DNA from: a virus
Taxonomy: Duplodnaviria > Heunggongvirae > Uroviricota > Caudoviricetes
Reading direction: 5' to 3' (one strand)
IMG/VR virus record: IMGVR_UViG_2541047931_000012
Length of the DNA stretch: 45,439 nt
Part shown: in pieces, positions 1-45,439 of the stretch
Layout: each line of letters begins with the position of its first letter
Position numbering within the stretch: position 1 is the first letter of the stretch
Program-made: the position numbers and the translations under genes
The notes under the pieces: generated by a model
Told to the model about the DNA's origin: nothing
The model's database searches: none
What the model saw: the letters and a program-made list of their open reading frames with translations, nothing else

Positions 1-2370
1 GACGCTTCGCACGTAAAACCAGAAATCCGTCCCCGGCTTAATCCGGCTCCCCTGGACAGTCCACTGACTGCCGGTCCCCAGATAACGGGCAGATTTTTCC
101 ACCTGTGCCGTGTTCGTGATGCGTTTTTCTGAGAACCAGAATTCAAACTGTACCGTCGGGTCATACACCGCAAGACGCGGGACCGCCGTTATCTGAAAAT
201 ACCCCGGCGTCAGTTCAATGGTGGCGGGTTTTGCTGGCGCGTTAATCCGGAAGGTGGTGGTGGCCGGTTCGCCCTGCTGGCCATAACTGTTAATCGCCCT
301 GACCGTCAGGGTGTATTCCCCCAGTGGCAGGCCACTGAAACGGTGCTCCGTATCGGCAGTGATGGCGGTGGTCAGCAGTCTGGCATCCGTTCCCTTACCA
401 CTGGTCAGGCGCAGACTGAAGCGCACGCCCTTCACCACCCGCGGCGTGTCCCATTTAGCCTGCGCCAGATACTGGCCGTCAGCTGCGCTCACCTCCACCG
501 TCAGGTGCTGTACTGCCGGTGGGATAACGCTGTTCAGGGAGCCTGACTGCGGCTCAAAGCGGGCCCCGTTATCCACGATGGCTTCTTTTTCCGGTACGTG
601 CTGCACCGCCGTGATGGCAAAGGTGCCGTCCGTGTTTTCCCGGATGGAGACACAGCGGAACAGGCGACGGCGCAGTGACGGCAGGGAGAGTCCCCACACC
701 CCGTATGTCTCCACACCATCAGGCAGGGTACTGACCTGTATCCGGTCCGGCGCGGGGTGTTCGGTGATGTCCACACTCACCGGCTTACCACTGCCGTTAA
801 TCAGGTTCACCGTGGCGGCACCGGTCTCCGGAAGTGTCACTTCACGGTCCAGCGTCAGGGTGCGGGTGGCAGCATCAATGGACAGGACACGTCCGCCGGT
901 CAGGGTCCCGGCATAGTCGTTATCACAGATTTCAATGATGTCACCGGGTGTGTGCCGCAGCCCCTGAGACCCGAGCGTGAAATCCACCGTCTGCGTTTCC
1001 AGCAGTTCGGTCTTTATCACCCACAGTCCGGCACGGTGGGCCTGACCGCGGCTGGTACAGCCGAACGCGTCCATCTTCAGCAGGTTGCGTCCGTAGCGCA
1101 GTATGGCTTCCGGGTCTTCCACCAGTTCCGTGGAGGTCTGCCAGCCGTTCTGCGGGTCGGTGTAATTCACCTCCACCGCCGTGTGCCGGTCCTTCAGGGC
1201 ACTGAAGCTGTAGCGGAATCCCACGCCGTTATCATCCACCACCACATCGCTGTTGGTGTACGGCCACACCACATCCGACGGGCGGTCCTGAACGAACGTC
1301 AGCGTCTGACCGTTCCATACCGGCATACAGCGCATCGCAGAGCAGAAATCACTGAGAACGTCCCACGCCTTACGCTGTTGTGCCAGGTACGCATTAAAGG
1401 TCATCCGCGGCTCGGTCCCCCCGAAACCATCCGGGACCGTCTGGTCGCAGTACTGCCCGATGGCATACAGCGCCCACTTGTCCACATCCGCCGCCCCCAG
1501 ACGTTTTCCCATGCCGTAGCGCGGGTGAGTCAGCATGTCCCACAGACACCAGGCCGGATTGTTGCTGTATGCCGGTTTCAGACTGCCGTCCCAGATACCA
1601 CTGTACGTGCGTTTTTCCGGGTCATAGTTTGACGGCACCTGAATGATGCGACCGCGGATATGGTAGTTCACCGTCATCTGCTGGCCGCCGAACTGCTCCG
1701 CATCCACCTGCAGCCCCACAATGGCCGTGTTCGGGTAGCACTGTTTCACATCGATGATTTCAGTGTACGATGACCACAGCGTCCTGTTCTGCAACTGGTC
1801 CGTGGTGCTGTCCGCCGTCTCCCGGACCATCCGGATGTTAAAGGGCCGGGGCGGCAGATTATCCAGAATCACCGAGGCCAGGAACTGCGAGGTGGTCTTG
1901 CCGTTAATGGTGACATCCTTTTCCGTCACCCAGCGGCCATTACGCTGTAACTGAATCAGAATCCGGACAGAGGAAGGATTACGGTCGCCCTTTGACGTGG
2001 TCTGCACCAGTGACTGCACCCCGAAGGTAACCCGCAGGCGGTCAATGTTCGCGGACGTAATGGTGCGCGTCACCGGTTTTGCCTTCGTCACTTCCACGCC
2101 CAGTCCGGTTTCAGCTCCGGAGGACTCAAAGCCTTCCGGTGGTGTCTGCTCCTGCTCCCCGGCACGCCAGACCGCAGTCACACCGTGTATCACGGGATTA
2201 CCGTCCGTGTCCGTCAGCGGGGTTTTGTTCACCAGAATACTCTGCAGTCCCTTCACCGGACCTTCTATCGGTCCCTCACCAATCGCATCAATCACACTCA
2301 TCATCTGCGTGGATTTGAGATTATCCTTCGCCTCACGAGGCGTGTGTGCCTTACCGCCACCTTTTCCCAT
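1..2370 (-). CDS. J: Tail tip / host-specificity protein J, N-terminal ~790 codons; the 3' end lies beyond the window start
   Basis: Minus-strand translation from the ATG at 2368-2370 reads [38 protein letters not shown]..., which matches the lambda gpJ N-terminus from memory. The frame stays open to position 1 and the gene follows I as in lambda. Confidence 0.85.
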
Positions 2371-2476
2371 ACAGCCTTCCCCTGAATAAATTAACCGCCA
2401 CTTGCCATTCCGTACAGAAGTCGGATATCCTTCGCCCGAAAAGCATGAAACACATTTCTGCCATGCTAAAGAGAAA

Positions 2477-2509
2477 CCCCGGTATCAGCAGATACCGGGG
2501 TTTTCTTTC
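2477..2509. terminator. Perfect 10-bp stem / 4-nt loop hairpin (ccccggtatc-agca-gataccgggg) with T-rich tracts on both sides; candidate bidirectional rho-independent terminator in the I-J gap
   Basis: Inverted repeat at 2477-2500 followed by ttttctttc on the plus strand; the minus strand reads tttctcttt after the stem. Confidence 0.55.
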
Positions 2510-2575
2510 ATGCCCACCGATAATCCTGTTGGTTAAAACCGGTAATGGCATAAAAATTCTGAATATCTTCACATT

Positions 2576-2603
2576 TTCACAAACTGACTGTGGCGCGTAT
2601 AAT
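2576..2603 (+). promoter_or_regulatory. Candidate sigma70 promoter (TTCACA - 16 nt - TATAAT) reading rightward in the I-J intergenic insert
   Basis: -35-like ttcaca at 2576-2581 and a perfect -10 tataat at 2598-2603, read directly from the sequence. Confidence 0.4.
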
Positions 2604-2668
2604 TTCTCTGCGTTAATTTTTTTGTCGTGATATAAGAATAATTCCTTACACTTAATCTTCGTAACTCT

Positions 2669-2709
2669 CCCGCAGTTCCTGTCCGCGATCACTGCGGGAT
2701 TTTTTTATT
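2669..2709 (+). terminator. Rho-independent terminator (cccgcagt...actgcggg followed by a T-run) about 70-100 nt downstream of the candidate promoter
   Basis: 8-bp inverted repeat at 2669-2676 and 2691-2698, followed by attttttta. Confidence 0.55.
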
Positions 2710-2713
2710 CTTT

Positions 2714-3394
2714 TTACCCCTGCCGCCCGATAACCACGACCTTTCCGCCCCCGCCTTCATCACGGGTGCTGATGTCCTGGGATATACGGCGGGAGCCAAC
2801 CAGCATTTCCCCGTAAGGCACCGGCATCGGGTTCCCCTGGGCAATCATGTTATCCAGCGAGGAAAAGTACGTGTTCTGTCTGCCGTTATCCGTTGCGCGG
2901 TAATCCGGTGTTTTTGCCTTCGGGGCCAGCATCTGGGCCACTCCGCCCAGTATCATGCTGGCACCCAGTGAAAACAGCATCGTGGTGGCAGAAAAACCAC
3001 CGGCACTCAGGGCTGTACCCCATAACGCCATCGAGCCTCCGGCCGTGAAGAAAGAGCCCACGATGGCTGCCGCCCCCAGCACAATCTGCAGTCCACCCTT
3101 TCCGGCCCCGGCCAGTCGCGGCACAATGTGGATGACCGTTCCCTCACCCAGCTGTTCGTGAAGACGGGCATACACCGCCTCCGGTGCCGTGTCATCACCG
3201 GCAATACGTATCTGGTACCAGCCTTCGTTCATCTGACGGCGAAAGCCCGGCATCTGCATCGACAGGGCGCGAATGGCTTCCGCTGCCGTGTTCACATACA
3301 GGCTGAGGCGGCGGCCAAATCGTTGCAAATCCCCGTGAAGGCAGATGCGTGCCAGTGGCGGTGACGCCAGACAGAATGCGTTCGTCGTTGCCAT
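2714..3394 (-). CDS. I: Tail assembly protein I
   Basis: 226-aa ORF in the lambda I position (lambda I is ~223 aa) with the same ~100-nt overlap with K as in lambda. Confidence 0.8.
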   Translation of the reverse strand: MATTNAFCLASPPLARICLHGDLQRFGRRLSLYVNTAAEAIRALSMQMPGFRRQMNEGWYQIRIAGDDTAPEAVYARLHEQLGEGTVIHIVPRLAGAGKGGLQIVLGAAAIVGSFFTAGGSMALWGTALSAGGFSATTMLFSLGASMILGGVAQMLAPKAKTPDYRATDNGRQNTYFSSLDNMIAQGNPMPVPYGEMLVGSRRISQDISTRDEGGGGKVVVIGRQG

Positions 3395-4035
3395 TTTTCG
3401 GAATACCTCTCCCGTTTACTCAGTTGTTCAGGCAGATGGTGAAGCAGCTCACCGTTGCCGCAGTAAATGGCGGCATGGTTCGGTACCGAAGCACCAAAGC
3501 AGCACAGCAGAATATCGCCCGCCTGTGCAGAGGACAGGGGCACCCGGTAAAAGCCGGTGACCGCCATATTGTCCAGGTAAAGGTTCTGACCGTTGCGCCA
3601 CCAGTCATCCTCGCGATGAAAATCCGGCATTTCAGTCCCCGCCAGATGGTATGCATCCCGGAACAGGGTGTAACAGTCCGTCACCCCGTGCTCAAAGCGC
3701 CGTCCCGTCAGGTGCGGCACGCAGCGGAATTTGTGAATGTCACCCCGGCAGACCAGCCACCAGGGCAGTGCGCTTTTTATCTGCAGCCGCCGGTCAGCCT
3801 CGCTCAGCCAGGGCAGCCCACCGGGATGACTGTGGACCAGTGCCACAATCTCCCCCTGCATCTCTGCCCGCAGCCAGTCTTCCGGTGCAATACGAAAATA
3901 CGCCTCCGGCTCTGCAGAGATATTCACACAAGGGATATACCGCTCCCCCTCCGGCGTTCTCACCACTAAGCCGCACGACTCCGCAGGCACACACCGCCGG
4001 GCATGCGCCAGAATCGCTGATTCTGTCTGTGTCAT
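3292..4035 (-). CDS. K: Tail assembly protein K
   Basis: ORF starts MTQTESAILAHARRC... and contains the HSHPGG motif, matching lambda gpK from memory; sits between L and I. Confidence 0.85.
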   Translation of the reverse strand: MTQTESAILAHARRCVPAESCGLVVRTPEGERYIPCVNISAEPEAYFRIAPEDWLRAEMQGEIVALVHSHPGGLPWLSEADRRLQIKSALPWWLVCRGDIHKFRCVPHLTGRRFEHGVTDCYTLFRDAYHLAGTEMPDFHREDDWWRNGQNLYLDNMAVTGFYRVPLSSAQAGDILLCCFGASVPNHAAIYCGNGELLHHLPEQLSKRERYSEKWQRRTHSVWRHRHWHASAFTGICNDLAAASACM

Positions 4036-4040
4036 TGGAT

Positions 4041-4738
4041 TTACTGCGAAAGTTTGTTAATGGAAAGGAAACCGCCAAAATTAGCCACCATGCCGCGCAT
4101 CTCACACCCGCGCATGCACTTGCTGCATCTGTCCTTACGGATATCCGTGGTGGGGTTGTCGAACTCATCCGCCACCGCAGGACCGTTATACCCGCATTCA
4201 TCTCCCCGGTAATCCCACATACAGGTGTTCGCCAGCATGATGCGACCGGGAAACAGCGCCCCGTCCGTCTCGGTCGGTGTGGCCAGCACAAACGAGGCCG
4301 TCATGGCTGTCAGCTGCGACATCTGCTCCACCACCCAGCGGTCACTCAGCTCCTGCTCCGGGTCCGCCTCCGGATTGCCCGCAACGAAATTCACCGCATC
4401 CAGAAAACGGGCATACACCCGGCGGCGGACCACCGTGGCCCCACCAGACTCTGCAGGTCTTCCGCCATCCCGGTGACCAGACCGAACAGATTGGACACCG
4501 TCAGCGACGGTCTGGCACTGCTGCCCCGGCCGTTCATCTCAAAGCCGCTGCCGTCAATCGGGTATGCCTCATACTTACGCCCCTGCCAGGTGACCGGCTC
4601 CCCTTTTTCATTCAGCTCATTACAGAAAAAATACCGCTCACCACCCTGTACCGTCAGGTCGATTTCCCAGAGTACCACCCGCGGTGACTGCTCTGACTTA
4701 ACCGACTCGTTCAGACTTTCTTCGCGAATATCCTGCAT
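4041..4738 (-). pseudogene. L: Minor tail protein L interrupted by a -1 frameshift in a G4 run (or a sequencing error)
   Basis: Two overlapping minus-strand ORFs (4391-4738 and 4041-4433) together reproduce lambda gpL (MQDIREESLNE...MAEDLQSLVG then ...VVRRRVYARFLDAVNFV...INKLSQ). The span is 698 nt rather than 699, and the frames switch at ctggtggggccacgg (plus-strand c-run 4439-4442). Confidence 0.6.
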
Positions 4739-5067
4739 CAGTTCACCACCTGCTTAAACTCCGCGCTGAACTCAACGCGCAACATCCCGACCCGCGCAGA
4801 CCACCCGGCACAGGTCACCTTTATCTGCCGGTATGCATAGGGTGGCTTCCACAAAAATGCCTTCCAGCCACCGTGCTCTGCCAGGAACGCTTCCAGATGC
4901 CGGGCCTCCTCCCGGGTCACGGAAAGCGTCACCCTGTATGTTTTCAGGTCAGCATTCAGCCCTGCCGCCATACGCTGTGAGTACCCGTCACCAAAACGCA
5001 CTTCACGCACCGATGGCTGCGAGTTCACCTCCATATCCGGCTTCACTTTCCAGCGAAAGGTTTTCAT
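4738..5067 (-). CDS. M: Minor tail protein M
   Basis: 109-aa ORF, same length and position as lambda M. Confidence 0.8.
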   Translation of the reverse strand: MKTFRWKVKPDMEVNSQPSVREVRFGDGYSQRMAAGLNADLKTYRVTLSVTREEARHLEAFLAEHGGWKAFLWKPPYAYRQIKVTCAGWSARVGMLRVEFSAEFKQVVN

Positions 5068-7625
5068 CCACCGCTCCCTGATAACATACCGCCATCACGC
5101 AACTGCAGCCGGAGTTCATCCTGTGCCCCCTTGCGGGCCATCTCATACACCGCTTTCATCAGCTGCGGCCCTGCCCGCCCGTTGGGGCCGTCGTTCTGAA
5201 TCACCACGTGATTGTTCTGATTAAAATTAATGCCTTCCGCCCGCCGCATCTGCGCCGGACTTCCGGCACCGCCGACATAACCACCTTCCGCATAGCCCCG
5301 CATCAGGCGGTACAGATTGCCGACACCAATCCGGCTGGTCGCCTCCTTCGTGAAGACAAACTCCCCGCGATGAACAATCCCCGCTGGTTCATATTTACCC
5401 CCCGTCCCCGTAAATCCCCCGGTCGCGAAATGGAAGTTCGCCGCCGCAGCCTGAATGGCCGTCCCCGTGGAGGCAGACGCACCACCACCGAAAGCACCGC
5501 CAATGGCGCTGCCGATACTCCCGACTATCCCCACCATCGCCTGCTTCAGAAAAATCTCTGTCAGCATGGACAGCACAGAACGGGTGAAACCACGCCAGTT
5601 CTGTTCGCTGCCGGTCAGCATCGCTGCCATATTCTGTGCAATACCGTCAAAGGTCTGCGTGGCAGCACTTTTTACCTGCGACATACTGTCCGTGGCACTC
5701 TCTTCCCACTCACTCCAGCCGGACCTGAGGCCTGCCATCCAGTTCCCGCGAAGCAGGTCTTCAGCCGCCCAGGTCTTTTTCTGCTCTGACATGACGTTAT
5801 TCAGCGCCAGCGGATTATCGCCATACTGTTCCTTCAGGCGCTGTTCCGTGGCTTCCCGTTCTGCCTGCCGGTCAGTCAGCCCCCGGCTTTTCGCATCAAT
5901 GGCGGCCCGTTTTGCCCGTTGCTGCTGTGCGAATTTATCCGCCTGCTGCGCCAGCGCGTTCAGGCGCTCCTGATACGTAACCTTGTCGCCAAGTGCAGCC
6001 AGCTGGCGTTTGTACTCCAGCGTCTCATCTTTATGCGCCAGCAGGGATTTCTCCTGTGCAGACAGCTGGCGACGTTGCGCCGCCTCCTCCAGTACCGCGA
6101 ACTGACTCTCCGCCTTCCACAAATCCCGGCGCTGCTGGCTGATTTTCTCATTCGCTCCGGCATGCTTCTCCAGCGTCCGGAGTTCTGCCTGAAGCGTCAG
6201 CAGGGCAGCATGAGCACTGTCTTCCTGACGATCGCCCGCAGACACCTTCACGCCGGACTGTTTCGGCTTTTTCAGCGTCGCTTCATAATCCTTTTTCGCC
6301 GCCGCCATCAGCGTGTTGTAATCCGCCTGCAGGATTTTCCCGTCTTTCAGTGCCTTGTTCAGTTCTTCCTGACGGGCGGTATATTTCTCCAGCGGCGTCT
6401 GCAGCCGTTCGTAAGCCTTCTGCGCCTCTTCGGTATATTTCAGCCGTGACGCTTCGGTATCGCTCTGCTGCTGCGCATTTTTGTCCTGTTGAGTCTGCTG
6501 CTCAGCCTTCTTTCGGGCGGCTTCAAGCGCAAGACGGGCCTTTTCACGATCATCCCAGTAACGCGCCCGCGCTTCATCGTTAACAAAATAATCATCCTTG
6601 CGCAGATTCCAGATGTCGTCTGCTTTCTTAAACGCAGCCTCTGCCTTAATCAGCATCTCCTGCGCGGTATCAGGACGACCAATATCCAGCACCGCATCCC
6701 ACATGGATTTGAATGCCCGCGCTGTCCTGTCTGCCCAGGTCTCCAGCGTGCCCATGTTCTCTTTCAGGCGGCGGGTCTGGTCATCAAACCCTTTCGTTGC
6801 GGCCTCGTTCGCCGCCTGCAATGCCCCGGTTTCATCGCCGGAACGCTGCAACTGAGCAACATACGCAATCTGCTCCGCCGTCACGTTATGGAACTGCTTC
6901 GCCATCGCAATCAGCCCCGACGTCGGGTCAGTGGTCAGTTTTCCGAAAGCCTCTGCAACCTTGTCCACCTCCACACCGGATGCAGACGCAAAACGCGCGA
7001 CACTCTGGTTGATGGCATCAAACTGTTCACCACCACGCACACCGGCATTCACCATGGCTGCCAGTGACTCACTCGCCTGGTTAAACGTCAGCCCTGCGGC
7101 CTGTCCGGCTCTGGAGAGCGTCAGCATGCGATCGGCAGTCAGTCCGGACTGATTACCGGAAAGAACCAGGGTTTTATTAAACGCTGAAAGCGTGGAATCT
7201 CCCTGGTACCAGGCGTACACCAGCGCACCTGTCGCCACCGCCAGCGAGGTGACCCCGACCATCGGCAGGGTGATCGCACCGGCAAGCCCCCTGAACATGG
7301 GGATCATCCCGCCGAAGGAGTCCTTCACCTGACCGCCCTGTTGCAGCAGGATCAGCCAGGGATTCTGACCACCGGCAAGCTGCGTGGCGATATCCGTAAA
7401 CTGTGCGGGCAGGGTTCGCATGGCCGCTTTATACTGCCCGACGGAAATCCCTGCTTTTTGTGCAGCCAGCGCCTGGCGGCTCAGGCCCTGTTCAACAGCA
7501 CTGGCGGTTTTTCTGGCGTCGGTATCCAGACCTGAAAAATGACGCCTTACCCGGCTCATCTGCTCATCGAAACGGACAGCATCCAGACTAAGGTCAATAA
7601 CAAGATCACCAACCGGCTGGGACAT
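5064..7625 (-). CDS. H: Tail tape measure protein H
   Basis: 853-aa ORF (lambda H is 853 aa) with a coiled-coil A/Q/E/K-rich middle and a glycine-rich C-terminus, between T and M. Confidence 0.9.
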   Translation of the reverse strand: MSQPVGDLVIDLSLDAVRFDEQMSRVRRHFSGLDTDARKTASAVEQGLSRQALAAQKAGISVGQYKAAMRTLPAQFTDIATQLAGGQNPWLILLQQGGQVKDSFGGMIPMFRGLAGAITLPMVGVTSLAVATGALVYAWYQGDSTLSAFNKTLVLSGNQSGLTADRMLTLSRAGQAAGLTFNQASESLAAMVNAGVRGGEQFDAINQSVARFASASGVEVDKVAEAFGKLTTDPTSGLIAMAKQFHNVTAEQIAYVAQLQRSGDETGALQAANEAATKGFDDQTRRLKENMGTLETWADRTARAFKSMWDAVLDIGRPDTAQEMLIKAEAAFKKADDIWNLRKDDYFVNDEARARYWDDREKARLALEAARKKAEQQTQQDKNAQQQSDTEASRLKYTEEAQKAYERLQTPLEKYTARQEELNKALKDGKILQADYNTLMAAAKKDYEATLKKPKQSGVKVSAGDRQEDSAHAALLTLQAELRTLEKHAGANEKISQQRRDLWKAESQFAVLEEAAQRRQLSAQEKSLLAHKDETLEYKRQLAALGDKVTYQERLNALAQQADKFAQQQRAKRAAIDAKSRGLTDRQAEREATEQRLKEQYGDNPLALNNVMSEQKKTWAAEDLLRGNWMAGLRSGWSEWEESATDSMSQVKSAATQTFDGIAQNMAAMLTGSEQNWRGFTRSVLSMLTEIFLKQAMVGIVGSIGSAIGGAFGGGASASTGTAIQAAAANFHFATGGFTGTGGKYEPAGIVHRGEFVFTKEATSRIGVGNLYRLMRGYAEGGYVGGAGSPAQMRRAEGINFNQNNHVVIQNDGPNGRAGPQLMKAVYEMARKGAQDELRLQLRDGGMLSGSGG

Positions 7626-8477
7626 ATCTCACACCTCCCGGAATCCCCGCTGAAGCCATCATTAATGCGGCATCATCCACCATGACATCCGCCACATCCG
7701 CAGACGATAAAATATCGCGCCCTCCGTCCCCACCGAATCGGACGCCTCCGGCAAGTCCTGCCGCTTTCTGCATCAGCATTTTGTCCTCATCCGGCCTCTC
7801 CACCTGCTCTTCCTCATGCCGGGGGACAAGCAGACTGAAATCAGAGGGATGCATATCCGGATCGCAAAAAAACAGGCTGAGTACAGCGTACGTCAGCCCG
7901 GAAAAATGCATATCCAGCTGGGTATCCTGAAAATAATGCGTGCGGTAAAAACGGTGCCAGTCGGCATATTCGGTGGATGTCATCCCGGCAAGCATGGCGC
8001 GCCAGTCGGGTCTCCCCATCTCACGCGCCAGTCTGAGGGCAAAGTTCAGCTCGCCGTCGAAGACTTTCCCGCAGAAAAATCATCATCAGTCAGCGTGTTA
8101 TTTTTCGCCACTTCAGTAATATCAGTATCCGGACGAACAGCTTCGATCATCCCGGACAGGCACAACACCACGTCTTCCGCCCGGGCAATGGCATCGGCAG
8201 GCCAGGTGGTGAGCACTTCCTGCTCTATCTTCATCACGGCCTCATTCATTGACGGTGACTGCGTTTTCTGTGGATGGTTATGCCACAGGGACATCGCCAC
8301 CAGAAACGCGCCGGTTCTGACAAGATCTTCCACACTCACCTGCAGGTTGCCGCTGGCTTCAGCCTCTTCTGCCCGCCGTTTCAGGAGGGCAAGATGCTCA
8401 ATACGCTGCAGCGCAGACAGCTCAGAAAGCGTGACGGATACACCGTTATATTCAAATTGTTCTGTTTTCAGGAACAT
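7606..8477 (-). CDS. T: Tail assembly chaperone G-T fusion, made by a programmed -1 frameshift from the G frame into the T frame
   Basis: The T frame (7606-8019) has no start of its own near the G end; after a -1 shift at the slippery site the reading continues GKVFDGELNFALRLAREMGRPDWRAMLAG..., as in lambda GT. Confidence 0.75.
8046..8477 (-). CDS. G: Tail assembly chaperone G
   Basis: 143-aa ORF ending ...DDDFSAGKSSTAS in the lambda G position upstream of T. Confidence 0.85.
   Translation of the reverse strand: MFLKTEQFEYNGVSVTLSELSALQRIEHLALLKRRAEEAEASGNLQVSVEDLVRTGAFLVAMSLWHNHPQKTQSPSMNEAVMKIEQEVLTTWPADAIARAEDVVLCLSGMIEAVRPDTDITEVAKNNTLTDDDFSAGKSSTAS
8064..8070 (-). other. Slippery heptamer G GGA AAG for the G to G-T -1 ribosomal frameshift
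   Basis: Minus-strand gggaaag (plus-strand ctttccc at 8064-8070) lies 6 codons before the G stop, the same heptamer as in lambda. Confidence 0.75.
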
Positions 8478-8495
8478 CGCTTATCTCTCAGCTCT

Positions 8496-9242
8496 TTAGC
8501 CACCCGGCACATTATTAACGGTAATTTCAGCCACCGCAGCAAACTGACCATTACCGGAAATCACAGGGATGCTGACTTTTCCATCCTTAACCCCCGTCAC
8601 AGTAATCGTCATATCTTTCACGCTAATGGTGGCTTTTGATGGATCGGCGGAAATCGCCCTGAATGTCTTATCCGTTGCATTTTCCGGTTCCACAGTAACG
8701 GTCAGGGTGGTTGTTTTCCCTTTTTCAACCGTACCTGTCGGCGTTACCTTAATCGCAGTGACCGGCGTAATTTTGCTGCGTTCTTCCGCTACAGAAGGTT
8801 TACCCACGTTAGTGACTTTCACCGTGCGGGTGATCACTTCTTTCGCCGTCACGGCCTTACCGATACTGCTGACCCAGCCACGAAACACATCCACCGTGCC
8901 ATTCGGAAAACGGATTTTATAGGCCCGGACATCGCCGCTTTCAAACCAGCCTATAAGCCCTTTCTGACCTTCCTCTCCCGGTTTCCAGGCCAGCGTAAAA
9001 CTGGTATCACCTGCAGATTTCTGCCCCTGCCCGGTCGCGCTCCAGTCCGCGTCTTCATCATCCAGGTAGTTATCATCGTAGGATTCAGCCGTCATCTCGC
9101 CCGGCGTCAGATCCTTCACCTTAGCCAGTCGCTGCCAGTCATCGTCTGACAACGGGTTTGCATAAGCATCAGCCTTGCCGTTGTAAACCCACAGAGTGGT
9201 ACCGGCACCTTTTACCGGCTCCAGGGGATTTGGTGTTGCCAT
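8496..9242 (-). CDS. V: Major tail protein V
   Basis: 248-aa ORF in the lambda V position; the C-terminal third looks like an Ig-like (Big_2) domain. Confidence 0.85.
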
Positions 9243-9249
9243 ATCGTCC

Positions 9250-9645
9250 TCACATCTCGTATGTAATGGAATAAGTCAGATCCGCAGAGCTCCATAACGC
9301 CATATCGTCATCACGACGATACTCATAGCCCTGCGTAACCATCGTGGTAATCAGTCCTGCCAGTGCCGGGATCGCAGTCATCGCCGGGTAAATCCGGCTT
9401 TCCATCCACTGATCAAGCTCTGAATCCGGTACCTGTGCCGGTAAAAACACCTCAATATGCAGCGTGGCCCGCCAGGTATCTGCATCCAGCTCTTCACCGG
9501 TATACTCTGCATCCGTCAGATAAACCGCGATCGCAGGAAAATCCTCTTCGTCAAAAACAACGGGGCGACCATCAAACAGCGTCGCCCCGTGTTCATGCTG
9601 CTCGAGTGCATCCAGCACTGCGGCACGAATGTCAGTGTGTTTCAT
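9250..9645 (-). CDS. U: Tail terminator protein U
   Basis: 131-aa ORF between Z and V, same size as lambda U. Confidence 0.8.
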
Positions 9646-10217
9646 CGTTTTATCGCAATCCTCAGTTGTTGTTTCAGCGCGTATGCCAGTTCTTTAGGCA
9701 GGCGTTCACGCCGGATACGGTCAACATTCTCATCAAATGCCTGTTTCAGTGGGGCCGCCATCGGGATTTTCACCACCTGAATGGGAAGGCGATTACGCTT
9801 TTTCCTTCCCTTGTCGTCATTGCCCTCCTCATATCTGGCCTGGGGAAGACGTTGCATAACATGCCAGCGCCCATTATTTAATCGCTGGATAAATGCCCGC
9901 TGATAACGATGCTGACCGGCTTTGAGTATGCTGTCCGGACGACGCCCCAGCATTCTGATCCCCAGCTTAATCACAGGGAGATCACCGCGGTTAACGATAA
10001 TTTTTGCATTCGGATTTCTGACCGTGGCCCGTTTCAGTCTGGACCGTTCCTTAACCAGTTTCCGGCGTACCTTTGTCTCCCGGGCAACCTGTGATGAAGA
10101 CTGATTAATCGCCGTTGTGGCCACGCGGTTAATCGTCATTGCTGAAGCCGCCGGAATGGCGTTTTTACGAACCCGGCTCAGATTATCAATCGCCTGATCA
10201 AGCCCTTTTATCGCCAT
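9642..10217 (-). CDS. Z: Tail completion protein Z
   Basis: 191-aa basic ORF between FII and U, same size as lambda Z. Confidence 0.8.
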   Translation of the reverse strand: MAIKGLDQAIDNLSRVRKNAIPAASAMTINRVATTAINQSSSQVARETKVRRKLVKERSRLKRATVRNPNAKIIVNRGDLPVIKLGIRMLGRRPDSILKAGQHRYQRAFIQRLNNGRWHVMQRLPQARYEEGNDDKGRKKRNRLPIQVVKIPMAAPLKQAFDENVDRIRRERLPKELAYALKQQLRIAIKR

Positions 10218-10232
10218 AATTTCACCCTGCGT

Positions 10233-10586
10233 TTATCGTCGCCGGTTAACAGCGGGTGGTTGCCCACGGTTGAGCCAGAGATAACAGCTTCCCCCGTCAT
10301 CCGGAGAAACACGATCCACCCAGAACATCTCGCCGTTAATGGTCAGCGTGTCACCACGCCGCACGGCACGCACCGTATCCGTCCGCACAAATAATGACGG
10401 GCTGCTTCCTTCAATACGGACCCCGCCACCGGCAAAACCCAGCGACTCCGGATCGTCAAAAACCCCCTGAACTTCGCCGCCACGTTGTGCTCCGGAGGTG
10501 AACTGCGCACGGATCCCCATCACTTCAACGATCGTACTGTCCACCCCGGCGAGGGCAGCATCAAAGGCATTCTGAAAATCACGCAT
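10233..10586 (-). CDS. FII: Head-tail connector protein FII
   Basis: 117-aa ORF, same size and position as lambda FII. Confidence 0.8.
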   Translation of the reverse strand: MRDFQNAFDAALAGVDSTIVEVMGIRAQFTSGAQRGGEVQGVFDDPESLGFAGGGVRIEGSSPSLFVRTDTVRAVRRGDTLTINGEMFWVDRVSPDDGGSCYLWLNRGQPPAVNRRR

Positions 10587-10962
10587 GCTCAGCCGTTCCG
10601 TGCTGTATCATGGCTGTCGCCAGTGGTGATGGCACCATAACACGCATGCCCCGGTACGTCAGTTCAACGGGACGGCCTGTCTCCGGGCAATACCCCATCA
10701 CATGCAGGCATTTCCGCACACGGACCGCTTTAACATCATCCGTAGCATCAGTGTTGTGCAACTGCTCACCATCGTCTGTGTGATTTTGATCAGCCCCGCT
10801 CTCATCAGAGTGCATAATGCCCTCCGGGGAAACAGCAAGCTCCTCTTCCCACTCAGACACACGTTGAGCAATATCCGCAGCACTCCCCGACATATCCGCC
10901 TCGCGCCCCAGCAGGCCAGCCAGTTGACGAAGACGATTCAGATTTTCTTCTTTTGTTGCCAT
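10579..10962 (-). CDS. FI: DNA packaging protein FI
   Basis: ORF in the lambda FI position; the likely start is the internal Met (MATKEENLNRLRQLAG...) rather than the listed upstream start. Confidence 0.7.
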   Translation of the reverse strand: MATKEENLNRLRQLAGLLGREADMSGSAADIAQRVSEWEEELAVSPEGIMHSDESGADQNHTDDGEQLHNTDATDDVKAVRVRKCLHVMGYCPETGRPVELTYRGMRVMVPSPLATAMIQHGTAEHA

Positions 10963-11013
10963 CTCAGCCTCCTGTGAAAAAAGACACGGGGGCATTTCGC
11001 CCCCGCTCACGGA

Positions 11014-12042
11014 TTATTTCACCTGTACCACCACAAACTCATCCGGATCCGGCAGCACCATCAGCGGTGCGGACTGCGTCATGGTGAATTCACGGGCCGG
11101 ATCGCCCACAGTCAGCCAGTGTTTCGGATAACGGGAAGAGGCCACCACACCTTCGGACAACGCCTGCGCATCCTGAATGGCACCATAGCAACGAATGCCC
11201 TCTGCTGCCGTATTCCCCAGCACCAGCATGCCCTCCGGCAGATAACGTTTTTCGGTACCGTCCTCTGCCACATAAGACGTTTTCGCCACCACAATGGCCA
11301 GATCGCCGTAATACCCCTTGAAGGACACCACCGCCCCCAGATCTTTCACTGCCGTTTCGAGTTGTGAATTTGAGCCGCGACGGGTATCCAGTTTTTCGCG
11401 GAACAGCTTAAAGCCATTCAGCAGACGCCAGACCGTACCGTCCATAATGGCGATATTCACAAGGCCGCTGGCCTGATCGCAGTAGAGGTCAATATCATGC
11501 GTCGGATCAAACGTATCACGGTCCTGCTCAGACCATTTTTTACCGTCAGCCTGCTCAATGTTATTTCCTTCAGAGCGCCCGAAATCCACCTCGACAGTAT
11601 CAAACTGATCCCCTTCCATGGTGTATTTGCCATACAGCACGGCATTCACCGCCTGCATTTCTTCCACCTGGACAATGGCGTGCTCTTCCTGTTTGAGGTT
11701 ATCGGTAATGATACGCAGACGACGGTAGGCCGGGTCGTTCAGCTGAGCCGGATCTTCACCAGGAAGGCGCTCAACCGCCTGCTGGTAATTAAATTCGTGT
11801 TTGGGCTTGACGTAGCCCGGACGTAACACGCGGGTTTCACCACCGCGATGGCGAAGCACTTTTCCTTCAACGATCGGGGAGACATAGGCCGCCACCGGCG
11901 TTTTTCCGGTAATTTTGTCCAGCATCACCTCTTCGGTGTGGAAATTCACCGTACGGCGGAAAAACAGCTCCAGAAACAGCGCACGGAATTTCACTTTTTG
12001 TTCGGTATAACCGAGTAACTGGCGGGTCGTAAACAATCCCAT
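11014..12042 (-). CDS. E: Major capsid protein E
   Basis: 342-aa ORF (lambda E is 341 aa) immediately after D. Confidence 0.9.
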   Translation of the reverse strand: MGLFTTRQLLGYTEQKVKFRALFLELFFRRTVNFHTEEVMLDKITGKTPVAAYVSPIVEGKVLRHRGGETRVLRPGYVKPKHEFNYQQAVERLPGEDPAQLNDPAYRRLRIITDNLKQEEHAIVQVEEMQAVNAVLYGKYTMEGDQFDTVEVDFGRSEGNNIEQADGKKWSEQDRDTFDPTHDIDLYCDQASGLVNIAIMDGTVWRLLNGFKLFREKLDTRRGSNSQLETAVKDLGAVVSFKGYYGDLAIVVAKTSYVAEDGTEKRYLPEGMLVLGNTAAEGIRCYGAIQDAQALSEGVVASSRYPKHWLTVGDPAREFTMTQSAPLMVLPDPDEFVVVQVK

Positions 12043-12099
12043 AAATCAGTTCCTTTCATTAAGAAATCAGTCAGGCCAACGCGGTGGCCTGATAACGTG

Positions 12100-12447
12100 T
12101 TACGGCAGCGCCGCGTGACTCAGGGCACTGCCGGTAAAGGCGTTGGCCTTTTTGTGTTCATCCACACTTTCAGGCCAGCGGATTCCCTCCGTCGCAAAGG
12201 TCCCCGACTTGTAATACGTCAGCACCGCCTCTGTGCCTTCAAGCGGCAGTACCAGTATGCCAACCGCACTACCGGCTTTCTGTCCATCCCAGACAACCAG
12301 TTTCCCGCTGGCTTCATCCAGCATCAGGGGCGTCAGTGCCGGTGTTGCCTGAGAAATCCCGCTGCTGCCTGTGGCGGTATGAGCCGGATCATTACCGGCA
12401 AAAATACGTACTTCTGCACGTTGTTCAGTGATGGTTTTCGTTACCAT
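12100..12447 (-). CDS. D: Head decoration protein D
   Basis: 115-aa ORF with NDPAHTATGS...TPLMLD...KLVVWDG...YKSGTF motifs, matching lambda gpD from memory. Confidence 0.85.
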   Translation of the reverse strand: MVTKTITEQRAEVRIFAGNDPAHTATGSSGISQATPALTPLMLDEASGKLVVWDGQKAGSAVGILVLPLEGTEAVLTYYKSGTFATEGIRWPESVDEHKKANAFTGSALSHAALP

Positions 12448-12483
12448 ATTGTAAAAACCTCATATTGATGGTCAGCACTGACT

Positions 12484-13989
12484 TCATGGCATGGCCATGA
12501 GCATTTTCACGTCCGCATCACCGTCTGCTGACGTCTGTGACACGCCACCCCGCACCGCTGCCGGTGAATGATTCGCCATGAAATGTTCAAACAGGGCGGT
12601 TGTGGATGCAGAGACCGGTTCTGCTTTATCCGGCGATGAGGACAGAATGTCGCGGGCAGCCTCCACCGTCATTCCGGGAAACGCCGCCAGTTTTTCAGCC
12701 TGCGCCTCAGCCCCTTTTGCCTCATCCAGAGCCATAATCTGATCACGGAGTGAGGGTCCGGCATCCGCCAGTGGTGCAGCCGCAAGGATCGGGCGGGCTT
12801 TTTCCACCGTCATCTCCGGCATCGCCGCCAGCGTTGCCGCCAGTTGTTCACGACCTTTAGCCTCTTCACACGCCATAATGCGATCGGCTTCACTCTGCGT
12901 GGATGCCACCGGCTGCTGTGGTGCTGCCGCGGTCAGAATCGCCCGGGCCTGTTCAACGCTCATGCCCTGTTGTCCTGCCAGCATCGTGGCAAGGTGTTCA
13001 CGTCCTTTCGCTTCCTGACACGTCAGGATCCCCATCACTCGCTGGTTCTCCTGCGCGGCAGCTTCCGTTGCAGTTAATTGCGGCATAGTGCCTCCTGTAT
13101 CATGTGTGTTCAGCGCCGCAGCCATCACGCTGATGGCATCCGACGCATTGATTAATTCATCCGCCAGCCCGGCCTCAATGCCGGACTGACCTTCAAAAAC
13201 GGCGGCCTCTGTTCCCGTGACTGCATCAACAGACAGACCGGTATACATCGCCACTTTTTCGGCAAACATCCGGCGCGCCGCATCAATCCGCTGCTGCATG
13301 TCCTGGCGAATCTCTTCCGGCAACGCTTCAAACTGATTGCCATCCACCTTGTGCGCCCCTGAGTAAATCAGCGTGATATCCACACCGGCCTGCGCCAGAT
13401 GACCGGCATAGCTGACATGGCTCATCATCACGCCAATGGAGCCGATACGGGATGTCTGGGTAACCAGCCGTCGGGAGCAGGCCGACGCCAGCAGCATGGC
13501 TGCAGAACAGGCCGTGTCATTGCACAGTGCCCAGACCGGCTTCTGCTGACGGAGGCGGTAAATCATGTCAGCACAGTCAAACGCACCGGCGGCCTGCCCG
13601 CCCGGACTGTCAATGTCCAGCAGTACACCCCGCACCTGGCTATCCGCCATTGCCTGCTGAAGACAGGCGACAATGCCGTCATAGCCTGTCATTCCGGAAA
13701 ATGGCCGCATACCCCCCAGCCGGTGCACCAGCGTGCCTGTCACCGGCAGTACAGCAATACCGTTCACCACCCGGTAAACACGGGCCGGTCGTTTACCTCC
13801 GGCCATGTACTCGTCCGTTTCAGCCAGCATTCCGGGTGCATCAAGCTGTACCTGCTGTTGTGGTACCGAAAGACTTGCTGCCCCCATCTCGCGCCCGAGC
13901 GCGCAAAAGAAAACCCGCGCATAGGCGGGCTCCAGAAGCAGCGGTTCATTGAATGCTGCTGCAATAATGTGTGAAAGATTACGTCTCAC
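12484..13989 (-). CDS. C: Head maturation protease C (S49/ClpP-like) with a nested scaffold (Nu3-like) C-terminal region
   Basis: 501-aa ORF in the lambda C position; the N-terminal half is peptidase-like and the C-terminal part carries three tandem ~45-aa EAKGRE-type repeats. Confidence 0.8.
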   Translation of the reverse strand: MRRNLSHIIAAAFNEPLLLEPAYARVFFCALGREMGAASLSVPQQQVQLDAPGMLAETDEYMAGGKRPARVYRVVNGIAVLPVTGTLVHRLGGMRPFSGMTGYDGIVACLQQAMADSQVRGVLLDIDSPGGQAAGAFDCADMIYRLRQQKPVWALCNDTACSAAMLLASACSRRLVTQTSRIGSIGVMMSHVSYAGHLAQAGVDITLIYSGAHKVDGNQFEALPEEIRQDMQQRIDAARRMFAEKVAMYTGLSVDAVTGTEAAVFEGQSGIEAGLADELINASDAISVMAAALNTHDTGGTMPQLTATEAAAQENQRVMGILTCQEAKGREHLATMLAGQQGMSVEQARAILTAAAPQQPVASTQSEADRIMACEEAKGREQLAATLAAMPEMTVEKARPILAAAPLADAGPSLRDQIMALDEAKGAEAQAEKLAAFPGMTVEAARDILSSSPDKAEPVSASTTALFEHFMANHSPAAVRGGVSQTSADGDADVKMLMAMP

Positions 13990-15571
13990 GTGGTGTTGTC
14001 TCCTCTTCCGGCCTGCGACTCTCCGCTATCTGCTGCTGATACGCCTGCGCTATCCACACCGGACGTGAGAGTCCGGCTTTTTCCCGCTCTGCAGATTCCC
14101 TGACCTGCTGGCGGAAAATGTCCTGATAATCCTCGCCCATCAGCGCCAGCTCTTTCTCATACGTGCTCAGTCCGGCCTCAATGCGCATCACTGATTCCTG
14201 AACCTCCTTGAGCCCGTCAATGGCCATTCTTCCGGCTCCAATCCACTCAGCCCGTGACCAGGCTGATCGCGCCTGATAAAAATCAAAACGTGCCCGTGGC
14301 GGACGAATAATCCCCCGAAGAAGTGCCTCTTCCAGCCAGCAGGAAAACATCTGCGTGGCCAGTCGGGACGCAATAAATTTTCGCCGCCCCATAAAATAGC
14401 GCCACGACTCATTGGCGGATGCGCGGGCACTTGAATAACTGACCTTCGAGTAATCACGGGACAACTGTTCGTAGGAAACGCCAAGACCGGCGGCGATATA
14501 CCGCAGCAGCGCCTGTTCAAGCGCCGAAAATCCATTGTCTGAATCCTGCGCGGTCTGAAGTTTCAGATCATCACCGGGGAAAAGGTGCGGAATTTTGACA
14601 CCGCCCAGCGTCACGCTATTCGTGTCATACCAGGTGGAGAACTTATCCAGAATATTAATAAGCGGATTATCCTTCTGCCCCTGCGGCGCACCGGCGATAT
14701 ATTCAAAGGCCTTTTCGGTATCAAGGTCACTTTCAATCGTCGCTGCATACATCGCCTTCACTATGGCCGACTGAAGCTGTGTTGCCTGCAGGGAGTCCAG
14801 CATCTTCAGCCGTTCCATAACGCTGTAAAACTGATTGGCTCCACGGGTCTGCCCGTCCTCCACCGGCTCGAAAATATGCAGCATGGCCGGACGCCCGGTG
14901 GGAAGTTCACGCGGGATCCGTTCCCATCGTCCACTCCCGGAGCGAGGAAAATCATCCTCACAGATATGGTACGCAACGGCACGGCCATATCGATCAACCT
15001 CCACACCGGCCCGCAGAAAACGGTTCCCGATACCGTGTCCTGGCGTGTCCACCCGTTTCGGACTCACGGCTTTAAAACGCGTACGAAACAGTTGCGTGCT
15101 CTCCGTATCCCAGACCGGCTGCACAAAGATTTCGCCGTTAAACGCATGAACGCCCACACCTTCACGGATAAATTCCGTAAACGTGCGTTTCCCTTCCACG
15201 TCGATCTCACCAAACATCCCTTCTGCGTATTCTGACCAGGCCGCCTCCACCTCATCGACAAAACTTTTTGCCGCGGTCTCCCGCATCCCCAGCCAGCGCC
15301 AGTTCGGACGGTAGCTGATCAGAAACATATGCCCGACAATGTGATCCTTATGCAGGGCCACCGCATTGGCCGCTATTCCGTTATTGCGCACCAGATCATC
15401 TGCACGGGCATTCCCCAGACGCAACGCGGGCAGCAGGGCCGCATCGGCACTCTGCGAGGGTGGCAACCACTCTGCCATTTGCCCGCCAAATCCTGCACCG
15501 CCACCGTTGTAGCTGAGGCTCTCCCGAAGCGGAACGCCGTTCACATCAATCAGGACAGGCGTTCGTTTCAT
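13979..15571 (-). CDS. B: Portal protein B
   Basis: 530-aa ORF (lambda B is 533 aa) between W and C. Confidence 0.9.
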   Translation of the reverse strand: MKRTPVLIDVNGVPLRESLSYNGGGAGFGGQMAEWLPPSQSADAALLPALRLGNARADDLVRNNGIAANAVALHKDHIVGHMFLISYRPNWRWLGMRETAAKSFVDEVEAAWSEYAEGMFGEIDVEGKRTFTEFIREGVGVHAFNGEIFVQPVWDTESTQLFRTRFKAVSPKRVDTPGHGIGNRFLRAGVEVDRYGRAVAYHICEDDFPRSGSGRWERIPRELPTGRPAMLHIFEPVEDGQTRGANQFYSVMERLKMLDSLQATQLQSAIVKAMYAATIESDLDTEKAFEYIAGAPQGQKDNPLINILDKFSTWYDTNSVTLGGVKIPHLFPGDDLKLQTAQDSDNGFSALEQALLRYIAAGLGVSYEQLSRDYSKVSYSSARASANESWRYFMGRRKFIASRLATQMFSCWLEEALLRGIIRPPRARFDFYQARSAWSRAEWIGAGRMAIDGLKEVQESVMRIEAGLSTYEKELALMGEDYQDIFRQQVRESAEREKAGLSRPVWIAQAYQQQIAESRRPEEETTPRET

Positions 15572-15774
15572 AACCTCACTCCCAGCGGACGACGGCGACG
15601 GCGGGTTGTCCCCAGTACCGACTCCGCATCATTGATCGCCCGGTTAAGCTCATCCAGAGAAGCTGCCGTATATTCAATTCTGCGACCATCTTTCTGGACA
15701 GACACCACCCGTTTACCGGTTAATAAATCAAGGCGCGCCTGACGCAGCGCCTGCAGTTCAGCGACTGTAACCAT
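15568..15774 (-). CDS. W: Head-tail joining protein W
   Basis: 68-aa ORF with ...LTGKRVVSVQKDGRRIEYTAASL..., matching lambda gpW from memory. Confidence 0.85.
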   Translation of the reverse strand: MVTVAELQALRQARLDLLTGKRVVSVQKDGRRIEYTAASLDELNRAINDAESVLGTTRRRRRPLGVRL

Positions 15775-17686
15775 TCACTCCTCCGGACAGCTTCGCTGCC
15801 AGTTCTTTAAGGGTTGGCCGGGTCGTCTCTTCTTCCCGGGATTTTGCCAGTACAGCCAGATCAAGCTGCCAGCGTTGCACGGACACACGTAATGCCGCGT
15901 AGGCATACACCAGGCAGTCCAGCGCTTCGTTACGCCGCTTTTTGTTATCCCACAGCAGACGCATCTTTCCTTTTTCCCACTTCTCCACAAGCTCTTCCGC
16001 CACCAGTTGCTGCGCCTCTGTCTGCGAAAAAATCTCCGGATCATCAGGAAAACGGATGGCATACGACGTGGCTTCATCCGCAGGCGTGGGATCGGCTTTC
16101 ATACGGGCATAGAGAATTTCTTTTGCGGTGTCCGTCCCCACTTCGCACAGATACACGCCCCGCTGATTGCGGGTTTTTGGCATGGTGATCACCGGCTTGC
16201 CATAAACAGATGCACCTTTTACCGGCAGCACCCGGAAAACACCGTGTTTTTTTGACCTCTGATAGACAATTTCGCCATCGATCCCCCCGGTGTCCCAGCA
16301 GACACGGGAAATGGTCATTTCGGTTCCGTCTGCATGGCGGTATTTTTTGTTGATCGCCACATCCACACGTAACAGCGTCTCTTCCTCATCGGGACGCCCC
16401 ATAATGATGATTTTATCCACCAGAAAGGCTTCCTCTCCCGGAGCCCATCCCCAGACATACATCTCAAAACGGTTTCGCTGCGAGTCAATGCCCGCCGTCA
16501 GATAAACCACCCGGGAAGGCACCGCAGCCGTGTAACGCACAACCTTATCCATCAGCACCTGGTGATCGAGTTTTTCGCCCACGGCCTCTTCCCAGGTCTC
16601 GCCCAGCGTGGTGTTCACAAAGGTTTTCAGGCCGTTGGGATCTTTCAGTGCATCCAGCCAGTCATAGACAATCTGTACCCAGGTGGTGAACGGACTGTAC
16701 GCCGTCCAGATATGGAATGTGATGGAGCGCGGCGGCGGAATTTCATTATCCGCGGCGCTGAAAAACGTCAGACCGTCGCGGGTCCACATCCCCGTGTTTT
16801 CACAGATCCACCGCCCGTTGCTCTGGTCAAGCTCAGACTGATGGATCACGCAGCCATGATGTTCACAGAGGTAGAAAACGCTTTCGGGGCTGTCCTTCTC
16901 CCATTTAAGGCCAAAAGGCGTGGACTCATCGCCAAATTTCAGATACTGCGCCTCCCCACAGTGCGGGCAGGGCACATAAAAACGCATGAAATGCGCCGAC
17001 TCGTTGGCCGCTTTTTCGATCTGGCAGGTGCCTTTGATTTTAGGCGTCGAGCCGCGAATGGATTTGGGCCATACAGAGCCCTCAATACGTTTATCCCCAA
17101 GCAGGGTTGGCGAACCCTCTTTTTCGACATCCGGTTCGAACGAGGAAAGTTCGTCATAGCAGACCACGTCCACGGATTTTTCACGGTAGTTTTTGGCGGC
17201 AGCGCCGCCCAGGCACCAGAAGCCCACACCCGATGAAAAGCGTTTCAGCGTGAGAGTATTGTCACGATGTTTACGCCCCAGCCATGGAGAAAGGTCTTTC
17301 AGACATGGCACATCCCGAATCGTCGCCTCCACGTGAGACTTCATAAAATCTTCAGCGGCAGAATCCGTGGGCTGAAAAAGCAGACTGTTTCGGGATTTAT
17401 GCTCAATAAAATACCCGACCACCCCCAGCAACATCTTTGTATAGCCAACACGGGCAGATTTAATCAGATTAACAGTCCGGATCTGATCATTCCCCATGCT
17501 GTTCATGATGGCGATCTGGAACGGCAGCGTTTTCCATTCTCCCTCACCATATGAAGATTCTTTAGGCAGATAATAATTTTGATCAGCCCATTCAACTGGC
17601 GTCACCGGCAATGCCCTTATCAGGGGCTGTAATGCTGTTGTGACAGCACTCATCATATTATTCAGTTGTTGCTCTGATATATTCAT
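15758..17686 (-). CDS. A: Terminase large subunit A
   Basis: Starts MNISEQQLNN... and shares long lambda gpA motifs (GYDELSSF, EGSPTLLGDKRIEGSVWPKSIRGSTPK, FHIWTAYSPFTTWVQIV, WDNKKRRNEALDC) from memory; the listed ORF start at 17743 is probably too far upstream. Confidence 0.9.
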   Translation of the reverse strand: MNISEQQLNNMMSAVTTALQPLIRALPVTPVEWADQNYYLPKESSYGEGEWKTLPFQIAIMNSMGNDQIRTVNLIKSARVGYTKMLLGVVGYFIEHKSRNSLLFQPTDSAAEDFMKSHVEATIRDVPCLKDLSPWLGRKHRDNTLTLKRFSSGVGFWCLGGAAAKNYREKSVDVVCYDELSSFEPDVEKEGSPTLLGDKRIEGSVWPKSIRGSTPKIKGTCQIEKAANESAHFMRFYVPCPHCGEAQYLKFGDESTPFGLKWEKDSPESVFYLCEHHGCVIHQSELDQSNGRWICENTGMWTRDGLTFFSAADNEIPPPRSITFHIWTAYSPFTTWVQIVYDWLDALKDPNGLKTFVNTTLGETWEEAVGEKLDHQVLMDKVVRYTAAVPSRVVYLTAGIDSQRNRFEMYVWGWAPGEEAFLVDKIIIMGRPDEEETLLRVDVAINKKYRHADGTEMTISRVCWDTGGIDGEIVYQRSKKHGVFRVLPVKGASVYGKPVITMPKTRNQRGVYLCEVGTDTAKEILYARMKADPTPADEATSYAIRFPDDPEIFSQTEAQQLVAEELVEKWEKGKMRLLWDNKKRRNEALDCLVYAYAALRVSVQRWQLDLAVLAKSREEETTRPTLKELAAKLSGGVNGYSR

Positions 17687-18167
17687 CGAGTAAATCCGGT
17701 AATTTATCCCCCGCCCGCGCACACTGATTTGCCCCCTTCGCAATAAGGGTTTTCAGATGGTCAAGATGGCGCGGTGTTAAATCAGGAAACTGTCGCTGCA
17801 TGGATAAAGGGATGGAATCAAGCGTACTGGATAACGCCATTGCCAGCTTGCTGAGGGCAAAAATACAGAACCCGGTGTCAATAAGTTTTCCTTTTGACAC
17901 CTCATTTTTTAACTGCTGTGTAACAGCCTGTTCTGCTGTCAGTTCCCATCTGGCAATAAGCAATTTCTCCTCATAGTCGTCTTCGCTATCGCCATCAGGC
18001 ACATCGTTTTTACTTCTTCTCAGATACGATATGTAAAAATCGCGCCAGGCATCCAGATCCAGTTGCCCTCGCTTATTCGATATCGGGGCACCCGGCAATT
18101 TCTGCAATCTGCGAAGCTGGCGATCGGTCAGACTTAAATGCCTGGCAACTTCAGTCTGCGTAGCCAC
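17658..18167 (-). CDS. Nu1: Terminase small subunit (Nu1-like) with an N-terminal HTH that differs from lambda Nu1
   Basis: 169-aa ORF directly upstream of and overlapping A, next to cos; its N-terminus (MATQTEVARHLSLTDRQLRRL...) differs from lambda Nu1 as I recall it. Confidence 0.75.
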   Translation of the reverse strand: MATQTEVARHLSLTDRQLRRLQKLPGAPISNKRGQLDLDAWRDFYISYLRRSKNDVPDGDSEDDYEEKLLIARWELTAEQAVTQQLKNEVSKGKLIDTGFCIFALSKLAMALSSTLDSIPLSMQRQFPDLTPRHLDHLKTLIAKGANQCARAGDKLPDLLDEYIRATTE

Positions 18168-18208
18168 TCCTCACCTCGCAAAAAACTCTCACCTCACAAT
18201 CACAACAA

Positions 18209-18315
18209 AACCGGTCATGTCCGGTTTTAGTGTCTATTTTTTGCGCATGTCCGGTTCATGGAAAGCATGTTTTTATATTTTTCATATGGTTAACTTGCAG
18301 AGAAACCGGACATGG
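18209..18315. repeat. cosB-like region with three copies of CATGTCCGG (two direct, one inverted), candidate terminase small-subunit binding sites
   Basis: catgtccgg at 18216-18224 and 18246-18254, and ccggacatg at 18306-18314, lying between Nu1 and cosN. Confidence 0.5.
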
Positions 18316-18339
18316 ATCCCGGAAAATTTTCATAAATAG

Positions 18340-18366
18340 TGAAAATCCGCGAGGTCGCCGCCCCGT
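18340..18366. other. cosN: lambda-type cohesive-end site (12-nt overhang GGGCGGCGACCT on the minus strand)
   Basis: The reverse complement of 18317-18364 reads GGGGCGGCGACCTCGCGGATTTTCACTATTTATGAAAATTTTCCGGG, close to the lambda left end as I recall it; aggtcgccgccc lies at 18352-18363. Confidence 0.7.
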
Positions 18367-18570
18367 AACCGGTCGGATCGCCGGAAAGGACCCACGAAAA
18401 TGATAATGATTATCATCTATATAAGGTTTATCACAACATGTGTGTACGCCATCAAACCACGAGAAATAATCAATTATGACGCAGGTATCGTATTAATTGA
18501 TCTGCATCAAATTAACGTAAAAGCAACTTCAGATAATACAAATCAGCAACACTGAATATGGGGAAACATT

Positions 18571-18756
18571 ATGTCATCAAAGAACAGAACCCGCAGAACA
18601 ACAACCCGCAACATCCGATTTCCAAACCAGATGATTGAACAAATTAACATCGCTCTTGATCTGAAAGGTTCAGGAAACTTTTCAGCGTGGGTTATTGAAG
18701 CCTGCAGAAGAAGGCTGTCAACAGAGAGTTCGGGTATGAATTACATAATTAAGTAA
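18571..18756 (+). CDS. Small ribbon-helix-helix-like protein, YlcI-like, homologous to the lambda right-end ORF
   Basis: 61-aa ORF with RTRRTTTRNIRFPNQMIEQINIALDLKGSGNFSAWVIEACRRRL; same position as the last rightward ORF before cos in lambda. Confidence 0.55.
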   Translation: MSSKNRTRRTTTRNIRFPNQMIEQINIALDLKGSGNFSAWVIEACRRRLSTESSGMNYIIK

Positions 18757-18888
18757 CATGGTGTTCACAGAACACGCAGTTACCGGACACATCAGTTTTC
18801 CATTCGCTCCCCGGCAGTACAGGCTTCCCCTCTGACGGGATAGCCTGAAAAAATAACACAGAAAATTATTTGTTATAATTAATATAAC

Positions 18889-19029
18889 TTACTCAAAAAA
18901 AAGCGACGAGAAAATCAGCATCAACGAACAATAAGCGCCAATACGTGATAACAAATGGCAGCCATATTTATCTGCAGTATAAGCAATGGACAGGATAACC
19001 ACACCAGAAACCGTCAGCATAAAATCCAT
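18889..19029 (-). CDS. Candidate small hydrophobic ORF (46 aa) in an AT-rich ORF-poor spacer
   Basis: The minus strand encodes MDFMLTVSGVVILSIAYTADKYGCHLLSRIGAYCSLMLIFSSLFFE; no convincing RBS and no recognised family. Confidence 0.2.
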   Translation of the reverse strand: MDFMLTVSGVVILSIAYTADKYGCHLLSRIGAYCSLMLIFSSLFFE

Positions 19030-19737
19030 TTGAACTTCCCCGGACAAAATCGACTCATCTAAAGATTTACAGCTCTTTTTATTATCAATATGTTAAAAGT
19101 AAAATAAACAGATGTTCAATAACACGAATACAAAAACGTGCTGAAATTCAATGAATCCATTTCTGTGTCATCAATTAATAGTGATAAACATCCGGTTTCT
19201 TCCACCATCGCACCGGACAGGCGACTATGAGGGGACAACGCCGCGCTCCGTTAACGCGGTAAACCCCGGTGTGTATCGTTTTTGATTATCCCCGCACACT
19301 CGCGCAGAGGAGTCTCCCTGTCGGGCTGCGGTCTCTGTTAATGCAGGAATACGGCGACGATACAGCGCATGATGTGTCAGGCTTGAATACCTTTATCCTT
19401 TAAAAGGGATATCAGTTAAGTTATCCCGTGTAGGGTATAAGCCATTGTCGAGACCACTCATTGAATGGCCTCTGCAATAACCGATGTCTTTCCATCAGTC
19501 CGCCACCACAAAGAATCTTTTTTGCCTTAAGGCAGGAGCTTCATCTTTCAGTGGCTGCCAGTGTTATTTCCCCACTTACTGGCTTGGGTTGTTTCGTGGT
19601 ACTGCCGTAACTGGTTGCCAAGAATAAATTCCGGTTTCATTATCAAGCCCACCCGTAGATGGGCTTTGTAATGGATAGCCGTTGCTCAGTTCTCGTAATG
19701 CTTTGATTTTTCCGATAACGCAGTTTTGCGTTTGCCA

Positions 19738-20259
19738 TCAGCACGCGATATCGAGAGTCAACTGCAGTTGCTCGCGCCAGTACTCAACATTTGCTTCAAT
19801 AACCGGCTTATCCCATCGCCAGCGAGCCATCTCTCTTGCCCCATTGCTGGCTTTTGATTTCCGGTCATCGCGAATGCGACATGCTTGCTCATATTTCTGC
19901 TGCTCAGTCAGTTCACCGCGAAGCAGACTATCAATGTGCAGGTCGCACCACACAGCAAAACGAGCATCACACCAACGGGCAAATGCAACTGAAAGTTTTG
20001 GATGTAGCCACGTACCACCACCCCTGTCCTTTCGTGCCTTGCTGGTTTTTACATACCTCGATTGTGAGGGATGTAAAATTTGAGATTCTTTCCCGGTCAA
20101 CGCTTCGTCTAAAGCACGAACGTATTCAAGCGTTTCTGCCAAACGCATCCAGTTATCAATGCGTTTTCCAAATCTCTCAGCAACACCTGTGACGTTGATC
20201 CAACCATCAGTGTTGAAACTGACAATTTCACCTTTGTAATTAAGTGGCACGATATTCAT
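19738..20259 (-). CDS. KilA-N domain DNA-binding protein
   Basis: 173-aa ORF whose N-terminus (MNIVPLNYKGEIVSFNTDGWINVTGVAERFGKRIDNWMRL) resembles KilA-N. Confidence 0.55.
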   Translation of the reverse strand: MNIVPLNYKGEIVSFNTDGWINVTGVAERFGKRIDNWMRLAETLEYVRALDEALTGKESQILHPSQSRYVKTSKARKDRGGGTWLHPKLSVAFARWCDARFAVWCDLHIDSLLRGELTEQQKYEQACRIRDDRKSKASNGAREMARWRWDKPVIEANVEYWREQLQLTLDIAC

Positions 20260-20460
20260 AACGTTTACCTACCATTTGAAATGAACCTTTGCCGCATAGG
20301 AAACCAGCCCACCGAGGCTCGCCAGCACTAACTGGTATCCTCAAAGGCCCATTCCAAAGGGGCAGGTTCGGTGTAAAAAACATGCGTTGCGGTACGCATT
20401 TATTGCAAAAAGCCCCGCATCGCGAGGCTCATTAAATTGACTTTGTGATTTGCAAAAAAA

Positions 20461-28606: not shown

Positions 28607-29221
28607 CTAACGTTGTTTAATAACATTCTGACGCAAATGTGGCAATACTCGACTCCACTTATCATCCTGCCACGGCTGGAATTTTACATGTGCCGTTTCT
28701 CTGGCGAGGATTGCTCGCGCTCTGGTGAGTATCTGGGGATATTCTTGCTCGATGGAAGTGAAGCGACCAGCTTCACGATGCTCCGCAACCTGAAGAAGAG
28801 GAGTAACGTTCTGGCAGGCGGTTAACATCGCATCCCCAGCTCGCCATAACCAAGCAAGTGTGCAAAGTTCGTTATCAGTGAATTGTTTTGTGATCGGGGA
28901 TTGTTGAACTTCTCGATCGAGAATATCCAGAACCCAGCGGCGGAACTCTTTGGCTACAGGAGTTCGTGCAAACATGGCGATCAAATGGGCTCCGCGAAGG
29001 CTAAATACTCGAGACTCCTGCATTCCACGAGGGGTGGTCACTTTGACCACCCTTGTCATCATATCTGTAAATTCATCTGAGTGACGAGAGTAAATGCGCT
29101 GAACTGCTTTATCGTCCGCATATTCCAGAGCTAAACCAACTTCAGTGGCAGTAAGCCAAATTCTGTTATTGTGGCAAATTGGGGTAAACGTCGTTTTGTG
29201 GAATGCTAATTGAGTAGTCAT
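28607..29221 (-). CDS. Bro-N domain protein (putative antirepressor)
   Basis: 204-aa ORF whose N-terminus (AFHKTTFTPICHNNRIWLTATEVGLALEYADDKAVQRIYSRHSDEF) fits Bro-N. Confidence 0.55.
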   Translation of the reverse strand: MTTQLAFHKTTFTPICHNNRIWLTATEVGLALEYADDKAVQRIYSRHSDEFTDMMTRVVKVTTPRGMQESRVFSLRGAHLIAMFARTPVAKEFRRWVLDILDREVQQSPITKQFTDNELCTLAWLWRAGDAMLTACQNVTPLLQVAEHREAGRFTSIEQEYPQILTRARAILARETAHVKFQPWQDDKWSRVLPHLRQNVIKQR

Positions 29222-29377
29222 AGTTTCACCTCATCAGGTTAACCATCACCACCAACGACGCCAATCGACTGGTGGTGAACTGTGCAAGGTTGGCGTAACC
29301 GGCTACTCAAATCCGGCGCTCCCGAAGAAGCCCTCACACAGCCCACCATAATTTGGGCGTAGCCGTGCTTAGCGCAT

Positions 29378-29398
29378 AAAAAAACCGCTTAACGCGGT
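29378..29398 (-). terminator. Rho-independent terminator upstream of the Bro-N gene
   Basis: Minus strand reads accgcgttaagcggt + ttttttt. Confidence 0.6.
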
Positions 29399-29484
29399 AT
29401 GCGTTGAGTAGTATTCCGGGACGCCAATCCCGTGTGCCGATTTTGCGGCAACGCACAGAATATATCCCCAGATAAATCATGTCG

Positions 29485-29574
29485 TCAACCCCAGTAAATG
29501 GACACCATGATGATCACAGCCATAGCTGCTACAACAGTTACAACTACCTCAGGCCAAAACATAACGATTTCCAT
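29485..29574 (-). CDS. Candidate small hydrophobic peptide (~25-29 aa)
   Basis: Minus strand M(EIV)MFWPEVVVTVVAAMAVIIMVSIYWG directly downstream of the copy-2 terminator; weak RBS. Confidence 0.25.
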   Translation of the reverse strand: MEIVMFWPEVVVTVVAAMAVIIMVSIYWG

Positions 29575-29640
29575 ATCACCTTTAGCCGCCAGACGAATAG
29601 AGACTCCCAATTCTGGCTGTCGAAGTAAAACACCGAATGT

Positions 29641-29671
29641 AAAAAATCGTAGGTGCATTTCTGCATCTGTG
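29641..29671 (-). terminator. Rho-independent terminator; copy 2 of the duplicated element
   Basis: Minus strand reads cacagatgcagaaatgcacctacga + tttttt, near-identical to the hairpin at 28159-28189. Confidence 0.55.
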
Positions 29672-29832
29672 AATGGAGAAGATAGGTTGGATTGTATGTG
29701 CGCATAAACGTCCCCGTTTAGCGCAGAAGTCACCGGAGTTGTTCAGGCTCCGGCTTATTAATATTGCCTACTTACAATTAATTTTTCAACTGTTAGAAAC
29801 TTATAATTAGCTGTCTCTTTGTAACTATCAAT

Positions 29833-31728
29833 TTAATTATTTTTCTTTAACTTGAAATTTCTTCCCATTGCTAGTGTTCTTCGAAGATTCGAATCATAAG
29901 CTGGTTGATAATATCTATCATAAAAATCCTTAATTGTCTGATGGTAAGTATCCAGCATCAAACCATAAAACCCCATGACCTTAAGATAATCCACCAAGGG
30001 AAATAAATAATCATCAGTCTGAACATCAGTATCAATATTATTTTTTTGTTTTTTAACTTCAAATTTGTATAAGTTTAACTCACCCTTATCCATCGTGCAT
30101 GAAAAAAGGTCGTCAAAAATCAAATCAATTTTTGTCATAGGAACTCGTTCTTTTCCAGACATTATAGGTAGAATATCAATACCTAAGAGCGAACCTAATA
30201 CAAAGTCGTAATGAAGCGAAATCACTGAGTCATTCGATGTCGAGTTGCCTTTGATAAATACTCTACTTAGTGCCGAGTCAAAAACATTCTCAACTCTCTC
30301 TCTCGTCATGTTTGCGACATCTACAACCCCCATATCACGAGAAGCTTTTATTGTGATTTCATCTATAAATGCTTTGGAATCTAGTGAATGTAAAAACAAC
30401 ATGAAGTTATCTAACTGTTCAGAGCATTTAATAGCCACCATAAGATTTTCGTATATATCTTTTTTATACTCAATCGGTAAATTTGCTACCGCAAAAGCAG
30501 CATAAAATTCTTGCACTGATTTATGCAGAAAAACATACCTATTATTTCCCTCAGGTTGGATAAGGCAAGTTATCTCAATAAGATCATCTATAAAGTTTGA
30601 TGCATCTTCTTTAAGATAACCTTCTGTTTCAATAGCATCTTCAGCATATCTAAGCAACTCCTCTCCCCAAAACTCAAATTTCTCCTCAATCAGTGCGTTA
30701 TAGCAAATAGCTGAAAAACACAATTTAGCTTTTTCACCAATAATGTTTGATTTTTTCTCGCGCGTATATACTTTTATTTTATCATGCCTTGCATATAAGG
30801 TGTCAAAGAGGCTTCGATAAAACTCTATTATATTATTTGGAATATCATTCATATAAGGATAACAATAATACAAAAGAGTAACTAAAATTGGATTGCAAAT
30901 AGTTCCCTCAAGTTCTTCTTTATCACATAGTAAATCCGCCAAGACTTTAAACGAGGCATCACTACTTGAGAATCTGTCATTTTTCGATAAAGAATGAAGA
31001 ATACAAATCTTATCAGAAATATTTAGCTTATCTATAAAAATATTATACACATCAGTAGTATAACATATATCTGTATTTGGTCTCGTTGTTGCGATAATTG
31101 GTGTGTTAAAATGATAATGAATGTTTTTTATTTCATTCATCATCATAGTTCGCTCTTCATGTTTAACCTCATCAAATCCATCCAACATTAAAACGACTCT
31201 TTGGGATTGCAGTAATATTTTCAAGCTATCCTCTGAACACCCCACACCAAATGAATTAAGAATGTCTGCCAGATAAGCAATAATATTTGCATTCTTCACC
31301 CTTCTTAATTCAATAAAAAAAGGCATCCGTTCTGATTTTTTTATTTCCTCGCTAAACAACTTGCGTAAAATAGTACTTTTCCCTTGCCCCGCTATACCGA
31401 CTATATTTACAATACCATGAAATGGTAAAGTGACCCCATCTTTTATAACGACCTTGTCTTTATTAGATGCCACCTCAACAGTTAACGGATAATAAATATC
31501 ATCTAAAAAAATATCATAATCAGCGTTGTGCAAAGTTCTCATTTTCAGAGATGGTAGCACATGCTTTCTTAAATAATTTTCTCTTCCGAGGGGATCATTT
31601 AATTGTTCGAGTATAACCTTGCCTTCATCTAGGTCCCTAGCCCAAGGTTTAGAGAGCAATACTTCTGTTATTTTTTCCGCAGCTTTTCCTACTGTGCTAT
31701 TAATAATAGTCGCAAGAAACTCATCCAT
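29833..31728 (-). CDS. NACHT-type STAND P-loop NTPase, candidate bacterial NLR-like anti-phage protein
   Basis: Walker A GIAGQGKST, NACHT-style Walker B VVLMLDGFDEV and IIATTRP motif; short N-terminal domain and ~300-aa C-terminal region; AT-rich. The likely start is ATG at 31728 (MDEFLATI..., RBS ggtga). Confidence 0.7.
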   Translation of the reverse strand: MDEFLATIINSTVGKAAEKITEVLLSKPWARDLDEGKVILEQLNDPLGRENYLRKHVLPSLKMRTLHNADYDIFLDDIYYPLTVEVASNKDKVVIKDGVTLPFHGIVNIVGIAGQGKSTILRKLFSEEIKKSERMPFFIELRRVKNANIIAYLADILNSFGVGCSEDSLKILLQSQRVVLMLDGFDEVKHEERTMMMNEIKNIHYHFNTPIIATTRPNTDICYTTDVYNIFIDKLNISDKICILHSLSKNDRFSSSDASFKVLADLLCDKEELEGTICNPILVTLLYYCYPYMNDIPNNIIEFYRSLFDTLYARHDKIKVYTREKKSNIIGEKAKLCFSAICYNALIEEKFEFWGEELLRYAEDAIETEGYLKEDASNFIDDLIEITCLIQPEGNNRYVFLHKSVQEFYAAFAVANLPIEYKKDIYENLMVAIKCSEQLDNFMLFLHSLDSKAFIDEITIKASRDMGVVDVANMTRERVENVFDSALSRVFIKGNSTSNDSVISLHYDFVLGSLLGIDILPIMSGKERVPMTKIDLIFDDLFSCTMDKGELNLYKFEVKKQKNNIDTDVQTDDYLFPLVDYLKVMGFYGLMLDTYHQTIKDFYDRYYQPAYDSNLRRTLAMGRNFKLKKNN

Positions 31729-31763
31729 TTTTTCACCACATTCATTAACCAATACGTGGTGCA

Positions 31764-31792
31764 TTCTTACAAGACTCAGTAACAATTGTCAA
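31764..31792 (-). promoter_or_regulatory. Candidate promoter for the NACHT gene (TTGACA - 17 nt - TAAGAA)
   Basis: Minus-strand perfect -35 ttgaca (plus 31787-31792) with a weak -10. Confidence 0.35.
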
Positions 31793-32116
31793 TCATAGGT
31801 TTTCGCATGATTGCAAAACGCCATAAACAATTGTAGCACCATAATTTTAAACACTATATAATATACAACCTTCCTACAAGCATTCAGTACATCGCTTAAT
31901 CACAGGGCTTGAATATATAGTAAGGAATCGATATTAATCACCTCATCTACTTTAAACATCTTACACACCTATAATTTATAATAGTCAACACGAGGTCATC
32001 ATATTAAACATGCAATTACAAACATTCATTTTTATATAAATTTTCATGATTTAACCGTAGAGCGACGGTAATAAATTTCATATACAAGGATTTAAGCTCC
32101 CATACGTTTTCTATTA

Positions 32117-32296
32117 TTAAAAATAACATACCGTTCGCCAGACCTTACCATCAATGACCAGGATTCCTGCCCGCGCCATTTTTGCCGCAGCCTGATTTAT
32201 GCTGGTTAATGTCACACCTGTTGTCGCAGCAACGTCCGGCGCACAGAAGCTCTTGTGCGTCCCCAGGTAATGAATAATTGCTTCTTTTCCCGTCAT
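32117..32296 (-). pseudogene. ren: Truncated ren (59 codons versus ~96 in lambda)
   Basis: MTGKEAIIHYLGTHKSFCAPDVAATTGVTLTSINQAAAKMARAGILVIDGKVWRTV then CYF-stop; the lambda Ren match (from memory) ends where the AT-rich island begins. Confidence 0.6.
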
Positions 32297-32994
32297 ACAC
32301 TGGCTCCTTTCAGTCCGAACTTAGCTTTGATTTCTGCAATCTTCGCCAGAGCCTGTGCACGATTTAGAGGTCTACCGCCCATGACAGGAAGTTGTTTTAC
32401 TGGTTCAGGTATAGCCTCACCACGGTTAATTCTCGCAGTCATATGGGCAAGTTCATCGGCAGCCTTGCGCCGTAATTCCGAGTCAGTCAACGCATTAGCC
32501 CGCATGTTCTGATACAGGTTGGTAACCAGCCAGTAGTGCGCGTTTGATTTCCACGGATAAGACTCTGCGTCCGGATACAGGCCACGCTTCCGGCAATACT
32601 CGTAAACCATATCAACCAGCTCGCTGGCGTTTGGCAGTCCGGCGGTAACGGATGCTTCTTCCCGGCACCAGGCGACAAACTGCCCGGGTGATGGCAGGAA
32701 TGGTCGATTCTGCCGACGGGCTACGCGCATTCCTGCGTTAACCTGTTCCATTGTGGTGATCCCGTTTTCCCGGAAAGCCAGAACCCACTGGCGGCGGATT
32801 TCGTTCAGTTCGTTCTGGTCCCGGTTAGCCAGGCTCGCCGGGAAAGTTGCCAGTAACTGGCTGAACACACCGTTGATGATCCGCGCTACCTGCTGTACCT
32901 GCGGCTTTTCGTCGTACTGTTCCGGCATGTTGTTGGCGATCCGGCGCATCTGCTCACGGTCAAAGTTAACCATCTGTGCGGCGATGTTTTTCAT
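32293..32994 (-). CDS. P: Replication protein P (helicase loader)
   Basis: 233-aa ORF MKNIAAQMVNFDREQMRRIANNMPEQYDEKPQVQQVARIINGVFSQLLATFPASLANRDQNE..., near-identical to lambda P from memory. Confidence 0.9.
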   Translation of the reverse strand: MKNIAAQMVNFDREQMRRIANNMPEQYDEKPQVQQVARIINGVFSQLLATFPASLANRDQNELNEIRRQWVLAFRENGITTMEQVNAGMRVARRQNRPFLPSPGQFVAWCREEASVTAGLPNASELVDMVYEYCRKRGLYPDAESYPWKSNAHYWLVTNLYQNMRANALTDSELRRKAADELAHMTARINRGEAIPEPVKQLPVMGGRPLNRAQALAKIAEIKAKFGLKGASV

Positions 32995-33920
32995 AAATCC
33001 ACCCCATAAATCCAGTCAGTGTTTGTCAGGTCGAGTTTTGATTTTCCGGCTGTCACGCCAGCCTGTTGCTTGTTACGGTTGATTTCGAGCTGGGTCCACT
33101 TGTCGCGGAGTTTGGCCGGACTCAGCACGTTACCGGACCAGAAGTTGTCCTGGCATGCCCAGCGGAACAGTACACACATGTCGCGATGGTTACGTCCGTC
33201 ACGTTCACGCATCAGGCGGATATCGTTAGCCCACCCTGCAAAATTCGGTTTTCTGGCTGATGGCGCGATGGTCTTCACCATGTCAAACATCCACTCTGCG
33301 GCGGTCAGGTCTTCTGCTGTCCCCCACTTGCTGCCGCTCTGAATTGCAGCATCCGGTTTCACCACAGGAAGATCGTTTTCTGGCTGGTCAGAGGATTCGC
33401 CAGAATTCTCGGACGAAAAAGGTTTTATATTGTCTTTTGTTAGTTTGTCTTTTGTGTTTACCTGATTCGGGTAAACGTCTTTACCTGATTTGGGTAAACT
33501 TTTCTTACCTGATTCAGGTAAATTTACCTCTTTCAGGTAAACTTTATTTTTCTTACCTGATTCGGGTAATGTTGACCATTCACTGACCACATTATTAATG
33601 CCGATATTCCGCCCGCTCTGAATAAAAATCCCACGCTTTACCAGAACACTTTTTGCAGCAGAACACTTGTGCGGCAATATCCCGGTCAACTCGGAAAGTT
33701 GCTCGTTGCTCACCCAATCCAGTTTTTTATTAAAGCCATATGTTTTGCGCATGACAGCCAGGAAGACCAGAAGCTGGTGCTGTGTTAATCCGGCCAGCAT
33801 CACAGCTTCCAGCAACTCATTTGCAATGCGCGTATAACCATCATCGAGATCTGCCACGCGCGGCTCCTTTTGTGCCGCATCCGGCACTGGAAAATTGAAT
33901 ATCTCAGCAGTGTTTGCCAT
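32991..33920 (-). CDS. O: Replication initiator O
   Basis: Lambda-O-like N-terminus from MANTAEIFNF...VADLDDGYTRIANELLEA (RBS gggagg); iterons lie inside the gene; the C-terminus is lambda-like. Confidence 0.85.
   Translation of the reverse strand: MANTAEIFNFPVPDAAQKEPRVADLDDGYTRIANELLEAVMLAGLTQHQLLVFLAVMRKTYGFNKKLDWVSNEQLSELTGILPHKCSAAKSVLVKRGIFIQSGRNIGINNVVSEWSTLPESGKKNKVYLKEVNLPESGKKSLPKSGKDVYPNQVNTKDKLTKDNIKPFSSENSGESSDQPENDLPVVKPDAAIQSGSKWGTAEDLTAAEWMFDMVKTIAPSARKPNFAGWANDIRLMRERDGRNHRDMCVLFRWACQDNFWSGNVLSPAKLRDKWTQLEINRNKQQAGVTAGKSKLDLTNTDWIYGVDL
33458..33570. repeat. Replication origin iterons: five ~18-bp repeats TTACCTGATTYRGGTAAA, with an adjacent AT-rich tract at 33421-33457
   Basis: Repeats at 33458-33475, 33481-33498, 33505-33522, 33524-33541 and 33553-33569; each is an inverted repeat TTACC...GGTAA, inside O. 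Confidence 0.8.
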
Positions 33921-34006
33921 AATTCCTCCCGCAATGAGTGTGTTACGATTTGCACCTGAAAGTCGGTTCTGTTCCAGCAGACCGGCTTTCGCCATTTCTG
34001 AACCTG

Positions 34007-34552
34007 TCATATCGCCCCCAGCATGGTAGTAACCATCGCCATCAATGGACCAGCCAGATCTGGGTCCACACGAAACATCGACACAATACCTTCACTAATT
34101 TCCTTCAGTTTCTGGTGGCGTGGTGCGTTGAGAATGACAGTCTGTTTTGCCTCACTGAGTTCCTTTTCCATTTCAGCCAACCTAGCCATGAAGCTATCCT
34201 GCTCAACCAGGTAACCGCGATATTCCAGCGGTAGTACCGCCAGAATTGCCGGGGTCAGTTCACGCACGTTATTTCGGTATTTTTCAGAATCGAATTTGTT
34301 ATCGAGGAAGCGGAACAGCTTCTGGCGTGCACGGCTGACATCATCAGGGAAATCGATGGTGCCGCCGCCCTGCTCCCGATACTCATTCACAATGAGTGCG
34401 GCAACAACATCCTGATTATCTGCAGCCGACCAGGCGCGAACGGCATCACGGATTTTTTCGTGGCCTGGCGCCTGTTTTGTTTGAGAACGATTTATCACCG
34501 CAGTCGGGCTAAATCCGCTAGTCTGTTGGTATGTAAGTGGTTGCATAGTCAT
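34007..34552 (-). CDS. YdaT-like protein, occupying the cII position
   Basis: 181-aa ORF with EYREQGGG and RELTPAILAVLPLEYRGYL resembling Rac YdaT from memory. Confidence 0.55.
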   Translation of the reverse strand: MTMQPLTYQQTSGFSPTAVINRSQTKQAPGHEKIRDAVRAWSAADNQDVVAALIVNEYREQGGGTIDFPDDVSRARQKLFRFLDNKFDSEKYRNNVRELTPAILAVLPLEYRGYLVEQDSFMARLAEMEKELSEAKQTVILNAPRHQKLKEISEGIVSMFRVDPDLAGPLMAMVTTMLGAI

Positions 34553-34576
34553 TGCCTTATCAGTTAACGCCGCAGT

Positions 34577-34810
34577 TTAGGCGGCAGAATTACTCGCGTT
34601 AAACAATGGTGCGAGGTCGGGACGAATATCTGCTGGTTTAATCTTTCCACCAGTGGCTGAGACAATTTTCATTACATAGCGGGCATCAATTCCGCCACCG
34701 TGTAGCCAACGCCAAACTGTGGGTTGGGCTACACCGCATAGATCTGCCAGTCGTTTTTGACTACCTGTAATACTGATTGCGAGTTGAATGGTTTGATTTG
34801 TCATTATCAA
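34577..34810 (-). CDS. Cro/YdaS-like HTH regulator, divergent from cI
   Basis: 77-aa ORF with HTH GSQKRLADLCGVAQPTVWRWL; first gene of the rightward operon. Confidence 0.65.
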   Translation of the reverse strand: MIMTNQTIQLAISITGSQKRLADLCGVAQPTVWRWLHGGGIDARYVMKIVSATGGKIKPADIRPDLAPLFNASNSAA

Positions 34811-34811
34811 T

Positions 34812-34878
34812 TCCTATTGGTATTGCAATGAATGAATAATAGCAATGCGTATTAATCCAAGCAATAGCAAAACGTGTT
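34812..34878. promoter_or_regulatory. OR-like operator cluster between the cro-like gene and cI
   Basis: Repeated AATAGCAAT / ATTGCAAT-type half-sites (tattggtattgcaatg, taatagcaatgcgtatta, caagcaatagcaa); related repeats recur at 37380-37465. Confidence 0.55.
34836..34864 (-). promoter_or_regulatory. PR-like promoter (TTGCTT - 17 nt - TATTAT) driving the cro-like gene
   Basis: Minus-strand hexamers with 17-nt spacing, about 30 nt upstream of the cro-like ATG. Confidence 0.45.
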
Positions 34879-34905
34879 TTGACCATCAATACGCAAGCGT
34901 ATAAA
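34879..34905 (+). promoter_or_regulatory. PRM-like promoter (TTGACC - 15 nt - TATAAA) giving a near-leaderless cI transcript
   Basis: The -10 ends 9 nt before the cI ATG at 34915 and there is no Shine-Dalgarno. Confidence 0.35.
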
Positions 34906-34914
34906 TTAAAACTT

Positions 34915-35607
34915 ATGAAAAAAGAAACTCTTGCTGATCGCTTAAACCTAGCGATGGAACAATCTGGAATGTCTCAAGGCGCTCTTGCAAAGGCGTCTGG
35001 CGTAGCTCAACCCACAATCTGGAGACTGACAAGCGGCAACGCTCGCGGCTCAACAAAAATTGTTGAAATAGCTAATGCATTGGGTGTTCGAACAGAATGG
35101 CTCTCATCAGGCATAGGCCCGATGAGAAATGACGGTCAACAATCAGGGAAGCCTGCTGTCAGCCATTCAAAATACTTCAAAATTGACGTTCTTGATATAG
35201 AAGTCAGTGCCGGGCCGGGAGTCATCAACCGTGAGTTTGTAGAAGTTCTACGCTCGGTTGAGTACTCGTTTGACGATGCTCGTCACATGTTCGATGGTAG
35301 GAAGGCAGAAAATATCCGCATCATTAACGTACGCGGTGACAGCATGTCAGGAACGATCGAACCAGGTGATCTTCTGTTCGTTGATATCACGGTTAAATCT
35401 TTCGACGGTGATGGTATCTATGCGTTTCTGTATGACGACACAGCCCATGTAAAGCGCCTGCAAATGATGAAGGATAAGCTGCTAGTTATCTCTGATAACA
35501 AGAGCTACTCACCGTGGGACCCGATCGAGAAAGACGAGATGAACCGGGTATTCATCTTCGGGAAAGTCATCGGAAGCATGCCGCAGACGTATAGGAAGCA
35601 TGGGTAG
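34915..35607 (+). CDS. cI: CI-like repressor (HTH plus S24 LexA-type autopeptidase domain)
   Basis: HTH MSQGALAKASGVAQPTIWRL and S24 motifs VRGDSMSGTI ... HVKRL; start taken at ATG 34915 (the listed ORF begins at TTG 34879). Confidence 0.8.
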   Translation: MKKETLADRLNLAMEQSGMSQGALAKASGVAQPTIWRLTSGNARGSTKIVEIANALGVRTEWLSSGIGPMRNDGQQSGKPAVSHSKYFKIDVLDIEVSAGPGVINREFVEVLRSVEYSFDDARHMFDGRKAENIRIINVRGDSMSGTIEPGDLLFVDITVKSFDGDGIYAFLYDDTAHVKRLQMMKDKLLVISDNKSYSPWDPIEKDEMNRVFIFGKVIGSMPQTYRKHG

Positions 35608-35718
35608 TGAAGGACGTGTCAACTCTATTTTGTAAGCTATCCAGACTCACAGTTGCAGATCGACGAGTAACTTACATACAGCACAAAAAAACAATATGCG
35701 CGTGCTTTTAGACTAGAC

Positions 35719-35733
35719 TTACCATAATGGTAA
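35719..35733. promoter_or_regulatory. Perfect palindrome TTACCAT-A-ATGGTAA overlapping the first ATG of the toxin gene; candidate antitoxin operator
   Basis: Read directly at 35719-35733. Confidence 0.4.
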
Positions 35734-36137
35734 CAAGTATGATTCTTAGCAGATATGTGGGAACTCCTCCCCGTGATGGCGAGGACAGAAAGATTCAAGG
35801 TGGTCCGCTTTATTTAGATATCATTGATTTGATTGATGAATGTGACACACTGCCTTGGACTAGACGGTGTATCAGGGATGTTCAATCGCTTTCTTTAGAT
35901 GCAGATGACATCAAATCTATGGTGATAAAAGCAGTCACTAAAGGGAGATTTCTAGGTTCAGAATGGTGTCAAGGCAGTAAACCAGGTGTATGGGCAGCTT
36001 GTGATGCTTATAGCTTTGAGCACTCATTTTGGTGCCAAGCTATGCATAAAGAACTTAATAACGAGTTCTACATTAAATTTTTTGTAAACATTACTGGCAA
36101 TGTAGTGCTTACAGTATCTCTTCATCTCTCTAATTGA
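35727..36137 (+). CDS. MqsR-like toxin of a toxin-antitoxin-chaperone operon
   Basis: C-terminal region (...DAYSFEHSFW...EFYIKFFVNITGNVVLTVSLH) resembles MqsR (...YLKITVIHDVLIVSF) from memory; toxin-first order as in mqsRA. The start could be 35727 or 35739. Confidence 0.5.
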   Translation: MVTSMILSRYVGTPPRDGEDRKIQGGPLYLDIIDLIDECDTLPWTRRCIRDVQSLSLDADDIKSMVIKAVTKGRFLGSEWCQGSKPGVWAACDAYSFEHSFWCQAMHKELNNEFYIKFFVNITGNVVLTVSLHLSN

Positions 36138-36161
36138 GTGATGATAAATGAGGATTTTTAT

Positions 36162-36749
36162 ATGAGAAACAACAACATATGTCCAGTTTGTGGTGTAGGT
36201 CATCTCACCGTGGAGATGGAGTATGATGATGTTACTTATAAAGGGGAAACAAAAAATCTCCCAATAAGGTTTTCTGTGTGTGATCAATGTGGTTCGGAAA
36301 CTGCCACACCAGTCGATTTACGAGAAAACAAACGAATTTTCAATGAATACAAAAAGTCTATCGATGGACTTTTAACAGGAAAAGAATTAAAAAAAATTAG
36401 AACTGAAGTATGGATGATAACCCAGCAAAAGGCATCCTCTATATTTGGTGGGGGGCCTAAGGCATTTTCCAAGTATGAATCTGATGATGTCATTCAATCA
36501 GAAGCAATGGATAAACTGATGCGTTTAGCAGCAGAAGTTCCTGATGCATTCAAAAGGTTACGGGAATTATCTGGCGAAATCAAAGTTGAAAGAACAGTCT
36601 CATCATCTAAATCTTTACCTATATGGAAATCTGAAGCAAAAGCACAATTTGAAAACGATGATCAGGGATTTGACAGCAAATCACCAGCCCAAACAAAAAT
36701 GAATCAAACATCAATAAAGATAAAAACTGTTGCTAAGCGGGTAGCATGA
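36162..36749 (+). CDS. MqsA-like antitoxin (zinc ribbon plus HTH) with a ~70-aa C-terminal extension
   Basis: CPVCGVGHL...CDQCGSE zinc ribbon and SIFGGGPKAFSKYE matching the MqsA EIFGGGVNAFSRYE motif; RBS gagga before ATG 36162. Confidence 0.7.
   Translation: MRNNNICPVCGVGHLTVEMEYDDVTYKGETKNLPIRFSVCDQCGSETATPVDLRENKRIFNEYKKSIDGLLTGKELKKIRTEVWMITQQKASSIFGGGPKAFSKYESDDVIQSEAMDKLMRLAAEVPDAFKRLRELSGEIKVERTVSSSKSLPIWKSEAKAQFENDDQGFDSKSPAQTKMNQTSIKIKTVAKRVA

Positions 36750-45439: not shown

Follow-up and report, generated by a model that had tools for sequence, protein, structure and literature searches.

The I–J intergenic region

The window, by which we mean the whole 45,439-nt stretch of viral DNA analysed here (IMG/VR record IMGVR_UViG_2541047931_000012), carries its late operon on the minus strand, with the tail genes I and J separated by an intergenic stretch of 343 nt (2371–2713) and the J ORF truncated by the left end of the window. 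In phage lambda (NC_001416) the same gap measures 60 bp (15445–15504), which confirms that, as the initial annotation had proposed, extra DNA is present here between I and J. The region is 100% identical to a locus of E. coli SK1144 over positions 2340–2740, and the genes annotated there are gpJ, tail assembly protein, C40 peptidase (K), L, M and tape measure. The following features can be delineated, those of the small RNA (sRNA) being predictions:

2368–2370, minus strand: start codon of tail gene J (host-specificity protein), reading CAT on the plus strand; annotated as gpJ in the identical SK1144 locus
2371–2549: 'long-type' J-proximal segment, unrelated to the ~75-bp segment of most related phages
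2468–2509: bidirectional terminator-like hairpin, stem 2477–2486/2491–2500, loop AGCA, with a pyrimidine/T run on both strands
2555–2576, plus strand: CRP-like dyad AAT-TCTGA-ATATCT-TCACA-TTT (core 2558–2573), directly upstream of the −35 box; candidate regulator site
2576–2603, plus strand: putative sigma-70 promoter of the sRNA, −35 TTCACA (2576–2581), 16-nt spacer, −10 TATAAT (2598–2603)
2610–2706, plus strand: predicted PasB-family sRNA, a primary transcript of ~97 nt from G2610; homologous to NC_011601 1466343–1466261
2634–2660, plus strand: unstructured sRNA body, candidate Hfq distal-face site and seed, delimited by conservation in 55 unique modules
2634–2642, plus strand: (AAN)3, AAGAAUAAU, conserved motif in the body
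2643–2647, plus strand: UCCUU, conserved motif in the body
2652–2660, plus strand: UUAAUCUUC, conserved motif in the body
2669–2706, plus strand only: Rho-independent terminator, CCCGCAG (2669–2675), 16-nt loop, CTGCGGG (2692–2698), A, U7 (2700–2706)
2714–2716, minus strand: stop codon of tail assembly gene I (ORF 2714–3394; RefSeq start at 3295)

Promoter and upstream dyad

The TTCACA-16-TATAAT element noted earlier on the plus strand at 2576–2603 stands up to closer analysis: it agrees with the sigma-70 consensus at 11 of 12 positions and is the best of three promoter-like matches in 1800–3400, where shuffled sequences give 0.9 on average. In the −10 hexamer, all of 55 unique variants of the locus have A at position 2 and more than 90% have T at position 6; the promoter spacer is strongly divergent.

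The dyad upstream of the −35 box agrees with TGTGA-N6-TCACA at 9 of 10 bases. A bare match to the CRP core is not significant, as three occur in the window and 1.5 are expected. Both half-sites are nevertheless constant in all promoter-bearing variants, the N6 between them reading ATATCT, AATTCT, AACTCT, ATTTCT or GTTTAT, and the distance from the dyad to the −10 box is constant at 24 nt even though the intervening sequence diverges. Moreover, the homology between otherwise unrelated upstream segments starts at the dyad box. Canonical CRP sites have their centre at −41.5 in class II promoters and at −61.5, −71.5 and so on in class I promoters. The centre of the dyad, 32.5 nt upstream of the −10 box and at about −44.5 from the predicted start, is a non-canonical position for CRP. 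For PasB, the homologous sRNA of enteropathogenic E. coli (EPEC) introduced below, levels are higher in overnight LB than in DMEM, and the CRP-repressed Spot 42 behaves in the opposite way in the same data set (PMC8550237). This pattern fits activation by CRP but is not specific, growth phase or oxygen explaining it equally well. That the dyad may be a CRP site is a new lead, offered as a hypothesis only and with a chance of roughly one in three; Cra or an UP element are alternatives. CRP, cAMP, glucose and any promoter go unmentioned in the recent study of PasB by Zhu, Shabalina and Storz (2026; bioRxiv 10.64898/2026.05.13.724894), and Pearl Mizrahi et al. (2021; PMC8550237) mention CRP only for PinT and in a cited reference. 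A divergent minus-strand promoter that would use the dyad together with the J-proximal terminator was found neither by eye nor in the promoter scan.

Predicted transcript and terminator

Starting from G2610, a 5′ end predicted from the −10 box, the transcript would be 97 nt long; if the published 5′ end of PasB is transferred instead, its length is 84 nt, since the stretch equivalent to the published 83-nt RNA is 2623–2706. RNA-seq coverage had put the published 5′ end ~14 nt further downstream than the start that the −10 box predicts, so that either the RNA is processed or the start prediction is off. At the other end, a plus-strand terminator had been proposed at 2669–2709, and we do find a 7-bp GC-rich stem followed by U7 at 2669–2706. 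The stem is invariant across variants, the loop varying in sequence and in length (10–16 nt). In the RNAalifold consensus fold the terminator is the sole shared structure and the body is unpaired; the terminator stem offers no covariation because it never changes.

Between the constant −10 box and the terminator stem the sequence diverges to ~70% identity. The parts conserved in the 55 unique modules are the key −10 bases, GCGUUA at the predicted start, the U run, (AAN)3–4, UCC, UUAAUCUUC, and the terminator stem with its U tail; the variable parts are the 5′ third, a few bases on either side of UUAAUCUUC, and the terminator loop. Of these modules, 44 were gathered from viral contigs with a pattern that held ATCTTC, CCCGCAG and CTGCGGGATTTTT, the constancy of which is there by construction, and 11 were collected by BLAST; in the latter, the only independent set, ATCTTC and the terminator stem are invariant as well.

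In Hfq-dependent base-pairing sRNAs the body is unstructured, and a U run, A-A-N repeats and a U tail are present. These features expected of an Hfq client recur in the predicted sRNA, which has a U run, its repeats being (AAN)3 and its tail U7. An ARN motif for Hfq clients was described by Tree et al. (2014; PMC4104026). The base-pairing seed is probably made up of UCCUU and UUAAUCUUC, both conserved and single-stranded, and Zhu et al. 2026 (bioRxiv 10.64898/2026.05.13.724894) placed the seed of PasB just upstream of the terminator. The seed complement GAAGATTAA is not enriched in the window, with 10 occurrences found and 10 expected.

A covariance search of positions 1800–3300 against Rfam 15 at permissive thresholds gave nothing at 2371–2713, the best hit being PK-repZ, which scored 18 bits where 44 are required (E = 0.41). 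The PasB type locus of E2348/69, searched in the same way, likewise returned only noise, from which it follows that Rfam 15 holds no PasB model. A covariance model built from diverse alleles would fill this gap.

Homology to PasB of EPEC E2348/69

PasB (pathogenicity-associated sRNA B) was described in EPEC O127:H6 E2348/69, where five prophage sRNAs were found by RIL-seq (Pearl Mizrahi et al. 2021, PMC8550237). Table S6 of that study lists it as an 83-nt RNA of prophage PP6 on the minus strand (NC_011601, 1466343–1466261), with AATCCCGCAGTGATCGCGGAGCT as Northern probe, and both its size and its Hfq dependence were confirmed by Northern blot (PMC8550237). Deletion of hfq changed the pasB level by log2 −6.8 in DMEM and −2.4 in overnight LB, i.e. 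a 5- to 100-fold drop, and pasB took part in 37 RIL-seq interactions, in which it was nearly always the second RNA of the chimera, as is the case for sRNAs (PMC8550237). Its expression was higher under the non-activating condition, with 1820 chimeric fragments as compared to 258 under the activating one, where its partners were bfpB, bfpI, ftsZ, galE, ler, perB, rplX and a pasA-adjacent RNA (PMC8550237).

In E2348/69, PasB is located between the genes for the tail assembly protein (ending at 1466255) and gpJ (starting at 1466496), on the opposite strand, and its end is 6 nt from the I stop codon. The window aligns to this gap from ~2550 through the terminator into I, with 88% identity in the promoter and leader and 73% in the RNA; the last 25 nt are identical, 25 nt also being the length of the longest shared word. 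When reverse-complemented, the Northern probe for PasB matches 2679–2701 with three mismatches, where zero matches would be expected by chance. The two loci thus have in common the I–J slot, the orientation on the opposite strand, and a terminator only a few nucleotides from the I stop codon, as well as the upstream dyad, the −35 and −10 boxes, the terminator stem with its U7 tail, and the motifs AUCUUC and UCCUU; the predicted size agrees too if the published 5′ end is transferred. They differ at 27% of the aligned RNA positions, above all in the divergent 5′ third, in the base that follows UCCUU, and in the terminator loop, which is 5 nt longer in the window; furthermore, the J-proximal part of the window, i.e. 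the long-type segment, is unrelated to its E2348/69 counterpart and ~100 bp longer.

Duplex predictions for three alleles against the RIL-seq regions of ftsZ and ler performed no better than those for shuffled sRNAs (z between −1 and +1). The E2348/69 PasB can pair UCCUUCAC and AUCUUC with GUGAAGGA and GAAGAU of ler, a pairing of which the window allele loses part.

Probable identity with EcOnc22–24 of EHEC Sakai

A second set of published RNAs maps to the same slot. EcOnc22, from prophage Sp15 of EHEC O157:H7 Sakai, was detected as an Hfq-CRAC peak, runs at ~85 nt on Northern blots and loses stability when Hfq is absent (Tree et al. 2014, PMC4104026, Table S2); EcOnc23 (Sp14) and EcOnc24 (Sp11) are its homologues, and all are on the plus strand (PMC4104026). 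On NC_002695.2 the three peaks all fall inside I–J gaps, with the tail genes on the minus strand. The coordinates of Tree et al. are offset relative to NC_002695.2 by +135 to +139 nt, as calibrated on AsxR, which they place 282 bp after stx2B (PMC4104026). Once corrected, the EcOnc22–24 peaks fall in the PasB homologue and not on the J-proximal hairpin, an assignment that depends on an offset measured at another locus. Mapping the peaks onto NC_002695.2 uncorrected leads to the wrong feature.

The Sakai copies share with the window the position in the I–J gap, the dyad, the −10 box, (AAN)n, UUAAUCUUC and the terminator stem; in contrast to the window module they are of a type D allele, ~71% identical to it, with weaker −35 and −10 boxes. 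We infer that EcOnc22–24 and PasB are one locus, a link made in neither PMC4104026 nor PMC8550237, which joins two published names (EcOnc22–24 from 2014, PasB from 2021 and 2026). A full-text literature search with the terminator sequence as a literal string returned no paper, nor did a search for an sRNA together with tail assembly protein I and host specificity protein J. Two other sets of RNAs considered as further Sakai copies were rejected: EcOnc10/11 map beside the lysis genes, and EcOnc36 maps within a large ORF of Sp5.

Distribution and allelic variation

The promoter-to-terminator module (2550–2713, plus strand) is present in 1857 of 5426 complete E. coli genomes, at 4947 places in all and with up to nine copies per genome, and in 107 phage records, mostly from Stx-converting phages. 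The promoter/terminator pair is therefore conserved in related prophages, a point that the initial annotation had raised. Among the matches listed, nearly all E. coli records carry no annotated feature at the module. Within complete E. coli records, a 401-nt region is found at ≥99% identity in 632 and at 90–95% in 909. In IMG/VR contigs there are 44 unique full modules, and the exact sequence of the window is the commonest (17/108).

At least five allele classes can be distinguished, each of which combines freely with the long or the short J-proximal segment; the long segment is found 25 times with type A and 15 times with type B, and both types are also found with the short segment. Because the long segment occurs with different sRNA alleles, the locus is a mosaic generated by recombination. 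The I–J slot is held in all variants, including those of Sakai Sp11, Sp14 and Sp15, of E2348/69 and of the checked phages with an annotated J. In Stx2a phage Stx2_EH1846 (LC567840.1, locus 380–619) and in 12 IMG/VR contigs, J is replaced by sodC (Cu/Zn superoxide dismutase), and the sRNA body and terminator are kept with the dyad and promoter lost; such a copy is either a relic or transcribed from elsewhere.

Outside E. coli, a pattern scan covering one GTDB genome per species found real copies only in E. albertii, most matches to the seed-plus-terminator pattern being chance matches in unrelated phyla. GTDB contigs of 460–3442 bp filed under Parendozoicomonas, Streptomyces and Clostridiales carry PasB modules or terminators of the E. 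coli type, which are most likely due to contamination or mis-binning.

In their survey, Zhu et al. 2026 (bioRxiv 10.64898/2026.05.13.724894) report 1158 PasB matches and 24 phages, with variants that differ by 'only a few nucleotides'. Their PasB-2, which differs at position 27, matches the ASU11/PPompW allele in our alignment. Since their Escherichia search used blastn with 28-nt words and >75% query coverage (bioRxiv 10.64898/2026.05.13.724894), and since the longest word that the window allele shares with PasB is 25 nt, this allele was probably missed and left uncounted. The difference between 107 phage records here and the 24 reported suggests that long-word BLAST surveys undercount the family.

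The J-proximal hairpin

The long-type segment that separates the sRNA unit from J is itself widespread, with ≥99% identity in 1442 E. coli records. The perfect 10-bp hairpin with flanking T tracts that had been noted at 2477–2509 is present as described, its stem occupying 2477–2500: the arms CCCCGGTATC (2477–2486) and GATACCGGGG (2491–2500) pair without mismatch over 10 bp, or over 13 bp when extended through AAA/TTT, and the sequences on their two flanks are AAAGAGAAA and TTTTCTTTC. The predicted folding energy is −27 kcal/mol on either strand (z −6.2 on the plus and −4.8 on the minus strand), and none of 200 shuffled sequences folds as well. A simple terminator scan did not list this hairpin.

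The lambda I–J gap contains the hairpin ACCGCC-TGCG-GGCGGT followed by TTTTGTCATTT (RNA UUUUGUCAUUU) on the late strand, just before the J ribosome-binding site. In short-type variants the late strand reads CAGGCAYCC-CGGA-GGRTGCCTG and then TTGTTTTT, with a paired C:G to T:A change between two variant groups. A late-strand hairpin followed by a U run is in fact found before J in nearly every variant, conserved in position and shape and unrelated in sequence, and the J-proximal hairpin of the window corresponds to the lambda hairpin as its positional counterpart. The simplest history would be that the sRNA unit was inserted between the I stop codon and this older hairpin. As for its role, the hairpin could be a terminator that is read through by Q-modified polymerase, or an RNA stability element.

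Interpretation of the locus

Taken together, positions 2555–2709 of the plus strand very probably constitute a self-contained sRNA gene of the PasB/EcOnc22–24 family, directed against the late operon. The initial annotation, which predicted a plus-strand, antisense, non-coding prophage sRNA of ~70–100 nt, gains support from the homologous E2348/69 locus, which makes an 83-nt Hfq-dependent RNA; its sRNA reading was right, and the kind of gene is already published. Judged by its sequence, the window copy is a common, divergent allele of the published family and not a new kind of element. We infer the expression of the window allele from its homologues, and the seed residues and mRNA targets of its sRNA are putative as well. 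The 343-bp stretch, unannotated so far and nearly unchanged in at least 632 complete E. coli genomes, many of them from human isolates, thereby obtains names and a likely role.

By its layout the sRNA gene is a moron-like insertion, apparently placed between the I stop codon and the old hairpin before J. Morons are usually defined as carrying their own promoter and terminator. As in the morons of Juhala et al. (2000), in so far as these are relayed by Tree et al. (2014), an extra transcription unit that is absent from lambda lies between two conserved late genes; the difference is that the cargo here would be a non-coding RNA and not a protein gene.

We envisage that host RNA polymerase, acting in the lysogen, would initiate near G2610 from the TTCACA-16-TATAAT promoter, and that transcription would end at the CCCGCAG/CTGCGGG-U7 terminator, giving an RNA of 84–97 nt. 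This RNA is predicted to have no stable fold save the terminator, and its U run, (AAN)3 and U tail would serve as the usual contact points for Hfq, with UCCUU and UUAAUCUUC acting as base-pairing seed. By analogy with the homologues, the sRNA would bind Hfq and pair in trans with mRNAs of the host and of mobile elements.

Another possibility is that the sRNA acts mainly in cis, lowering or uncoupling J expression through transcriptional interference or duplex-directed cleavage; the phage affected could be its own prophage or a related one, co-resident or incoming. The convergent orientation, the complete complementarity to the I–J stretch of the late mRNA, the exact position kept in all variants, and the up to nine copies per genome with partly shared sequence would all agree with such a function. 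However, the complementary stretch ends ~240 nt upstream of the J start codon and cannot mask the J ribosome-binding site, and the homologue that has been studied behaves as Hfq sRNAs acting in trans typically do, its 37 partners lying elsewhere in the genome; we regard a mainly cis-acting RNA as unlikely. It has also been suggested, in the initial annotation, that the region insulates J transcriptionally; in the strict form of this explanation the gap is mainly an insulator, whose hairpins keep lysogen transcription out of J (or I), the promoter-like element being incidental. The J-proximal hairpin is a fitting candidate for this, all the more as a hairpin and U run of unrelated sequence precede J in lambda, in short-gap phages and in the window. 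Yet the explanation covers only 2468–2509 and does not fit the promoter/terminator pair: it leaves unexplained why the −10 bases are invariant and why the dyad keeps its distance from the −10 box, as well as the conserved single-stranded motifs and the RNA that is made from homologous loci. Insulation as the main function therefore seems improbable to us, although it may describe the hairpin before J.

The gap could finally code for a small late protein on the minus strand. ORFs do exist there, one of 113 aa (2351–2692) and an internal version of 66 aa, and two phage records annotate hypothetical proteins at this place, of 66 aa (ASU11) and 32 aa (PhiR12_1). On the other hand, a Pfam search with the three longest ORFs of the gap gave no match, the ORFs pass through two strong hairpins, RefSeq has no annotation in the gap, and the alleles differ in variant alignments by indels of 1, 2 and 5 nt, which are not multiples of three, so that no reading frame is conserved. 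The earlier statement that the gap holds no convincing ORF is in agreement with this, and a protein-coding gap is to be considered extremely improbable.

Returning to the sRNA gene of the PasB/EcOnc22–24 family, a more far-reaching reading, which we put forward as speculative and doubtful, would see in the I–J slot an exchangeable sRNA cassette. A fixed frame, consisting of the regulator dyad, the −10 box, the GCGUUA 5′ end, the Hfq motifs and the terminator, would be combined with a 5′ and seed-flanking region that is swapped by recombination, thus placing different target sets under one nutrient-responsive, possibly cAMP-CRP-driven switch. The RNAs could in addition act antisense on the late I–J transcript of rival lambdoid phages. 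If this were true, the published surveys would have counted only part of a family that roughly one E. coli genome in three carries. In any case, the allelic series and the conserved dyad provide handles on the signals and targets of these sRNAs.

Other small RNAs in the window

Elsewhere in the window, Rfam matches were obtained for AsxR, STnc100, C4, IsrK and three tRNAs, which brings the small-RNA genes to at least five when the PasB-like gene is counted. Like the latter, AgvB and AsxR (Rfam RF02702 and RF02703) are short RNAs bound by Hfq and encoded in lambdoid prophages; their 3′ part is conserved, their 5′ part varies, and they run antisense to a late transcript; they differ in being smaller (51–60 nt), in having another sequence and in residing at the moron site downstream of PR′. 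The AsxR-family anti-sRNA of the window is found at 25195–25247 on the plus strand (63 bits, exactly at the gathering score), convergent with a copy of STnc100 at 25251–25459 on the minus strand (132 bits). The pair lies directly downstream of tRNA-Met, tRNA-Arg(tcg) and tRNA-Arg(tct) (25535–25784, minus strand), at the site where Stx phages carry stx. The distance between STnc100 and the last tRNA is only ~75 nt, which leaves no room for a toxin gene. The arrangement resembles the two convergent sRNAs that Tree et al. (2014, PMC4104026) described at the PR′ moron site, here in a prophage lacking stx. The C4 antisense RNA (29268–29353, 72 bits) and the Hfq-binding RNA IsrK (29378–29450, 61 bits) are situated side by side, both on the minus strand.

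What the first reader, a model, noticed from the sequence alone, without database searches (positions are those of the whole stretch)
4391..4445. Tail gene L is split by a -1 frameshift in a G4 homopolymer
The two ORF fragments jointly reproduce lambda gpL, but the span is 698 nt and the frame changes at ctggtggggccacgg, where one more G would restore ...LVGATVVRRRVYARF.... Either the prophage cannot make an intact L and is tail-defective, or this is a homopolymer sequencing error. All other late genes look intact.
Basis: seen in the sequence. Interest (0 to 1): 0.45.

Follow-up and report, generated by a model that had tools for sequence, protein, structure and literature searches.

The report
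One-base deletion splits prophage tail gene L
A lambda-like prophage of a clinical E. coli strain has its tail-tip gene L broken by the loss of one G from a run of five; this is an ordinary pseudogene lesion (or, less likely, an assembly error) that recurs at the same spot in other E. coli prophages.

Summary
On the minus strand, gene L (4041..4738, 698 nt) is split into a 115-aa ORF (100 native residues plus 15 out of frame) and a 130-aa ORF (residues 103-232). The break is a GGGG tract at 4439-4442. Adding one G gives a 699-nt gene identical base for base to intact L genes of E. coli clone D i14 and N1, and 76% identical end to end to lambda gpL.

The window is the end of scaffold KE702256.1 of E. 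coli UMEA 3271-1. Across about 34 kb that aligns closely to relatives, this is the only indel. The assembly therefore shows no general homopolymer-error signature.

The same G5-to-G4 lesion occurs at 81 places in 46 complete genomes, against 4941 places with G5, and PGAP calls the three I checked "frameshifted". Among fetched loci it sits on seven allele backgrounds, four of them identical or one SNP from an intact allele. The tract is a recurrent indel hot spot. Some instances lie in visibly noisy assemblies, so technical under-calling also happens there.

There is no sign of programmed recoding. Best reading (about 0.7): a real, strain-private deletion that makes the prophage tail-defective unless complemented. 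Sequencing error is about 0.25. The finding is ordinary and of low interest.

The parts
4041..4738 (-). Gene L (lambda gpL homologue, tail-tip hub protein). It is 698 nt instead of 699 and is interrupted by a frameshift.
   Evidence: ORFs. Repair and identity to intact L of clone D i14. PF05100. Lambda gpL structure match.
4391..4738 (-). N-terminal fragment ORF of 115 aa: residues 1-100 of gpL plus 15 out-of-frame residues (PRWSAAGCMPVFWMR), ending at TGA 4391-4393.
   Evidence: This is protein ERB27464.1 of E. coli UMEA 3271-1.
4041..4433 (-). C-terminal fragment ORF of 130 aa, from a GTG at 4433, covering gpL residues 103-232. It includes all conserved Cys ligands of the [4Fe-4S] site (C173, C182, C205, C212).
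   Evidence: This is protein ERB27463.1. The Cys roles are taken from PMC10721106.
4439..4442 (-). GGGG tract (CCCC on the + strand). This is the site of the one-base deletion; intact alleles have GGGGG.
   Evidence: Pairwise and multiple alignments.
4393..4538 (-). Stretch of 48 codons in which both reading frames are open. A -1 ribosomal slip anywhere here would give a full-length product, and a slip on G_GGG would give the exact wild-type sequence.
   Evidence: for the frame analysis. The consequence is inference.
4738..5067 (-). Gene M (distal tail protein), intact, immediately upstream of L.
   Evidence: synteny with lambda.
3292..4035 (-). Gene K (JAB/NlpC-P60, C40 peptidase), intact, immediately downstream of L.

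Best explanation
Gene L of an otherwise complete lambdoid prophage of E. coli UMEA 3271-1 carries a genuine one-base deletion in a G5 tract (G5 to G4, window 4439-4442, codons 99-101). Replication slippage on the short homopolymer is the likely cause; this is inferred. Translation runs out of frame after Gly100 and stops 15 codons later. The product lacks the rest of the N-terminal beta-sandwich (HDI) domain and the whole C-terminal iron-sulfur domain. gpL forms a trimer with gpJ in the last ring of the lambda tail tip and is needed to start tail assembly (established lambda genetics, recalled rather than tested here). The prophage on its own should therefore make DNA-filled heads but few or no functional tails after induction. 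It should give infectious particles only if an L protein is supplied by a co-resident lambdoid prophage, by recombination, or by rare -1 slippage. The lesion is strain-private and recent: apart from the missing G, the gene is identical to intact alleles.
For: Repairing one G gives DNA identical to intact L (WP_001327694.1) of clone D i14 and N1. The window matches scaffold KE702256.1 of UMEA 3271-1 at 100%. It is the only indel in 25 kb against the N1 prophage (69 substitutions, 1 indel), and there are no gaps in a further 8.9-kb block at 99.2% identity to the N25 prophage. The assembly is therefore not prone to homopolymer errors. All other genes examined are intact and carry full Pfam domains. 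The same G5-to-G4 change is found at 81 places in 46 complete genomes. The three fetched (O26 RM8426, E2863 and O111:H- 11128) are flagged 'frameshifted' at 698 nt by PGAP. 45 of the 46 share the same two-mismatch 46-mer, and the strain names suggest several laboratories. G4 alleles among fetched loci sit on seven allele backgrounds, and four of them have an identical or one-SNP G5 counterpart. An independent Logan assembly, ERR9845699, carries G4 in a 1663-nt contig with 2 SNPs and no other indel. The break falls inside the HDI domain (residues 1-166), and the Fe-S ligands all lie downstream of it.
Against: No reads were available, so a consensus under-call of the G5 run cannot be excluded. 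No complete E. coli genome carries this exact 46-mer, so the allele is a singleton on its haplotype. Two other carriers of the identical truncated protein come from visibly noisy assemblies: CP121673.1, with about 40 gap openings per aligned block, and ERR10498123, with two further homopolymer deletions in H. Technical G5-to-G4 calls therefore do occur at this site. The site lies 4.4 kb from a scaffold end in a repeat-prone prophage region. The phenotype was not tested.
Confidence: 0.7

Rival explanations
1. This is a sequencing or assembly artefact. The strain really has GGGGG and an intact L gene, and the draft consensus dropped one G.
For: The lesion is a single-base change in homopolymer length, which is the classic error type. 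The allele is unique on its haplotype among 5,426 complete genomes. The identical truncated product also appears in two assemblies with many other homopolymer or indel errors (L005 and L007). The site is near a scaffold end in a region typically repeated among prophages.
Against: There is no other indel in about 34 kb aligned at 99% identity or more to relatives, and no other broken gene in the window. A run of five is short for consensus errors at normal coverage. I recall that the UMEA assemblies are Illumina-based, but I did not verify this here. The same lesion exists in O111-type prophages of 45 complete genomes, seemingly from several laboratories, so a real event at this site is not unusual.
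Confidence: 0.25
2. This is recoding. The G4 allele is expressed as full-length gpL by ribosomal -1 frameshifting, with P-site tRNA-Gly slipping on G_GGG, or by transcriptional slippage. The gene would then be functional as it stands.
For: A -1 slip on GU[G GGG] re-pairs perfectly and gives ...SLVG-ATVV..., the exact wild-type sequence (inference). Non-programmed suppression of one-base deletions at 1-10% overall has been measured in E. coli, including in lambda cI (PMC10861913). Only three gpL copies are needed per virion.
Against: G_GGN tetramers were not among the shift-prone motifs in E. coli, and tetramers without a stimulator gave about 0.15% (PMC4066793). The downstream RNA shows no exceptional structure (z=-0.41). 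About 98% of alleles with the same flanks are in-frame G5. The window allele is otherwise identical to an intact allele, so nothing has co-evolved with the shift. The genuine programmed G-T frameshift of this prophage uses the canonical GGGAAAG heptamer. At best this is leakiness and not a programmed mechanism.
Confidence: 0.03
3. This is a functional split gene. The two fragments are made separately, the second initiating at GTG 4433 behind the SD-like GGUGGGG, and they assemble into a working gpL.
For: A GTG start lies 5 nt downstream of the G-rich tract. A similar G-tract was proposed to act as a weak SD in a reporter (PMC4066793).
Against: [quoted passage not shown] No lineage shows signs of adapting to the split. 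PGAP treats such alleles as pseudogenes.
Confidence: 0.02

Closest known systems
Bacteriophage lambda gpL (tail tip hub protein L; Pfam PF05100; PDB 8iyk chain L)
   Same: The repaired product is 232 aa and aligns 1-232 without gaps at 76% identity. It has the same conserved cysteines (C173, C182, C205, C208, C212) and the same H-M-L-K-I-J gene order.
   Different: The reading frame is broken after residue 100. Lambda itself reads GTC GGC GGA ACG here and has no G5 tract, so the hot spot belongs to the GTG GGG GCC allele family.
Frameshifted L pseudogenes of lambdoid prophages in EHEC O111 (e.g. strain 11128, ECO111_RS04325; strain E2863) and O26 RM8426 (I3M_RS09495)
   Same: They share the same G5-to-G4 loss at the same codon and the same 698-nt length, and are annotated 'frameshifted' by PGAP.
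   Different: They sit on different L haplotypes, 18 and 41 mismatches from the window gene, and in different prophages and hosts. The O111-type allele is shared by 45 complete genomes, whereas the window allele is private.
Defective lambdoid prophage pool of E. coli O157 Sakai (Asadulghani et al. 2009, PMC2669165)
   Same: These are otherwise complete lambdoid prophages with small lesions in morphogenesis genes. The defects can be complemented by co-resident prophages.
   Different: Whether UMEA 3271-1 holds a helper prophage with an intact L was not testable here.
Lambda G-T programmed -1 frameshift
   Same: It also involves a -1 frame relationship between two adjacent tail-gene ORFs, and it is present in this same prophage (GGGAAAG at 8064-8070).
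   Different: G-T uses a conserved slippery heptamer and is conserved in all relatives. The L shift has no slippery heptamer and no stimulator, and it is absent from about 98% of alleles.

Membership tests
Lambda gpL / Phage_tail_L (PF05100) | Significant match to the family profile above the curated cut-off | tested here: met
   Repaired protein scores 306 bits (cut-off 25). The N fragment scores 102 bits on profile positions 3-74 and the C fragment 185 bits on positions 75-206.
Lambda gpL / Phage_tail_L (PF05100) | End-to-end collinearity with lambda gpL of solved structure | tested here: met
   Repaired product aligns 1-232 to 8iyk_L 1-232, E=1.6e-124, no gaps; 177 of 232 residues identical.
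Lambda gpL / Phage_tail_L (PF05100) | Conserved cysteines that coordinate the [4Fe-4S] cluster (C173, C182, C205, C212) | tested here: met
The ligand assignment comes from PMC10721106. Cluster binding itself was not tested.
Lambda gpL / Phage_tail_L (PF05100) | Position in the tail-tip gene cluster H-M-L-K-I-J | tested here: met
   The window order on the minus strand is H 5064-7625, M 4738-5067, L, K 3292-4035, I 2714-3295, then J, which matches lambda.
Lambda gpL / Phage_tail_L (PF05100) | Uninterrupted ORF of about 232 codons, i.e. a functional gene rather than a pseudogene | tested here: not met
   The gene is 698 nt with a frame change at 4439-4442 and a premature TGA at 4391-4393.
Programmed -1 ribosomal frameshift site | Efficient slippery motif (X_XXY_YYZ heptamer or a shift-prone Z_ZZN tetramer) | tested here: not met
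   The sequence is G_GUG_GGG_C, which is only a G_GGG tetramer. G_GGN is not among the shift-prone tetramers in E. coli (PMC4066793).
Programmed -1 ribosomal frameshift site | Downstream stimulatory RNA structure or upstream SD-like stimulator at functional spacing | tested here: not met
   The fold of the 77 nt from the site has MFE -31.7 against a shuffle mean of -30.3, z=-0.41.
Programmed -1 ribosomal frameshift site | Conservation of the two-frame arrangement among homologues | tested here: not met
   There are 4941 in-frame G5 places against 81 G4 places in complete E. coli genomes.
Homopolymer sequencing or assembly error | Other homopolymer-length discrepancies nearby relative to close relatives | tested here: not met
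   There are no other indels in 25 kb against N1 or in 8.9 kb against N25. The noisy carriers L005 and L007 do show such discrepancies.
Homopolymer sequencing or assembly error | Reads disagree with the consensus at the site | not testable with these tools

The most novel reading that the evidence does not exclude
The GTG-GGG-GCC tract of this L allele family is a recurrent indel hot spot that repeatedly produces L-null lambdoid prophages. The G4 alleles would not be fully null, because a -1 slip of tRNA-Gly on G_GGG (or slippage elsewhere in the 48-codon dual-open stretch) regenerates wild-type or near wild-type gpL. Only three copies are needed per virion, so such 'defective' prophages could keep a low but real capacity to make infectious particles.
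Probability: 0.1. Interest if true: 0.3.

Novelty: already known. Interest (0 to 1): 0.12.

Why it matters
It matters mostly for annotation and for predicting phenotype. This 45-kb prophage of a clinical E. coli isolate looks complete, but it carries one lesion in an essential tail gene. Prophage-intactness predictors would probably call it intact, while induction may release non-infectious heads. The recurrence of the same G5-to-G4 change in unrelated prophages shows two things. The site is a small mutational hot spot, and it is also a place where noisy assemblies under-call. A frameshifted L at this position should therefore be checked against reads before being read as biology. It opens no new biological question.

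Tried and rejected
(1) My first discriminating BLAST query (window 4395-4440) was mis-centred. It held only two of the four Gs, so it matched both alleles. I discarded it and repeated the search with 4418-4463 and with the G5 47-mer.

(2) I considered programmed frameshifting and rejected it. There is no slippery heptamer, no exceptional downstream structure, no conservation of the shift, and G_GGN is not shift-prone in the literature.

(3) I looked for a general homopolymer-error signature in the assembly and found none.

(4) I used the identical truncated product in other assemblies as independent confirmation, but this helped only partly. L005 and L007 come from noisy data. Only L008 is clean, and its sequencing platform is unknown.

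(5) The PADLOC scan of the NACHT-domain ORF and its neighbours gave nothing significant.

(6) I tried to read Tam et al. 2013 (PMC4061613) for gpL genetics, but the paper is not held. The requirement of L for tail assembly therefore rests on textbook lambda genetics, recalled from memory.

(7) I did not run the metagenome or genome-contig scans, the large protein searches or structure prediction. The question did not need them.

Full report
**What is in the sequence**

The tail genes lie on the minus strand. Two overlapping ORFs sit between M (4738..5067) and K (3292..4035): 4391..4738 (115 aa) and 4041..4433 (130 aa). Together they span 4041..4738, which is 698 nt. The second ORF is in the -1 frame relative to the first.

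The first ORF matches Pfam PF05100 (Phage_tail_L) profile positions 3-74. The second matches positions 75-206, so the two matches are exactly contiguous.

The frames change at a GGGG tract at 4439-4442, inside the motif ctggtggggccacgg at 4433-4447. Adding one G gives a 699-nt ORF. Its product aligns 1-232 with lambda gpL (PDB 8iyk_L, E=1.6e-124, no gaps, 177 of 232 residues identical). Its DNA is identical base for base to the intact L gene (WP_001327694.1) of E. coli clone D i14; E. coli N1 differs from the window L only by the same missing base.

**Where the window comes from**

The exact 115-aa product is on record as ERB27464.1, and the 130-aa product as ERB27463.1. Both are named 'phage minor tail protein L' of E. 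coli UMEA 3271-1.

The encoding scaffold KE702256.1 (GCA_000461115.1) is 100% identical to the window over 14,738 nt and ends at the window's first bases. The window is thus the end of a draft scaffold. Gene J, which starts near 2370 on the minus strand, is cut by the scaffold end and not by biology.

**State of the rest of the prophage**

Window 1-25000 aligned to its closest complete-genome relative, the E. coli N1 prophage, shows 69 substitutions and exactly one indel, which is this one. The substitutions cluster in J and near the lysis genes.

All late genes from Nu1 to I that reach 90 aa match the annotated CDS coordinates of N1; W and the holin are shorter and were not listed.

The early half encodes the following:
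- an integrase and Bet/Exo recombination genes
- an S24 repressor
- replication proteins O and P
- NinB, RusA and the antiterminator Q

An 8.9-kb block aligns to the E. coli N25 prophage at 99.2% identity with no gaps.

So the element is a complete-looking lambdoid prophage with a single lesion. The assembly shows no general homopolymer-error signature.

**How common is the lesion?**

A 46-mer centred on the G4 tract has no perfect match in 5,426 complete E. coli genomes. It does match 81 places in 46 genomes with one or two SNPs and no gap.

I fetched three of these: O26 RM8426, E2863 and O111:H- 11128. In each, PGAP annotates a 698-nt 'phage minor tail protein L, frameshifted' pseudogene, and RM8426 and E2863 were read to have the same GGGG.

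The G5 47-mer matches 4941 places in 1776 genomes, so about 1.6% of such alleles carry G4.

I then compared 121 L genes from fetched loci with the G-run removed. The G4 alleles fall on seven allele backgrounds. For four of them a G5 allele in the set is identical or one SNP away:
- window: 0 differences from L001 and L004
- L008: 0 differences from five G5 loci
- L002: 0 differences from L015
- L013: 1 difference from L030

The most economical reading is several independent G5-to-G4 events.

In the repaired gene this tract is the only G/C run of five or more. Lambda itself reads GTC GGC GGA at this point and has no such run.

**Real mutation or technical error?**

Both occur at this site.

The O111-type allele is shared by 45 complete genomes whose strain names suggest several laboratories, and it is surely real.

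Two other carriers of the identical truncated protein are technically suspect. CP121673.1 has about 40 gap openings per aligned block, and its phage genes are shredded into fragments. Logan contig ERR10498123 has two further homopolymer deletions in H.

Logan contig ERR9845699 is clean, with 2 SNPs and no other indel in 1663 nt, but its sequencing platform is unknown.

For UMEA 3271-1 itself the local evidence favours a real deletion: one indel in about 34 kb of closely aligned sequence and no other broken gene. Only reads can settle it. I put a real deletion at about 0.7 and an artefact at about 0.25.

**Consequence and mechanism**

These steps are inferred, not tested here.

Translation proceeds normally to Gly100, reads 15 foreign residues (PRWSAAGCMPVFWMR) and stops at TGA 4391-4393.

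According to the lambda virion structure, gpL has an N-terminal HDI beta-sandwich (residues 1-166). [quoted passage not shown] The break lies inside the first domain, and all the cluster ligands lie downstream of it.

In lambda, L is required for formation of the tail initiator. This is textbook genetics recalled from memory and not verified here. The prophage alone should therefore yield filled heads without functional tails.

Three things could soften this:
- Co-resident lambdoid prophages can supply morphogenetic proteins in trans (PMC2669165). L homologues occur at a median of two places per E. coli genome that has any.
- Recombination with such a copy could repair the gene.
- Ribosomal -1 slippage could restore the frame. 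A P-site tRNA-Gly slip on GU[G GGG] re-pairs perfectly and gives the exact wild-type sequence, and both frames are open over 48 codons.

Non-programmed suppression of one-base deletions has been measured at 1-10% overall in E. coli (PMC10861913). However, tetramers without a stimulator gave about 0.15% on average, and the G_GGN motifs were not among the shift-prone ones (PMC4066793). The downstream RNA is also unremarkable (z=-0.41). This would be leakiness at best and not a programmed mechanism.

The prophage's genuine programmed frameshift, G-T, has its canonical GGGAAAG heptamer at 8064-8070.

**Comparison with what is known, and verdict**

The gene is a member of the gpL/PF05100 family by sequence, by conserved cysteines and by synteny. 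It fails only the requirement of an uninterrupted ORF, so it is an L pseudogene.

The same kind of lesion, at the same nucleotide, is already annotated as 'frameshifted' in public genomes. Small morphogenesis defects in otherwise complete lambdoid prophages are well documented.

The finding is real and correctly read by the first stage, but it is ordinary. Its value is practical. It is a caution for calls of prophage intactness, and it flags a site where indels recur both biologically and technically.

Noticed in passing
window 8064-8070 (-), with G 8046..8477 and T 7606..8019: The canonical lambda G-T slippery heptamer GGGAAAG lies near the 3' end of G, with the T ORF following. This is the genuine programmed -1 frameshift of the tail chaperone genes, and it is intact here.
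   Followed up: partly
window 25535-25784 (-): Three tRNA genes sit in a row downstream of the Q antiterminator (26255..26650) and upstream of the SASA-family esterase (23081..25042): Arg(tct), Arg(tcg) and Met(cat), the last possibly an Ile2-type. This is the tRNA cluster typical of Stx-like lambdoid phages.
   Followed up: no
window 29833..31785 (-): A 650-aa ORF with a NACHT/NB-ARC-type NTPase domain lies in the nin region, between replication gene P and a Bro-N/P22_AR antirepressor-like ORF (28607..29221). It could be a prophage-borne defence gene, but it had no PADLOC hit.
   Followed up: partly
window 35727..37249 (+): Next to the S24 repressor (34879..35607) lie a small unknown ORF, an MqsA-antitoxin-domain ORF (36138..36749) and an ORF annotated SecB-like in the N25 relative (36746..37249). 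Together they look like a toxin-antitoxin-chaperone-like cassette in the immunity region.
   Followed up: no
window 1..2370 (-); scaffold KE702256.1 end: Gene J runs off the window because the draft scaffold ends inside it. Such breaks usually mark repeats, which hints at a second lambdoid prophage with a similar J in the same strain that could supply an intact L. This was not testable here.
   Followed up: partly
IMG/VR loci L010, L011, L012 (genome 2531839449); complete-genome hits: Some genomes carry the G4 L allele in two to four different prophage copies: three contigs of one IMG genome, and up to 4 places per genome in the complete-genome set. This suggests that the pseudo-allele spreads between co-resident prophages by recombination, or that it arises repeatedly.
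   Followed up: partly
fetched loci: Among 110 L genes retrieved with the in-frame G5 pattern, 3 have lengths of 698 or 700 nt, so they carry frameshifts elsewhere in L. One G4 allele (L014) is 700 nt. L pseudogenes are therefore not confined to the G5 tract.
   Followed up: no
L136 (E. coli N25) 16935..18321; window 44153..45439: The related N25 prophage is integrated next to mlrA (yehV), with an integrase region about 95% identical in DNA to the window's. The window ends exactly at the integrase stop codon, so the attachment site was not visible.
   Followed up: no

Follow-up and report, generated by a model that had tools for sequence, protein, structure and literature searches.

The window analysed here, a stretch of 45,439 nucleotides from a lambdoid prophage, holds an AT-rich cassette in the slot between ren and ninB (29753..32123, 2,371 bp, taken without strand). 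Its GC content is 32.2%, against 48.5% and 49.5% in the two flanks and 50.5% in the window as a whole, and it is the lowest-GC stretch of 2.4 kb in the window. In 300-nt intervals, the GC fraction runs at 0.29-0.37 from about 29750 to about 32150, and at 0.45-0.58 on either side. Homology with other lambdoid prophages ends at 29752 and restarts at 32124-32132, and these boundaries coincide with the switch in composition. The composition and the breaks in homology at both ends bear out the preliminary description of this DNA, which had spoken of an inserted, AT-rich segment of about 2.3 kb.

On the ninB side, the cassette is bounded by a conserved linker of 125 bp (29628..29752, again without strand), delimited by comparison with a second copy and with another prophage. 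The second copy lies at 28146-28267, immediately upstream of ninB. The two copies are 74% identical to each other and contain the repeat families D1 and D4, while the linker next to the cassette matches, at 94% identity, a ninB-proximal linker in another prophage. A hairpin, CCGGAG-N9-CTCCGG (29733-29753), is part of this linker. At the ends of the cassette, flanking inverted or direct repeats and a target-site duplication were looked for, and none was found. An origin from a transposon or insertion sequence was rejected, given that terminal inverted repeats and a target duplication are both absent. Modular exchange through the conserved sequences of P/ren and of the linkers gives a better account of the acquisition.

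On its other side, the cassette takes the place of the 3' end of ren, whose 3' third was lost on acquisition. What is left of ren is a reading frame of 59 amino acids on the minus strand (32117..32296; lambda Ren has 96 amino acids), which matches residues 1-58 of lambda Ren at 88% identity. The junction falls after codon 57, in agreement with the roughly 56 matching codons counted at first reading. The frame finishes in the foreign codons C-Y-F-stop, and the last 37-38 residues of Ren are therefore missing. The truncation is visible in an alignment of six prophages, and RefSeq flags the ren copy as a pseudogene ("incomplete; missing C-terminus"). Related prophages, whose comparison had been proposed as a check, carry an intact ren with other cargo.

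Only one open reading frame within the cassette is longer than 59 amino acids. This is a gene of 631 codons plus stop on the minus strand (29833..31728), identified from its frame, its Pfam NACHT match, its identity to bNACHT11 and its AlphaFold model as the coding sequence of a clade-14-type bNACHT, a bacterial NLR-related protein. At the composition of the cassette, the chance of 631 codons free of stops is about 7e-25. The gene starts with ATG (MDEF...). Starts further upstream, giving 643 or 650 amino acids, were rejected, since the upstream ATG falls inside the -10 hexamer of the candidate promoter and since the M-D/E-x-hydrophobic N-terminus typical of the family lines up with the start of the 631-residue form. 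This form is identical to RefSeq WP_024239936.1, labelled "NACHT domain-containing protein"; the accession WP_024239936 was sought in papers and in the supplements of Kibby et al., and was not found there.

Ahead of the gene, the sequence GGTGA (31733-31737) stands four bases from the ATG. A candidate sigma-70 promoter (31763..31792, minus strand) was the best-scoring site of a promoter scan, with TTGACA at 31792-31787, a spacer of 18 nt, and TGt-AAGAAT at 31768-31763. As a consensus match only, it agrees at 10 of 12 positions, adds the extended -10 TG, and is the top site in the region; the candidate promoter with a perfect TTGACA as its -35, noticed at first reading, is borne out at that level. 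Conservation of the promoter was sought upstream of homologues 61-67% identical to the protein, and nothing aligned there except GGTG before the start codon. Between the promoter and the stop codon of the truncated ren lies an AT-rich leader on the minus strand (31793..32116), non-coding, with open reading frames of at most 37 amino acids and, in a search of this leader, no Rfam match. The segment 31729-32123 has a GC content of 30.4%. From its sequence, the cassette gene is a single-gene system with its own promoter-like site.

The protein is built around a NACHT module (residues 61-450; 30379..31548, minus strand), delimited by its motifs, by invariance among homologues and by alignment with bNACHT11. 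Three motifs had been read at the outset in a single protein of about 631 amino acids, and all three are present on the minus strand at verified coordinates: Walker A, GIAGQGKST (residues 111-119, 31372-31398), Walker B, LMLDGFDEV (residues 180-188, 31165-31191), and the sensor-1 motif TTRP (residues 214-217, 31078-31089). To these can be added, on the same strand and likewise verified, the winged-helix motif FLHKSVQEF (30505-30531), and a pre-NBD motif, LKMRTLH. Residues 111-119 match the Walker A pattern GxxxxGK[ST], and D183-G-F-D-E187 matches D[GAS]hDE, the Walker B signature that is NACHT-specific by the definition of Kibby et al. (bioRxiv 10.1101/2022.07.19.500537). Six residues, K117, D183, D186, E187, R216 and H402, do not vary across 57 homologues. 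Two of them, K117 and R216, correspond in alignment to K115 and R214 of bNACHT11, both of which contact ATP-Mg (Robbins et al., bioRxiv 10.1101/2024.12.17.629029).

A protein with these motifs might, of course, be a generic AAA+ or P-loop ATPase of non-NACHT type, and weak, sub-threshold Pfam matches to AAA_22, AAA_16, NB-ARC and the nSTAND families would fit such a reading. However, the NACHT family (PF05729) is the only one to pass its curated cut-off (43.9 bits against 26.7), and both D[GAS]hDE and the winged-helix histidine are invariant. Structure gives the same answer. AlphaFold models the 631-residue protein with confidence (pLDDT 88.5, pTM 0.86), including the helical and winged-helix parts that follow the P-loop domain, with the invariant H402 in FLHKSVQEF. 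In the PDB, Foldseek places autoinhibited NLRC4 first (E 7.5e-13, TM about 0.5 on the query), followed by NOD2, NAIP and NLRP3. The 38 best matches are all animal NLRs, over about 420-550 alignment columns, among 84 matches at E<=0.001. ORC/Cdc6, CED-4 and Avs4 come far lower, Avs4 at rank 42 with a TM of 0.22. The Pfam result, the invariant motifs and the Foldseek ranking refute the reading as a generic AAA+ ATPase, whose probability is close to nil. A genuine NACHT-type STAND NTPase, the identity first proposed with profile searches and structure prediction as its checks, is supported by both.

Other collections have less to say about this protein. PADLOC-DB v2.0.0 gave no match above noise; that 2023 library would therefore not have called the NACHT protein. 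A search of NCBIfam likewise gave P-loop noise only, the PHROGs matches were confined to families of unknown function, and a sequence search of the PDB, in a copy that evidently lacks the cryo-EM structure of bNACHT11, found no relative of the NACHT protein.

The likeness to animal NLRs (NLRC4, NOD2, NAIP, NLRP3) lies in the fold of the NACHT module, with its nucleotide-binding, helical and winged-helix domains, and in two motifs common to both, F-L-H-x-S-x-Q-E-F in the winged helix and D-G-F-D-E in Walker B. Identity, however, is only 13-17%, and the prophage protein lacks leucine-rich repeats, CARD and PYD; it has instead a small alpha/beta domain as its putative sensor and an extension of about 60 residues as its presumed effector. 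NLRC4 and NAIP are also among the top matches of bNACHT11 (Robbins et al., 10.1101/2024.12.17.629029). With the Avs/AVAST systems, the protein would share the logic of the STAND NTPases, in which a sensor, an oligomerising NTPase and an effector bring about abortive infection. Those systems, in contrast, stand outside the NACHT subclade and have large repeat sensors and enzymatic effectors, neither of which is found here; none of the Avs models of PADLOC matched the prophage protein above noise.

Closer relatives are found among the bacterial NACHT proteins that have been studied by experiment. Over the first 380-400 or so collinear residues, the prophage protein is 40.7% identical to bNACHT11, 37.7% to bNACHT01, 37.0% to bNACHT02, 34.8% to bNACHT12 and 31.4% to bNACHT23. 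Each of these five proteins defends E. coli against phages (Kibby et al., Table S2, 10.1101/2022.07.19.500537). Outside clade 14, identity to bNACHT04 is 24%, and bNACHT25 matches at the P-loop only (27% over 92 residues). By pairwise identity, the protein can be placed in the bNACHT01-like clade 14. The preliminary description had suggested that it might be an uncharacterised variant, and on novelty this does not hold: at 31-41% identity to five tested proteins, it belongs to a clade already characterised by experiment. It had also held that effector and sensor could not be assigned. Here, the relation to clade 14 allows both to be provisionally assigned, the effector to the short N-terminal extension and the sensor to a C-terminal domain of SNaCT type.

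The nearest counterpart is bNACHT11 from Klebsiella pneumoniae (WP_114260439.1). The two proteins are alike in length (639 against 631 amino acids), collinear, and 39% identical over residues 1-452. Each begins with a short extension whose first residues are M-D and has a C-terminal domain without repeats and a hydrophobic C-terminal tail, and both are encoded by a single gene on a mobile element, for bNACHT11 a ColE1-type plasmid of 4.2 kb and here a lambdoid prophage. They differ in the sensor, which has no significant similarity between them and in which the contact strand of bNACHT11 is missing from the alignment, and in position 3, which is E here and P there. In the last respect, the prophage protein resembles bNACHT01 and bNACHT12, from Klebsiella and E. 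coli, the founders of clade 14 and of the SNaCT domain, which also have no proline at position 3 and whose C-terminal domain, as here, diversifies faster than the NACHT module. It differs from bNACHT01 in setting, a prophage as opposed to a chromosomal defence island beside CBASS, and from both in that the Pfam model PF22710 fails to detect its C-terminus.

The N-terminal extension (residues 1-60; 31549..31728, minus strand), which starts M-D-E-F, is presumed to be the death effector. AlphaFold predicts four short helices in this region (3-9, 12-26, 31-44 and 46-61), and a search of the isolated N-terminal part (residues 1-70) found no Pfam domain at E<=10. Of 57 family members, 55 have D or E at position 2, and position 4 is hydrophobic; the prophage protein keeps both features. 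In bNACHT11, D2A and P3A mutants and the observation of plasmolysis established that the extension is needed for plasmolytic death and that P3 is essential (Robbins et al., 10.1101/2024.12.17.629029). The effector role presumed here draws on these results and on the Bell/HeLo "MEPIS" link. Position 3 is E in the prophage protein and in 6 of 57 relatives; bNACHT01 and bNACHT12, both active, also do without P3 (Kibby et al., 10.1101/2022.07.19.500537).

The C-terminal sensor domain (residues 451-631; 29836..30378, minus strand) is of SNaCT type and evolves fast, with a conserved tail, N-F-K-L, that contains F625. A short N-terminal domain and a C-terminal region of about 300 amino acids had been described at first reading. 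The first stands; the second does not, as the NACHT module reaches to about residue 450 and leaves about 180 residues, an alpha/beta domain without repeats. Positional entropy is 2.76 bits in this domain against 1.57 in the NACHT part, and sequence identity contrasts between the two parts as well. Near the end, F625 is a near-invariant aromatic among the 57 homologues, seven residues from the terminus, and its alignment with the tail of bNACHT11 is unreliable. When the domain alone was searched against 1.84 billion representative sequences, it was found only on NACHT proteins of the family, 618-639 amino acids long, and on fragments, apart from two weak matches in several stretches (E 2.6e-8 and 7e-8) to proteins of 1,235 and 1,868 amino acids.

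A search of the isolated C-terminal part found no Pfam domain at E<=10, and the SNaCT1 model (PF22710) was likewise not detected. The SNaCT1 failure is not diagnostic, because bNACHT11 fails the same model, which covers only part of clade 14. By profile comparison with hhalign, the domain is related to that of SNaCT1-bearing relatives (probability 96.4%), the branch that holds the best matches of bNACHT01 among the homologues. Against the C-terminal domain of bNACHT11 itself, hhalign found no significant similarity (probability 0.2%; 16 of 172 aligned positions identical), and the contact strand S518-F522 of bNACHT11 falls in a segment that has no counterpart in the prophage protein. Transfer of the binding interface of bNACHT11 was rejected on both grounds.

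Taken together, these observations suggest that a lambdoid prophage carries in this cassette, as cargo, a one-gene module for defence against phages, and that the product of the module is a clade-14 bNACHT acting as its relatives do; we put the probability of this at about 0.72. The steps of the mechanism are drawn by homology from bNACHT11 and bNACHT01, the closest tested relative being about 40% identical. In the lysogen, the NACHT protein would be made at a low level and would rest as an ADP-bound monomer. On infection by another phage, at least one phage protein would bind the C-terminal domain and trigger ATP-dependent oligomerisation. The N-terminal extensions, so clustered, would disturb the inner membrane (plasmolysis), and the cell would be killed before the phage cycle is complete, as in abortive infection. 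The model is bNACHT11, which forms an ATP-dependent heptamer, senses by beta-augmentation, and docks its C-terminal tail into the neighbouring protomer (Robbins et al., 10.1101/2024.12.17.629029).

Direct binding by beta-augmentation is an extrapolation here, because the contact strand of bNACHT11 has no counterpart, and the sensor is too diverged from that of bNACHT11 for the trigger to be predictable. The missing strand would also fit a protein of the same family and the same lethal output that senses indirectly, its C-terminal domain guarding a host factor or a perturbed host process. There is a precedent in bNACHT25, which reportedly relies on the host chaperone DnaJ to sense phage (PMC12169576). 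However, bNACHT25 has a different architecture (752 amino acids, with a large N-terminal domain) and matches only at the P-loop, and the nearest characterised relative, bNACHT11, binds directly. Indirect sensing is, on this evidence, unlikely.

Of 5,426 complete E. coli genomes, 9 contain the cassette, so that it is not common phage backbone. Copies sit on different lambdoid backbones with 4-6 nucleotide differences (99.7-99.8% identity). Four copies were compared letter by letter, and their reading frames are unbroken and the same or almost the same. Another seven copies carry the annotation of a single gene, and in one of the nine genomic copies a 1-bp insertion splits the frame. Public assemblies contribute 382 member sequences to the protein cluster. 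Substitutions among copies are few. Most of them are non-synonymous, and they are limited to the sensor domain, where all 2-4 amino-acid differences between E. coli copies fall, a pattern that suggests selection and not decay.

E. coli often silences AT-rich DNA. A recently acquired AT-rich cassette might be silent or decaying cargo that is under repression in the lysogen and currently contributes nothing, a reading that would suit the 32% GC, the candidate promoter that is not conserved, the rarity of the cassette, and the frameshifted copy in one genome. Against it stand the intact frame in the four copies examined, with every catalytic residue retained, the spread across prophage backbones and the size of the protein cluster, and the substitutions confined to the sensor. 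We regard silence or decay as improbable.

The position of the gene speaks to a further possibility. In other lambdoid prophages, this same place is taken by homologues 61-67% identical, one of them adjoining genes for a KAP NTPase, a kinase and an FRG protein, and every subfamily member observed (at least 50% identical) came from a lambdoid prophage, where it lay between the replication genes and nin/Q. A tblastn search of 50,697 deposited phage genomes gave only four remote matches (24-25% identity); close relatives are known only from prophages within bacterial assemblies. Lying in the early-right operon, between the replication and nin genes and in the direction of transcription from PR, the gene would therefore be transcribed during induction too. 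A protein so placed could serve the life cycle of the prophage itself, for instance in the timing of lysis or by killing cells in which the prophage is lost or wrongly induced. But lambda and most relatives lack the gene and have unrelated cargo in its position, and each tested relative, expressed alone from a plasmid, acts against heterologous phages. Such a role is highly improbable.

The slot between ren and ninB is, indeed, one of variable content, holding different cargo in other prophages and empty in lambda. A paper describing it as a defence hotspot was sought in the literature and not found. A 2025 paper by Brenes and Laub (Cell Host Microbe 33:1004) is cited for "prophage-encoded STANDs". 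The arrangement of fixed position and variable cargo is that of the cargo ("moron") slots of temperate phages, for example the P2/P4 defence hotspots, in which different relatives hold different lysogen-expressed genes between conserved phage genes (Rousset et al. 2022, PMC9122126). What differs here is the slot, the ren-ninB junction of lambdoid phages, and the cost of acquisition to ren.

A bolder reading is possible but rather doubtful. Here, the prophage-borne subfamily would have a sensor tuned to a class of trigger so far undescribed for bacterial NLRs, and the cassette, with the truncated ren, would travel between prophages as a weapon of inter-phage warfare. The trigger might then lie among the early proteins made by temperate lambdoid phages that compete with the resident one, and the domain would have been selected to ignore the proteins of the resident prophage itself.

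As a probable defence gene, the find is real but largely expected: a rare prophage gene from a family of bacterial NLR-related proteins known to stop phages by killing infected cells. It reveals no new kind of system. It does add a clear example of an NLR-related gene, probably for defence, in a prophage of lambda type, where it occupies a defined position between ren and ninB that is open to exchange, with a sensor domain unlike those studied so far. The defined position and the differing sensor therefore make it a convenient test case for two questions about an abundant family: what the different SNaCT domains recognise, and how a suicide sensor encoded by a prophage escapes being triggered by its own phage.

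The window is a lambdoid prophage whose genes lie mostly on the minus strand. Its order begins with the integrase (44153-45439) and recombination genes, continues through an S24-type repressor (34879-35607, plus), a cro-like gene and a YdaT-domain protein, and reaches replication genes O (32991-34010) and P (32293-32994), then ren and then the cassette. Downstream of the cassette come, in order, an antirepressor-like module, ninB, ninE, a DUF1364 gene, rusA and Q, followed by tRNAs, lysis genes and structural genes.

GC content falls to 0.29-0.37 across ~29750-32150, against 0.45-0.58 on either side, and positions 29753-32123 (32.2% GC) are the window minimum for stretches of equal size. The positions where composition switches are also those where BLASTN homology to related prophages breaks (29752 and 32124-32132). 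Here, the ren reading frame (32117-32296, minus; 59 amino acids), 88% identical to residues 1-58 of the 96-residue lambda Ren, enters cassette sequence and then stops. The only long open reading frame of the cassette (29833-31728, minus) encodes 631 amino acids from an ATG preceded by GGTGA; an open frame of this length has a chance of ~7e-25 at the base composition of the cassette. Thus, the GC drop, the matching breakpoints, the truncated ren and the single long frame confirm the AT-rich island, with one ~631-residue product, that the preliminary description placed at a cut ren.

That product carries the name "NACHT domain-containing protein" in RefSeq. It scores 43.9 bits against the Pfam NACHT model (curated threshold 26.7), and no other family exceeds its own threshold. 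Taking the diagnostic NACHT features as named by Kibby et al. (bioRxiv 10.1101/2022.07.19.500537), we find Walker A as GIAGQGK117ST, Walker B as D183GFDE187 (fitting D[GAS]hDE), R216 in TTRP and H402 in FLHKSVQEF, each invariant across 57 homologues. An AlphaFold2 model built on the alignment of these homologues (pLDDT 88.5, pTM 0.86) finds autoinhibited NLRC4 as its best match in the PDB (E 7.5e-13), followed by NOD2, NAIP and NLRP3; ORC/Cdc6, CED-4 and Avs4 rank well below these NLRs. The NACHT-type NTPase with Walker A, Walker B and TTRP motifs, proposed earlier, is therefore borne out, and a generic AAA+ or other non-NACHT ATPase is refuted by the same score, motifs and model.

Against the proteins of Kibby et al. 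(Table S2), the window protein is 40.7% identical to bNACHT11, 37.7% to bNACHT01, 37.0% to bNACHT02, 34.8% to bNACHT12 and 31.4% to bNACHT23, in each case over the first ~380-400 collinear residues. All five belong to the bNACHT01-like clade 14, described as the largest of the clades whose C-terminal extensions are short and as the only one that lacks a recognisable fused effector domain, and all five (5/5) protect E. coli against phages (bioRxiv 10.1101/2022.07.19.500537). Full-length bNACHT11, which we retrieved from a 4.2-kb Klebsiella ColE1-type plasmid and which matches all of the published residues K115, R214, S518, I519, F522, I549 and I553, is 39% identical over residues 1-452; its ATP-contacting K and R are retained in the window protein. 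The plasmid, pRYC492-4 (NZ_CP127841.1), is non-mobilizable, and the gene, which runs across the start of the record, is for that reason missing from the PLSDB gene table. Many plasmids of E. coli and Shigella carry homologues ~76% identical to bNACHT11.

From the likeness to clade 14 comes a domain map: an extension at the N-terminus predicted to form four short helices (residues 1-60), the NACHT module (61-450) and a small alpha/beta C-terminal domain (451-631). This architecture, like the motifs, is shown by the analysis. The flanking domains that the preliminary description noted are thus both present, and, contrary to its view that they defied assignment, they can be mapped by comparison with the bNACHT family.

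Gene callers place the start variously, giving 631, 643 or 650 amino acids. The shortest is favoured, because the family N-terminus (M-D/E-x-hydrophobic) aligns there across the 57 homologues, and because the best promoter-like site has the upstream ATG within its -10 hexamer. This candidate promoter (TTGACA at 31792-31787, an 18-nt spacer, TGt-AAGAAT at 31768-31763) is the site previously proposed as the cassette's own. The TTGACA is indeed there, but the site is a consensus match only, and no alignment is obtained for the region upstream of the gene in homologues 61-67% identical. The gene is oriented along PR transcription so that, on the lambda map, it would also be transcribed in lytic growth.

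To judge from its sequence, the C-terminal domain has the character of SNaCT, the sensor domain that bNACHT01 defines. It changes more quickly than the remainder of the protein, with a column entropy of 2.76 bits versus 1.57 in residues 1-450; against the homologues 61-67% identical overall, identity is 38-48% in this domain and 71-76% in the NACHT part. A profile-profile comparison matches it to the C-termini of relatives that bear Pfam SNaCT1 (96.4% probability, E 1e-9, 171 columns). The Pfam SNaCT1 model itself does not match the C-terminus of the window protein, and bNACHT11 fails that model too. An exhaustive HMMER search of 1.84 billion representative proteins, with this domain by itself as query, found it only on 618-639-residue NACHT proteins of its own family and on fragments, apart from two weak multi-stretch matches in proteins of 1,235 and 1,868 amino acids. 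The compared E. coli copies (the window and two comparison loci, L013 and L014) differ by 4-6 nucleotides per 1,893 nt, and their amino acid differences (K533E, D540G, M585R, F587V) all lie in this domain. The numbers are small, and their direction is that expected if diversifying pressure acts on a sensor. Between these copies, the P/ren DNA alongside has diverged more than the NACHT gene.

The sensor of bNACHT11 gives no meaningful alignment with the C-terminal domain (hhalign probability 0.2%; 16 of 172 positions identical), and the strand with which bNACHT11 contacts phage proteins sits in a segment missing from the window protein. So diverged a sensor leaves a minor probability that sensing is indirect, of the guard type known from bNACHT25.

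The proposal of direct sensing draws on bNACHT11, whose SNaCT domain directly binds a number of phage proteins unrelated to each other, whose heptamer assembles with ATP but independently of hydrolysis, whose C-terminal seven residues dock into the adjacent protomer, and whose plasmolysis-like death requires an N-terminal extension of ~45 residues, the D2A and P3A mutants being inactive (Robbins et al., bioRxiv 10.1101/2024.12.17.629029). In bNACHT01, mutation of the Walker A lysine costs the protein its defence activity (bioRxiv 10.1101/2022.07.19.500537), and the N-terminal motif of bNACHT02, bNACHT11 and bNACHT23 has been linked to Bell/HeLo-type membrane-targeting helices (bioRxiv 10.1101/2024.11.07.622273). 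The window protein retains an acidic residue at position 2, a hydrophobic one at position 4 and a near-invariant aromatic, F625, in its tail. Position 3 is E, as in 6 of the 57 relatives, where bNACHT11 has P; bNACHT01 and bNACHT12 are active without that proline. These data and retained features suggest the same chain of events, every functional step of which we infer by analogy: a ligand would bind the C-terminal domain, ATP-dependent oligomerisation would follow, the N-termini of the oligomer would cluster, and the membrane would fail, giving abortive infection.

In lambda, ninB follows ren by 73 bp, within which lies the tR2 hairpin. In other lambdoid prophages this slot holds a TagO-annotated protein with small reading frames, an acyltransferase with a lipoprotein, or two hypothetical genes (255 and 1,419 nt). 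The intact ren that the preliminary description sought at this junction in relatives is found in some; in others the gene is degraded. The NACHT cassette occurs in 9 of 5,426 complete E. coli genomes, with an identical truncated ren junction in all four inspected, on backbones that differ between genomes. In strain ANT, the cassette directly abuts ninB, and the Q, lysis and terminase modules differ; in other carriers, including the window, the antirepressor module separates it from ninB. A conserved linker of 125 bp forms the ninB-side boundary and recurs upstream of ninB; no transposon-like ends are found at the cassette. The simplest account is presumably that the cassette is exchanged through recombination within its conserved flanks. 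Metagenomic prophages and an Enterobacter assembly have homologues 61-67% identical at the corresponding site, with replication genes on one side and RusA/Q on the other; no close relatives were found in 50,697 deposited phage genomes.

The gene might instead be silent or decaying, as one frameshifted copy could indicate. In E. coli 2014C-4135 (L012, 20334-22230) it is annotated as two reading frames (1,467 and 420 nt), the match being one base longer than the query, which reflects either a true frameshift or a sequencing error in a homopolymer; that prophage lies at the argU/DLP12 site, adjoining fimZ. Intact, near-identical copies on several backbones make decay less likely. That the protein serves the prophage's own cycle finds little support.

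Other modules lie nearby. The antirepressor module (28268-29627, minus) is, by its sequence, of the P1 c4-ant/Gifsy isrK type, with Rfam matches to isrK (29378-29450) and C4 antisense RNA (29268-29353) and a Bro-N/P22_AR_C gene (28607-29221) directly 3' of them; being flanked by both linker copies, it looks like another exchangeable cassette of the ren-ninB slot. Beginning in the linker is an 82-residue GTG-start frame (29485-29733, minus) with a hydrophobic, membrane-like tail and no Pfam or PADLOC match; it is absent from RefSeq annotation, in which the ninB-proximal linker copy of relatives bears frames of 32-33 residues. In an Enterobacter prophage contig (L009, 2841-7577), an integrase fragment, an FRG-domain protein, a protein kinase and a KAP NTPase lie between P and the NACHT homologue, so that the slot appears to hold a defence cluster of several genes there. 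Directly downstream of the S24-type repressor, in the position of lambda rexAB, three co-oriented frames (35727-37249, plus) encode 136 residues without a Pfam match, 203 with an MqsA-antitoxin domain (2e-17) and 167 with a weak PADLOC PD-T4-9_C match (7e-4); they may form a second lysogen-expressed toxin-antitoxin or defence module. The late region (23081-26650, minus) has the layout of Stx phages, without stx: Q (26255-26650), tRNA-Met(cat), tRNA-Arg(tcg) and tRNA-Arg(tct) (25535-25784), the sRNAs STnc100 and anti-stx2 AsxR (25195-25459) and a nanS-p-like esterase (DUF1737, SASA and DUF6645; 23081-25042), the ~150 bp between sRNAs and esterase being too small for toxin genes.

The bNACHT family, its anti-phage role and the mechanism of one member are already published, and a passage of a 2026 preprint treats prophage-encoded STAND proteins as established, crediting Brenes and Laub (2025). 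The window protein and its own subfamily are not mentioned in searchable papers or supplements, and PADLOC-DB v2.0.0 does not detect the protein. Of moderate interest are its divergent sensor, its defined and exchangeable slot, and the C-terminus of ren that is lost on acquisition.
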